From: Pseudomonadota bacterium
GTDB lineage: Bacteria; Pseudomonadota; Alphaproteobacteria; RF32; CAG-239
Direction: 5' to 3'
NCBI GenBank assembly: GCA_918234285.1
Contig: CAKJXZ020000036.1
Location: forward strand, 1 to 52,227
DNA length: 52,227 nt
The translations under genes and the position numbers were made by a program. Each line of letters opens with the position of its first letter. Position 1 is the first letter of the stretch. The notes under the pieces were generated by a model, which did no database searches, was not told where the DNA came from, and was given only the letters and a program-made list of their open reading frames with translations. This document shows, piece after piece, positions 1 through 52,227 of the stretch.

Positions 1-263
1 CCGCAAAACAGCAACACATTCGGCAGCACTCAGCAACCGAGCCAACCGGCCGGATTTACACCATCGCCGATACAACCGATGAGCCAAACTCCGGCGGCAG
101 TGGCAAATCAAATCGGCCAATCGAGTGGTAGTACTTCCTTGTTTGATAATCCGGATGCGATTAAGCAACAAAACGGCCAGCCGTCACCGGTTATGCAGGC
201 GATTTATCGCTATTTAGCCAACACCTACGGACAACAGAATATACCGAATATAATTGGGCAGAA
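1..263 (+). repeat. Conserved cassette-junction repeat, copy 1
   Basis: Near-identical to 4958-5220. The core is shared with 1899-2027, 3456-3614 and 6839-6884. Confidence 0.95.
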
Positions 264-933
264 TTCGCAAAGAACGGTGTATCGAAGTCTGACCGGCTTT
301 AGAGAAAATCAGCAACAATGGCATGAAAACAATCCGCAACAGGGAAACTATAATTATGTGCAAGATGAATACGAAAAAAATCCGCTCGTTAATGATTGCC
401 TTAAAAGCGAGAGGTATAAAACCTTTATTGACAACATTAAAAAACCCGAGAAAGAAGGGTTGGGATTTCATATATCCGATCAGGCAACAAATTCCGGCAT
501 ATCGCAAGGTTGGTATGACGATTTTTTGAAAGAATACCCGACAATAGCAAAAGTATATCCATCTAAAGTTAAAAATTTAACACAAGAACAGGTTGATAAT
601 CTTTATTGTCAGGGATTTTATAAACCTAATCATATTGAAACTTTCAATGACAATCATATTGCAGAGCAAATTTTTGATATCGGAGTAAATATAGGAGGCC
701 CTAAGGGTATTCCTATTATTCAAAATGCTTATAATGATATTAGCAATAATGATATCAGGGTTGATAACACTATAGGAACGGAAACTGTTTCTGCTATTAA
801 TCGTTTGCGCGATGATGAACTGTTGCGCTTAAACAACCAGATGGTTGATAGAAGACTAAAATATTATGATGGCTTAAGGGATAAAGATGAATACCCAGGT
901 TGGTATACGAGGGCAAAATCTTTCAGACGCTGA
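1..933 (+). CDS. Putative polymorphic toxin, conserved N-terminal block + GH108-like muramidase C-terminus (5' end outside window)
   Basis: Frame is open from base 1 (PQNSNTFGST...), and 1-263 is nearly identical to 4958-5220. The C-terminus has GH108-like motifs: EG..ATNSGIS, LTQEQVDNLY, IFDIGVNIG, VDNTIGTET, GWYTRA. Confidence 0.75.
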   Translation, partial: PQNSNTFGSTQQPSQPAGFTPSPIQPMSQTPAAVANQIGQSSGSTSLFDNPDAIKQQNGQPSPVMQAIYRYLANTYGQQNIPNIIGQNSQRTVYRSLTGFRENQQQWHENNPQQGNYNYVQDEYEKNPLVNDCLKSERYKTFIDNIKKPEKEGLGFHISDQATNSGISQGWYDDFLKEYPTIAKVYPSKVKNLTQEQVDNLYCQGFYKPNHIETFNDNHIAEQIFDIGVNIGGPKGIPIIQNAYNDISNNDIRVDNTIGTETVSAINRLRDDELLRLNNQMVDRRLKYYDGLRDKDEYPGWYTRAKSFRR

Positions 934-943
934 CATAAAATGA

Positions 944-972
944 TTGACAGAGGGGGAATCCCCCTCTGTCAA
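944..972. terminator. Bidirectional hairpin terminator
   Basis: Perfect 13-bp inverted repeat TTGACAGAGGGGG-aat-CCCCCTCTGTCAA between convergent genes. Confidence 0.75.
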
Positions 973-1814
973 CTGTTCGCCTCAATATTACGCAAAGAAC
1001 GTCTATAACTTCTGAGTATGGATAGCCAGTAAAAATCATATAAACGCATTATTTCTTCATTTTGTTTACCATTGTCATCAACCAATTGAGGAATAATTTC
1101 CTTGGTTAATTGCATTAGCTGTTTTGCATCATTAATTCTTTCCTTCTTTATTTTTTCTTTTTCCTCTTTTTTTTCTTCTTCTGTTGCCCATATATTTGTC
1201 AGTATTTTAAATTTTGCCATTCTTTTAATAATTTCATCTTGCATACAATTTTGAGGATTTTCGTTACTATTGCAAAGTTTCATAATTTTAGAGGGTTTAT
1301 TACAGGGTTCTGTATATGCATCGATGTCTTTGATTTTCTCTCCCGTTTCTAAACGACATTCAGGCCAACTTTCTTTCATAATAAGATTATAAATACGAAC
1401 TGCTAACTGTAAGGAGTATTCGTTCTTGTTGTCGAATGTAATGTTGAACGAAGTTAATATACCATCAGCTAATGATTGGTCCATTATAACGTTGCTAAAT
1501 ACTTTATGCAATTTAGCCAATAATTCTATTTGCTCCTTAGTTAATTTTTTATTGGTTTCCCAAGTTAGGCATAAAATTGCTCGAAAATTCAAGGTTTCCA
1601 TTAAACCAAAAGAACCTTTCGCCCATTCCATAACCTCAGCACATTCTACATCAATATCAGGTATCATTTCCGGCCTATTGTAAAAGTATTCAATCATAGC
1701 ATCAGATACCGTTTTATCGTGGTTTAAGTCATATTCTAAATTCACTGTTTGGGCAACTGCGGTTTGGATAAACAGCGAAAACAAGAATCCAATGCAACAA
1801 ACAAAATATTTCAT
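969..1814 (-). CDS. Exported protein, putative immunity protein for the adjacent GH108-like toxin
   Basis: Start reassigned to MKYFVCCIGFLFSLFIQTAVA (signal peptide). Convergent with the toxin gene and a distant paralogue of 5954..6721. Confidence 0.65.
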   Translation of the reverse strand: MKYFVCCIGFLFSLFIQTAVAQTVNLEYDLNHDKTVSDAMIEYFYNRPEMIPDIDVECAEVMEWAKGSFGLMETLNFRAILCLTWETNKKLTKEQIELLAKLHKVFSNVIMDQSLADGILTSFNITFDNKNEYSLQLAVRIYNLIMKESWPECRLETGEKIKDIDAYTEPCNKPSKIMKLCNSNENPQNCMQDEIIKRMAKFKILTNIWATEEEKKEEKEKIKKERINDAKQLMQLTKEIIPQLVDDNGKQNEEIMRLYDFYWLSILRSYRRSLRNIEANS

Positions 1815-1850
1815 TAATTTAACCTTTGGTGTAAAATGAATATTACTCAA

Positions 1851-1879
1851 TTTATAATTGATACAAGTGCTCCTGTCAA
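1851..1879 (-). promoter_or_regulatory. sigma70-type promoter
   Basis: TTGACA-17 nt-TATAAA on the minus strand, upstream of 969..1814. Confidence 0.7.
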
Positions 1880-1898
1880 GAGGAAATGAGACAACACC

Positions 1899-2027
1899 TC
1901 CTTGTTTGATAATCCGGATGCGATTAAGCAACAAAACGGCCAGCCGTCACCGGTGATGCAGGCGATTTACCGCTATTTAGACAATACCTACGGACAACAG
2001 AATATACCGAATATTATAGGGCAAAAT
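1899..2027 (+). repeat. Conserved cassette-junction repeat, copy 2
   Basis: Matches the core of copies 1 and 4. An in-frame TGA at 1887 lies just upstream. Confidence 0.95.
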
Positions 2028-2621
2028 AACGCTAATCAATCACAAAATATTAATCCACAGGAAATTCGTAAAATGATTTTTAATGGAACAAGCTGTGGTG
2101 GAATGTCCCCGGAATTTGCCGATAAAATAGCCAATGCAGAATCAAGGGGGAATTGTCAAAATAATATTAATGATTATGGCTGTGTCAACAAGGAGGGTGT
2201 TGCTTTTGGAAGATATCAAATGCAAGAGCCTGCTTTGATTGATGCTGGTTATATGGATAAGAATAAACATTTTATCCCGGAAACTGGTGTTAAAAATATG
2301 CAAGAGTTTTTAAATAGTCCGGAAGCGCAAGAACAAGCGATGTGTAATTATCTTGAGAAAGCCGACCAATACAATAAAAATTGGAATAATTATAAGTATC
2401 TGAATGAAAATGTTCAAGTTGGAGACATAAATATTCCATTAACTAAAGATATGATGTTAGCCGGAACTCATCGTGAAGGCGCAAAAAAACTCAATGAATG
2501 GTTGAATGATATAAAAATTCAAAAGGAGCGTTTGGAAAGAGATGTATATATTGATGAAAGAGATAGGAGAAGACGAAATATAACAAACCGTTTTAAGGAA
2601 ATTCTATATCCGCCTAAATAA
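1902..2621 (+). CDS. Orphan toxin cassette with lysozyme-like (lytic transglycosylase-type) C-terminus
   Basis: Begins inside the repeat and lacks the long N-terminus. Motifs IANAESRG, AFGRYQM..AL.DAGY, FLNSPEAQEQAM, LAGTH.EG. Confidence 0.65.
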   Translation: MFDNPDAIKQQNGQPSPVMQAIYRYLDNTYGQQNIPNIIGQNNANQSQNINPQEIRKMIFNGTSCGGMSPEFADKIANAESRGNCQNNINDYGCVNKEGVAFGRYQMQEPALIDAGYMDKNKHFIPETGVKNMQEFLNSPEAQEQAMCNYLEKADQYNKNWNNYKYLNENVQVGDINIPLTKDMMLAGTHREGAKKLNEWLNDIKIQKERLERDVYIDERDRRRRNITNRFKEILYPPK

Positions 2622-2624
2622 TAC

Positions 2625-2652
2625 TTGCATAATAAGGCAAAAGCGGTAGAAT
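2625..2652 (+). promoter_or_regulatory. Possible sigma70 promoter
   Basis: TTGCAT-16 nt-TAGAAT upstream of the ATG at 2682. Confidence 0.45.
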
Positions 2653-2681
2653 ATATTACAAATAACAACTTTAGGGATAAC

Positions 2682-3440
2682 ATGAGAAGATATTTGACAT
2701 CTATTCTGCTGCTTTTGTGCTTTGCGTTAGGTTGGTACTTTCTGTTTTTGCATAACAGATTACCGTCAAAAGAAAATTTTTATGCAAAACACCATATTGA
2801 AAATAACAGCATTATATCTTTATTTGATGAAAGCGAATGTCGGCGCGTGTTCTCTGAATTATATAACGAAAAATATGCGGATGATTTGCTGAAGTCGGTG
2901 AAGGAAGATATGGTATTGCCGGAACTGTATGAGGGTTTCTGTTTTCCCAAAAACAAAGTTACGTTTTATAATGCCAGGTATAAAGAGAATATACTCCAAT
3001 TAGGTTTAATCGAAAAAGATATTAAAAAATTGAATCTGGAAGTTACTGCCGATATGCTGAAAAAATGGTATATGGGAATGAGTGAAACCGAATTGGAACA
3101 AAGCGGGTTTTATTCGGCATTGTATACAGCAAGATTGGTGGCCAAAGCGGGAGAAAATATTTATCTCTTTGGTGATTATACGGATTGCGGAACAGACGGA
3201 TGCCTGATACAAACAGCTGTTAAAAATAATGATATTTGGACATTTCCCAGAGTTGATATAGGCTTTGCGTCTTGCGTTGCCAATAAAGATAAATCAAAAT
3301 ATGAATGTGATATTGTCGGCGGACATAGCGTATCTTGGCGCTCAGCCGCTGCTGATTATAAGCCGTTGGATGAATTGTTAAGCAGATATTATGAAATATA
3401 TGCCGATTATGTTCAACAATATTTGCAAAAGAAAAAATAA
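2682..3440 (+). CDS. Membrane-anchored exported protein, putative immunity protein
   Basis: MRRYLTSILLLLCFALGWYFLFL N-terminal TM segment after an AGGGA RBS. Cys-containing (DCGTDGC) and directly follows the lysozyme-like cassette. Confidence 0.6.
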   Translation: MRRYLTSILLLLCFALGWYFLFLHNRLPSKENFYAKHHIENNSIISLFDESECRRVFSELYNEKYADDLLKSVKEDMVLPELYEGFCFPKNKVTFYNARYKENILQLGLIEKDIKKLNLEVTADMLKKWYMGMSETELEQSGFYSALYTARLVAKAGENIYLFGDYTDCGTDGCLIQTAVKNNDIWTFPRVDIGFASCVANKDKSKYECDIVGGHSVSWRSAAADYKPLDELLSRYYEIYADYVQQYLQKKK

Positions 3441-3455
3441 ACGAACAGCGCTCTG

Positions 3456-3614
3456 GAGCAAACTCTGGCGGCGGGGTTAAATCAAATCGGCCAATCGAGT
3501 GGAAGCACTTACTTATTTGATAATCCGGATGCGATTAAGCAACAAAACGGCCAACCGTCACCGGTTATGCAGGCGATTTACCGTTATTTAGACAATACCT
3601 ACGGACAACAAAAT
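3456..3614 (+). repeat. Conserved cassette-junction repeat, copy 3
   Basis: Slightly diverged match to about 81-240. Confidence 0.9.
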
Positions 3615-4448
3615 CCGCAGACTTTACCGGCACAAGCGCAAACACCGCCGTCGACGCAACAACCGGAGAATAACGCTGTAAACACGGCACTCAATCAGCC
3701 TGGCAGTTATTTTCAGAGTAATAACAATACATCTGGTTGGAGTAGCAATATCAGTAGCTTTAGTGGTAACACAAACAACGCATTTAGCTCAAATATAAAT
3801 TTCGGAGCAAATCCGAGTTACAGCACAACACCGGATCCGCAAAATCAAACTTCTACACCATGGAATAATGATATTCAGGTTAATTCCTATATATTATCGG
3901 ATAATCAAAGACAATTAGCTAATAGCCAGGCATTAAAATATGCTAATCTTATAAAGCAAAAAGCATATAAGAATATAGATAATGAAATTATCAAGGCTGA
4001 TAATTCGTTAACTTCTAATCAAAAAATGATTAGATTATTTTGGAATAATCTACAGACTCTTAATCCGGCATATCGTATAGGAGAAACTTTCGGAACCTTA
4101 GAGTCTGCCAGACAAGAAATGAATAGTGTCAATAAAGACGGATATGATAATTATGCTCATCGTTATGGTATGTATACAAATGCACAAGATGGTATAGATA
4201 AAGCAGTATATTCTTTGGCAGCCGGTGGATTAAAAGAGCTTAAAGATGTATATGATAAAATTATCACTAATAAGCAATTTTGGAATGAATCAAATAAAAT
4301 TAAAAAGATTAATGCTACTTTGTCAGATAGCTGGAAGGATATCCAAAATAATTTTGAAGCAGTGAAAGCAGGGTTGCAAAATCCAAATATTGATGGTAGA
4401 TTATGGTTAAAAGATTTTGACTATAAAAATAATAAATGGAGAAAATGA
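3567..4448 (+). CDS. Orphan toxin cassette with serum-amyloid-A-like C-terminal domain
   Basis: Starts within the repeat. C-terminal MNSVNKDGYDNYAHRYGMYTNAQDG...KE...DSWKDIQNN resembles the SAA pattern M..AN..G.DKYFH.RG.Y.AA.RG...RE...DS..DQ.AN. Confidence 0.55.
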   Translation: MQAIYRYLDNTYGQQNPQTLPAQAQTPPSTQQPENNAVNTALNQPGSYFQSNNNTSGWSSNISSFSGNTNNAFSSNINFGANPSYSTTPDPQNQTSTPWNNDIQVNSYILSDNQRQLANSQALKYANLIKQKAYKNIDNEIIKADNSLTSNQKMIRLFWNNLQTLNPAYRIGETFGTLESARQEMNSVNKDGYDNYAHRYGMYTNAQDGIDKAVYSLAAGGLKELKDVYDKIITNKQFWNESNKIKKINATLSDSWKDIQNNFEAVKAGLQNPNIDGRLWLKDFDYKNNKWRK

Positions 4449-4645
4449 TGCAATATAAGTCGTTAAAGGAACGGAGTGGCTTATCAAAATTTATAATTAA
4501 ATGTTCCAAAATAATTTTAATCATGATATTGGCTTTTTTGTTGATAGGTGTCTTCTATTTAAGTTGGCAAGAACAACAGGATATAAAAAAGTGTATGCAA
4601 CAAGGGAATACATTTGATTATTGCTATGACCTGCATAATTGGTAA
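4445..4645 (+). CDS. Small single-TM protein, putative immunity protein
   Basis: ATGA overlap with the upstream stop, one TM helix and a C-terminal Cys pair. Confidence 0.6.
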   Translation: MMQYKSLKERSGLSKFIIKCSKIILIMILAFLLIGVFYLSWQEQQDIKKCMQQGNTFDYCYDLHNW

Positions 4646-4684
4646 GGTTAAAATAAAATCAGCTTGAACTTGATATTAACACCG

Positions 4685-4717
4685 GAAAACCGTGCGTATA
4701 AAAGCGTGCGGTTTTCG
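4685..4717 (+). promoter_or_regulatory. Hairpin upstream of the full-length toxin gene (terminator or leader structure)
   Basis: GAAAACCGTGCGT pairs with GCGTGCGGTTTTC (13 bp including G-U pairs). Confidence 0.4.
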
Positions 4718-4738
4718 CATTTTAAAAGGAAAAAGAAA

Positions 4739-5950
4739 ATGATAAATTTTAAAGATGAAGACGATCCGCAAAACGAAACGGTGCGGCAGACTTTGGAACG
4801 GGTAGCACGCGAGTTGGGGGTGTTCGGAACAACTCCGACCAACAACATTACTCACTCGCCGCAATCGCCGATGCAACAACCGACGGCGTGGAGCAGTTCG
4901 CCGAATTATTCTGCTACAGCGGCGAATAATTGGCAAATTAAACCTACAACATCAGTGCCGCAAAATAGCAACACATTCGGCAGCACTCCGCAACCGAGCC
5001 AACCGGCCGGATTTACACCATCGCCGACACAACCGATGAGCCAAACTCCGGCGGCAGTGGCAAATCAAACAGGTCAATCGAGTGGAAGTACTTCCTTGTT
5101 TGATAATCCGGATGCGATTAAGCAACAAAACGGCCAGCCGTCACCGGTTATGCAGGCGATTTACCGCTATTTAGACAATACCTACGGACAACAAAATATA
5201 CCGAATATTATAGAGCAAAACAAGGAAGATAACACTTTAAAACAAAATATAAATCCTGAAAATCCTGATTTTTCAGGTTACGCCAATTCTCCGTTGTATA
5301 TAGGATTGACGGCTCAACCGAGACAAGCTCATTTGAAAGGATTAGATAAGAGCTTAATTTCAAATCGAGAAATTGTAAATTCCCCTTATTCAAATAATAT
5401 TTTGGAAAATGATTGTTATCAAAGCGAACGTTTTGAGCCGTTTGCCAAACAAGTACGTTGGAATGAGGGGGAAAATCAAGGGGTTATTTATGCCACTTCT
5501 CAAGAGCATGGAACCGATCAGCCTACTAAATATGGTATTTCACAAGGTGCGTTGGATTTATACAGAAAAAAATTTGACGATATAGCTCGCACTTATCCGG
5601 CAAATATTAAAGATTTGAGTGAAGAGCAAGCTATGAATTTACTTTGCCAATACTATAAAGGTAGTAGAGCTGAAGCAATTAATGATCCCAATTTAGCATT
5701 CTCGGTCTACGATTCATATTTTAATAACCCTAACAATGCACCTATTGCATGGCAACAAACCTTAAAAAGCGGAGTAAATCCAAATATTCAAGTAGGTGGT
5801 GGCATCGGTAGTCAAACTATAAATAGCTTTAATTCTGTTCAAAGTGATGCGGAATTATTAGACACTTTTATCGAAAACAGAAAAAAGACACTCAATAAAA
5901 AATACAAAGACGGTTTGATAAATCGTTTTAGACGTTATCCTATCAAATAA
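4739..5950 (+). CDS. Full-length putative polymorphic toxin: P/Q/S/T-rich N-terminus + conserved block + GH108-like muramidase
   Basis: ATG at 4739 after AAGGA. Motifs NEG...DQPTKYGISQ, IKDLSEEQA, VYDSYFN, VGGGIGSQT, GLINRF. No signal peptide. Confidence 0.75.
   Translation: MINFKDEDDPQNETVRQTLERVARELGVFGTTPTNNITHSPQSPMQQPTAWSSSPNYSATAANNWQIKPTTSVPQNSNTFGSTPQPSQPAGFTPSPTQPMSQTPAAVANQTGQSSGSTSLFDNPDAIKQQNGQPSPVMQAIYRYLDNTYGQQNIPNIIEQNKEDNTLKQNINPENPDFSGYANSPLYIGLTAQPRQAHLKGLDKSLISNREIVNSPYSNNILENDCYQSERFEPFAKQVRWNEGENQGVIYATSQEHGTDQPTKYGISQGALDLYRKKFDDIARTYPANIKDLSEEQAMNLLCQYYKGSRAEAINDPNLAFSVYDSYFNNPNNAPIAWQQTLKSGVNPNIQVGGGIGSQTINSFNSVQSDAELLDTFIENRKKTLNKKYKDGLINRFRRYPIK
4958..5220 (+). repeat. 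Conserved cassette-junction repeat, copy 4
   Basis: Near-identical to 1-263. Confidence 0.95.
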
Positions 5951-5953
5951 TTT

Positions 5954-6721
5954 TTACGGAAAAGGAAGCGGATAGGGTTCTTTTAACTCTTCCGCTTCCA
6001 AATGCTCCAGACCGTTCATCTCTTCATACCAATATACATCCCCTTGATACATCCACGAATTGATAGGATTCATTAAATAGCTCTCACGAATTAAAACCAC
6101 AAAATGAAACAGCATATTATAATATTGCTGCATTTGTTTTTTTAATTTATTCTCATCATCGGTCATTGTTTTTAATAGTTCTAAGGTTGCTTGCGTCAGA
6201 TTATTAAGATTATAGATAACATTTCTGCGGCTTTCAATATTACATATTTTTAAAATATCTTGCTTTAAACATATCGGAACTTCGGTGATTTTGTCGTTAA
6301 GCGAGCAATTTATCTTATCCGGCTCGGGAAGTATAAAATCTTTGTCTGCAGTCAGCGCATAATAGATAAAACTCTGATATCGATACATCAATTCAGAACG
6401 TTCGGTATAAATAGTCCAATACCCTTTGTAATAAAGCAGGGCATCCAAATATTCTTCCGCTTGCGCTTTGGCTTTTTCGTATAATTCAAATTGTTGCGGA
6501 GTGCTGTGTTGTTTGATTTTATCCGAGAAACACCATATAACCCTGCCGGCATTACGTTGATCAGCAAATACTTCCCCTAATGTTCCTTCAAACTCTTTCA
6601 TAGATATAATCATATCTTCGCATTGTTCTGAAACTTTAGAGAAAGTAATATCCGTTTCTTTGGCAGATGTGTTACAGGTAAAATTCAATAGTAACCCTAA
6701 AATAAAAACAAACTTTTTCAT
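5954..6721 (-). CDS. Exported protein, putative immunity protein for the adjacent GH108-like toxin
   Basis: Signal peptide MKKFVFILGLLLNFTCNTSA. Convergent with the toxin gene, similar to 969..1814, with TTGACT-18-TATAAA upstream. Confidence 0.65.
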   Translation of the reverse strand: MKKFVFILGLLLNFTCNTSAKETDITFSKVSEQCEDMIISMKEFEGTLGEVFADQRNAGRVIWCFSDKIKQHSTPQQFELYEKAKAQAEEYLDALLYYKGYWTIYTERSELMYRYQSFIYYALTADKDFILPEPDKINCSLNDKITEVPICLKQDILKICNIESRRNVIYNLNNLTQATLELLKTMTDDENKLKKQMQQYYNMLFHFVVLIRESYLMNPINSWMYQGDVYWYEEMNGLEHLEAEELKEPYPLPFP

Positions 6722-6838
6722 TTTACAATCCCCTTATAATTGTATTTATAATAATTTTAAATCAAATAAGTCAAGGCAAAAATGAATTCTCCTGAATTAA
6801 TAAGAGAAACATACTCATACTCCGCAGCAAATGCGGTA

Positions 6839-6884
6839 ATTAAGCAACAAAACGGCCAACCGTCACCGGTTATGCAGGCGATTT
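6839..6884 (+). repeat. Remnant of cassette-junction repeat, copy 5
   Basis: ATTAAGCAACAAAACGGCCAACCGTCACCGGTTATGCAGGCGATTT, truncated on both sides. Confidence 0.9.
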
Positions 6885-6931
6885 TTTTTGTTCAAAAGCG
6901 GCAAAAATGCGGTAAATCGCGTAAAAATCTG

Positions 6932-6960
6932 TTGCATTTTAGACATTTTTTTGCTATGTT
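6932..6960 (+). promoter_or_regulatory. Possible sigma70 promoter of the LRR-like gene array
   Basis: TTGCAT-17 nt-TATGTT with a TG extension. Confidence 0.45.
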
Positions 6961-6990
6961 AGACATAAAGAAAAACTCGGAGCGGTAACT

Positions 6991-7989
6991 ATGGCTAAAT
7001 TAGATGATAATTATGACTTTGAACAGGACGGGAAGACTTATAACCTTGACCATCTGCCTGACGGTTTTGTGATTAAAGGCGACTTGAAATTAAGCGGCTT
7101 CTATACCCAATTGCCTGATTTATCAAAGGTCATAGTGGAAGGGGATTTCAGTTGCGAAAATTACAGGTTAACCACCCTGAAGGGAGCGCCGCAAAAGGTC
7201 GGCGGCAGCTTTGTTTGCGATAATATTTGTTTGACCTCGCTCGAAGGTGCGCCGCAAGAGGTTGGCGGTAGTTTTATTTGTAATAACAATGAATTAAACT
7301 CCTTAGAAGGCGCGCCGCAAAAAGTCGGCGGAGATTTTGTTTGCAATAATAGTTGGCTGATTTCAATCAAAGGCGCTCCGCAAGAGGTTGGCGGGGATTT
7401 TATCTGCCATCATAACGGAGTGGAAACTTTGGAAGGCGGGCCGCAAATTGTGGGCGGAAATTATGATTGTCACAGCAATCTGCTGGTTTCCTTAAAAGGG
7501 GCTCCGCAAGTGATTAACGGCGATTTTGATTGCAGTTGCGGCGATTTGGTTTCATTGGAAGGCGGGCCGCAAGTGGTGGGTGGTAATTTTGAATGCGAAA
7601 GCAATAAACTCTCCACTTTGTTCGGGGCACCGCGCGAAGTCGGCGGACGTTTTAACTGTGCACGAAATGAACTTATTACGTTGCGGGACGCTTCACAAAA
7701 GGTTGGCGGAGATTTTTGGTGTTCTGACAACAAATTAAAAACGCTTGCCGGATTGCCGGTATTAAATGATGAAAATAAGATTCATTGCGACTATAGTCTT
7801 GCAGAAAGGTACAATCTGGGTATTCTTGCCATCAAATATAAAGATTTAGTCGCCAGTCAGACTTATCAAAATGACGTTAAAATAGAAAAATTGCGGCATT
7901 TGGACAGAGAAGGTCGGCAGGAAGCGCAGGTTAAGCGTAATGCCGGATTTGCGGCGTTTAAGAAGCTGAAGGCCGAGGAACGGGAGTAA
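6991..7989 (+). CDS. 21-aa LRR-like repeat protein, paralogue 1 (~10 repeats)
   Basis: Repeats VGGxFxCxxNxLxSLEGAPQx. N-cap FEQDGKTY.L..LPDGFVIKGD; tail AGFAAFKKLKAEERE. Confidence 0.85.
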   Translation: MAKLDDNYDFEQDGKTYNLDHLPDGFVIKGDLKLSGFYTQLPDLSKVIVEGDFSCENYRLTTLKGAPQKVGGSFVCDNICLTSLEGAPQEVGGSFICNNNELNSLEGAPQKVGGDFVCNNSWLISIKGAPQEVGGDFICHHNGVETLEGGPQIVGGNYDCHSNLLVSLKGAPQVINGDFDCSCGDLVSLEGGPQVVGGNFECESNKLSTLFGAPREVGGRFNCARNELITLRDASQKVGGDFWCSDNKLKTLAGLPVLNDENKIHCDYSLAERYNLGILAIKYKDLVASQTYQNDVKIEKLRHLDREGRQEAQVKRNAGFAAFKKLKAEERE

Positions 7990-7994
7990 GGGGT

Positions 7995-9008
7995 ATGGCG
8001 GAATTAAACGATTTTTTTGAGTTTGAGCAAGATGGCAAAACTTATGACCTTTATAAACTGCCGGACGGGTTTGTCATTAAAGGCGATGTAAATCTAAGCA
8101 AAAAAGGTTTAACCGAGTTGCCGGATTTATCCAAAGTTTCGGTTGAAGGCTCTTTTTTTTGTAACAACAATCCGTTAACCTCCTTACTGGGAGCGCCGAA
8201 AAAAGTTGGCGGAAATTTTTATTGCAGCGGCAATAAACTGACTACCTTAGTTGGAGCGCCGCAAGAAGTCGGCGGAAATTTTTATTGCAACAATAATCAG
8301 CTAACCTCCTTAGAAGGTGCACCGAAAAAAGTTGGCGGAAATTTTTATTGTAGCGAGAATCAGTTAACCACATTACAAGGAGCACCTGAGGAAGTCGGAA
8401 GACATTTTTATTGCGACAATAATCAACTAACCACTTTACAAGGAGCTCCACAGAAAGTCGGCGGAGATTTTTATTGCGACAATAATCGACTGACTACCTT
8501 ACAGGGGGCGCCGAAAAAAGTCGGCAATGGTTTTTGTTGCTCCGAAAATAAACTCACTACCTTAAAAGGTGCACCGCAGGAAGTCGGTGGATATTTTGAG
8601 TGCCCCCATAATCAACTGACTTCCTTAGAAGGAGCACCGCGAGGAGTAGGTGAAGGTTTTTATTGCTCCCATAATCAACTGACCACCTTGCAGGGGGCAC
8701 CGCAAGAAATCGGGGGAGCATTTACGTGCGATGAAAATGATAATTTATCCTCCCTGGTGGGATTGCCTAAAATGCCGGATGATCAGAAAGTGTATTGCGA
8801 TTTGGTTTTAGCGGAAAAATATAATTGTCCGGAATCGAAAAATGATGGTATTTATTACCATGATTTGATTGAATGTACGGTTTATAAAAATGAGCTTAAA
8901 ATAGCAGAGCTCCGGCAGAAAAGACACGAGGAAAAAGAACAAAGACAAGCACAATTAAAAGCCGGATTTGCCGCGTTTAAGAAGAAACAGGCTGAGGAAC
9001 GGGAGTAA
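7995..9008 (+). CDS. 21-aa LRR-like repeat protein, paralogue 2 (~10 repeats)
   Basis: Same repeat, cap and tail (AGFAAFKKKQAEERE). Confidence 0.85.
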   Translation: MAELNDFFEFEQDGKTYDLYKLPDGFVIKGDVNLSKKGLTELPDLSKVSVEGSFFCNNNPLTSLLGAPKKVGGNFYCSGNKLTTLVGAPQEVGGNFYCNNNQLTSLEGAPKKVGGNFYCSENQLTTLQGAPEEVGRHFYCDNNQLTTLQGAPQKVGGDFYCDNNRLTTLQGAPKKVGNGFCCSENKLTTLKGAPQEVGGYFECPHNQLTSLEGAPRGVGEGFYCSHNQLTTLQGAPQEIGGAFTCDENDNLSSLVGLPKMPDDQKVYCDLVLAEKYNCPESKNDGIYYHDLIECTVYKNELKIAELRQKRHEEKEQRQAQLKAGFAAFKKKQAEERE

Positions 9009-9020
9009 GGAGTAAGGGGT

Positions 9021-10166
9021 ATGGCGAAAAACTTTTTACAGCGGTTAAAAGCAAAAGTCCAAAAGAAGGTTGAGACTATCGCCAAGTTTTTGCCGTATGA
9101 ACAGGACGGGAAAAAATATAATCTCTACGATATGCCCGACGGCTTTGTGATTAAGGGCGACGTGGATTTATCCGGAAAAGGTTTGACCGAGTTGCCGGAT
9201 TTATCCAAGGTTGTCGTGCAAGGAAATTTCTTCTGTAATGACAATCAGCTGACCTCTTTGCAAGGAGCACCTAAGGAAGTCGGAAGAGATTTTTATTGCG
9301 AAGACAATCAGTTAACCTCCTTACTGGGAGCGCCGCAAGAAGTCGGCGGAATGTTTAAATGCAATGATAACCGCTTAACCTCTTTGGAAGGAGCGCCGCA
9401 AAAGGTCGGCGGAATGTTTAAATGCAGTGATAACCGCTTAACTTCATTGGAAGGAGCGCCGCAAAAGGTCGGCGGAATGTTTAGCTGCAGTTATAACCGC
9501 TTAACTTCATTGGAAGGAGCGCCGCAAGAAGTCGGCGGAGCTTTCAGTTGCGAACATAATATGCTGAATACATTAAAGGGAGCTCCGCGCGTGGTCGGAG
9601 GGGATTTTTATTGCTATCACAATCATTTGACTACGCTGGACGGGGCACCGCAAAAGGTCGGAGGTGATTTTAATTGTAAAAACAATGGTCTGACTTCATT
9701 AAAAGGAATATCACCGAAAATCGGCGGAATTTTTTGGTGTGACGACAATGAGCTTACTTCGCTGGAAGGGGCGGTGACGGAGATTGCCGGAGATTTTTAT
9801 TGCCTTGATAATCTGCTTACCGAGTTAAAGGCATCTTCCTTGAAAATCGGCAGAGATTTTATTTGCGACGGCACCGAATTGGAATCGCTTCTCGGATTGC
9901 CGGTTATGAACGAACACGCGAAAATCTATTGCTCAAACAAAATATGCGCCAAATACGGTTTTCCGAGCAAGGGGGCGGATTTCGGTATAGAATACGGCGA
10001 TTTGACGGATAGTACGGAATATAATAAAGAACTGGCACTACACAGAATTTCCGATAAAAAACGCGCCGGTGAACGGGATAAAAATGAGGCGGAAAAGTTG
10101 GAAAAAAGACGCGCCGGATATGCGGCGTTCAAGAAGCTGAGAACCGAGAAGCGGGAAAAGGAGTAA
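9021..10166 (+). CDS. 21-aa LRR-like repeat protein, paralogue 3 (~11 repeats)
   Basis: Same repeat, with an extra basic N-terminal helix; tail AGYAAFKKLRTEKREKE. Confidence 0.85.
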   Translation: MAKNFLQRLKAKVQKKVETIAKFLPYEQDGKKYNLYDMPDGFVIKGDVDLSGKGLTELPDLSKVVVQGNFFCNDNQLTSLQGAPKEVGRDFYCEDNQLTSLLGAPQEVGGMFKCNDNRLTSLEGAPQKVGGMFKCSDNRLTSLEGAPQKVGGMFSCSYNRLTSLEGAPQEVGGAFSCEHNMLNTLKGAPRVVGGDFYCYHNHLTTLDGAPQKVGGDFNCKNNGLTSLKGISPKIGGIFWCDDNELTSLEGAVTEIAGDFYCLDNLLTELKASSLKIGRDFICDGTELESLLGLPVMNEHAKIYCSNKICAKYGFPSKGADFGIEYGDLTDSTEYNKELALHRISDKKRAGERDKNEAEKLEKRRAGYAAFKKLRTEKREKE

Positions 10167-10171
10167 GAGGT

Positions 10172-10819
10172 ATGGCTATATTAAACGATAAATTTGAGTT
10201 TGAACAAGACGGAAAAACCTATAACTTGTATGACTTGCCGGACGGTTTTGTGATTAAGGGCGATATAAATTTGTCGCGAAGAGATTTGACCGAGTTGCCG
10301 GATTTATCTAAGGTTATTGTTGAGGGTGGTTTTTATTGTGTCTATAATCAACTAACCTCCTTAAAAGGGGCACCCCAAGAAGTAGGTGGAGGTTTTTATT
10401 GCCGCTTTAATAAACTGACCTCCTTGCATGGAGCACCGCAAGAAGTCGGCGGATATTTTGATTGCTCTTCTAACAATCTTACTTCCATAAAAGGAGCGCC
10501 GCAAAAGGTTGGTGGAAAGTTTGATTGTCGGCACAATATCTTTTTGGAATCGTTGTACGGAATATCGGAGATGGCGGATTACGGCAAAATACTTTGCAGC
10601 GGCGAGTTAAATGAACGTTACGGGTTTATTGAAGGCAAAGCAATCAGATACAAAGAGTTGCTTGAAAGCTCAACCTATAAAACCGAGGCGCGTATTCACG
10701 AGATATTGAGCAAGAGACATACCAAAGAAAACGAAGCCGCAAAGGAACAAAGACAAACGCAAATCAAGGCCGGATTTGCCGCGTTCAAAAAGAGAAAGCA
10801 AACCGAGGAGCGGGAATAA
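10172..10819 (+). CDS. 21-aa LRR-like repeat protein, paralogue 4 (~4 repeats)
   Basis: Same repeat, cap and tail (AGFAAFKKRKQTEERE). Confidence 0.85.
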   Translation: MAILNDKFEFEQDGKTYNLYDLPDGFVIKGDINLSRRDLTELPDLSKVIVEGGFYCVYNQLTSLKGAPQEVGGGFYCRFNKLTSLHGAPQEVGGYFDCSSNNLTSIKGAPQKVGGKFDCRHNIFLESLYGISEMADYGKILCSGELNERYGFIEGKAIRYKELLESSTYKTEARIHEILSKRHTKENEAAKEQRQTQIKAGFAAFKKRKQTEERE

Positions 10820-10863
10820 ACAGTGCCGCTGCGGCATCGTAAATCGGGTCGCGCTAAAAACAG

Positions 10864-12174
10864 TCAGGCCAAGGTCAATATAATCGGGTTATTTTTTTCA
10901 ACCGGCGTATCGCTTATTTTAATTGCTTTAAGCAGATATTCTTGAGCGCGTGCAAATTGTGCTTCATCTTGATAATGCACGATTGCCAGCGGGGCGGAAG
11001 CATCAACATAATCACCGATTTGTGCAAAATCGGTATAACCGGTAGCTAAATCGAGTTTTTGCGTCGGAATGCTGCGTCCGCCGCCGAGTTCGATGATACT
11101 TAAGCCGACGGCACGGGCATCCATGGCGCAAACATAACCGCTTTTTTGAGCATAAATCGGTTTAGTGTGAGTGGCTTGCGGCAAATAACGACTGCTATGC
11201 TCGACAAAGTCGGTCGGACCGCCCAAAGCCGCGACCATCTGTGCAAATTTTTCCAAAGCTCTGCCGGAAGTCAGAACCGTGTCAATAAGCAACGCGGCTG
11301 TATCTTTATCGGAACAACGGCCGCAAGCAACCAACAACTCGATACACAGCGCTTTGGTAACCGCATCAAGCCGCGGATTGACGTTTTTGTTTTGCAAATA
11401 TTCCAATGCTTCGTTCACCTCAACCGCATTGCCGGCAGCAGTTCCCAGTACCTGATTCATATCGGTAATGATTGCACCGGTGCGAGTTCCGGCACCGTTG
11501 GCCACCTCGATAATGGATTGCGCCAATGCTTTGGCATCGTCAAAATTTTGCATAAACGCGCCGTTGCCGCATTTCAAGTCCATAATCAGATATTGCAAGC
11601 CGGCCGCCAGTTTTTTGGAAAGAATGGAAGCGGTAATCAGCGGAATCGATTCAACCGTGCCGCAAACATCGCGAATGGCATAGATTTTTTTATCTGCCGG
11701 AGCCAAGTTGCCGGTTTGACCGATAATAGCACAACCGACTTTTTTTACGACTTGGCGAAACAGAGTATTATCCGCTTGAGTATTATAATTCGGGATAGCT
11801 TCGAGTTTATCGACGGTGCCGCCGGTGTGTCCCAAACCGCGTCCGGCAATCATCGGTACATAAACATCGCAGGCCGCCAACATCGGCGCCAGCATCAGAC
11901 TGACCTTATCGCCGACACCGCCGCTGGAGTGCTTATCGACAATCGGCTTATCAAAATCGGTCCAACGCAAAACTTCGCCCGAATCGCGCATGGCAAGCGT
12001 CAAATCGATGGTTTCTTGTTTGTTCAGCCCGTTGAGAAAAATTGCCATAGTCATGGCGGCAACTTGCGTATCGTCAACCGTGTGATTACCTATTCCGGCG
12101 ATAAATTCACGGATTTCCGTGTCGGATAAAATTTCTTTGTCACGCTTGCGGCGGATAATTTCCTGCGGTAACAT
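10864..12174 (-). CDS. deoA: Thymidine/pyrimidine-nucleoside phosphorylase
   Basis: MLPQEIIRRKRD, DKHSSGGVGDK, GRGLGHTGGT.DKLE, SILSKKLA. Confidence 0.95.
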   Translation of the reverse strand: MLPQEIIRRKRDKEILSDTEIREFIAGIGNHTVDDTQVAAMTMAIFLNGLNKQETIDLTLAMRDSGEVLRWTDFDKPIVDKHSSGGVGDKVSLMLAPMLAACDVYVPMIAGRGLGHTGGTVDKLEAIPNYNTQADNTLFRQVVKKVGCAIIGQTGNLAPADKKIYAIRDVCGTVESIPLITASILSKKLAAGLQYLIMDLKCGNGAFMQNFDDAKALAQSIIEVANGAGTRTGAIITDMNQVLGTAAGNAVEVNEALEYLQNKNVNPRLDAVTKALCIELLVACGRCSDKDTAALLIDTVLTSGRALEKFAQMVAALGGPTDFVEHSSRYLPQATHTKPIYAQKSGYVCAMDARAVGLSIIELGGGRSIPTQKLDLATGYTDFAQIGDYVDASAPLAIVHYQDEAQFARAQEYLLKAIKISDTPVEKNNPIILTLA

Positions 12175-12176
12175 CT

Positions 12177-12974
12177 TTATTCCTTTTCCATAAATTTGGT
12201 AAGCAACAACGTGAGTTTTTGCGTGGCCTTGCCGACCTGTTGCAAAACTTCGCCGTGGTTCGGTTTATGCAAATCCATACCGGTAGCCAGATTGGAAATA
12301 ACCGAAACACCCATAACCTTCATCCCCAACTGTACGGCGGAAATCACTTCCGGCACGGTGGACATTCCGACCGCTTCAATGTTGAACATTTGCAACATTC
12401 TGACTTCGGCCGGAGTTTCGTAATTAGGGCCGGTCAGCATCATGTAAACACCCTGAAACACCGGTATTCTTTCTTCTTCCGCCACTTTCATAAAATTTTG
12501 GCGCATTTCATTATCATAGGCGTTACTCATATCCGGAAAATACGGTTCTTCGCAAACGCCGATAAGCGGATTGGTACCGCTCATATTGATGTGATCGGCA
12601 ATCAGCATAATACTACCGGCAGGCATATACATTCTGAGCGAACCGGCGGCATTGGTAACAATCAACCGTTTCACCCCGAGCTGTTTTAATACGCGAATAA
12701 CTTCATAAATCATACGAACGTCGATGCCTTCATAAAAATGAAAGCGCCCCTGCATACAAATCACGTTATGTTTACCCAGTTTGCCAATGCACATTTGTCC
12801 CTTGTGGCCGCTGACGGTCGGTGTCGGGAAAAACGGAATGTCCGAATATGGGATATACAGCGGATTTTCAATCGCTTCAACAACTCCGCCCAGACCCGAG
12901 CCGAGGATTAAGGCGGTATCCGGCACAAAGCCGTTGAGTTTTTCTTTTAAGTATTCATAAGATTTTTCAAGCAT
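12177..12974 (-). CDS. punA: Purine-nucleoside phosphorylase (trimeric type)
   Basis: ILGSGLG, QGRFHFYEG, TNAAG, GPNYETPAE, VGMSTVPE. Confidence 0.93.
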   Translation of the reverse strand: MLEKSYEYLKEKLNGFVPDTALILGSGLGGVVEAIENPLYIPYSDIPFFPTPTVSGHKGQMCIGKLGKHNVICMQGRFHFYEGIDVRMIYEVIRVLKQLGVKRLIVTNAAGSLRMYMPAGSIMLIADHINMSGTNPLIGVCEEPYFPDMSNAYDNEMRQNFMKVAEEERIPVFQGVYMMLTGPNYETPAEVRMLQMFNIEAVGMSTVPEVISAVQLGMKVMGVSVISNLATGMDLHKPNHGEVLQQVGKATQKLTLLLTKFMEKE

Positions 12975-13368
12975 GTTTTACCTCTTTGGCGCTAAAGTTA
13001 TGCGGCAGTAAATCTGCCAATTTATAAGTTTTGATGTTGCCTTTTAAATCGGCACTGTGAATTAAGGTGTCGGGTTTGCCGAATTCGGCAATTTTTTGCA
13101 GACAATTACCGCACGGCATAATGTTTGTGGTATCGGCAACAATCAAAATCTCGGCAAGCGCGGTGTCTCCGCCTGCTACCATGGCAGCGATTGCTCCGGC
13201 TTCGGCACAGGTTCCGCACGGATAAGATATATTTTCCACATTACATCCGGCATACAGCTTACCGCTTTCGCTACGGACGGCTGCTCCGACCTTGAAATCG
13301 GAATATGGCGCGTAAGCCATATTTCGTGATTGTACAGCCAAATCATACAGTTGCTTCATATAATCCAT
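12967..13368 (-). CDS. cdd: Cytidine deaminase
   Basis: AYAPYS.F.VGAA, GCNVEN, CAE, PCGNC.Q. Start moved to MDYMKQ. Confidence 0.95.
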   Translation of the reverse strand: MDYMKQLYDLAVQSRNMAYAPYSDFKVGAAVRSESGKLYAGCNVENISYPCGTCAEAGAIAAMVAGGDTALAEILIVADTTNIMPCGNCLQKIAEFGKPDTLIHSADLKGNIKTYKLADLLPHNFSAKEVKHA

Positions 13369-13463
13369 TTTTTTGCCTCTAAGTAGAAAAATATGTTGAT
13401 TTATTGTACGAATATTATACATTAAAAGTCAAGATTATCTTAATATCAATGGGAGAAGCGTTG

Positions 13464-16400
13464 ATGAAAAAAATCATTTTGATATCTTTGGGTGTGATTA
13501 TATTGGTGTTCGGAGGCCTTGCAGCCTACGTTTCAATGATAGATTGGAATAAGCACAAAGACAGAATGGCTCGGCAAATTTCCGAGGTTATCGGTAAAAA
13601 AGTGGAATTTGACGGCAATCTGGAGGTTTCTTATTTCCCGCCGGTTATCTCGGCGCAGTCGGTAAAAGTTATCAATCCGCAGACCAATGACACCATTGCG
13701 CAAATTCCGCAGCTCAAAACCGATGTTTCGCTTCTCTCCTTAATCAAAGGCGCACCGGATATTCAGACCTTGCATTTGGTGGATGCCGACTTATGGGTAA
13801 CGCTTGATGAAGAAGGCCGCAATAACTGGGTGCAGCAAACCGCTTCTCCCGATTTTGTGGAAAATAACGGCTTTTTGATGAAAACGATTAACCTCAGCAA
13901 TGCCAAGCTGCATTTTAGCGATAAATCGCACAATATTCAGTTTGATTTAACCGATTTTACCGCCGAAATTACGGCCGGCAGTGTGACCGGTCCGTATCGT
14001 TTGGACGGTAACTTTATGAAAGGCAATGAGCGCTACGGTACGGCGTTTCAGATTGATGCCATATCGCAGCTTAACGATACCAATTTGATGTTTGTGGTTT
14101 TGCACCAGGGTTCGGAAAGTTATGTGCGTTATGATGGTCCGTACAATATGGGTACCAACACTTTTAAGGGTTTTGCCAAAGGCGATTTCAAACGTACGTC
14201 GGATTTTATCAATGCGATGGCGGGTGAGAAAGTGTTGCCGGAGGTGTATAATGTGCCGTTGCAATTTTCAACCGATGTTTCCATTGACGGCAAAAATATT
14301 GAATTGTCGCATTTTTCCGTGGTGTTTTCGCAATTAATGGTAGGGTCGGGCGAAGTCGTAATCAGCCAGACACCGAAGGAAAACGGGCAGATTCCGGTAA
14401 CGGTCAAATATCAACTGCGAGATTTTGATTTTCGGCCGCTGTGGGCTCAGATTAAGGAAAGATTTGTCCAATACCAGAAAGGGGAAAAATTTGCACCAAA
14501 TTGGCCTTATGACGTTGATTATGACATATCGTCGGTACGGGTTGTCGTCAGCGATAAGCCGGAGGGAGTGCTCGAAAACGTCAGCATAAAAGGTCAGGTC
14601 AGAAACGATGGGTTCAGCGTGGATGATTTTTATGCTGGTTGCTCCGGAAATATAGTATTGAATGCTACGTGCAATCTGGTTGCTAATGAGGGTGTGCCGC
14701 TCTTCTCACTCAACGTTGTTGCCGACGGTCGTAATTTCCGCAGTATGATTAATTCTTTCGGTTTTGACTTGGAAGCACCTTCGCAGGGGGCTTATCAATC
14801 GGGTAAAATAACCGCCAGCGCCAAGATAACTCCGAGCGGAATTCAAATTGAGGAGTTAAACTCGACTATAGATAAGGCAAGTGTAAAAGCGTCGGCCGAC
14901 ATAGCGCTGTTAACCAATACCTATAACATTGTTCTCAGGGCTGACAGACTGAATTTGGATAATTATATATTTGCGCCGGGGCAAGATCAACCGAAAGATT
15001 TGGAAACGGCATTGAAATACGATTTGAACGGATTGGCAGGATTGCAAAATAAGAGCGTGCATATACAGGCAGATGTCAATGAAGCGATTTTCCGCGGCGC
15101 TTCAATTAAGAAATTGCAGTTGGATGCCCAATATGCCGATGGCGGTCTGAATATAACCAAAGCAACGACTGAGGATGTTTTGGGCACATCTGCAGACATT
15201 ACCGCCACCGTCTCGGATATCAAAAGTGCTAAACCGCAAATAAATGAAATGCAGTTTAATCTGAAGTCGCAGGATTTGTTGCCGTTGATTAAAAAGATGG
15301 CGCTTCCGTTGCCGGAGTGGCCGCTGTTTTCTCAGAATAATATAACCGTAAACGGTAATTTGAGCGGTGATTTTGATTATATAACGCTCAAAATAAATGC
15401 GGTTGCCGGTACCGATAGTTTTGAGTATGACGGCACGATTCAGGGGAGCGATGAAAAAACGCAATATAACGGCGATTTTGTTATAAAAACCACGCGTTTG
15501 GAACAACTTTTGAATAAAATCGATATGACCGGTGCGGATAAATCTTTGCGCGGGGCACTGAACGGAAAAGCGCATATCCGAGGCCGAAAAAATAATTTTG
15601 CACTGGAGGAAATGGAGTTTCAGTTGGGTCCTTCGCAATATACCGGCAGTATTATCGTAAAGAACGATACAAAACTTCGTTCGCTTAAAGGTGAGGTTAA
15701 TGTTAACGAACTGAATTGGGCTCAGTTTATAAAAACGCAGAAAGACAAAAGCAGTGTTCCTCCGGCGGTATCAACAAGCGGAGATACTTTTATCTCAAAA
15801 TTGAATTTGAGCAAAGATCCGTTTGATTTCAGTATTTACAATGGTTGGGACTTAGATATAAATTTAAGCACCCAGAAGAGTATATACGGAGATTGGTCTG
15901 CAGATAACCTTAAGTTTCGCCTCATCAGCAGCAACGGTACCATGTTGTTGCAGAATATTGCGGCGGATTCCGATAATGCCTCGGTTGTCGGCAACGTTAA
16001 GATAGATTATATACAGACGCCTAAAATGGCGGGAACGTTAAACTGGAGTAAAGTTAAGGTCAAGGAATTGGGCGGAAGTGTCTATGCACTGTCAACCGAC
16101 GATATGTCACTCAGTTTGGATTTTGAAACGTCGGTACAATCCCTTGACAGTATTATTGTGGGATTGTCGGGAACGGCAAAACTTAAGACTTCGGGCTTAA
16201 AAGTAAAAGGTATAGATTTAGCGGCCATAGAAAAGGACTTGGCAGAACGCGACCGTTCTAAAGGATTGTTCCAGATGGTGCAGGGGAATCTGCAAAACGG
16301 AGCAACGACCTTTTATCCGATTAACGCAACCATCGCGATTAAAAACGGAGTTCTTTCTTTGGAAAGTATTGCCTTGAAAAACGAGCATACCAACGCGGTT

Positions 16401-17747
16401 TTGAGCGGAAAAGTTAACTTAAAAGATTGGCGTATAGATACGTCGGTTAATGTTAAATATCCGCTTTTAACCGATATGCCGGCATACAGTTTTGAAATGA
16501 CAACCGCGCTAAATAAACCGATAATTGATATATCGATTGGCGATATTGCGCACAAATACGACGCTTATTGGGACAAATTGGCACAGGAAGAACAGGCGGA
16601 AAGAGATAAGGTTAAACAGGCTAAAGATGAATATGCCGGACAGGTAAAACTGCAGGCAATCGCTCTCGACAGAAGAGTTGAAAAAATATCGGCTTTGGCT
16701 AAGAATTATGCTGATAAGAAAATCGTAGATGAAACAATATTTAAATATAATGCCAAAATAGATCGTTTAAACGAAATACATCGCTCAATGCAAGATACTC
16801 GGGGGCAACTGAGTCAACCGGATATTACCAACGAAACAATTTCGCAAATCGAGCGTCAGTTGCAGGTTACGCGGCAGGAAATAGATATTATTGAGGGTGA
16901 AATAAAAGAATTTTCGGCAACTGATATCAATCGTCGCTTGGAAGTGGGGCGCGCCGAAATGGATAAGGAAAACAAAAACTGTTCCGACAGCATGGAAAAA
17001 TTCGATGCCCAAATCAGTTCTGCTTCGGAAAAGCTGGAAAAGATTAACTCCAAACAATATTTAACCGATAATAAGGAGATAAATCGCGAGCACGAAATGG
17101 CTTTGAGCAATATCAATACGGCCGGCGGAATTTACAGTGATTATAGCACGCAATATGAGAAAATCAAAGCTATGCCGGATAGTACGGAAAAGGTAGATGC
17201 AATAGATGCTCTCAATAATATGTTAACACAGATGAAAAATCAGTGCGCATTGGTTATGGATGCACAGAAGTCGGCTGACGAGATGATAACTAAAATAGTG
17301 AATGAACGTCAAAGTATTTATGATAAAGAGCGGTTGGCCGCCGAGAAAAAGCGTTTGGCTGAAGCGGCCGAAGATGCAGATAATTTGTTGGCCGAGAAAA
17401 AGACTACGGAAACAGATGAACCGGTTGTTGTCGTTTCCGAAGAAAAAAATACGACCGACAATAAGAAGAATGAAACCGCGGATGATGAAAAATCCGCTGT
17501 TAAAACGGATGTTCCGGCAAAGGAGGACGAGAAAGAAGACGTTAAATCGGGTGAAATTGAAGTTAAACTTGCAGAACCTCTTATAAAGGACGTCTCTCGG
17601 ACGGGGACTGGGGCGCCGAGCGGCAGAATTATTCGCTCATATGACGTGCCTGCAACTACACCGGAATTACCGAAAACCGGTTCGGGAATCCTTCGTCCGG
17701 TTGAAGGAGCAGTACAAAAACCGAGCGGAACGATTATAGTTAAGTAA
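13464..17747 (+). CDS. AsmA-family protein with long C-terminal coiled-coil and acidic tail
   Basis: N-terminal TM followed by IDWNKHK...IS..IGKKV..DG.L (AsmA-like). Beta-rich body, GIDL..I in the AsmA C-terminal region, then heptad-rich sequence. Confidence 0.8.
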   Translation: MKKIILISLGVIILVFGGLAAYVSMIDWNKHKDRMARQISEVIGKKVEFDGNLEVSYFPPVISAQSVKVINPQTNDTIAQIPQLKTDVSLLSLIKGAPDIQTLHLVDADLWVTLDEEGRNNWVQQTASPDFVENNGFLMKTINLSNAKLHFSDKSHNIQFDLTDFTAEITAGSVTGPYRLDGNFMKGNERYGTAFQIDAISQLNDTNLMFVVLHQGSESYVRYDGPYNMGTNTFKGFAKGDFKRTSDFINAMAGEKVLPEVYNVPLQFSTDVSIDGKNIELSHFSVVFSQLMVGSGEVVISQTPKENGQIPVTVKYQLRDFDFRPLWAQIKERFVQYQKGEKFAPNWPYDVDYDISSVRVVVSDKPEGVLENVSIKGQVRNDGFSVDDFYAGCSGNIVLNATCNLVANEGVPLFSLNVVADGRNFRSMINSFGFDLEAPSQGAYQSGKITASAKITPSGIQIEELNSTIDKASVKASADIALLTNTYNIVLRADRLNLDNYIFAPGQDQPKDLETALKYDLNGLAGLQNKSVHIQADVNEAIFRGASIKKLQLDAQYADGGLNITKATTEDVLGTSADITATVSDIKSAKPQINEMQFNLKSQDLLPLIKKMALPLPEWPLFSQNNITVNGNLSGDFDYITLKINAVAGTDSFEYDGTIQGSDEKTQYNGDFVIKTTRLEQLLNKIDMTGADKSLRGALNGKAHIRGRKNNFALEEMEFQLGPSQYTGSIIVKNDTKLRSLKGEVNVNELNWAQFIKTQKDKSSVPPAVSTSGDTFISKLNLSKDPFDFSIYNGWDLDINLSTQKSIYGDWSADNLKFRLISSNGTMLLQNIAADSDNASVVGNVKIDYIQTPKMAGTLNWSKVKVKELGGSVYALSTDDMSLSLDFETSVQSLDSIIVGLSGTAKLKTSGLKVKGIDLAAIEKDLAERDRSKGLFQMVQGNLQNGATTFYPINATIAIKNGVLSLESIALKNEHTNAVLSGKVNLKDWRIDTSVNVKYPLLTDMPAYSFEMTTALNKPIIDISIGDIAHKYDAYWDKLAQEEQAERDKVKQAKDEYAGQVKLQAIALDRRVEKISALAKNYADKKIVDETIFKYNAKIDRLNEIHRSMQDTRGQLSQPDITNETISQIERQLQVTRQEIDIIEGEIKEFSATDINRRLEVGRAEMDKENKNCSDSMEKFDAQISSASEKLEKINSKQYLTDNKEINREHEMALSNINTAGGIYSDYSTQYEKIKAMPDSTEKVDAIDALNNMLTQMKNQCALVMDAQKSADEMITKIVNERQSIYDKERLAAEKKRLAEAAEDADNLLAEKKTTETDEPVVVVSEEKNTTDNKKNETADDEKSAVKTDVPAKEDEKEDVKSGEIEVKLAEPLIKDVSRTGTGAPSGRIIRSYDVPATTPELPKTGSGILRPVEGAVQKPSGTIIVK

Positions 17748-17772
17748 TAATAAATTAAAAAAGGAGAATATA

Positions 17773-18663
17773 ATGTATAAAAGTCCAGAGGTATGTGTTT
17801 TACCGGTGGCGGGTTTGTCGACACGCAATCTGCCAACCACCAAAGTTTTGCATAAGGGATTTATGACACTTAATAATAAGCCGGTTATCCAGTATGCCGT
17901 TGATTCGTGCGCGGAAGCCGGTATAAAAGAAATCGTATTTATATACAGTGATGACGCTTGTAAAAACATGTTTGCAAAATATTATGCGCCGGCACCTGAA
18001 TTGGAGGCGCATCTGAAGGCAAAGCACAAAGATGATTTGTTGAAAAGCTTGCTGGAAATTATTCCGGCCGGTATGAAATTCTCTTTTGCGTGTCAAAGCG
18101 AGCCTAAGGGTAACGGGCATGCCATTTTGATGGCCAAGGAAATAATAGGCGATCGTGATTTTGCCGTGATGTGGGTGGATGATGTTTATATCAATTTACA
18201 CGGTGACGGTGTTTTGAAGCAATTATGCGATGTTTATGCCGAAAGAGGAGGTATTGTCGAGAATATTATGGAATGTCCGCGTGAAGAAATGGTGCGTTAC
18301 GGAGCATTAGTCGGGGCTAAGCGCGACGGTAATATCGTCAGAGCTTCTGGTTTGGTCGAAAAACCGAAGCTGGAAGAGGTGCCATCAAATTATGCCTCGA
18401 TGGGGCCATACATTATTCCGAATGTTGTTTTGGATATTCTGCCGGAAGTAAGCAAAGGCTCCAACGGTGAAATCAATTTGACCGATGCTCTTAATTTGGC
18501 TGCCATACGCGGTACACCTATTTATGGCGTTTTAACCAAGGGTATGCGCTTTGATTGCGGCACCAATGTCGATTTGCAAAAAGCCGACATCAAACTGAGC
18601 CTGATGAACAGCGGTGAGTTGCGTGCTTATACTCGTAATTTACTGGATACTATGGATATTTAA
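17773..18663 (+). CDS. galU: UTP--glucose-1-phosphate uridylyltransferase-like nucleotidyltransferase
   Basis: PVAGL.TR.LP.TK, Q.EPKG.GHAIL.A, LVEKP, GEI.LTDA, RFDCG. Confidence 0.85.
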   Translation: MYKSPEVCVLPVAGLSTRNLPTTKVLHKGFMTLNNKPVIQYAVDSCAEAGIKEIVFIYSDDACKNMFAKYYAPAPELEAHLKAKHKDDLLKSLLEIIPAGMKFSFACQSEPKGNGHAILMAKEIIGDRDFAVMWVDDVYINLHGDGVLKQLCDVYAERGGIVENIMECPREEMVRYGALVGAKRDGNIVRASGLVEKPKLEEVPSNYASMGPYIIPNVVLDILPEVSKGSNGEINLTDALNLAAIRGTPIYGVLTKGMRFDCGTNVDLQKADIKLSLMNSGELRAYTRNLLDTMDI

Positions 18664-18692
18664 AGGCTATTGTCAGGTAAGTCTCAGACAAT

Positions 18693-18730
18693 AAAAAAAG
18701 AGTTCCGTATTATCGGAACTCTTTTTTTTT
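18693..18730. terminator. Bidirectional rho-independent terminator
   Basis: AAAAAAAGAGTTCCG-loop-CGGAACTCTTTTTTT between convergent genes. Confidence 0.9.
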
Positions 18731-18746
18731 GCGGTAATTTATCGCT

Positions 18747-19400
18747 TTATTGCTGCGGAGCTTGTTGAGCCGGAGCTTGCTGCTGAGCAGGAGCTTGCTG
18801 CTGTTGTTGTGCCGGAGCTTGTTTGGTGTCATCTTCTTCCGCATCAAGTTTAGGATTAATCAACACATCAATCAGCTTCGGATAAGCGAATTCTTCAGAG
18901 CACGGAACCGTAAATTCGGCACGAGTACGCGGAGCCATTTCCCACGCATCGGCGGTACCTTCGGCCACACTCTTTCCGGTCGGACCATAGAACACCAGTT
19001 TAACCTTAATATGTTCGTAGTGGTTGTTTGTGCCGTTTTCAATGTATCCGCAAGCAGAAGCATTACATTTTTTCAGGTCATAAACGCGTAACCCGTCTTT
19101 TTCGTAGGCATTGTTTGTAATATATGCCTTACCCGATTCTTCAACTTCCGCTTCTCCGGATGGCGAAAAGACAAAATACAGTCCCGCCAGAACCACAATC
19201 AATATGGCAGTCAGCGGAATTCTGTGTCCCTTCACTTCAATATATCTGCCTTTAAGGTTGTTGGCATAAAAAGCCTTGGTCATCGGCCACAGTTCGTACA
19301 AAGCGGAGCCGAACTTACCTTGTTTCAGCAAACTGAAAAAGTTTTTGCAATAATCCCATGTTTTCATGGTTTGTTCAATAGTGTCATTTTGGTTACTCAT
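18747..19400 (-). CDS. Membrane-anchored FxLYD-like Ig-fold protein with Q/A/P tail
   Basis: TM helix, G.IEN.T...Y..IKV...FY...G..V..G pattern and C-terminal QAPAQQ repeats. Confidence 0.6.
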   Translation of the reverse strand: MSNQNDTIEQTMKTWDYCKNFFSLLKQGKFGSALYELWPMTKAFYANNLKGRYIEVKGHRIPLTAILIVVLAGLYFVFSPSGEAEVEESGKAYITNNAYEKDGLRVYDLKKCNASACGYIENGTNNHYEHIKVKLVFYGPTGKSVAEGTADAWEMAPRTRAEFTVPCSEEFAYPKLIDVLINPKLDAEEDDTKQAPAQQQQQAPAQQQAPAQQAPQQ

Positions 19401-19489
19401 GATGCATCCTTTATATGTTTATATTTTCTTCATGCTATCGCAAAAATCTTGATAAATTGTTAATATACGCATTTTACCTTGAGATTATT

Positions 19490-20449
19490 TTACGGTGTAT
19501 CAAACAACGGTATTCCGCGACTCAAGCGAACACGTTGGGTTTCAATGGTAGTCGCCAGATTTAATTTACCGCTTTTGACAATACCGCGAACCTGGTCGCC
19601 GGCTGACGTATCCGGATTGGCGAAAACATATTCGATTTTCGGGTGCTTCGGAACTCCGACCAAAGTTTGGTGTAACACACCCAAAATACCGTTGCCCACC
19701 AAGTCGTACGACATTTCTTCGGAAATACCGCTGGCAGCGGCATATTTAACCACCGAGTGTACGGCATCGGTAACGGTTGCCGCGTGGATTGACGATAATA
19801 CCAAGTGGCCGGAAATGGCAGCACGCAAAGCTTCTGAAGCAACATCCGGATCACGAATCTCTCCCAAATAAACATAACGCGGCTTCGAACGTAACATGGA
19901 CTTCAAACCGTTCTGCCAAGATCCGCCCGGAGGTGTCATCTGTTTACAAATTCCGAGTTCGCCGTTAATCGTTTGATAGGTTCCGTCAAGAGGCATTTCC
20001 ACCGGATCTTCAAGCGTGAAAGCATAACCGCCTTCGCGTACCAACCATTCGCGCAACAGTGCGGAAAGAGTCGTCGTTTTACCGGAACCGGTGGTACCGG
20101 CAACCAACAACAATCCGGAGGCACCGCTCAACGAGATAAGATAGCGTAATAAACGTTCGTCAATTCCGAGGGTGTTAATATCCGGTATGGAGTGTGGCAT
20201 TTTACGGGCGCAGAATTGCTCGCCGTCAATGGTAACCGTTCTTTCCACACGATAGTTGCGCCCTTTGTAGCGCACCAAAAAGCTCGGATTGGAGCCGTCG
20301 TAAGTGTCTTTAAGTGCCTGATAAAATTCTTCGTAATCATCCGGGTGCGTCGGAACTAAGCCGCTGGGTGTTTTTTGCCCCCAAATATAGCCGGTTCCGT
20401 CCGGAATGATGTAAATATCGGAAAAGTCCGTATCGTTTACTGTTGCCAT
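19490..20449 (-). CDS. PilT/DotB-like secretion ATPase (T2SS/T4P/T4SS ATPase family)
   Basis: Walker A GTTGSGKTT, Asp box TLEDPVE, LRSKP.YVYLGEIRD, His box SGHLVLSSIHA. Confidence 0.88.
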   Translation of the reverse strand: MATVNDTDFSDIYIIPDGTGYIWGQKTPSGLVPTHPDDYEEFYQALKDTYDGSNPSFLVRYKGRNYRVERTVTIDGEQFCARKMPHSIPDINTLGIDERLLRYLISLSGASGLLLVAGTTGSGKTTTLSALLREWLVREGGYAFTLEDPVEMPLDGTYQTINGELGICKQMTPPGGSWQNGLKSMLRSKPRYVYLGEIRDPDVASEALRAAISGHLVLSSIHAATVTDAVHSVVKYAAASGISEEMSYDLVGNGILGVLHQTLVGVPKHPKIEYVFANPDTSAGDQVRGIVKSGKLNLATTIETQRVRLSRGIPLFDTP

Positions 20450-20685
20450 ATCTATAATCCTTACAAAAATTAAAACTGGTTGTATCGTAAAATCTTTTTT
20501 TAAATTATGCTATACCCGCGAAAGTTATCCACAGAAAAAGCGCGGTAAAACATCGTTTAGCTCCCTAAATAATCATTAGTTTCCTTAGGGAAACCACATG
20601 TGTATAAATTTAAATGTTTACGCATTACGTGCCCGGTGTTAGCTTTATAGGCGTGAGTTTAATAAAGTAATACAAGAGAGGACTA

Positions 20686-21936
20686 ATGAAAAAACTTTAT
20701 TTAATGACAGCTCTTGCCGCGATTTTGGGCGCACACAATGCCAATGCGGCAGGTTATCAACTTAATGAATTTTCTACAACCAACTTGGGCCGTTCGTTTG
20801 CCGGTATCGGCGTGGTCGGCGATGACTTTTCCGCTTTGGGTTATAACCCGGCCGGTATGACCGCACAAAAACGTTCCGGCGCACAAGTCGGCTTGACTTT
20901 AACCGAAATTGCCGCCAAAGCCAAAAGCGAGCAGGGTACCGATAAGATGGATTATTTTGTGCCGCTGCCGAGCGTTATGGGACAATATAATTATAACGAC
21001 AAAGCTTTCTTCGGTTTGGGTATTTATGTTCCGTACGGACTTTCTACCAAATATAAGCACGACAGCTATGTAGCAGAATCTTTGGGCGGTGCGCGCAAAT
21101 CCGAATTGGAAGTTGTTGATACCAACTTCTCGGCCGCTTATCGCTTTGATATGGGCCTGTCACTCGGTGCCAGCGCTATCTTGCGTTACATCAAAGGTCA
21201 GCTGACCAGTAATGTGAATACAGATAAATTGGGACCTACCATGAATATCGGTTACAATGATTATCGTGTTAAAGGCTGGACCCAAACATGGCAACTCGGT
21301 GCAATGTATGATTTTGATGAAAATACCCGCATTGGCTTGGCTTATCGCTTTAAGAGTACGCAGCATGCGCATGGCAAACAATACATTTATATGAATGGTT
21401 ATGGACAGATGGCTGGGTATCCGGAATTTATGCGTTTTGATACCATGGCTGACCCGGAATTGCCGGCCAGCTGGATTCTTTCCGGATATCATAAATGGAG
21501 CGATAAGTGGGCAACCGAAGCTACCGTTAAATATATTCAATGGCATCGTTTCTACACGTTCCCGTGCAAGGCTTCGGGTTCTCCGCTTAACGGTGGCAAC
21601 TATGATGTGGAATATCGCTGGAAAGACTCTTGGACCTTTGCTCTCGGTCAGGAATATTATGCCAACGAAAATTGGACCTTCCGTGCCGGTACCGCTTGGG
21701 ACCAAGCACCGACTGCCAACAACAATTTCCGCACTAATCGTATTCCGGATGCCGACCGTATTTGGCTCTCTGCCGGTGCCAGTTACGCCACGGGCCATCA
21801 TCAAATCGATTTGGGCTATGCCTTCTTAACCATGATGCACGGTCGTGTTCGCGATCACTATCAGGGTGGTGATTTAGACGCAAAATATCACAACCATAGT
21901 AATATGTTCTCTTTAACATATCAATATAAGTTTTAA
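20686..21936 (+). CDS. fadL: FadL/OmpP1 family outer-membrane transporter
   Basis: Signal peptide, AGYQLNEFS..LGRSFAG, YNPAG, RIPDADRIW and C-terminal YKF. Confidence 0.9.
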   Translation: MKKLYLMTALAAILGAHNANAAGYQLNEFSTTNLGRSFAGIGVVGDDFSALGYNPAGMTAQKRSGAQVGLTLTEIAAKAKSEQGTDKMDYFVPLPSVMGQYNYNDKAFFGLGIYVPYGLSTKYKHDSYVAESLGGARKSELEVVDTNFSAAYRFDMGLSLGASAILRYIKGQLTSNVNTDKLGPTMNIGYNDYRVKGWTQTWQLGAMYDFDENTRIGLAYRFKSTQHAHGKQYIYMNGYGQMAGYPEFMRFDTMADPELPASWILSGYHKWSDKWATEATVKYIQWHRFYTFPCKASGSPLNGGNYDVEYRWKDSWTFALGQEYYANENWTFRAGTAWDQAPTANNNFRTNRIPDADRIWLSAGASYATGHHQIDLGYAFLTMMHGRVRDHYQGGDLDAKYHNHSNMFSLTYQYKF

Positions 21937-21960
21937 AATCCGTATAATGGGTAACTACTT

Positions 21961-22344
21961 GTAAGCGGGTTGGCTTATGTACTATTTGTGTACACCGCGC
22001 CAACCCGCTTACTTCGTATTTACCGCATTCTCCGGATTTTTAACAGGAATGTGCCTGTTTTATCGTGTACTTCTTTTGTACACGTCGCCGGAGGAACAAA
22101 AACAACCTCAAAATGTTGTTTTTGGACGACGGGCGAAGACCACTTAATGAGACGGAACGGAAGCGACGGCGAATTTAGTGGACGAGTGACCGAAGCAAGC
22201 CGTAGGCGTAGCAAGAAAAAAAACCCTTCGTATTTACCGCATTCTCCGGATTTTTAACAGGAATGTGCCTGTTTTATCGTGTACCTTTTTCGTACACCGC
22301 GCCAACCCGCTTACTTCGTATTTACCGCATTCTTCGGATTTTTA
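21961..22344. repeat. Composite structured intergenic repeat (REP/REPIN-like)
   Basis: 59-bp direct repeat at 22012-22070/22226-22284 and 53-bp repeat at 21990-22042/22292-22344. Inverted repeat GTAAGCGGGTTGGC/GCCAACCCGCTTAC and GTAC-N-GTAC hairpins. Confidence 0.85.
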
Positions 22345-22448
22345 GGGGCTGTATTAATATCTCGTCAAACAGCTTGTTGATTAATCTTTCCGACCGGCTT
22401 GACATTCGTTTGGTTTCGGATAAACTGGCGTCTGATTGGGGAAAATAT

Positions 22449-23111
22449 ATGGTAAAATTAATTACTCCGGCTGAAGCAGTCGCGCTATTTAGAAATAACC
22501 AAACCGTCATGGTAGGCGGTTTTTTGAACTGCGGTTCGCCGGAGTTGGTAATTGATGAACTGCTCAAAACCGACCTTTCAGGTTTTACGTTGATTGCCAA
22601 CGACACCGGTGTGGCCGATGCCAATCGCGGCAAGTTGGTGTATGCCGGCAAAATCAAAAAAGCCATAGTGTCGCATATCGGCACCAATCCCGAAACGGTA
22701 CGTCTTTATAACGAAGGTAAAATCGAAATTGATTTACAACCGCAAGGTTCGTTGGCCGAGCGTGTTCGTGCCGGCGGGGCTGGGTTGGGCGGAGTTTTGA
22801 CCCCGGTCGGCGTTGGTACCGAGGTGGCTAAAGACAAACAAATCATTGCGGTTAACGGTAAAGACTATTTGCTGGAAACTCCTCTTCATGCCGATATTGC
22901 GTTGGTTTATGCCACTTATGCCGACAGGTTCGGTAATTTATCCTTTCATGGTTCCACCCGTAATTTTAATGCGTTGATGCCGGCGGCTGCCGACGTGGTT
23001 ATTGCCGAAGTCGAGCATATCTCCGATGAGCCGCTGAATCCCGACCATATCGCGGTGCCGGGGATTTACGTCGACTATCTGATTGACGGAGGTCGCGATG
23101 GAACTCTCTAA
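22449..23111 (+). CDS. atoD: Acetate/3-oxoacid CoA-transferase alpha subunit
   Basis: MVGGF..CG.P, IANDT, SHIGTNPE, PQGSLAER.RAGGAGLGG, RNFN. Confidence 0.9.
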   Translation: MVKLITPAEAVALFRNNQTVMVGGFLNCGSPELVIDELLKTDLSGFTLIANDTGVADANRGKLVYAGKIKKAIVSHIGTNPETVRLYNEGKIEIDLQPQGSLAERVRAGGAGLGGVLTPVGVGTEVAKDKQIIAVNGKDYLLETPLHADIALVYATYADRFGNLSFHGSTRNFNALMPAAADVVIAEVEHISDEPLNPDHIAVPGIYVDYLIDGGRDGTL

Positions 23112-23745
23112 GGAACAAATTCAGGACATTATAGCCCGCAGAGTGGCCGAAGAATTGCATGACGGCGATGTGGTTACGCTCGGTATCGGGCTGCCGACTA
23201 AGGCGGTGAGATACTTGCCGCAGGGGGTTAACATCATAATTCAATCGGAAAACGGAGTGTTGGGTGTCGGCGGGTATCAAGACGATGCAACGCGCGATTG
23301 CCATATCGTCAATGCCGGCGGTTTTGGGGTAACGCTTAATCCCGGCGGCTGCTTTCTCGACAGTCTGGCCTCTTTTTCCATGATGCGCGGCGGTCATATC
23401 GACATTACGGTGCTGGGGGCATTGCAGGTTGATGTTGAGGGAAACTTGGCTAACTGGTGTATTCCGGGCAAATATACTCCGGGAATGGGCGGAGCCATGG
23501 ATTTGGTGGTCGGTACCAAGCGGTTGATTATTGCGATGGAACATACGGCCAAAGGTGCACCGAAAGTTTTGCAAAAATGCACTCTGCCGCTGACGGCGGT
23601 GCATAAGGTGAACCGTATTATTACCGAAAAAGCGGTGTTTGATGTTATGTCGAACGGTTTGGTTTTACGCGAGATAAGCCCTTATTCTTCGCTTGAAGAT
23701 ATTCGCAACTCTACTGCCGCTGACTTTGCGCTTGATTTGAAATAA
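23098..23745 (+). CDS. atoA: Acetate/3-oxoacid CoA-transferase beta subunit
   Basis: IARRVA.EL.DG..V.LGIGLPT, QSENG, RGGHID, GMGGAMDL. Confidence 0.9.
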   Translation: MELSKEQIQDIIARRVAEELHDGDVVTLGIGLPTKAVRYLPQGVNIIIQSENGVLGVGGYQDDATRDCHIVNAGGFGVTLNPGGCFLDSLASFSMMRGGHIDITVLGALQVDVEGNLANWCIPGKYTPGMGGAMDLVVGTKRLIIAMEHTAKGAPKVLQKCTLPLTAVHKVNRIITEKAVFDVMSNGLVLREISPYSSLEDIRNSTAADFALDLK

Positions 23746-23809
23746 TATTTGATAAAAAACAAGAGTTATGATAGAATTTTTGCATTGAGACGAAAATCGG
23801 GGATGAAAA

Positions 23810-24613
23810 ATGACGAATGTTTCGGTTATTTTGCCGGCATATAATTGCGAAGAATACATCAGACACACAATTCGCTCAGTGCAAAATCAGGATTACAGAA
23901 ACTGGGAGATGATAATTGTTAACGATGCTTCTACCGATAACACCGCAGCGGAAATAGCAGCGTTTGCCGATGCCGACCCGCGCATAAGAGTCATCACCTT
24001 GCCGGAAAATAAAGGGGTTGCTGCGGCGCGTAACATCGGAATTTCACAGGCAAAAGGACGTTTTTTGGCTTTTATCGATGCCGATGATTTATGGGGCAAA
24101 GAAAAGCTTTCAAAACAAATATTCTTTATGCATAAACATAATGCCGCGCTTTCGCACACTGCCTTCGGGTTTATAGACCGTGACGGCAATATGGCCAAAC
24201 AAGGGCAGAGCGGAGTTGATGAAGAAATTGATATGAAAACTTATTTGAACACCTCGCAAATTCGTATGTCTTCGGTAATGATTGATCGCAAACGGGTTAA
24301 AGATGTGCATTTTCCGGACGATCGTAAAATTTGCGAAGATGCGCGGTTGTGGATGGACTACTTACGTTCAGGCGAGCATTTTTATGGTTTAAACGAGGTG
24401 TTGATGCTGTATCGTATACGACCTGAGCAATTAAGCCATCGCAAGGACAAAATGGCATGGGGTGCCTTTAAACGCTATATGAGAGAAAAGAGTCTGACTC
24501 CGGCGGAACGTATTTCCTGCTTTGCGCATTATGCTTGCAGTTCTCTGAAAATATGGCGCCCGAAGAAAAATGTTGATATGAAGTATATCAAAGATAATTT
24601 TAATTGTCGCTAG
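23810..24613 (+). CDS. GT2 family glycosyltransferase
   Basis: VSVILPAYN, VNDASTD, G.AAARN.G, AFIDADDLW. Confidence 0.92.
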   Translation: MTNVSVILPAYNCEEYIRHTIRSVQNQDYRNWEMIIVNDASTDNTAAEIAAFADADPRIRVITLPENKGVAAARNIGISQAKGRFLAFIDADDLWGKEKLSKQIFFMHKHNAALSHTAFGFIDRDGNMAKQGQSGVDEEIDMKTYLNTSQIRMSSVMIDRKRVKDVHFPDDRKICEDARLWMDYLRSGEHFYGLNEVLMLYRIRPEQLSHRKDKMAWGAFKRYMREKSLTPAERISCFAHYACSSLKIWRPKKNVDMKYIKDNFNCR

Positions 24614-24766
24614 TTTTCGTAACAGTCTTATTTGGATAGAGATAATGTCGCGGGTTTTTGCGGCATTTTGCGGTTTAAAATATTGTTTATAAATCATCAA
24701 ATGACGTGGTATTTACGCAAGTTTGCGCGTAAATTATAAACTGTGAAGATTTAGAGGGACCAGACC

Positions 24767-25651
24767 ATGAAGGGAATATTGCTCGCCGGCGGTAGCGGTT
24801 CGCGTTTGTATCCGCTGACAAAAACGACATCAAAACAGCTCTTACCGGTGTATGATAAGCCGATGATTTACTATCCGCTGTCAACACTGATGTTGTTCGG
24901 AATAAAGGATATTTTGATTATTTCAACTCCGCAGGATACTCCTAATATCGAAAAACTGTTCGGAGACGGTAAAATGCTGGGGCTTAATATAAGTTATGCC
25001 GTGCAGAATGAGCCTAAAGGGATTGCGCAGGCCTTTACTATCGGTGCGGATTTTGTAGGCAATGATGATGTGTGCCTGATTTTGGGCGATAACATCTTTT
25101 ATATGGGACAGCAATTCCACAGTTTTAAGGAAGAAGTAAAAAACAATTGCGGCAAACGTGCCACGATTTTTGCACATCACGTTTCCGATCCGGAGCGTTT
25201 CGGAGTGGTGGAATTTGATAGGGACAATCACGTGCTGTCGATTGAAGAAAAACCAAAACAGCCGAAGTCAAATTATGCCTCGGTCGGATTGTATTTTTAT
25301 CCGGCCGATGTGGTGGAAAAAGCGCGCAGATTGCAACCTTCGGCGCGGGGAGAATTGGAAATTACCGATTTAAACAATCTTTATTTGCAAGAAAAACGCC
25401 TTAATGTGGTGGTAATGCCGCGCGGCAATGCTTGGCTTGATGCCGGTACGCCGGACAGCCTGATGGATGCCGGACAGTTTGTGCAGATTATCGAAAAGCG
25501 GCAGGGTTTGAAAATCGCCTGTATTGAAGAAATCGCTTATCGTCGCGGTTTTATGAATGATGAACAGATGTCGGCACTTATCGCGTCGTTGAAAGACGGC
25601 AGCTATAAAAAATATTTGCAGAAAGTGTATGAGGAAAAACATGAGTTTTAA
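24767..25651 (+). CDS. rfbA: Glucose-1-phosphate thymidylyltransferase
   Basis: GILLAGGSGSRLYPLT...SKQLLPVYDKPMIYYPL, SARGELEITD. Confidence 0.97.
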   Translation: MKGILLAGGSGSRLYPLTKTTSKQLLPVYDKPMIYYPLSTLMLFGIKDILIISTPQDTPNIEKLFGDGKMLGLNISYAVQNEPKGIAQAFTIGADFVGNDDVCLILGDNIFYMGQQFHSFKEEVKNNCGKRATIFAHHVSDPERFGVVEFDRDNHVLSIEEKPKQPKSNYASVGLYFYPADVVEKARRLQPSARGELEITDLNNLYLQEKRLNVVVMPRGNAWLDAGTPDSLMDAGQFVQIIEKRQGLKIACIEEIAYRRGFMNDEQMSALIASLKDGSYKKYLQKVYEEKHEF

Positions 25652-26195
25652 TTTCATCAAAACGGAAATAGACGGTGTTTATATCATTGAACCGCGGATT
25701 TTTGAAGATGCGCGCGGTTATTTTTTTGAGAGCTACAATGAAGCGGAATTTATCAAAAACGGCATAACCAATCGCTTTATTCAGGATAATCAATCTAAAT
25801 CGAGCTACGGGGTAATCCGCGGATTGCATTGTCAACTCGGGGAACACAGTCAGGCTAAATTGGTGCGGGTTCTGCAAGGTAAAGTATTGGATGTGGCGGT
25901 AGATATCCGTAAAGGTTCGCCTACTTTCGGTAAATACGTGGCGGTGGAATTATCGGCGGAAAATCAGCGTCAGTTGTTTATTCCGCGCCATTTTTTGCAC
26001 GGATTTTCGGTGCTCTCCGAAACCGCAGTGTTTGCTTATAAAGTTGATAATTTATATTGCAAAGAAGCCGAGTTCGGTATACGTTACGATGATCCGCAAA
26101 TCGGGGTTGATTGGCGGGTGCCGGCCGCTAAGGTGCTGACTTCGGAAAAAGACAGAATCGCGAAAGGGTTGAAAGATGTTCCTGATAACGGGTAG
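25641..26195 (+). CDS. rfbC: dTDP-4-dehydrorhamnose 3,5-epimerase
   Basis: D.RGYFFESY, QDN.S.S..GVIRGLH, DVAVDIR.GSPTFG. Confidence 0.96.
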   Translation: MSFNFIKTEIDGVYIIEPRIFEDARGYFFESYNEAEFIKNGITNRFIQDNQSKSSYGVIRGLHCQLGEHSQAKLVRVLQGKVLDVAVDIRKGSPTFGKYVAVELSAENQRQLFIPRHFLHGFSVLSETAVFAYKVDNLYCKEAEFGIRYDDPQIGVDWRVPAAKVLTSEKDRIAKGLKDVPDNG

Positions 26196-26997
26196 TAACG
26201 GTCAGCTCGGAACAGAACTTGCAAAGTTGCTGCCGCAAGCGCTTTTGACGGACGTTGCCGATTTGGATATTACCGATGAAGCAGCTGTTAAGGCGTATAT
26301 TGACGAACATAATGTCGATACCGTCATCAACTGCGCGGCATATACGGCGGTTGATAAGGCGGAAGATGATGAGGCGTCTGCGGCAAAAATCAATATTGAC
26401 GGGCCGCGCAATCTGGCAAAATCCGGTGCCAAAATAATCCATGTTTCGACCGATTATGTCTTTGACGGTTCGGGACATAAACCGTATCAGCCGGAAGACG
26501 TGGCTAATCCGCTGTCGGTTTACGGTCGCACCAAGCTGGCCGGTGAACGGGAAGTTTTGAAATATGCCGCAGAAGCGGTGATTATTCGCACGGCATGGCT
26601 TTATTCACCGTACGGCAATAATTTTGTGAAAACCATGCGTCGCTTGGGGACGGAAAGAGAGAGCCTGAATGTAGTGGCAGATCAAATCGGCACTCCGACT
26701 TATGCCGCCGATTTGGCCGCGGCAATTGTGCAAATTTTGCCGCAGATGAATGCTGCCAATAAAGGTGTATATCATTTTACAAACGAAGGAGTATGCTCGT
26801 GGTATGATTTTGCCCGCAAAATAATGGAATTATCGGGGCTGAAATGTCGTGTCAATCCGATATCGTCGGCGGAGTATCCGACCAGAGCAATTCGGCCGTT
26901 TTACAGTGTGCTTGATAAAAATAAAATCAAACAAACGTTCGGTATTAAAATCGAACATTGGGAAGAAGGACTAAAACAATGTCTAAAACAATTATGA
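26176..26997 (+). CDS. rfbD: dTDP-4-dehydrorhamnose reductase
   Basis: ITGSNGQLG, NCAAYTAVDKAE, STDYVFDG, YGRTK. Confidence 0.96.
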   Translation: MFLITGSNGQLGTELAKLLPQALLTDVADLDITDEAAVKAYIDEHNVDTVINCAAYTAVDKAEDDEASAAKINIDGPRNLAKSGAKIIHVSTDYVFDGSGHKPYQPEDVANPLSVYGRTKLAGEREVLKYAAEAVIIRTAWLYSPYGNNFVKTMRRLGTERESLNVVADQIGTPTYAADLAAAIVQILPQMNAANKGVYHFTNEGVCSWYDFARKIMELSGLKCRVNPISSAEYPTRAIRPFYSVLDKNKIKQTFGIKIEHWEEGLKQCLKQL

Positions 26998-27992
26998 TTA
27001 CCGGCGGCGCCGGATTTATCGGTTCCAACTTTGTGCCGTATTTCTGTAAAAAATATCCGCAATATCAAATAATTAATGTGGATAAATTGACCTATGCCGG
27101 CAATTTGAATAATTTGCGCGAATGTGAAAATATGCCGAATTATACTTTTGTTGAGGAAGATATTTGCGATGCCGAAAAAATGGATGAATTGTTTGAAAAA
27201 TACGATATTCGCGGAGTAATACATTTTGCGGCGGAAAGTCATGTTGATAATTCGATTAAAGGGCCGCGTGCTTTTATCAATACCAATATCATCGGTACTT
27301 TCAATTTGCTTGAAGCGGCACGCAAACATTGGATGGAGGCTCCGAATAAAGTTAAACCGGGCTATGAAGATTGCCGTTTTCATCATATTTCCACCGATGA
27401 GGTGTATGGTGCACTCGGGGCTGAAGGATTTTTCCGCGAAACCACGCCGTATGCGCCGAATTCGCCATATTCCGCCAGCAAGGCAAGTTCGGACTTTTTG
27501 GTGCGCGCCTATCATCATACTTTCGGTATGAACGTGACCACTTCAAACTGTTCCAATAACTACGGGCCGAAGCAACATCACGAAAAACTGATTCCGCATA
27601 TTATTGCCAAGGCGTTGGCGGAAGAACCGCTGCCGATTTACGGTAAGGGCGAAAATGTTCGTGATTGGTTGTATGTTTTAGATCATTGTAAGGCCATTGA
27701 TTTGATATTCCATACCGGAAAAGCCGGAGAAACCTATAATGTGGGCGGTAACAACGAGCGTAGTAATATTGTCATAGTTAAGAAAATCTGTGCTTTGTTA
27801 GACGAACGCCGACCACGTGCCGGCGGCAAGAAGTATGCCGAATTAATTACGTTTGTGGCAGATAGGGCCGGACACGATTTTCGTTATGCCATTGACGCTT
27901 CCAAGCTGACTAATGAACTCGGCTGGCATGCTGACGAAAACTTCGAAACCGGCATTGTCAAAACCATTGATTGGTATTTGCAACACCAATAA
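26979..27992 (+). CDS. rfbB: dTDP-glucose 4,6-dehydratase
   Basis: TGGAGFIGSN, DKLTYAGN, HFAAESHVD, STDEVYG, YSASK. Confidence 0.97.
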   Translation: MSKTIMITGGAGFIGSNFVPYFCKKYPQYQIINVDKLTYAGNLNNLRECENMPNYTFVEEDICDAEKMDELFEKYDIRGVIHFAAESHVDNSIKGPRAFINTNIIGTFNLLEAARKHWMEAPNKVKPGYEDCRFHHISTDEVYGALGAEGFFRETTPYAPNSPYSASKASSDFLVRAYHHTFGMNVTTSNCSNNYGPKQHHEKLIPHIIAKALAEEPLPIYGKGENVRDWLYVLDHCKAIDLIFHTGKAGETYNVGGNNERSNIVIVKKICALLDERRPRAGGKKYAELITFVADRAGHDFRYAIDASKLTNELGWHADENFETGIVKTIDWYLQHQ

Positions 27993-28012
27993 CTAATTGG
28001 AGGGCTAAGAGA

Positions 28013-29146
28013 GTGATAAAATTCAATAATCCGGTATTTACAGAGCATTCAACGGAATATGTGGCCGACGCATTTGCGCAGAAACACGTATCCGGCGATG
28101 GTAAATATACAAAACTGTGTAACGAATATATGCGGCAAAAGTTGGGGAGCAGAGAGGCTCTGTTGGTGCATTCCGGTACGGCAGCGTTGGAAGTAGCCGC
28201 AATTTTAACCGACTTGCAACCGGGCGATGAAGTGATTATGCCATCATATACTTTTTGCTCCACGGCCAATGCATTTGTGTTGCAGGGAGCGGTACCGGTG
28301 TTTGTGGATATAAGGCCGGATACGCTTAATCTTGACGAGCAAAAGATTGAGGCGGCGATAACTCCGAAAACTAAAGCGATTGTTCCGGTGCATTATGCCG
28401 GAGTGGCTTGTGAGATGGATACCATAAACGCGATTGCGGCCAAGCACAATTTGCTGGTTATTGAGGATGCGGCACAAGCTTTTGATGCTTATTACAAGGG
28501 GCGTCCGCTCGGAACATGCGGCAATATGGGCTGTTTTTCGTTTCATGAGACCAAGAATATTATGGCGGGTGAGGGCGGTTTGTTTGTAACCGATAATGCC
28601 GAATTGGCTGAGCGGGCCGAGATTGTGCGTGAAAAAGGTACCAATCGCAGCAAATTTTTCCGCGGGCAGGTGGATAAATACACCTGGGTGGATAAAGGTT
28701 CATCGTATTTGCCGAGTGATATTGTGGCGGCATATCTGTATTCGGTTTTGGAAAAGTCTGATGATATTCAGTCCAAACGTCGGCAGATATGGCAACGCTA
28801 TTATGATGCCTTTGCCGAGGTTGAAACTCAAGGGAAGGTTCGTCGACCGATAATTCCGGCCGAATGCTCCAACAATGCCCACATGTTTTATTTGCTGTTC
28901 AATGATTTGCAAACCCGCACCGAATTTATCGCTTATTTGAAAGCAAACGAGGTGGTGGCACCGTTCCATTATATTCCGTTGCATTCGGCACCGGCAGGGC
29001 AAAAATTCTGTCGCACACCGTATTCGATGTCGGTTACCGACAAGGTTTCCGAAACATTGGTGCGTTTGCCGCTGTATTACGACTTGACCGTTGCAGAGCA
29101 GGATAAAGTTATAGGGCTTTGCCGAGAATTTTTGGAGAAACTATGA
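28013..29146 (+). CDS. wecE: dTDP-4-amino-4,6-dideoxygalactose transaminase
   Basis: SGDG.YT, PSYTF.STANAF, SFHETKN...GEGG, EKGTNRS.FFRGQVDKYTW. GTG start. Confidence 0.93.
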   Translation: MIKFNNPVFTEHSTEYVADAFAQKHVSGDGKYTKLCNEYMRQKLGSREALLVHSGTAALEVAAILTDLQPGDEVIMPSYTFCSTANAFVLQGAVPVFVDIRPDTLNLDEQKIEAAITPKTKAIVPVHYAGVACEMDTINAIAAKHNLLVIEDAAQAFDAYYKGRPLGTCGNMGCFSFHETKNIMAGEGGLFVTDNAELAERAEIVREKGTNRSKFFRGQVDKYTWVDKGSSYLPSDIVAAYLYSVLEKSDDIQSKRRQIWQRYYDAFAEVETQGKVRRPIIPAECSNNAHMFYLLFNDLQTRTEFIAYLKANEVVAPFHYIPLHSAPAGQKFCRTPYSMSVTDKVSETLVRLPLYYDLTVAEQDKVIGLCREFLEKL

Positions 29147-30558
29147 AAATTTTTGAAATAACGGACGGCAGTGTCAGGATTTGCGGGTGGAGTGCCCTTA
29201 AAATTAAGTATAAAAAAGGACAGAGCAAATTTTATGCCTTTGGTTTGCCGTTGTTTAAAATTAAAAACGATTTTGATGCCGTGCGTGCCGATTTTGCAAA
29301 AAATACCGATTTTGATGTGCGGCACATGGATAAGCGCATTGATGAAATTGTCGCGACCTACGAAAATGTTGACGGCTGTGTATCCAACCCGCAACGGGTG
29401 GCATTTTTGGCCACTAAAATTTATGACATGGGCGGGCATACCAAATGGATGCGCGATATGCAAAAAACTTTGGCACCGCGCTATGAAGAAACGCTGTTTC
29501 TGACTACGACCGTTACTTCGCGCAAGGCGGCCCCGCAAACTTTGGATTATTTGCAAAAGATATCTAAAATTAAAAACTTTCGGCAGTTTTCCTGTTCGGA
29601 CGAAAAAAATGTTCGCGAAATTTATGACAGCATTGTGGCATTTGCACCGCGGGCGATATTCGTGTTTATTCACACCGACGACGTGGTGGCAACGGCGGTG
29701 CTGGCGCTGATAAAGCGACATACGAACATTAAGGTTTTCTTTGTTAACCACGCTACGCACCGGCCGGCTCTTTCTATGTCTTTTGCCGATTTGGTATTGG
29801 AAGAAACTCCGAGTTCGGCTTATGTTACGCAAAATTTGCGGAAAATTCCGCAGACGCACATAGTGGGGCTTATCTCCAAGCCGGAAGAAGAAAATCCGCA
29901 ATTCAGTGCCGAGGAAATTGCCGAAATGCGGCAAAAAATGGGGGTACCGCAGGGCAAGTTATGCACTTTGTCCGGTGCGGCCAGTTACAAGTTTTTTGAT
30001 GCCGACGGCTCACGCTATTTTGAGATGATTAAAAAACTTCTGACCGAGCACGACGACGTTTATCATGTCGTAATCAGTGAAATGCGAGATTTTGAAACAC
30101 AAATCGTGCAGGAAATGTTTGCCGACTCGCCGGTTAAAGACCGCCTGATTCTGTTGCCGTATCAAAAGAATTATGAGCTGGCTTTTAAGAGCGCCGATTT
30201 GTTTATCGACAGCTTTCCGATGTCTTCGGCTTTGGCGTTTATTGATTTAATGCGGCTCAAAGTGCCGTATGTGGTAAAAATCAATACCGAAAATGCCGCG
30301 CTTTCGTTTCATGAATATCAGGCGCCGGATTTTCCGTATATGTACGAAACGGTGGAACAGATGTATGCCGGTATTGAGGAATTGTTGGCCGATGAGGCAA
30401 AACGTGAGGCGATGACGGAGCAAAATTATCAGCATTATCTTGATAAATACGAGCCGAAAGCGGCCGACAGAATATTGCAAAAAGTGCTTAATTGCGGCGA
30501 TTTTACCGAACTTTATGACGAGCTCGGCGATATAAAATATTCGTTGAAATTTGATTAG
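29143..30558 (+). CDS. Putative GT-B glycosyltransferase
   Basis: ATGA-coupled to wecE. Y..GGHT motif and ADLFIDSFP....A..D.M...VP.V. Confidence 0.6.
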   Translation: MKIFEITDGSVRICGWSALKIKYKKGQSKFYAFGLPLFKIKNDFDAVRADFAKNTDFDVRHMDKRIDEIVATYENVDGCVSNPQRVAFLATKIYDMGGHTKWMRDMQKTLAPRYEETLFLTTTVTSRKAAPQTLDYLQKISKIKNFRQFSCSDEKNVREIYDSIVAFAPRAIFVFIHTDDVVATAVLALIKRHTNIKVFFVNHATHRPALSMSFADLVLEETPSSAYVTQNLRKIPQTHIVGLISKPEEENPQFSAEEIAEMRQKMGVPQGKLCTLSGAASYKFFDADGSRYFEMIKKLLTEHDDVYHVVISEMRDFETQIVQEMFADSPVKDRLILLPYQKNYELAFKSADLFIDSFPMSSALAFIDLMRLKVPYVVKINTENAALSFHEYQAPDFPYMYETVEQMYAGIEELLADEAKREAMTEQNYQHYLDKYEPKAADRILQKVLNCGDFTELYDELGDIKYSLKFD

Positions 30559-30995
30559 TTTTCGGCGCGGTCTTCCGGTTCCCACGGGAAGTTTACCCAC
30601 ACTCCCGGCGCTTCGGTCAGGGCGGCAAAATCGGGCTTAATCTCGGGATTTTTATTAATCAGCGTATAAATTTGCGTATGCGGGTATTTTTTACGCAAAT
30701 AGCGCAGCGTTTCGCCGCTGTCGCATATATCGTCAATAATATAAGTGTCCGGATTATCGGGAATTTTATCGGTGGTGGTATCAACCATTGCGGAGCGTTC
30801 TTTGGCGGCATCATACGAAGAAAGGCGGATAAACAGAATATCTTTACAGTTAAGATAATGCGCAATCAGAGCCGTCGGCATCAATCCGCCGCGCGAAACT
30901 GCGGCAAGCGTGTATTTTTCCGGCGATTGGGCTTTGATGCGCTGAGCAATCAGGCGGCATGCCGCTTCTACTTGTTCCGGAGATATAATTTTCAT
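30555..30995 (-). CDS. Purine (xanthine/guanine-like) phosphoribosyltransferase
   Basis: AVSRGGL.P, PRPP-binding IIDDICDSGET and WVNFPWE. Confidence 0.85.
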   Translation of the reverse strand: MKIISPEQVEAACRLIAQRIKAQSPEKYTLAAVSRGGLMPTALIAHYLNCKDILFIRLSSYDAAKERSAMVDTTTDKIPDNPDTYIIDDICDSGETLRYLRKKYPHTQIYTLINKNPEIKPDFAALTEAPGVWVNFPWEPEDRAEN

Positions 30996-31074
30996 CGTTC
31001 GCTCCTTAATAATAAAAATTATAATGCGGTCTTATAGCAAAAAAGAAAAAATGCGTCAATATATATTTTTGAGT

Positions 31075-31103
31075 TTGACAAAATAAAAGAAATATGTTAT
31101 ACA
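31075..31103 (+). promoter_or_regulatory. sigma70-type promoter
   Basis: TTGACA followed by a TG-TTATAC -10 region; similar to 33033-33060. Confidence 0.5.
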
Positions 31104-31163
31104 GGGTTCTAGTGTTATACAATTTAGAAATTTTTATCCTATCAAAAAAAAATCAATTGGCTT

Positions 31164-31574
31164 ATGAAAGAAATTGACGTTACCCTGAAGGGTGTAGTGA
31201 GCTGCGGTTTGAAGTCTATCGGCGAAAAGCTGTCGACTTTCAAAATGTTCGTAACCGGCGCCGTGTTGCACAATCACAATGACGCCAAGTGGCAGTTCCC
31301 GTTGCCTACGCTGATTTCGATTCACGTTCGCGACTTTGCAGACATGACGGCAGAGGATATGTATGCCCTCCTGATTGTCGGAACGGAAGTTCGCGTTCGC
31401 GTGTCGGGTGAGCCGGGCAATATTCTGGCTAAGGTTGTTAAGGTGGAAGGCCGTACCCGTCGCACGCTGGAGGACTTTGTTTGTGCTCTGGAGGACTGTG
31501 CGCCCAGGACCACCCCCGGTATCAGCCTGTCTATCAACGGCGATATGAACAACCAGCATGTTAAGGCAGATTAA
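31164..31574 (+). CDS. Hypothetical protein
   Basis: 136-aa ORF between a promoter and a terminator; no recognised motif. Confidence 0.6.
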   Translation: MKEIDVTLKGVVSCGLKSIGEKLSTFKMFVTGAVLHNHNDAKWQFPLPTLISIHVRDFADMTAEDMYALLIVGTEVRVRVSGEPGNILAKVVKVEGRTRRTLEDFVCALEDCAPRTTPGISLSINGDMNNQHVKAD

Positions 31575-31587
31575 GCATTAAAAAAGC

Positions 31588-31617
31588 AAACCCGTCGGAG
31601 TCGAATCCGGCGGGTTT
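31588..31617. terminator. Bidirectional terminator
   Basis: AAACCCGTCGGA...TCCGGCGGGTTT between convergent ORFs. Confidence 0.75.
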
Positions 31618-31621
31618 ACTT

Positions 31622-32056
31622 TTAATCGGCGCTGTCGGCATACACCTTTTCGCGCGCTAAATTGATGATTGTCATGCGCTGCGCCTCGTTGATGGGCTGC
31701 TCCAGAAGCGAATCAATAAAACGAATCATCTCCTCGAAACTGAGGGTGCTGAGTGCTCGTCGCAATTCAGCTTCTCCCTTGCGGAAAGTTCCGTCTGCAT
31801 CAATCACTACTTCAACCGGCAGACCGGGGACGTTCAGTCCGCGGTTACGGGCTTCGGCGGCAATAGCCGTGTAGCACTGCTCGATGACTTGATGCTCGAT
31901 TTCGTGGAGGTCCGAACTCAATGTGACTAACCTCAGGGCAAACACCTGTTTGAACAAAGCCGATACTTTCTCGTTACTTAACTGAGAGAGCTGGCAAGAC
32001 TGGATATAGCGGCTGAGCTGCCATATCACACTGCGGATTTCGTCATTCATATTCAT
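31622..32056 (-). CDS. Hypothetical helical protein
   Basis: ORF from MNMNDEIRS ending at the terminator. Confidence 0.55.
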   Translation of the reverse strand: MNMNDEIRSVIWQLSRYIQSCQLSQLSNEKVSALFKQVFALRLVTLSSDLHEIEHQVIEQCYTAIAAEARNRGLNVPGLPVEVVIDADGTFRKGEAELRRALSTLSFEEMIRFIDSLLEQPINEAQRMTIINLAREKVYADSAD

Positions 32057-32183
32057 AAGTAAATAATTTTTGATTGCGAGTACCAATTTAACAAAAATGT
32101 ACAAAAAATGCAAGCAATTTTTCATACTTGCCTATTTAAAATTTTTCCCTACAATACATTTAAAACAACGGAAAGGAAAAATA

Positions 32184-33014
32184 ATGTTACATATCGGCTG
32201 TCATCTCTCAATTTCAAAGGGTTTTATGCATATCGGCAAGGAAGCCGCTTCCATCAGTGCCGACACGTTTCAGTTTTTTACGCGCAATCCGCAGGGTGGC
32301 AAGGCCAAGGATATTGACGCGGCGGATGCCGAAAAATATAACGCCTACGCGCGCGAAAACAGCTTTGCAAAAATTGTGGCACACGCTCCGTATACGCTCA
32401 ACCCGTGTTCGGATAACCCGCAAACTCGCGAATTTGCTCTGATGGTGCTGGCCGACGATTTGCAACGAATGGAATTTGTGCCGCATAATTACTATAACTT
32501 TCATCCGGGTTCGCACGTAGGACAGGGGGCTGATAAAGGAATCGCCATGATTATCGATGCGCTCAACCGGATACTAAAACCGGAACAAACAACCACCGTT
32601 CTGCTCGAAACCATGTCGGGCAAAGGTTCGGAAGTTGGGCGCAGTTTTGAAGAACTGGCGGAGATTATCTCCGGTGTGAAGCTGAAAGAGAAGATGGGGG
32701 TTTGCTTGGATACCTGCCACGTTTTTGCCGCCGGTTACGATATTGTGAATAATCTTGACGGGGTGTTTGCCGAGTTTGATAAAATCATCGGCTTGGAGCG
32801 TTTGCAAGCGGTGCATTTGAACGACAGTATGATGCCGTTTTCTTCTAACAAAGATCGCCATGCCAAAATCGGCGAGGGGGAAATCGGGCAGGCGGCGCTG
32901 GAACGTTTTGTGCGTCATCCGGCGGTTAAAGATTTGCCGATGATTTTGGAAACACCGAATGATTTAGCCGGATATGCCGCCGAAATCAAAATGATGCGAG
33001 CCGCGGCAAAATAA
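32184..33014 (+). CDS. nfo: Endonuclease IV
   Basis: [50 protein letters not shown]. Confidence 0.95.
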
Positions 33015-33032
33015 ACAAAATCAATTTTATGT

Positions 33033-33060
33033 TTGACAAAATAAATATATTGTGTTATAA
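33033..33060 (+). promoter_or_regulatory. sigma70-type promoter
   Basis: TTGACA...TG-TTATAA upstream of 33084. Confidence 0.55.
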
Positions 33061-33083
33061 AAACAACATTATCCAATATATTT

Positions 33084-33389
33084 ATGAGTATGAGTAGAAA
33101 ATTATTTGTTAAGTCCGTAACCACTCGGACCGAGGCTTTTGATGTTACTTTCGAGGCCAACGAGAGAAATCAGGTAGTAGCGATGATTGAGAACAGTGCC
33201 GGCCAGGTGACTCACATGAACCTGGGTTTGGTCGATCTTTACGGTCGAGCAACCAAAGTCCCCGCTGCGATTCACAACTGCCTGTATGACAACACTCCCA
33301 CCCCCGTTCAGCAGCAGATGCTTGATAGCTTTGCCCGCATCTGTGTTGCTCGTCTCAAGTGGAGCACCGGTTGTCTGTCTCCTTGGTGA
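33084..33389 (+). CDS. Hypothetical protein
   Basis: 101-aa ORF with its own promoter and terminator. Confidence 0.55.
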   Translation: MSMSRKLFVKSVTTRTEAFDVTFEANERNQVVAMIENSAGQVTHMNLGLVDLYGRATKVPAAIHNCLYDNTPTPVQQQMLDSFARICVARLKWSTGCLSPW

Positions 33390-33405
33390 GAACATCACAC
33401 CTAAA

Positions 33406-33447
33406 AAAATAAAACACCCGGACATTTTAAGTCGGGTGTTTTATTTT
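33406..33447. terminator. Bidirectional terminator
   Basis: AAAATAAAACACCCGG...TCGGGTGTTTTATTTT. Confidence 0.8.
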
Positions 33448-33688
33448 ATACATATTGATCGGCCCAATGGCAGACACTCGGCGCATAAATTACAAACAGC
33501 ACAATGGCAAACACGACAAAGACGATTTGTTGCACATGCAAAACCGGCATTGGGAACGATACGAATATAAAAACCATCGGTACTATGAACGATGCAAGCA
33601 ACGACATAGCACATATCGGTATTAACAGCAATGCCAGAGCAAGGGCGCGTAATACCAATTTTTTAATAATTTTCGTAATTTTTTTCAT
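33446..33688 (-). CDS. Small membrane protein
   Basis: Basic N-terminus and two hydrophobic segments. Confidence 0.5.
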   Translation of the reverse strand: MKKITKIIKKLVLRALALALLLIPICAMSLLASFIVPMVFIFVSFPMPVLHVQQIVFVVFAIVLFVIYAPSVCHWADQYV

Positions 33689-33817
33689 AGGCTAAAATAA
33701 TTGATTTTTATGGTAGTCTAACACGAAATACGCACTTAATCAAGAGTTTTTTGGCAAAAATCGGTAATAAAAAAGCCGCGAATCACGTCGCGGCCGGATG
33801 TTATCAGTAATAAAATT

Positions 33818-34429
33818 TTATTTGCGCTGAGTTTTTGATTTGGATTTACCCACATTTTTATCAAATTTGAATAAATTATCCGACAAAGCCTCATCTTGTT
33901 CAACATCAAACAGCGAAACGGTAATTTCAATATTTTGCGGATCAATCACTTTCCATTGTTTTAAGCGGAACGGCTCATTATCAAACACCAACGTAATCGG
34001 TTTAACTCCCGGAGTTTTCGGAGTTTCGACCGTAATCGAAGTCTGGCCGCTGTCTTTATATAAATCCGTAACTTTCAGATTGGCACCGTCAAATTTTATC
34101 TGGTGGGTCAGGATAACCGTGGCCGGAATGTCTTTATAGTCAATATTGGTAATTTGATCGAGCTCTTTATCGTAATAAATGATGTAGTCGCCGTTGCCGA
34201 CAATCAGCAACGGTTCCGGCGCGGTATATTCCATACGCAACTTGCTCGGCTTGGAAATATATACCTTGCCTTCGGCAGTGCCGCCGTTGCTGGCCATTTG
34301 AATAAAATTGGCTTTGAGCGAATGCAAATTGTTGAGGTAGTTCTCGATTTTGGTTAAATCTTCCTGTCCGGCGTCGGCCGTCGAACTGCAGAACAATATA
34401 CCGCAAATAACAGCTAATAACTTTTTCAT
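33818..34429 (-). CDS. lolA: Outer-membrane lipoprotein carrier protein
   Basis: Signal peptide, SLKANFIQ, G.VYISKP.KLR.EY..P, L.QW.V.D.Q, LF.F. Confidence 0.88.
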   Translation of the reverse strand: MKKLLAVICGILFCSSTADAGQEDLTKIENYLNNLHSLKANFIQMASNGGTAEGKVYISKPSKLRMEYTAPEPLLIVGNGDYIIYYDKELDQITNIDYKDIPATVILTHQIKFDGANLKVTDLYKDSGQTSITVETPKTPGVKPITLVFDNEPFRLKQWKVIDPQNIEITVSLFDVEQDEALSDNLFKFDKNVGKSKSKTQRK

Positions 34430-34445
34430 TTTTATATCCTCTTAA

Positions 34446-34988
34446 CTAATCAGACCATTTTTCCCAATGAACTTTTTCGGCATGGTAGCGGTTATCAACC
34501 GTTACGTTTGGTGCTGCCGGAACCCCCAGAGGAATAATGGCTGTCGGGCGAATATTGGCCGGCAGACCGAAACGTTCCTGTATTTTTTCGATAACCAGAG
34601 GCATCGGAGCCGCGCCGCAAAAACAAGCGCCGTAACCCAAATCGTGCGCAGCCAGCAAAATACCGTAAGCTGCCAGAGTGCCGTCAATATCGGCATAACT
34701 CCATTGATCACTCTCTTTTTCCCGGTGGAACGAAACGTCGGTATCGGCACACACCAAAATCACACAGGAGGCATCTTTGGCAAATGCGGTCCACGGTTGC
34801 AGTGTGTGTAACGCGGCCAGTTGCTCTTTGTCTTCAATCACTACAAAATGCCACGGTTGCGTATTGTGCGCCGACGGAGCAAAAGATGCTGCCGCGATTA
34901 TTTTCTCAATATCGGCGTGCGGGATTTTTTTTGTAGTATCAAAACGTCGTACGGAACGTCTGGTTTTGAGCCCTTCAATGATATCCAT
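34446..34988 (-). CDS. Nitroreductase family protein
   Basis: TRRSVRRF, APSAHNTQPWHFVVI, LAAHDLGYGAC. Confidence 0.92.
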   Translation of the reverse strand: MDIIEGLKTRRSVRRFDTTKKIPHADIEKIIAAASFAPSAHNTQPWHFVVIEDKEQLAALHTLQPWTAFAKDASCVILVCADTDVSFHREKESDQWSYADIDGTLAAYGILLAAHDLGYGACFCGAAPMPLVIEKIQERFGLPANIRPTAIIPLGVPAAPNVTVDNRYHAEKVHWEKWSD

Positions 34989-34999
34989 TTCATCCTCCT

Positions 35000-35599
35000 T
35001 TAGTTGGGTTTGCGTTGCAATTCGGCAATATGCGGCAATGTATAATTTTCGATAACAAAGCCGATGGATTTCATTGCCATTTTATCACAATCGATAATCG
35101 CGTCAAATACATTTTGACGGTTGTCCTTTTTTTCGATTTTTGCGGCCAGCGATTTATACAAAAGTGCCAATTGACTGAGCGAATCGACGATTTCGGCAAT
35201 ATACGCCGGAATTTTCAAATTATCCTGACCGCCGAAAAAACCTTCGACAAAGCCGGCCTCAACCGCCTCGAAGCGTTCTTGGCAAACCTTTGCCAAATCA
35301 TCATCAGGATTGATGCGCGAAAGCTTTATCTTGTTGTTTTTTACCGCCAAAAACATTTCGTCCCACAACCCCATGAAAAACTTAAAGAACAATTCTGCTT
35401 CGTTTTTGGTTTCGAGTCGCGGTACGGCGTTTTCCGGCCACAATGACGCGATGACGTCGGTCGGACGCAGGTCGGTGTTAGGGCTGCAGATTGCACCGGC
35501 AAAGCGCAGTTTTATTACCTCAAGCGGTGCCGCACACTTATAGTGTTCGAGAAACTTTTTGAACTTATCATCACCAATATATTTATTTTCGCTTTTCAT
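35000..35599 (-). CDS. Conserved hypothetical protein (UPF0149/YecA-like)
   Basis: F.GAI.SP...RP...I..LW pattern and GFVEG; helical. Confidence 0.55.
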   Translation of the reverse strand: MKSENKYIGDDKFKKFLEHYKCAAPLEVIKLRFAGAICSPNTDLRPTDVIASLWPENAVPRLETKNEAELFFKFFMGLWDEMFLAVKNNKIKLSRINPDDDLAKVCQERFEAVEAGFVEGFFGGQDNLKIPAYIAEIVDSLSQLALLYKSLAAKIEKKDNRQNVFDAIIDCDKMAMKSIGFVIENYTLPHIAELQRKPN

Positions 35600-35644
35600 T
35601 TTAAGAATCTTCGTTTATTATACCAAAACCAACAATATAATTTA

Positions 35645-36028
35645 ATGGAGTTTTTCAAATTGTCTAGTCTAAAATTTTATATTGCGTGTTTGTTGTTGTT
35701 TTGTATGTGCGGTTGCGGTTTGTTTAAACCTTTTGTAGACAGGCGCCGTAATCCCGGGGTTTCCGACGTAAATGCGCTTTATGTCGGCGAATCCAAACCG
35801 GATGCTCCGGTAATTTGCTATAATCCGTTAGTTACGGGGAATGATGAACTGCAGCAAATAGCTGATGATGTCTGTGTTAATGAAGAAACGGGGGACTATG
35901 CCGAATTTGTGAAAAAGAGTTATTTGGACGGCAAATTATTGCTGCCGTCACGGGCATATTACAGGTGTGCAAAAAAAGGTATGGAAAACTTAAAGGAAGA
36001 TAAAAATGAATCTGCTATTGGAGAATAA
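35645..36028 (+). CDS. Putative lipoprotein
   Basis: Hydrophobic N-terminus with lipobox-like MCGC; additional Cys residues. Confidence 0.6.
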   Translation: MEFFKLSSLKFYIACLLLFCMCGCGLFKPFVDRRRNPGVSDVNALYVGESKPDAPVICYNPLVTGNDELQQIADDVCVNEETGDYAEFVKKSYLDGKLLLPSRAYYRCAKKGMENLKEDKNESAIGE

Positions 36029-37757
36029 AATCAACAATATTTTGGCCGATATATTCAAGCGGCTTGATTTGGATGAAAAGTTTGCGTTTGTGAAAGTTTC
36101 GGACCGTCCGGATTTGAGCGATTTTCAGTGCAACGGTGCGTTGGCTTTGGCAAAAATCGCGCATAAAAATCCGCGTGAGATTGGCACTATGATTGCCGAT
36201 GAGATGCAAAAATGCGACTTTTGCGAATCGATTTCGGTGGATGGACCGGGATTTATCAATCTTAAACTTAAAAATGAAGTTATTGCGCAAAATGCCGATA
36301 ATATGGCGGAAGATGAACGTTTGGGTTGCGGTACGGTTGAGAATCCGCACAAAGTGGTGCTCGATTACGGCGGACCGAATGTGGCCAAAACCATGCATGT
36401 CGGGCATCTGCGCTCGGGTGTTATCGGCGAATCGGTTTCGCGTATCGAACGCTTTGTCGGCAACGATGTGACGAGCGATGTACATTTGGGCGATTGGGGT
36501 ACGCCGATGGGGATGATTTTATCCGAGATTATCTTGCAAGACGGGAACCTGGATAAGGTTTCAAGCTACGATATCGCGCAAATTACCGAATTTTATAAAA
36601 ATGCCAATATTCGTTGCAAAGAAGATGAGGCGGCACGCGAAAAAGCCCGGATTATTACGGCAAAACTGCAGGGAGGTGATGCCGATTATCGCAGAGCGTG
36701 GAAGTATTTGCGAGATGAATCGGTAAGGGCAGTCAAAGCCAATTACGAGCAACTTGATGTTAACTTTGATTTATGGTGGGGCGAAAGCGATGCCCATGAA
36801 ACTTGTCGCGAAATTGTGGAAATTGCCCGTGCCAAAGGTATTTCCGAGATTGATAACGGAGCGGAAATCATCAGATTGGAAGAAAGCAACAAGCCGAAAC
36901 CTCCGGTGATTATGGTTAAAAGCGACGGCGGATTCGGCTATCAGCTGACCGATATTGCCACCATCAAAATGCGGGTGGATGATTTACATGCCACGGAAAT
37001 TGTATATTTTACCGATAATCGCCAGTCGTTGCATTTTGAGCAGATTTTTGAGGCAACCGACAAACTCGGGATTGCGCCGAATGTTAAATTGCAACACATT
37101 ATGTTCGGCACGGTTAATGGTGCTGACGGCAAACCGTTTAAAACCCGGGACGGCGGTGTGATGGATTTGGAGACGTTGATTGAAATGTCTAAGGAAAAAG
37201 TGCGTCAATCGTTGCCGCAGCCGAATGAAGTTGCGGGTTACGGTGAGGCGGAAATCGAAAAGTTGACCCAACAAATCGCCATCGCTGCCATAAAGTTTCA
37301 GGATTTGAAAAATACCATTGCTTCCGGCTATGTGTTTGAGCTGGATGATTTTGCCAAGTTTGAGGGCAAGACCGGCCCGTATATTCAATACGCAATTGCG
37401 CGGATTAACTCGGTTTTGCGCAAGGCGGATGCTGCCGGGTTGAAATGCGGCCCGATTGTTTTGGAAGCGCCGGAGGAGCGTGCGCTTGCGCTGAAATTGG
37501 CACAGGTACATAATGTGGTTATGCGCGCACACACTGACAAAGAACCGAGCATAATCGCCGAATATACTCATGGTTTGGCACAGGTGTTCAGTACGTTTTA
37601 CAATGCTTGCCCGATGATGGGCGCAAGCACTCCGCAGTTGGCGGAATCGCGTTTGAAACTGGCTAAACTGACACGCGATATTTTGAAGCTGATGCTTTAT
37701 CTTTTGGGTATTGAAGCACCGGAAGTAATGCTGAAAGCGGAAAATAAAGGAGAATAA
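36006..37757 (+). CDS. argS: Arginine--tRNA ligase
   Basis: DFQCNGA, GPGFIN, PNVAK.MHVGHLRS (HIGH motif), HLGDWG, KPFKTRDG, GPYIQY. Confidence 0.97.
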   Translation: MNLLLENKINNILADIFKRLDLDEKFAFVKVSDRPDLSDFQCNGALALAKIAHKNPREIGTMIADEMQKCDFCESISVDGPGFINLKLKNEVIAQNADNMAEDERLGCGTVENPHKVVLDYGGPNVAKTMHVGHLRSGVIGESVSRIERFVGNDVTSDVHLGDWGTPMGMILSEIILQDGNLDKVSSYDIAQITEFYKNANIRCKEDEAAREKARIITAKLQGGDADYRRAWKYLRDESVRAVKANYEQLDVNFDLWWGESDAHETCREIVEIARAKGISEIDNGAEIIRLEESNKPKPPVIMVKSDGGFGYQLTDIATIKMRVDDLHATEIVYFTDNRQSLHFEQIFEATDKLGIAPNVKLQHIMFGTVNGADGKPFKTRDGGVMDLETLIEMSKEKVRQSLPQPNEVAGYGEAEIEKLTQQIAIAAIKFQDLKNTIASGYVFELDDFAKFEGKTGPYIQYAIARINSVLRKADAAGLKCGPIVLEAPEERALALKLAQVHNVVMRAHTDKEPSIIAEYTHGLAQVFSTFYNACPMMGASTPQLAESRLKLAKLTRDILKLMLYLLGIEAPEVMLKAENKGE

Positions 37758-37758
37758 T

Positions 37759-39240
37759 ATGGTTACAAAGAAAAAAACAACCGCCGGCAAGGCTGAACCT
37801 GCTAAAAAAGCGGTAATCGAAAAGAAAGCTCCGGCTAAAACGGTGGTGGTGGCAAAGAAAGCTCCGGCAAAAACGGCGGAAATAACTCCGCAAAAGCCGG
37901 TAATAAAGCCGATTGCCACAGAGAAGCCGGTTGCGGTTGCAACCCCGAAAGTTGTGGCGCAGGCGCCGCGCAATGAAAACTACTGGTTTATGATTTTGCT
38001 GTATTTTGCTTCGTTTTTGGTGGGGCTCGGCATTATAGCCATGATTGCCGCCAATTGGCAACAGATTCCGAACGATGTTAAAATGCTCGGAGCTTTGACG
38101 GCGATGACGGCGAATGCCGGTTTGTTGATTTGGACGATTAAGGCCGGTAAAAACGTGTTGAAACAGGTGGTGGCTTGTGTGTATGCCTTTTTAATTATGG
38201 CTGTTATCGGGCTCATCGGGCAGATTTTTCATTTGCCGACCGATGTGGAAAACGGTTTGCTACTGTGGAGTTTAATCAGTTGGCCGTTGCTGTTTGCGGC
38301 GCCGCGTTTGCTCTGGCTGTGGATTCCTCTGTTTTATTGCGGCATACATTGTTTTGATTTGAAAACGCTGTGGGAATATGTTTTCGGCGGATATTTCAGC
38401 TCGTTGTTGCATCGTCCGGCCATCAATGTGGCACCATTGGGAATATGGCTTGATTTCGGGCGCAATCTGTGCATTTTGGCACTGTTTACGGCTTATGAAA
38501 TGTTTATGCTTAAGGGTAATTCATCAGACAAAACGATACGTCGTCCGCTGTTCTTTTACAGCGGTTTGATAATGTATTTTATGTACGGCCGTGTGATTAA
38601 AGCCGTTTACACCATTATATTGATACCGACATTGCCGACAATGGTTAAGGCCGGTTTGTTCTGTGCTTATGTGTTGTCTTGTGTTGCCCTCGGTATAATT
38701 TTGTTTGAATTGAATCGTCGCCACGGTCGCAGGGGATTTATGCCGTTATTCCTGGTCGGCATGTTGGCGGAGTGTCTGTGGGTGTTTGCCATGGTTGCAG
38801 GCAATATAAATTTGCCGACGTTGCAAGCGGACGGAATGTTTAATCATTATCCGACCGAGATGGTTTGCCCGCTGGTATTTTTGCTGATTACAACCGCTTA
38901 TACTTCTTATCATCGGGTTGATTTCCGCGACCGTCTGGCTTGTTACATCGGTTTGTTGGTGTGGTTCGGCGTAACCTTCAGCGAAAATATTTTTGATTTG
39001 ATTCCGTCGTTGGTTCTGTGCACCATGGTTGCGTGGTTGGCTTATAAGGAGAACAGCCGCAAATGGTTCAATATTGCGGTGATGGCGGCGGTTATCCGCA
39101 TTTTGGCTTATTATGCCGATGTCAGTGATTTGCAACATGCCGGATTTTATTTAATCGGTTCCGGATTGTTTATTATCGCGGTGATTTTGTTGCTGATGAA
39201 GTACGGTCGTTTGTTATGGGAGAACAGAAATGCAAAATAA
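37759..39240 (+). CDS. DUF2157-like multi-pass membrane protein with K/A/P-rich N-terminus
   Basis: GLGIIAMIAANWQ.IP...K, I.LIGQIFH and many TM helices. Confidence 0.75.
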   Translation: MVTKKKTTAGKAEPAKKAVIEKKAPAKTVVVAKKAPAKTAEITPQKPVIKPIATEKPVAVATPKVVAQAPRNENYWFMILLYFASFLVGLGIIAMIAANWQQIPNDVKMLGALTAMTANAGLLIWTIKAGKNVLKQVVACVYAFLIMAVIGLIGQIFHLPTDVENGLLLWSLISWPLLFAAPRLLWLWIPLFYCGIHCFDLKTLWEYVFGGYFSSLLHRPAINVAPLGIWLDFGRNLCILALFTAYEMFMLKGNSSDKTIRRPLFFYSGLIMYFMYGRVIKAVYTIILIPTLPTMVKAGLFCAYVLSCVALGIILFELNRRHGRRGFMPLFLVGMLAECLWVFAMVAGNINLPTLQADGMFNHYPTEMVCPLVFLLITTAYTSYHRVDFRDRLACYIGLLVWFGVTFSENIFDLIPSLVLCTMVAWLAYKENSRKWFNIAVMAAVIRILAYYADVSDLQHAGFYLIGSGLFIIAVILLLMKYGRLLWENRNAK

Positions 39241-39637
39241 ATATATATTCATGCTCTTTTTTCTGCCGGTTTTGGTACTCGGCATCATAATGGGATATTA
39301 TATTCGTGCTACTCGGTATAATTGGGTGGAAGTTGTGGTTTCCGGTTATGATCCGAAGGACTTTTTCTCCGGCTATTATATGGAATTGCGGCCGAATTGG
39401 CAGGCAACCGATTGTACGCAGTTTAGCAATGCCGAATGTCCGGTAAAAGCTTTTCGCGAGCGCTATAAATTTTATATCCGTCGTGAGCAATCGGCCAAAT
39501 TGACGCAGGCCGTCAACGCCGGTATCGTGAAGCTGATTTTTGCATATACCGACGGCCATACACCGTATATTGTGGATTTGGTGGCGGACGGCAAATCGTA
39601 TATCGATTATCTGTCAAACGAAAGTCCCACCAATTAA
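39230..39637 (+). CDS. GDYXXLXY-like membrane-anchored protein
   Basis: TM followed by GYDPKDFFSGYYMEL; usual neighbour of DUF2157 genes. Confidence 0.7.
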   Translation: MQNKYIFMLFFLPVLVLGIIMGYYIRATRYNWVEVVVSGYDPKDFFSGYYMELRPNWQATDCTQFSNAECPVKAFRERYKFYIRREQSAKLTQAVNAGIVKLIFAYTDGHTPYIVDLVADGKSYIDYLSNESPTN

Positions 39638-39640
39638 ATT

Positions 39641-39676
39641 AAAAAAGAACACTCGCTTATTCGGCGGGTGTTTTTT
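39641..39676 (+). terminator. Rho-independent terminator
   Basis: AACACTCGC...GCGGGTGTT followed by a T run. Confidence 0.7.
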
Positions 39677-39785
39677 ATTGCGGTTTATTCCTTAAATGAA
39701 AAACTTGACAAATTTTTCATAAGTGCTAAAATCAAAGGTATCAGAGAGTTATTAGTTTATTATTTTTTACCAAAACATTACGAAT

Positions 39786-40037
39786 ATGAAAAAGTTTGTT
39801 TTTTTCTTCGTGTTTGTGTGTGTGATGGCATTGTTCAGCGGTTGTGTCGCGCCGCGTGCCGTTGTGGTTGATACATATCCGAGCCCGTCGGTGGTGGTGT
39901 ATTCTGACGGTTATTACCGCCCGTATTACTACCGCCCGTACTATGGTCGTCCGTATTACAGCAGACCGTATCATCGTCCGACGCCGCCGCCACCGCCGCC
40001 GCGCCATCACTCAAAACCTCATCATCACCATCGTTGA
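39786..40037 (+). CDS. Small Tyr/Arg/Pro/His-rich lipoprotein
   Basis: Lipobox FSGC, YYRP repeats, poly-Pro and a His tail. Confidence 0.7.
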   Translation: MKKFVFFFVFVCVMALFSGCVAPRAVVVDTYPSPSVVVYSDGYYRPYYYRPYYGRPYYSRPYHRPTPPPPPPRHHSKPHHHHR

Positions 40038-40203
40038 CGGTGATATCAATTCAAAAAGTGCCCTGCAAGAGAAATCTGCGGCGGCACTTTTTTGTTAGGC
40101 GGCTCGATAAAAATGTGCGGTGGATATGTATTTTTTGCTTGACAACGGTGGCAGAGTATTTTATATACGCAAGCAATGAATGCAAATTGCTGTGTTCATT
40201 GCT

Positions 40204-40271
40204 GTCCAAGACCGTGGGTGAGGCAGGGGATTTTATGAATGAACCTGTTTCTTAATATCCGACGCAGACGG
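40204..40271 (+). promoter_or_regulatory. Ribosomal protein L10 leader (autoregulatory RNA)
   Basis: GTCCAAGACCGTGGGT...TTAATATCCGACGCAGACGG upstream of rplJ; TTGACA promoter at 40139. Confidence 0.75.
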
Positions 40272-40397
40272 AGTGAACTTGAAGAAATTTATCTTTATCT
40301 CCTAAAGGACAGAAATGGGTTCCGCATTGTACCGTTCGGTATGATGTGGGTTTTGGTAACGTTCCGCAAAGGAACATAATTCGTATGGAGACAATAA

Positions 40398-40880
40398 GTG
40401 AACCGCGAAGAAAAAGCAGAATTGCTGGCTGAATTAAACGGTATCTTTAAAGAATCCGAATCCGTAGTGGTGGCCGAATACATCGGTTTGACCGTGGCGG
40501 AAGCGGAAGCTTTGCGTAAAGAAATCCGTGAGGCCGGTGCTTCATTGAGAGTTACTAAAAACCGTATTGCCCGTTTGGCTTTGAAAGACACAAAATTTGA
40601 AGGTTTGGCTGACCTTTTCAAAGGTCCGGTGGCCATGGCTTATGCCAATGACCCGATTGCCGCTTGCAAAGCTTGTGTTAAGTTTGCAAAAGAAAACGAA
40701 AAGTTGGTTATCGTCGGCGGTGCTTTATCCGATAAGATATTGACCTTGAACGAAATCAAAGAATTGGCCTCGATTCCGTCGATGGACGAATTGCGTGCCA
40801 AACTCGTCGGCTTGTTGCAGGCTCCTGCTTCGAAAGTTGCAAGAGTATTCAAGGCTTACAGCGAGAAAGAAGCCGCCTAA
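40398..40880 (+). CDS. rplJ: 50S ribosomal protein L10
   Basis: MNREEK, EY.GLTVAE..LR, VTKNR.ARLA, IPS.DELRAKL.GLLQAP. Confidence 0.97.
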   Translation: MNREEKAELLAELNGIFKESESVVVAEYIGLTVAEAEALRKEIREAGASLRVTKNRIARLALKDTKFEGLADLFKGPVAMAYANDPIAACKACVKFAKENEKLVIVGGALSDKILTLNEIKELASIPSMDELRAKLVGLLQAPASKVARVFKAYSEKEAA

Positions 40881-40884
40881 TTTC

Positions 40885-40990
40885 TTTTGCGGTTTTATGC
40901 TGTTCTTACTTGTTTGTTTTTCGCTTATGTACTGTTTTGTACACCGCGCTCAAAACAAACTGCGTAATCTTCAGCCTAAAACCACAAAAA
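40885..40990. repeat. Long imperfect hairpin, REP-like, between rplJ and rplL
   Basis: Nested inverted repeats. Apex GCTTATGTAC..GTACACCGCGC is shared with 21973-22000. Confidence 0.75.
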
Positions 40991-41068
40991 ATGAGTGGGT
41001 TCTTTACTGGGTAAAAAACTAGTTTTTAGTAATAAATTTGTAGAATTAACTTTATTTGGAGAAAAAAG

Positions 41069-41443
41069 ATGGCAGATTTAGCCAAAATCGTAGATGAATT
41101 GTCAGCCTTGACCGTTATGGAAGCTGCTGAATTGTCAAAAATGTTAGAAGAAAAGTGGGGCGTTTCCGCTGCTGCCGCCGTTGCCGTTGCCGGTGCCGGT
41201 GCTGGTGCGGGTGCTGCTGCTGCCGAAGAAAAGACCGAATTCGATGTTGTTTTGGTTGAAGCAGGCGCTAACAAGATTAACGTTATTAAAGAAGTTCGTG
41301 CAATTACCGGCTTGGGCTTGAAAGAAGCTAAAGACCTGGTTGAGGGTGCACCGAAGACCGTTAAAGAGAGTGTTGCCAAGGCTGATGCCGACGCTATGAA
41401 AGCGAAGTTGGAAGAAGCCGGCGCTAAGGTTGAATTGAAGTAA
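41069..41443 (+). CDS. rplL: 50S ribosomal protein L7/L12
   Basis: LTVMEAAEL...[30 protein letters not shown]. Confidence 0.98.
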
Positions 41444-41467
41444 TTTAACTTTACACACTTGTTCTAT

Positions 41468-41501
41468 AAAATATCCCTGTTGCAAGACGGGGATATTTTT
41501 T
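41468..41501 (+). terminator. Rho-independent terminator
   Basis: AAAATATCCCTGT-tgcaa-GACGGGGATATTTT followed by a T run. Confidence 0.8.
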
Positions 41502-41518
41502 GTTGATTTCTAAAAAAT

Positions 41519-42002
41519 AAAAAAAGACACCTTTGCAGGTGTCTTTTTTTTAGTGGCGGAGCGTATAGGACTACGCTTTTTTATAAAAAAGCTCTTGCTC
41601 TAGAAAATCAAATTTCGCCGCGGTTGCAGACGCTGCCCTTGCTCAATAAGATTTTCAAGCGCTTGCAGATCAAAACAACATTTAGAGGTTGTTTTGACTT
41701 AGCGTGCCTCTCGGTTCGAGCCCTATACGCACAAAAAAAAGACACCCTTGCAGGTGTCTTTTTTTAGTGGCGGAGCGTATAGGACTGCGCTTTTTTATAA
41801 AAAGCTCTTTCGGTTAAAGTTTTTTTGACGTTCGCTGCGGTTGCTTTGCTGCCCTTGCTTACGTTAAAACTTTACCGCTTGCGGTAAAAATAACCGGAGC
41901 AACGGTTATTTTTATCCTCGCGCCTCTCGGTTCGAGCCCTATACGCACAAAAAAAAGACACCCTTGCAGGTGTCTTTTTTTAGTGGCGGAGCGTATAGGA
42001 CT
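41519..42002 (-). repeat. Tandem ~215-bp tRNA-Ser 3'-end/terminator repeats with structured inserts
   Basis: Three copies of terminator + 19-bp tRNA 3' end (41554-41572, 41768-41786, 41984-42002). Inverted T-arm copies at 41713-41730 and 41929-41946. Confidence 0.9.
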
Positions 42003-42072
42003 CGAACCTATGCAGCCTTTTAAGGGGCTGACGGATTAGCAATCCGCTGTATTACCACTCTACCAACGCTCC
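41984..42072 (-). tRNA. tRNA-Ser(GCT)
   Basis: GGAGCGT acceptor stem, anticodon loop TTGCTAA, long variable arm, GGTTCGAGTCC and encoded CCA. Confidence 0.95.
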
Positions 42073-42193
42073 ATTGATTTATCACATAATCTATTTGCAT
42101 TTGCACACTCTTTTAACTTAACTTTTATGTCAGGTCAAGCATTTTTTATTAAATATATTCTTTTTTTTGTGAAAAGCGGTCGATAATCGCAAC

Positions 42194-43000
42194 TTATTTA
42201 GTTTTGTGCTTTTCTAACCACTCAAAAATAATCGGCAAATTTTTCTCTTTGAAAAATATATTATGGTGGTCCGTGTGATCCAACAGCACCAGTTCCTTGT
42301 CGTCGGCGGCCGCCGCATCATACATCGTCTGTCCGTGATGCACCGGAATCAGTAAATCGTTTTGCCCGTGAATGATAAGCAGTGCACCGTGATATTGCCG
42401 CAGATAATCCTTTGAAGGGTAGGTATCACGCATCAGCAAACTACCGAGCGGCACCGATTTTTCCGCCACCAACCCGCGCATGGAAGCAAAAGGAGAGGTC
42501 AAAATAAGTTTTTCCACCGGTCGCAAAGTGGTCAGGCCGGAGGCAATCGCCGTACCGTAAGAATAGCCATATACAATGATTTGCGGATATCCCTGCGCCT
42601 TTAACCAATCATATGCTGTCGCCGCGTCGGCAAAAATATCTTCTTGCAGAGTTGTGCCTTTGGTGTTGCCGAAGTTGCGGTATTCCATCGCCAAAACACC
42701 GTAATTCTGCCGCACAAACGGCATTAATTGCAGCGCAAATCCCGAAATTTGAAACGCGTTGCCGTGGAAAAACAAAATTGCCGGTTTGTTCTTATCGCCG
42801 GCGGCATACCAAGTCATAATCGTTGTGCCGTCGGTCGCTTTTATGCGCTCTTCCGTAAATTCCGGCAAGTCAGCTTCTTGCGGCGATATGTAATTGTGCG
42901 ACGGCCAAAACAGCAGATAGCGCTGCATTGACCAGAGAAACAATATATAAAGACCGAATATTGCGGCCAATCCCAAGAAAATTTTTGCGTATGACTTCAT
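42194..43000 (-). CDS. Alpha/beta hydrolase (ABHD12/BEM46-like)
   Basis: N-terminal TM, FFHGNA, GYSYG, IIHG..D..IP..HG, C-terminal His. Confidence 0.88.
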   Translation of the reverse strand: MKSYAKIFLGLAAIFGLYILFLWSMQRYLLFWPSHNYISPQEADLPEFTEERIKATDGTTIMTWYAAGDKNKPAILFFHGNAFQISGFALQLMPFVRQNYGVLAMEYRNFGNTKGTTLQEDIFADAATAYDWLKAQGYPQIIVYGYSYGTAIASGLTTLRPVEKLILTSPFASMRGLVAEKSVPLGSLLMRDTYPSKDYLRQYHGALLIIHGQNDLLIPVHHGQTMYDAAAADDKELVLLDHTDHHNIFFKEKNLPIIFEWLEKHKTK

Positions 43001-43058
43001 TTATTTTCCCATATTAAAAAAGAGGAGCCGTCGCAGCTCCCCTTTTTTACGGCATAAA

Positions 43059-43493
43059 TTATTTTACCTGAGATGTACAATGCGGACATCTGGTTGCTTC
43101 AATAGCAATTTCGGAGCAGCAATACGGGCACTTCTTGGTGGTCGGGGCTGCTTCGGCTTCTTCCTTAATCATTTTAGCTTGCAGGGTATTAATGGCCTTA
43201 ATCAGGATAAATACGGCAAAAGCTACGATAATGAAGCTGATTACGGTGTTCAAAAACGCACCGTATTTAATGGCAACTTCTTCGGCTTCTGCTGACTTTT
43301 GTACCAAAATCAATTTCAAATCGGAAAAGTCAACATTGCCCAAAACCCACCCTATCGGCGGCATAATTACGTCTTCAACCAAAGAGCTGACGATTTTGCC
43401 GAAAGCGGCACCGATGATGATACCGACGGCCATATCCATAACATTGCCGCGCATGGCGAATGTTTTAAATTCATTCAAAAAGTTTTTAATCAT
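43059..43493 (-). CDS. mscL: Large-conductance mechanosensitive channel
   Basis: EFK.FAMRGNV.DMAVGIIIG.AF; C-terminal CPYC..CPHC zinc ribbon. Confidence 0.96.
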   Translation of the reverse strand: MIKNFLNEFKTFAMRGNVMDMAVGIIIGAAFGKIVSSLVEDVIMPPIGWVLGNVDFSDLKLILVQKSAEAEEVAIKYGAFLNTVISFIIVAFAVFILIKAINTLQAKMIKEEAEAAPTTKKCPYCCSEIAIEATRCPHCTSQVK

Positions 43494-43505
43494 TTTTGTT
43501 CCTTT

Positions 43506-44765
43506 CTATCGATAAATTGGAAAATCGCGGCAAAGCGCCACAATTTTTTGTTTGGTTTGAGCAATCACCTCATCGGCATTACCCGACTGAGCCAATGCGT
43601 CAATCACATCGCCGATGCAGTTGCCGATTAACTCAAATTCTTTTTCTTTAAATCCGCGAGTGGTGCCGGCCGGAGTTCCCAATCTCACTCCGGAGGTTAC
43701 TTTCGGAGGTTGCGGATCAAACGGAATGGCATTTTTGTTGCAGGTAATATTGGCGCGTTCCAAGGCGGTGGTTACCACATCTCCGGTCAGACCTTTCGGG
43801 CGCAAATCTACGAGTACCAGATGAGTGTCGGTGCCGCCGGAAACCAGCGCCAGACCGCGCTTGAGCAATGTTTCGCCGAGCATTTTAGCATTTTTAATCA
43901 CCTGTGCGGCATATTCTTTAAATTGCGGTGTCAAATCTTCCTTAAAGCATACGGCCTTGCCGGCAATCACGTGTTCGAGCGGACCGCCCTGTGTACCCGG
44001 AAATACCGCTGAGTTGACCTTTTTATAGATTTCTTCGTTGTCGGTCAAAATCATACCGCCGCGCGGACCGCGCAAAGTTTTGTGGGTGGTAGTGGTAACC
44101 ACGTCGGCCCATTTGAGCGGATTCGGATGTACTCCGCCGGCAACAAGTCCGGCAAAATGCGCCATATCCACCATCAGGTATGCTCCGACTTTATCGGCAA
44201 TGGCACGAAAACGGGCAAAATCAATCTGCCGCGGGTAGGCCGAACCGCCGGCTACAATTACGCGCGGTTTATATTCAAGCGCTAATCGTTCCGCTTCGTC
44301 ATAATCTATCAGGCCGGAATCGCGGCATACGCCGTATTGTACCGCGTTGAACATTTTGCCGGAAAGCGAAACTTTGGAGCCATGGGTCAGGTGGCCGCCG
44401 GCATCGAGGCTCATTCCCATCAAGTTATCGCCCGGTTTCATCAAAGCAACATATACCGCCATATTGGCCTGTGAGCCGGAATGCGGTTGCACGTTTACAA
44501 ACTTGGCACCGAAAAGCTGTTTGGCACGTTCTTGCGCCAAAACTTCGATTTCATCAATGAACTCACAGCCGCAATAATAGCGGTGTGCCGGATAACCTTC
44601 GGCATATTTGTTGGTCAGAATCGAGCCTTGAGCTTCCATTACCGCTTTTGACACAATATTTTCCGAGGCAATCAGCTCAACCTGTTCTTGCTGACGTTGC
44701 AATTCTTTGGCGATAATTGCGGCAATATCCGCATCTTCGGTCGGTAAGTTTTGTTCAAAATCCAT
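43506..44765 (-). CDS. glyA: Serine hydroxymethyltransferase
   Basis: [42 protein letters not shown]. Confidence 0.98.
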
Positions 44766-44768
44766 GTT

Positions 44769-45197
44769 TTACTCCATAATATCCAGTTTATCCAAACGGC
44801 GTTGATGTCTTCCCCCTTCATACGACGTTTGCATAAAAGTATCAATACGATTTATCACATCATCAACAGCCATGGTGCGGCCGCCGAAAACCAAAATGTT
44901 GGCGTTATTATGGGCCTTAGCCATCCGTGCTGCTTCTGCGGAATAGAGTAAGGCGGCGCGGATGCCTTTGTAGCGGTTGGCGGCAATCGATATACCGATT
45001 CCGGTGCCGCAAATAAGAATCCCCAAGTCGGCTTGCTTTAACAAGATTGCCTGTGCAACTTTTTGCGCATAGTCGGGATAGTCAACCGAATCAGCCGAAT
45101 AGGTGCCCAAATCGATTAAATCAAGAGCAACATAATGTTGCTTTAAGGCTTCTTTGAGTTCAAATCCGCCGTGGTCGGCAGCAATGGCAATTTTCAT
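44769..45197 (-). CDS. rpiB: Ribose-5-phosphate isomerase B
   Basis: IAADHGG, SVDYPD, ICGTGIG.SIAAN, HNNAN, GGRH.RR. Confidence 0.96.
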   Translation of the reverse strand: MKIAIAADHGGFELKEALKQHYVALDLIDLGTYSADSVDYPDYAQKVAQAILLKQADLGILICGTGIGISIAANRYKGIRAALLYSAEAARMAKAHNNANILVFGGRTMAVDDVINRIDTFMQTSYEGGRHQRRLDKLDIME

Positions 45198-45378
45198 GAT
45201 TTTTCTCCATAAGTCTGAGTAACTATATAATACATAAGAAAAAATGAGTGATAAAAAACGCACTTTTACACAAGCAACCGAAAAAAATAAAATTTTATGA
45301 AAAAAAGTGTTGACGTTTGCAAAAAAATAGATATAAATGATTTTTGTTGAGTGAGTTTGGTACTCCGCGTAGCGAACT

Positions 45379-45453
45379 GGCCGGTTGGCAGAATGGCTCA
45401 TGCAGAGGATTGCAAATCCTTCTATATCGGTTCAATTCCGGTACCGGCCTCCA
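45379..45453 (+). tRNA. tRNA-Cys(GCA)
   Basis: GGCCGGT acceptor stem, anticodon loop TTGCAAA, GGTTCAATTCC and CCA. Confidence 0.95.
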
Positions 45454-45459
45454 CTTTAT

Positions 45460-45534
45460 TCCGACTTAGCTCAGCGGTAGAGCAATCGGCTGTTAACCGA
45501 TTGGTCGTTGGTTCGAATCCGACAGTCGGAGCCA
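45460..45534 (+). tRNA. tRNA-Asn(GTT)
   Basis: TCCGACT acceptor stem, AGCTCAGCGGTAGAGC, loop CTGTTAA, GGTTCGAATCC and CCA. Confidence 0.96.
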
Positions 45535-45661
45535 AAAATAGAACAAAGCCTTGTTTTTACGAGGCTTTTTCTTTTATGAAAATCGCAAAAATCAAAATTG
45601 CTAATAAAAGCTGCTAATAAATTCCCTTAAATATGCACCTTGAAAAAAAGGAACATATTTT

Positions 45662-47389
45662 ATGCTTTATAACCGTGGCTATTCCTATTACGTGGTCGAA
45701 AACGTGCCCACTAAACTCATTCCTATTGTCGGAAAAAAACAAATATGGGTTTCTTTGCATACCAAGCAAAAAGATGTTGCCATTATCAAATCTGCGGTGG
45801 TATTATCGGACATCAAAAGATTTTTTATAATGGGAAAACAAAAAATGGCTGTATTTAATGATGAAACAGATGACGCTCCTCGATTAAAGGTATATTATGA
45901 GCTATTGAACACACCCCAAGGCAATGCTGATTATACCGATGACGATATAGAGATGTATGCGCTCGATTTCTGCATTAATAAAGCCCTTAACGAGTTTCCG
46001 CAGTTAGAATGTGATATGCAGACACTTAACTACTTCCAATATCTGCTTAACGAAAACATCACGGCATACAAATTTAGCGATTTTAGTGCTGTTAAAGACG
46101 CTGTGGACGCATATATTGAAACGCACAAACTGAAAAAGCCAACCGAAAGCTGTTATCCAAAATTTTTGAAAGCATTTATGCTCGGTTACTTGCAATATCT
46201 ACAACTTGCGGTTAAACGCACAAAAAATATCGAGCTGAAACGACCAAGAAAGCTTATAACAGAACCACCGCAAACCGAGAAAGGCATTCAACAAATGCAA
46301 CCTTTGAACATTGCAAGCACAAAGTCAAATATAACATTGGTTGAACTGGCAGAAAAATATAATAACGCAATGTCAAGAGCTAATGTCGCTAAGGAACATA
46401 AAGAGAAAATTCTGCAACGTTTAACTATTTGGGATAACCTTTTACAGCACAAAACCATCGGAGCTATCACGACTGAGGACATTCAAAAACTTGTGCCAGA
46501 CCTAAAATATTTGCCTTATCGATTAAGTAAAAACGATATTAAAGGTAGCTTATTGACCGTGATTGAAAAAAATCGCAACAATCCAACCCATAAAGGTTTT
46601 TCGTTTGATACGCAAGTTGATTATATTAAGGTTTTAAAAAGTGCGTTAAAATGGGCGGTTACACATAAATACGTTGCAGAAAATGCTGTCGATGCTGTAG
46701 ATGTCCCAGCTCCCCCGAAAGACAAACCACAAAGCAAATATCTTTCATATACACCAGAAGAACTTAATAAGATTATTAACAGCGACTTATTTCAAACTAA
46801 ATGGGGAAATCATACCAAAAACGGAATTTTGCGGTGGTTGATTTTGCTGGGAATGTTCACGGGTGCAAGGCTTAATGAACTATGTCAGCTGCGAATATCG
46901 GATATAAGGGAAGAAAACGGCATACACTATATAAGCATTAATACCGAAGATGGCAAAACCGTTAAAACTGCCGCTGGATGTCGTAAAATCCCTATTCATA
47001 ACGAATTAATTAAGCTTGGTTTCTTGCAATATGTTGACACCATTCGTAAGGAAAAGGACAAACATCTATTTCAGGGATTGACTGCCAATAAGCGTATGAG
47101 TGAACAACCAACAAAATGGTATGCTCGATTTTTAGATAGAATCGGCATTACGCAAAAAGGGAAAGTCTTCCATTCTTTTAGGCATACTGTAAGGGAAATA
47201 ACTCGTAACAATAATATAAGAAAAGATATTATTGAGCGAGTCTGCGGTTGGGAAGATGGCGATAAAGGGTTGTCTAATCATTACGGCGACATTTCTCTCG
47301 AACTGCTTTATACAGAATTAAATGACAAGCTACGCTATGAAGGGCTTGATTTATCGCACCTCTACGTCGACCAAGAAAAAAGGGCTTAA
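45662..47389 (+). CDS. Tyrosine integrase with DUF6538-like N-terminus
   Basis: YY....VP..L...VGK..I.VSL.T; catalytic TGARLNE, KT, HSFRH, GW and HY. Confidence 0.92.
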   Translation: MLYNRGYSYYVVENVPTKLIPIVGKKQIWVSLHTKQKDVAIIKSAVVLSDIKRFFIMGKQKMAVFNDETDDAPRLKVYYELLNTPQGNADYTDDDIEMYALDFCINKALNEFPQLECDMQTLNYFQYLLNENITAYKFSDFSAVKDAVDAYIETHKLKKPTESCYPKFLKAFMLGYLQYLQLAVKRTKNIELKRPRKLITEPPQTEKGIQQMQPLNIASTKSNITLVELAEKYNNAMSRANVAKEHKEKILQRLTIWDNLLQHKTIGAITTEDIQKLVPDLKYLPYRLSKNDIKGSLLTVIEKNRNNPTHKGFSFDTQVDYIKVLKSALKWAVTHKYVAENAVDAVDVPAPPKDKPQSKYLSYTPEELNKIINSDLFQTKWGNHTKNGILRWLILLGMFTGARLNELCQLRISDIREENGIHYISINTEDGKTVKTAAGCRKIPIHNELIKLGFLQYVDTIRKEKDKHLFQGLTANKRMSEQPTKWYARFLDRIGITQKGKVFHSFRHTVREITRNNNIRKDIIERVCGWEDGDKGLSNHYGDISLELLYTELNDKLRYEGLDLSHLYVDQEKRA

Positions 47390-49485
47390 TCAAGCCCATT
47401 TTTCAAGTATTTCAGCATATATTTAACTCGCCGTTTATCCGAGGATATAGTCAACATTTTTTGCATAGGTTTGAAACGTTGCCTTTTAACTCTTAGCTGC
47501 TTTTTTTCTTCCTTGGTTACACCTTTCTTGTTAGGATTGCAAAACAGCATTTGCGTGCGTTTCACATCGTTTTTATTAAAGAACAATATTGACTGAGCCT
47601 TTTTACCATCACGACCAGCTCGACCAGTTTCTTGGTAATACATCTCAATACTGCTCGGCACGTCATAATGTATTACAGCTCGCACATCTGGCTTATCAAT
47701 CCCCATACCGAAAGCGTTAGTTGCCACGATAAAGCACGGTTTAGTGTAAAATTCGTTAAGAACTTCATTATGCTTTTTACTTTCGGAATGATACATAAGA
47801 GAATCTATATCATTTTGGGCAAGTATATAATGCACAGCCTTAACTTTATCCTTTGTTCCACAGTAAATAAGCACCGTTTTTATCGGCTTGCCTTTTTTGT
47901 GGTAAGGTTTCAACATTTGTAAAAGCTGTTTTATTTGCGCATCAGCACCATACTTTTTACAAACCAAAGCATATTCAAGTTCTGGGCGTGATAAATCACC
48001 ACGAAACAATTTTTCATAACCAATAGTGGTCTTAATATCCTTACACGTTTGTTTATCAGCCGTCGCAGTCAGGCATATTGTTTTAGCTTTAGGGAACATA
48101 TCAATCAATTTTCCCAACTCCCCATATTCAGGACGAAAATCAGCACCCCAAAAACTAATACAATGAGCTTCATCAACAACTATCGTGCTTACACCAACAT
48201 TTTTTAAGACCGATTGCATTGTTTTGGATAACACCAGCTCAGGAGATACAAATAAAAACTTATATTTTCCTTGTTTTACCTCTTTTAATCGGGTTTGTTG
48301 ATTTTTAGCGGTCATTTTAGAGTGGATTGTTACCGATATATTTTTGATTTTATCATTTAAGGCTCGGTTTTGACCGTCCATTAAAGAAATTGTCGGCATA
48401 ACCACCACACATAGTTTTTTTCGCATTAGACCGATAAGTTGATAAACCAAACTTTTTCCAAAGCCAGTTTTTTCGACAACCAAACAAGAATGATGATGGC
48501 GCATATAACGGACAATATTTTTTTGTTCTTCAGACTTAAAATTTTTATAGCCTAAAAAATGCAAAGCCGAATTAATAGTGAACGTATTTTTTGTATTGTG
48601 TTCAAACCAATTTAGCACATATTCGTCAATTTTAAGCCTATCGTTACCATCAACAACCCCTTTTAATGAAACTTCGGACTTTTTATCAATGACAGTATTT
48701 TGTGGATTTGTCATTGAAAAGTTAGTGTTAATGTTGCGATAAAAATCGGAGTATTTATGAGAATCCAAAAATCGTAAATGCAAACAGCCACGTTTAGCAT
48801 GCCTTTTTTTCTTTCGCTTTTTCAACTTTAAAAGATTAATATAATAAAGCTCTTCATAGGTGCGAAACTTACATAAATAGCTCACCACCTTTTCCGGAGT
48901 TTTATTAATTTGCTCTACATCAATCAATTTTACTTTATGCGGAATCTTATAAGCCAGTTCATCACACACCCACGATTTTTTAGGCGGTAATAAATCAGAA
49001 CCAAGATAATACTCATACATTTCTGGCATTTTTTGATTCAGAAAATGAAAAACCGTATCTTTATCGGAACCAAAAACAAAACCGTGAATATGAGGCAACC
49101 AACCGAAACGATTATCAAATTTAACTTCCAAGACTAAATGAACAATGGCATCAGATAAACCACGGCAAAACCACTTTTTCACACGCTCCAAAAAAGGCTT
49201 AGGATTATATGACAATAACTCATCTTCGGGAATTGTTATCATTTTGCCTTGTATATACTCATTAATCGTAAAAAACACAGGGGTAGTATCTGAATTGATT
49301 AACGGTAAAAAATGGTCGATAAAGCGTTTTTGTAATTCATTAACATAGCGTGGGTTTGCGAGTGTATCTACGTCATCATCAAGCTTTTTGGCTAGTTCTC
49401 GGTAATACTGGCAACTTTGGGCTTTTGCTTGTCGATTTAAGTCGATAATACGCTCATCAATTTCGGACTTCTTACTCTTTTTCAT
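47386..49485 (-). CDS. Fusion of putative HUH (rolling-circle Rep-like) domain and RecQ-family helicase core
   Basis: C-half: TGFGKS, DEAH, TAT, ATNAFGMGIDK.DVR, YYQE.GRAGRDG. N-half: FFTI...E...WLPHIHG...SYLCK. Confidence 0.8.
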   Translation of the reverse strand: MKKSKKSEIDERIIDLNRQAKAQSCQYYRELAKKLDDDVDTLANPRYVNELQKRFIDHFLPLINSDTTPVFFTINEYIQGKMITIPEDELLSYNPKPFLERVKKWFCRGLSDAIVHLVLEVKFDNRFGWLPHIHGFVFGSDKDTVFHFLNQKMPEMYEYYLGSDLLPPKKSWVCDELAYKIPHKVKLIDVEQINKTPEKVVSYLCKFRTYEELYYINLLKLKKRKKKRHAKRGCLHLRFLDSHKYSDFYRNINTNFSMTNPQNTVIDKKSEVSLKGVVDGNDRLKIDEYVLNWFEHNTKNTFTINSALHFLGYKNFKSEEQKNIVRYMRHHHSCLVVEKTGFGKSLVYQLIGLMRKKLCVVVMPTISLMDGQNRALNDKIKNISVTIHSKMTAKNQQTRLKEVKQGKYKFLFVSPELVLSKTMQSVLKNVGVSTIVVDEAHCISFWGADFRPEYGELGKLIDMFPKAKTICLTATADKQTCKDIKTTIGYEKLFRGDLSRPELEYALVCKKYGADAQIKQLLQMLKPYHKKGKPIKTVLIYCGTKDKVKAVHYILAQNDIDSLMYHSESKKHNEVLNEFYTKPCFIVATNAFGMGIDKPDVRAVIHYDVPSSIEMYYQETGRAGRDGKKAQSILFFNKNDVKRTQMLFCNPNKKGVTKEEKKQLRVKRQRFKPMQKMLTISSDKRRVKYMLKYLKNGLD

Positions 49486-50326
49486 TATCAGCCCCATTTT
49501 CATCAACAGCATCATCATTTGAACTTGGTGGGTTACCCACTCCTTGTTCATCATACGGAACAATAACAACAAAAGGTTCAACACCTTTATAGGTATTAGA
49601 ATGTTCAGTATAATCCCACATTTTTTTGATTACACTCTGACGATTGGCTCCGATAACATCATCATTATTATAGCGCAAAATTACAAAATCACTTTTAACT
49701 TTATCTGGAGTATCATTATCGGTAACAGCATCTATTATGGCTTTTTGCGCTTGCGTTAACTTGTAAGTTATCGTATTTTTATTTATCATTTTGGACACAC
49801 TAGCATCATCTGTTTGATTAGCTGCTTGAGAGGTCGTTTTTTTAATTTCTTTTGACTTTCCACGTGCAACGGCTTCAACTCCTTTGGCTTTTAACTCATT
49901 CAAGGCTTGTTCTTTTGTTAAACCTTGCTCCAGCATATTTTTAACAGCCATTTTATAAATTTTACGGCGTTCACAAAAACGAGTTTCAAAGCGCTCATCA
50001 CATAATTCGTCCTTGAAAGCACTATCGAAAGTGGCTTTAAATATGACTTCTATATGGTTAAGTGTTTCATATTCGACCTTATACCTTGTGCATATAGCCT
50101 TAATATCGGCATCACTTGCATCCTTAACCACACCATACAACTCAGCCAATCCCTCGTAAAGTTTTTCATTACAAGAGCGCCAGAACGTATGCACAGTATT
50201 AAAGCAGTTTATAACTTGTTCAACTTGCGCAATAGCATCAATCTTCGGTTCTGTCACATTGTTAGCTCCCTCATTTGTAATAACTTCGGAAGCGGTGTCA
50301 TTTTGTTTCATATTTAATTCTGTCAT
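49472..50326 (-). CDS. Hypothetical protein (island)
   Basis: ATG at 50326 after AAGGAA; overlaps the start of the Rep-RecQ gene. Confidence 0.7.
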   Translation of the reverse strand: MTELNMKQNDTASEVITNEGANNVTEPKIDAIAQVEQVINCFNTVHTFWRSCNEKLYEGLAELYGVVKDASDADIKAICTRYKVEYETLNHIEVIFKATFDSAFKDELCDERFETRFCERRKIYKMAVKNMLEQGLTKEQALNELKAKGVEAVARGKSKEIKKTTSQAANQTDDASVSKMINKNTITYKLTQAQKAIIDAVTDNDTPDKVKSDFVILRYNNDDVIGANRQSVIKKMWDYTEHSNTYKGVEPFVVIVPYDEQGVGNPPSSNDDAVDENGADNEKE

Positions 50327-50620
50327 ATTATTATTCCTTTTCAAAAGACAGTTAATAAAAAAACTCCACTTCCGAGATAGAAAGCAGAGCTTAAAAACAA
50401 AAAAACACCACTTCTTCTCAGAAATGGAGTTGAGGATCATTAAAGCCGATGGACTCCTACGGTCAAACTTAAGACCAATTACAGCTTGTATTATCTAAAA
50501 ATAATACCTTAAAATGTGATACACTTAATAGACCGTTATTTATCCTTTCCAACTTTAATTATTACAGCATCCCATATAGCATATATTCTCCCAAAAGTCA
50601 AGTAAAATGTGGAAAATCGG

Positions 50621-51199
50621 CTAAATTTTTATTTTTTCAACAACATTAGAAAGTAGCTTTTCATTGGTATTATAATAATTAGCTGTTGTTTGTATATTAG
50701 AATGATTAACCAACGTCCTAACGGTAGCAATATCAACACCACTGGTTAAGGTTTCGGTAATGAAATATCTGCGCCCATAATGAGTTGAACATTGCAGCCC
50801 AAACGTGTTATAGATATGGCTAAATATACGGCTGATGGAGTTGCGTAAATATGGCTTTCGTGTTTTAGGAGAGGTAAATAGATATGTATCAGAATCAACT
50901 TTTTTCTGCGTTCTAAGCCATTCAATATATTTTTTCAGCTCTTTTACTGTGCTTGTATTGAAGTAATACTTAGCTTTACGTCTCCCTTTGTTTTTATCGG
51001 CACTCAATTCAATAATACTTTTGATTGTTCCATCGTCATTGCATACATCGGAAACTTGCAAATAACAGAAGTTTATGCACCTTAAGCCCATAAAGCTTAA
51101 TCGAAACATCATTTTAATTTGCTTGGAATTTGGCAACGTATCAATATATTGGAATATTTGCTTAATTTTTTTATCATCAATTATGGCTCTGTTTATCAT
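50621..51199 (-). CDS. Small tyrosine recombinase (catalytic domain only)
   Basis: MGLR, K, THYGRR.FIT and LVNHSNIQTT.NY. Confidence 0.88.
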   Translation of the reverse strand: MINRAIIDDKKIKQIFQYIDTLPNSKQIKMMFRLSFMGLRCINFCYLQVSDVCNDDGTIKSIIELSADKNKGRRKAKYYFNTSTVKELKKYIEWLRTQKKVDSDTYLFTSPKTRKPYLRNSISRIFSHIYNTFGLQCSTHYGRRYFITETLTSGVDIATVRTLVNHSNIQTTANYYNTNEKLLSNVVEKIKI

Positions 51200-51313
51200 A
51201 GTTCTTGCTCCTTTAATGAATATATTTGTTTAGATTTTTAATAAAAATTCGCATTATTTTTTATACATATAAAAGGTGTTTTAAATATATTACGAAAATT
51301 CAATATATTAACC

Positions 51314-51877
51314 TCAAGATGAATAACTTTTGATATTCTTATTCATTGGCGGTAATTTCATCGCTTTGACAACAATCGTATCTTCAACAGTCAAATCGTA
51401 AATTCTTGGTATATTGCTTGAACGTAGAAATCTCAAACCGTCGGAATCATTTAAGTAAATTCTATCTACGGTTATTCGGTCAACCACACTCCAATGGTCG
51501 TGTAGCCCTTGTATGCCTATAATAACGGCTGTATTCGGCTGTTTTGTTAGTGTCGATATTTTTTTGATAGCTGTCGATGTTCGTGTTTTATCGTTGAATG
51601 GCTTATAAAAACTCAACTTAATATTATCAGCCAGTTGTGATTGAATAATGCCAAGATAATTTTCAACTAATTCAACCTCTGAGCCTTCTTTATGGACTGC
51701 GAGCAATTTACGGTGTTTATATAAGTCTGAAATAATTAATTGAAACCAGATTTGGGCTTGTTTTTTGGTAAACTTGGCTAAACCATTGGTTGATTTTAGC
51801 ACTGCATTTTCGGTGCTATATATACCGCAGAGATTATCGAGATTCCCTTGTCTATATAGTTTAATATCTTGTGTCAT
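51314..51877 (-). CDS. Putative papain-fold (C39-like) cysteine peptidase
   Basis: QG.LD.LCG.Y...N, HWSVV and LNDS give a Q/C/H/D arrangement. Confidence 0.55.
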   Translation of the reverse strand: MTQDIKLYRQGNLDNLCGIYSTENAVLKSTNGLAKFTKKQAQIWFQLIISDLYKHRKLLAVHKEGSEVELVENYLGIIQSQLADNIKLSFYKPFNDKTRTSTAIKKISTLTKQPNTAVIIGIQGLHDHWSVVDRITVDRIYLNDSDGLRFLRSSNIPRIYDLTVEDTIVVKAMKLPPMNKNIKSYSS

Positions 51878-51878
51878 T

Positions 51879-52217
51879 TTAATACTCCTCGGCTAACAAA
51901 ATTGTCATCACACGGTTTGTTTGCGTAGGATCATCTGGTTGAGGTGAATAGAACTCGTCATTAATATCATATAAATCAATTTTCCAAAAAACTTGAGTTC
52001 CTCGGCTTGATATAACTTGTCCAAAATCGTGTTCGTTATATGGGTCGTTATCGGGAGTAAAATCATTAAATGCCCGAACTTTTTGCAATACCTCGGCTTG
52101 TTCGTCTTCGGGGAGTGAGCGGAAACCGATTGTCAACAGCACACGCCCACCAGTAAAGGTCTTTCGCAAATTATCGTTTAATGCAGCGACTTTTTTAATA
52201 TTTATTTTGTTTTCCAT
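51879..52217 (-). CDS. DUF3768-like protein
   Basis: LND..R, F...NDPY.EHDFG, FWKID.YD, RV.TI.LA.EY. Confidence 0.85.
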   Translation of the reverse strand: MENKINIKKVAALNDNLRKTFTGGRVLLTIGFRSLPEDEQAEVLQKVRAFNDFTPDNDPYNEHDFGQVISSRGTQVFWKIDLYDINDEFYSPQPDDPTQTNRVMTILLAEEY

Positions 52218-52227
52218 AATATTTTTC

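Follow-up and report, generated by a model that had tools for sequence, protein, structure and literature searches.

A probable polymorphic toxin/immunity array at the variable end of an Mx8-like phage-type gene cluster in an uncultured alphaproteobacterium

Several described toxin systems resemble the locus reported here. MuF toxins, including Bxa, are phage or prophage late-region toxins with variable C-termini and adjacent immunity genes; they are abundant in gut microbiomes, and their delivery is still unproven (PMC5576092; PMC11699363). Modular bacteriocins of the colicin type, chiefly pesticin and the colicin M family, are synthesised in the cytoplasm without a signal peptide, have a disordered N-terminal region, act on the cell wall or membrane from the periplasm and shuffle all of their modules; their immunity proteins are periplasmic or located in the inner membrane and often encoded convergently, and release is linked to lysis (PMC3390615, PMC5821083, PMC8561637). 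In Rhs, CDI (CdiA) and MafB loci, headless toxin-immunity cassettes lie behind an expressed gene and have a short homologous block in common with it, at which tips are swapped (PMC3482391). The type VI secretion effector Tlde1 and the pesticin-domain VgrG/TssI proteins belong to the same toxin families as relatives of the present proteins and also have periplasmic immunity partners (PMC9638812, PMC9927483, PMC9620997).

The window, that is, the whole stretch of DNA that was analysed, comprises 52,227 nucleotides (contig CAKJXZ020000036.1, assembly GCA_918234285.1) from an uncultured gut or rumen bacterium. Its first 6,884 nt carry the following features.

1..933, + strand: cassette 1, toxin gene, frame open at the contig edge
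969..1814, − strand: partner 1, 281 aa, convergent, signal-peptide-like N-terminus (hydrophobic residues 2-20)
1899..2621, + strand: cassette 2, headless orphan, junction block and then a domain modelled as lysozyme/lytic-transglycosylase-like
2625..3440, + strand: partner 2, 252-271 aa (likely start 2682), N-terminal hydrophobic membrane anchor
3450..4448, + strand: cassette 3, headless orphan, open from 3450, first ATG at 3567
4436..4645, + strand: partner 3, 69-aa single-span membrane protein, judged from its sequence
4685..4716, + strand: leader hairpin with a 13-bp stem, then a ribosome-binding site, from sequence conservation and folding
4739..5950, + strand: cassette 4, intact full-length gene, 403 aa, long P/Q/S/T-rich N-terminus
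5954..6721, − strand: partner 4, 255 aa, convergent, signal-peptide-like N-terminus
6839..6884, + strand: 46-nt remnant of the junction block that closes the array distally, 100% identity with the copy at 3534-3579

The junction block occurs five times in this region: twice in full-length genes, twice in headless orphans and once as the remnant. A repeat search gave a 263-nt block at 1-263 and 4958-5220 (94% identical) and partial copies at about 1899-2027 and 3456-3614. The five copies have in common a 46-nt core (160-205, 1923-1968, 3534-3579, 5117-5162 and 6839-6884), with pairwise identities of 96-100%. In the fifth copy the similarity drops 5' of the core (74%), and in all copies the sequences part ways within about 60 nt 3' of it. 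That five 46-mers this similar fall within 7 kb, every one at the 5' edge of an unrelated frame, far exceeds what chance would give. Every intact copy is joined to a distinct AT-rich C-terminus, followed by a partner gene encoding a signal-peptide or membrane protein; the GC content is 0.33-0.40 up to 7 kb and 0.41-0.50 between 7 and 45 kb. The sequence-only reading of this DNA, which had described a repeated block with a 46-bp remnant, two long P/Q/S/T-rich N-termini, two headless orphans, different AT-rich C-termini and exported or membrane partners, agreed with these results. The common 5' block, unrelated C-termini, cognate partners and headless orphans support a polymorphic toxin/immunity anatomy, and we consider it very probable that such an array is tied to a phage-like element here.

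Cassette 1 comprises the N-module from residue 74 or so onwards, the junction block (1-263) and, at the C-terminus, a GH108-like muramidase (Glyco_hydro_108, 38 bits, Pfam cut-off 21.2; endolysin PHROG, 7.1e-16); PG_binding_3 was sub-threshold in Pfam (22.5 bits, cut-off 24.6). The missing head of this gene lies at the end of contig C37, and in a contig of run X5 the N-module sequence continues into window positions 170-807. In cassette 4, a helix motif at the N-terminus is combined with a P/Q/S/T/N/G-rich linker of 100 residues, the block at 4958-5220 and a GH108-like muramidase (Glyco_hydro_108, 23.2 bits, Pfam cut-off 21.2; endolysin PHROG, 1.7e-12) that is 36% identical to the C-terminus of cassette 1. 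The frame of cassette 2 (1902-2621) has a TTG start within the block and a TGA immediately 5' of it. Its C-terminus models as lysozyme/lytic-transglycosylase-like with a middling fold match: the AlphaFold2 model (mean pLDDT 70.3; 80-93 in most 10-residue blocks of residues 111-239) had MltC (Z 7.6), MltE (7.3), phiKZ gp144 (6.8) and the phi6 lysin (6.6) as top structural matches, all matches being below Z 8, and Foldseek returned nothing significant. In cassette 3, the block and a P/Q/N/S-rich linker precede a C-terminal domain with no Pfam, NCBIfam, PHROG or PDB sequence match, for which the Atlas gave leads only (YkzU, SAA and DUF6973, 0.86-0.88).

Partners 1 and 4 are candidate periplasmic immunity proteins, a role assigned to partner 1 by its position. 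The former had nothing above cut-off in Pfam, NCBIfam or PHROGs; the latter has a shorter hydrophobic core that was not flagged by a 19-residue hydropathy test, and no similarity was detected between the two. In L025 and L028, frameshifted copies of the cassette-4 toxin are followed by a 104-aa truncated homologue of partner 4. Partner 2 lies 3' of all four close copies of the cassette-2 domain (96-100% identical), and a fifth match, a 27% relative, is without it. Partner 3 lies 3' of four of the five cassette-3 domain copies; in G172, whose copy is 58% identical, another protein takes its place, multi-span and of 191 aa.

It had been proposed that the N-module is an undescribed trafficking domain. 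The first part of this claim stood, as the module matched no described family in Pfam, NCBIfam, PHROGs or a profile search of 1.84 billion proteins. With 7 occurrences among 5.8 billion proteins it is very rare, and the type-1 form is limited to a few assemblies from rumen and gut. The notion of a trafficking domain fared less well: across 100 residues the module is about 72% P/Q/S/T/N/G with scattered aromatic residues, and a low-confidence model predicts helices at 10-25 and 136-149 only. The module is probably, for the most part, a disordered P/Q/S/T-rich linker between a short N-terminal helix and the junction block. Neither a signal peptide nor an evident structured receptor-binding domain was found on the toxins. 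Upstream of full-length type-1 genes, a leader hairpin region of about 55 nt is conserved in 7/7 cases, beside phage genes and away from them alike; it folds at -20.3 kcal/mol (z -2.8) and was not flagged by a terminator scan. As this stable hairpin stands between the last virion gene and the toxin gene, co-transcription with the late genes is not assured.

Inspection of the neighbouring genes indicated that an Mx8-like podovirus-type cluster has the array as its variable 3' end. On C37 the gene row runs from scaffold and major head protein (PHROG 9953, 8.5e-97) through a tail protein, an 'amidase' PHROG and GNAT to a virion structural protein, and 39 nt after this last virion gene, residues 1-65 of the N-module stand at the contig end; the join of C37 to C36 was inferred from matching contig ends, not assembled. 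This gene order is repeated in L021, L026 and 21 further genus genomes. The cluster is compact (head, tail and lysis), lacks integrase and replication genes, occupies one chromosomal locus and carries its own holin, SleB-like lysozyme and Rz genes. The capsid gene was found in 23/23 genus genomes searched, and portal and terminase are retained in 39/41, which makes particles plausible. In 17 of the 23 genomes, toxin-like genes or immunity-like orphans fill the slot that follows the last virion gene, and it is likewise filled in 2 further assemblies; the content is an immunity-like 3-span orphan only in 7/23 and nothing in 6/23. At all 11 loci with a slot toxin gene, this gene has the orientation of the last virion structural gene and begins 26-96 nt past it, and some slot proteins have only 150-200 aa in all. 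Tandem LRR-like genes share this putative recombination hot spot.

C-termini vary among homologues of the N-module proteins, and cassette shuffling across strains was seen, both as the sequence-only reading had anticipated: orphan domains of this genome occur elsewhere on full-length or other N-termini. The cassette-2 domain has a full-length type-1 N-module in L019 and type-4 N-termini in P0015/17/18/20; a full-length type-1 gene with this domain sits at the valS locus in another MAG. Type-4 N-termini also occur on a pore-like domain. In L020 the cassette-3 domain is attached to a type-2 N-terminus, in G172 to a short type-1 one, and in contigs of X3 and X4, from other samples, N-module sequence is joined to the copy-3 block. 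At least four unrelated N-terminal types occur on the same toxin domains; in the slot N-termini, C-termini and partners are reshuffled, and toxin-partner pairs stay joined. Whatever the N-terminus, a cognate partner lies within 600 nt of 4/5 cassette-2-type, 4/5 cassette-3-type, 3/3 pore-like, 4/5 P0005-type and 4/4 pesticin-like toxin copies, and pairs are retained at 94-100% identity across assemblies. Slot relatives matched Pesticin (27.4 bits, cut-off 25.8), Tlde1_dom (36.1, cut-off 30.1) and YkuD (30.5, cut-off 23.4); no toxin domain matched nuclease, ADP-ribosyltransferase or alarmone-synthetase families. Further arrays lie off the cluster on C50 (at valS), C24, C12, C69 and C3, with full-length genes at valS, C12 and C3. 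In the fragmented C3 gene, a type-2-like N-motif is succeeded by a Phage_Mu_F match that stays below threshold (22.6 bits, cut-off 29.6) and by pesticin-like domains; in 3 phage records, genes named 'head morphogenesis' or 'minor capsid' match this MuF-like core. Of the proposed Rhs/CDI/MafB-style organisation, the common block and headless cassettes held; however, because the N-termini are themselves polymorphic, the system resembles modular colicin-like bacteriocins or phage-borne toxins more.

A check for co-occurring export systems did not find the type VI core genes TssC and Hcp in the host genome, and one two-partner-secretion transporter (ShlB family, 88 bits) was found on C42, with no TPS domain on the toxins. 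TolB is present. The TonB C-terminal domain (TonB_C) was not found, although the genome is 100% complete, so that uptake would have to follow a Tol-type route.

We infer that the cassette products are toxic, neutralised by their partners, released and taken up. Our best reading as a whole, including the route, is a phage-element-borne, colicin-like, periplasm-acting polymorphic toxin/immunity system; it is held tentatively, at somewhat less than an even chance. The locus would encode four antibacterial toxin-plus-immunity cassettes, two in expressed form and two orphans. Each toxin would join a short N-terminal recognition motif, a long and probably disordered P/Q/S/T/N/G-rich linker ending in the junction block, and a C-terminal enzyme acting in the periplasm (two GH108 muramidases, one lysozyme/lytic-transglycosylase-like, one of unmatched family). 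As there is no signal peptide, the toxin would not reach the producer's own cell wall, and the periplasmic or membrane partners would guard against toxin arriving from outside. Homologous recombination at the junction block and the P/Q-rich DNA 5' of it may swap toxin-immunity tips among the expressed gene, the orphans and other loci. The toxins would be made with, or alongside, the late genes of the element and freed by its holin, lysozyme and spanin cassette. Release of colicin Ib is reported to be aided by prophage lysis genes (PMC7374059). Entry into neighbours may proceed as for Tol-dependent colicins, pesticin and colicin M, the disordered N-terminal region being threaded through the outer membrane; a disordered colicin domain is reported to thread through a porin (PMC8561637). 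Kin without the matching immunity gene would be killed.

The lack of a signal peptide, the linker composition, the shuffling of all parts, the Pesticin family and TolB argue for the colicin-like reading, as do the lack of TssC/Hcp, of MuF above cut-off in the window's proteins, and the immunity-only slots in 7/23. Against it stand the lack of an evident receptor-binding domain, slot proteins that are small for an import machine, the leader hairpin, the inferred contig join, the middling cassette-2 fold match and the missing TonB_C.

The position of the genes straight after virion genes, on the same strand, is also that of a virion component, so that delivery may be either release by lysis followed by uptake or carriage in a particle. 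In the latter case, the N-terminal motifs would dock the toxins in or on a podovirus-type particle made by the conserved cluster, and the disordered linker would pass the tail channel, with ejection into the recipient periplasm, as happens with podoviral internal or ejection proteins. The toxins would then correspond to MuF toxins, the known phage-borne polymorphic toxins (PMC5576092; PMC11699363), with the periplasm as their target, and immunity would shield kin struck by particles. The gene position at 11/11 loci, the retained portal and terminase, and periplasm-acting domains, which suit what podoviral ejection proteins meet, are consistent with it. Mx8 has the virion structural proteins p55-p57 at the corresponding positions, a second Mx8-like prophage of the host genome has 343- and 844-aa proteins there, and the C3 motif ahead of a MuF-like core, though below cut-off, favours particle cargo over the colicin-like reading. 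However, the genes are dispensable, the N-termini are unrelated beside one conserved structural gene set even within one genome, full-length genes also lie far from the element, a hairpin intervenes, and no MuF or other head-targeting family is present in the window's proteins. We regard carriage in particles as unlikely, but as the main competitor.

It is improbable that the array is a conventional toxin island that uses another export route (contact-dependent or vesicles) and merely sits in a hot spot beside the cluster. The off-cluster arrays, the ShlB-family transporter and the LRR-like genes fit this explanation, but the toxins lack a signal peptide or TPS domain, TssC and Hcp were not found, and the filling of the slot in 17/23 genomes and 2 further assemblies is hard to ascribe to chance. 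Slightly less probable still is that the C-termini are virion-associated cell-wall hydrolases or channel formers for particle entry, and that the partners are inhibitors excluding related particles, with an arms race diversifying both. T4 Spackle is such a periplasmic inhibitor, acting on the virion lysozyme gp5 (PMC7677548), and the cell-wall hydrolase domains, their periplasmic partners and the place of the genes in the virion row agree with it. In contrast, Pesticin and Tlde1 in the relatives are known antibacterial weapons, several different enzymes and headless orphans are stacked in one genome, the empty slots indicate that the gene is not needed for entry, and immunity-only genomes are typical of toxin systems. 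That these are relics of phage lysis or tail genes without present function is very doubtful, since the headless cassettes (2/4), the frameshifted copies and the fragmented C3 gene are set against intact frames of 239-403 aa, highly conserved toxin-partner pairs and a separate lysis cassette.

Compared with Rhs/CDI/MafB systems, no Rhs/YD repeats, PAAR, VENN, TPS or MafB N-domain, and likewise no LXG, was matched in the window's proteins, as had been noted before for Rhs, PAAR, VENN and LXG; these proteins are 10 to 30 times smaller than Rhs/CdiA, and the missing TssC and Hcp also separate the host from type VI effector systems. In contrast to plasmid-borne colicins, these genes belong to the chromosome, where they terminate a phage-type cluster; no structured receptor-binding domain is evident, TonB_C was not found in the host, and tandem orphan cassettes with a common recombination block are atypical of colicin operons. 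Gene transfer agents are domesticated phage-particle clusters, and they share with this element a compact head-tail-lysis cluster without integrase or replication genes at one chromosomal locus; RcGTA is of siphovirus type, whereas this cluster is of podovirus (Mx8-like) type. To our knowledge, no gene transfer agent carries a toxin-immunity slot. In contrast to MuF toxins, the window's proteins lack a MuF domain, and their genes follow a tail-fibre-like virion gene instead of lying in the packaging module beside the portal, in a podovirus-type element of an alphaproteobacterial host. The domains look cell-wall-acting or membrane-active, and the N-termini are themselves polymorphic; if our reading is true, bacteria would here be armed against their close relatives in a manner not described before.

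The first 7 kb of the window had been described by the sequence-only reading as an array of toxin and immunity genes joined by a conserved DNA block in five copies, and our analysis agreed with this, including the reading frames. The genes are as follows, where each candidate immunity gene is called the partner of the adjoining toxin gene, and head and tip denote the N-terminus and the C-terminal domain of a toxin.

1-933: toxin gene of cassette 1, long-headed, open at the window edge
969-1814 (- strand): partner 1
1902-2621: toxin gene of cassette 2, headless
2682-3440 (+ strand): partner 2
3450-4448: toxin gene of cassette 3, headless
4436-4645 (+ strand): partner 3
4739-5950: toxin gene of cassette 4, long-headed and full-length, 403 aa
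5954-6721 (- strand): partner 4

The repeat search of the window found the 263-nt block at 1-263 again at 4958-5220 with 94% identity, and shorter versions near 1899-2027 and 3456-3614. A 46-nt core occurs five times (160-205, 1923-1968, 3534-3579, 5117-5162 and 6839-6884) with pairwise identities of 96-100%. Every copy diverges on the downstream side no more than about 60 nt past the core; on the upstream side similarity is lost ahead of the core in the fifth copy and at the block edge in copy 2. The GC content is 33-40% in the first 7 kb versus 41-50% across 7-45 kb.

Polymorphic toxins are classified by their N-terminal trafficking domain. The type-1 N-terminus of the cassette toxins (N-module) had been claimed to be unrecognised, and it gave no match in Pfam, NCBIfam or PHROG; neither in these collections nor by profile search did we find an N-terminal domain tying the toxins to a known secretion route. 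Residues 1-30 of the 403-aa protein are charged, with a helix at 10-25 in a low-confidence model; residues 31-130 consist of 72% P/Q/S/T/N/G and 6% aromatic residues; and residues 131-165 form a conserved junction, with a helix at 136-149 in a low-confidence model. The full AlphaFold2 model, built on a 10-row alignment, had a mean pLDDT of 35.6, too low to be usable. The linker composition and the scarcity of predicted structure in this low-confidence model agree with a disordered translocation region. An 'ETV' motif in the N-terminus was considered as a TonB box and dropped, since TonB_C was not found and the segment was modelled as a helix.

The N-module is rare. A word-indexed search of 5.8 billion proteins returned seven N-module proteins, three of them from the source genome itself, and the profile search that the sequence-only reading had proposed found, among 1.84 billion representatives, three proteins: one was spurious (P0008, an open reading frame spanning a tandem DNA repeat, which was dropped) and the others were only its own kin. 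Among 201 family genomes, the module was convincing in only the source genome (G000) and G125; weak matches in G116 and G126 (E 5-7e-4, 27-28% identity in 1833-aa frames) were treated as low-complexity chance. It was found at three loci in 185,579 species genomes (two rumen MAGs labelled Alphaproteobacteria) and at five loci in metagenome contigs, two of which are the same records as in the species-genome search. The scan of IMG/VR with the N-module profile gave 180 pattern matches, none of which was confirmed. The database names for these proteins are 'hypothetical protein' only.

Every full-length type-1 gene is preceded by a conserved leader of ~55 nt (window 4680-4738 and six others) that contains a ribosome-binding site and a 13-bp hairpin; the leader is there irrespective of whether its upstream neighbour is of the virion, partner or non-phage kind. 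It may act in termination, in attenuation or as a binding site for a protein; the Rfam scan of 1-7000 gave one sub-threshold IS009 row and no match for the hairpin.

Both long-headed genes end in a Glyco_hydro_108 (GH108, PF05838) muramidase domain, with 38 and 23.2 bits against the Pfam gathering score of 21.2, together with a PG_binding_3 match below threshold and a match to endolysin PHROG 315; the two GH108 C-termini are 36% identical to each other. The cassette 2 toxin matched no family in Pfam, NCBIfam or PHROG, and sequence searches of three toxins, including this one, against PDB chains gave chance-level rows only. Its model, also on a 10-row alignment, had a mean pLDDT of 70.3, with 80-93 in most 10-residue blocks of residues 111-239. 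Foldseek found nothing for this model in the PDB at E <= 0.001. In a Foldseek-independent structural search against 48,161 chains, 12 of the 13 top rows were lytic transglycosylases, lysozymes, phage lysins or cell-wall hydrolases (MltC, Z 7.6; MltE, 7.3; phiKZ gp144, 6.8; phi6 lysin, 6.6; Slt70 and T4 lysozyme lower), and the T6SS effector Tse3 stood at rank 28. As these 13 rows span Z 5.4-7.6, every one below 8, the modelled domain is graded as only probably of a lysozyme-like or lytic transglycosylase fold. For cassette 3, the Atlas leads YkzU, SAA and DUF6973 scored 0.86-0.88 and, with Ntox44, all fell below 0.9.

None of the window toxins has a hydrophobic N-terminus. All four partners carry a hydrophobic N-terminus or span as judged from their sequences: two are signal-peptide-like, one has an N-terminal anchor and one is a 69-aa single-span protein. 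By sequence, all four candidate immunity proteins would thus be sited where the toxin acts, as in colicin-like systems. The partners of the two GH108 toxins are both convergent with their toxin genes and have no detectable similarity to each other. A complex predicted for residues 215-403 of the 4739-5950 product with the 5954-6721 partner scored 0.00, which speaks neither for nor against binding. The summed contig depth over window 937-1404 was 47-775 in three metagenome runs and 11-12 in the likely source run, and many loose contig ends were seen at 1139-1182 in the three high-depth runs. Because this stretch encodes the Lys/Glu-rich low-complexity part of partner 1, the high depth is probably cross-matching from other organisms.

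The claim of variable C-termini on a shared N-terminus held well beyond the window, as type-1 N-module proteins bear at least six unrelated C-termini. The block-sharing orphan cassettes typical of polymorphic toxins are also present: the orphans here are full-length elsewhere, and mosaic contigs occur in other samples. At the valS locus (L019) of MAG Tb.RUG.243, the domain that is headless in cassette 2 belongs to a full-length type-1 gene, and in P0015, P0017, P0018 and P0020 it is found on type-4 N-termini; types 2-4 are N-termini unrelated to the N-module. The cassette 3 domain occurs on a type-2 N-terminus at locus L020 and in a 204-aa short type-1 protein of G172. The pore-like domain of a gene on contig C50 of the source genome is shared by type-1 proteins (P0002-4, P0006), type-4 proteins (P0009-11) and a protein with another N-terminus (P0012), and in G134 it stands almost alone. 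Shuffling across samples had been proposed as a check. Contigs of runs X3 and X4 join the N-module (to 5036) to the copy-3 block (from 3455); the shorter side of these short unitigs spans just 38-79 nt, so that they reveal a mosaic block and not which tip follows it.

The partner travels with the tip: across five domain types, 19 of 22 copies kept their cognate partner, on any head. A cognate partner lies within 600 nt of the cassette-2-type domain in 4/5 copies (the exception is a 27% relative on C12), of the cassette-3-type in 4/5 (G172 has another, multi-span partner), of the pore-like type in 3/3 (two small membrane proteins each), of the P0005-type in 4/5 and of the pesticin-like type in 4/4. 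The second GH108 toxin has an intact partner only at the window copy; its close copies at L025 and L028 are frameshifted and followed by a 104-aa truncated homologue of the partner.

Further arrays or remnants were observed in the source genome at C24:73371-76499, C12:48594-51246, C12:83872-86262, C69:21267-21994 and C50:5952-9318, besides one on C3. Among the features of the first five are type-4 heads, tips of the P0005 and lysozyme-like types, partners with several spans and signal-peptide ORFs rich in Cys. Downstream of the window array, at 6991-10819, four tandem genes encode proteins of 21-aa (63-nt) repeats that look leucine-rich-repeat-like by eye. Similar genes occur at C50:1-639, L019:9827-11416, L020:3349-8926, L025:6215-7063 and L028:2879-4441. 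Both termini of their products are conserved, and the products lack a signal peptide and gave no Pfam match above cut-off. In two genomes the genes stand alongside toxin arrays, at two loci.

The window is contig C36 of a 2.0-Mb genome in 71 contigs. Contig C37 ends within N-module residues 1-65 and C36 begins at residue 74, and as no other broken copies exist, these two contigs most likely abut; here and elsewhere, the joins are drawn from contig ends and are not assembled. In run X5, one contig joins N-module sequence (4828-5036) to 170-807. Upstream of the toxin gene, C37 carries in order a scaffold, the major head protein (PHROG 9953, 8.5e-97), a tail protein, an 'amidase' (PHROG 5107), an acyltransferase and a virion structural protein, and the toxin gene starts 39 nt past this last virion gene. 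PHROGs 9953, 6013, 5107, 4470 and 6121 together make an Mx8-like structural module; the capsid shares 47.6% identity with its counterpart in Myxococcus phage Mx8, whose genes p48-p54 follow the same order. The virion gene row also terminates in a toxin at L021 (type-1) and at L026, where a type-2 head is joined to a lysozyme of the Pesticin family and a convergent ORF with a signal peptide comes next.

Of the 201 family genomes, 96 carried the capsid gene, among them every one of the 23 from the genus; it was mostly in single copy, and its identity dropped with taxonomic distance. Terminase and portal were each found in 39 of 41 genus genomes, including all 26 of high quality. The order in G002, G069 and G188 is mutS, a MazG-like gene, priA, a divergent HTH regulator, two small genes, portal, tail fibres, holin, a SleB-like lysozyme, Rz, terminase, small ORFs, scaffold and capsid, and then the virion protein and the site after it (the slot); no integrase or replication gene was found from priA to the slot in these genomes. 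Contig C71 of the source genome has the identical priA-HTH-portal edge, and the element lies beside mutS and priA in all four genomes examined. Its length is ~17-19 kb, with parts on C71:1-3010, C66 and C37 of the source genome and at loci L062-L064 and L031-L053. It keeps a single locus, lacks integrase and replication genes and is genus-wide, and it looks like a domesticated, gene-transfer-agent-like podovirus element.

A second, more complete-looking Mx8-like prophage was seen at C16:1-19500 (L060) of the source genome. Its capsid is 70% identical to the C37 copy, its portal lies between terminase and scaffold, it has a plain 177-aa GH108 endolysin, and proteins of 343 and 844 aa follow the virion-protein gene in the place of the toxin gene. 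Between terminase and scaffold of the C37 element, contig-cut open frames at C66:3-494 and C37:3-2444 are probably one protein of ~1000 aa; the 814-aa C37 part had no Pfam or PHROG match, and the C66 part begins, as judged by eye, much like the N-terminus of the 844-aa prophage protein.

We surveyed the DNA after the virion-protein gene in 23 genus genomes, one per species. A toxin-like ORF without hydrophobic segments was found 26-96 nt downstream in 9 of these 23, counting related genomes that are not independent; the heads are type-1 or type-1-like in G000, G125, G172 and G161, type-2 in G188 and G176, and type-4 in G025, G167 and G184. Another seven (G069, G057, G002, G042, G105, G115, G093) have in the slot only a 145-aa three-span protein, which is homologous to the partner of the type-4 toxin of G025 and G167. 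The slot of G145 holds membrane proteins and then two type-3 toxins, and no toxin- or immunity-like gene was found there in the remaining six (G200, G135, G081, G192, G180, G154). Pfam matches of relatives' slot proteins were Tlde1_dom (36.1 bits, cut-off 30.1), YkuD (30.5, cut-off 23.4) and Pesticin (27.4, cut-off 25.8), with a second Pesticin match of 23.4 below cut-off. In other genera, tail-fibre genes occupy the slot in 5 of 6 loci, and the sixth fetched stretch has no virion gene.

We infer all functions of the cassettes, partners and element, whose hosts are uncultured. The toxins would be synthesised in the cytoplasm, the targets identified would be the cell wall and, as a guess from its sequence, the membrane for the pore-like type, and the partners would be extracytoplasmic. 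Such an arrangement means that the partners would guard only against toxin arriving from outside. Co-occurring secretion systems had been suggested for tabulation, and neither TssC nor Hcp was found in the source genome. No MuF match was found in the window proteins, and the sole one in the genome was sub-threshold. There is one ShlB-type transporter, but the toxins carry neither the signal peptide nor the TPS domain that such a transporter would need. These results leave two routes, both tied to the element.

We favour release of the toxins by the lysis cassette of the element, after which they may be taken up by recipient cells in a colicin-like manner. As modular bacteriocins do, the system shuffles head, tip and immunity alike; its linkers resemble translocation regions of the disordered kind; heads of several unrelated types occur with a single set of structural genes; the genes are dispensable and immunity-only genomes are common; and the Pesticin family and TolB are present. 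TolB_N was found in the source genome and TonB_C was not, which would leave a Tol-type route only.

The main rival is that the toxins are loaded into the particle. In its most far-reaching form, which we consider unlikely, the 17-19-kb cluster would make a domesticated podovirus-type (GTA-like or 'killer') particle, into or onto which polymorphic N-modules load periplasm-acting toxins. The genes are indeed placed in the virion gene row, and periplasm-acting domains suit podoviral ejection proteins. A fragmented gene at C3:115837-119265 (L065) of the source genome also speaks for loading, with a type-2-like N-motif before a Phage_Mu_F match of 22.6 bits (cut-off 29.6) and pesticin-like domains; this gene may link the type-2 head to MuF toxins. 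We consider particle loading somewhat less likely than lysis release. At the same C3 locus, the MuF-like core was observed to match 'head morphogenesis' or 'minor capsid' genes of three phages as well, and the two pesticin-like domains each have a signal-peptide ORF; the locus is flanked by an ftsK-like gene and rpsD and is not part of a phage. A reading of the cassettes as lysis genes (endolysin plus holin) was rejected, because holin, lysozyme and Rz genes are separately present in the element and endolysins are not known to bear disordered heads of 160 residues or to have periplasmic partners.

Whichever of the two routes delivers the toxins, it would be new. Lysis release followed by uptake would bring uncultured gut Alphaproteobacteria into the range of colicin-like bacteriocins, here combined with Rhs-style orphan arrays. 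Particle cargo would be the first periplasm-directed counterpart of MuF toxins; if a toxin-loaded particle proves true, it would mean phage-particle delivery of polymorphic toxins for Gram-negative cells, with the immunity genes marking kin. The N-termini of this toxin family match nothing described and are themselves swapped, in a genome in which no TssC, Hcp or above-cut-off MuF was found, and the fixed site at the end of a genus-wide podovirus-type cluster links bacterial warfare to a phage-derived element in a new way. The system offers several unannotated cell-wall toxin/immunity pairs for biochemistry. It is also a natural setting in which to ask if kin recognition around gene-transfer-like particles is policed by toxin-immunity slots. 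A literature search on the comparison families gave nothing on this lineage; as it was aimed at those families, this is weak evidence of absence.

Taken together, the system works like a polymorphic toxin system with presumed neutralisation by the partners; three of the four defining features were found, and a known trafficking domain was not. MuF toxins are defined by an N-terminal Phage_Mu_F domain (PF04233), which the window proteins do not match. Their genes sit in the packaging module, next to a temperate phage's portal, whereas here the toxin gene comes ~5 kb after the capsid gene, behind those for the GNAT and the virion protein, and the portal of the element sits upstream of the tail fibres. 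As the sequence-only reading had noted for Rhs, PAAR and VENN motifs, the Pfam matches included no Rhs/YD repeats, PAAR, TPS domain with VENN or MafB N-domain. The system is therefore not a MuF toxin, and not Rhs, CDI or MafB. Phage-borne polymorphic toxins have been described (PMC5576092; PMC11699363), and so has colicin release by prophage lysis genes (PMC7374059). Pesticin, colicin M and T6SS periplasmic effectors follow the same logic of an extracytoplasmic partner against a toxin from outside. The closest in logic are the colicin-like bacteriocins, from which this system would differ in that no receptor domain is evident, and differs in the addition of Rhs-style orphan arrays.
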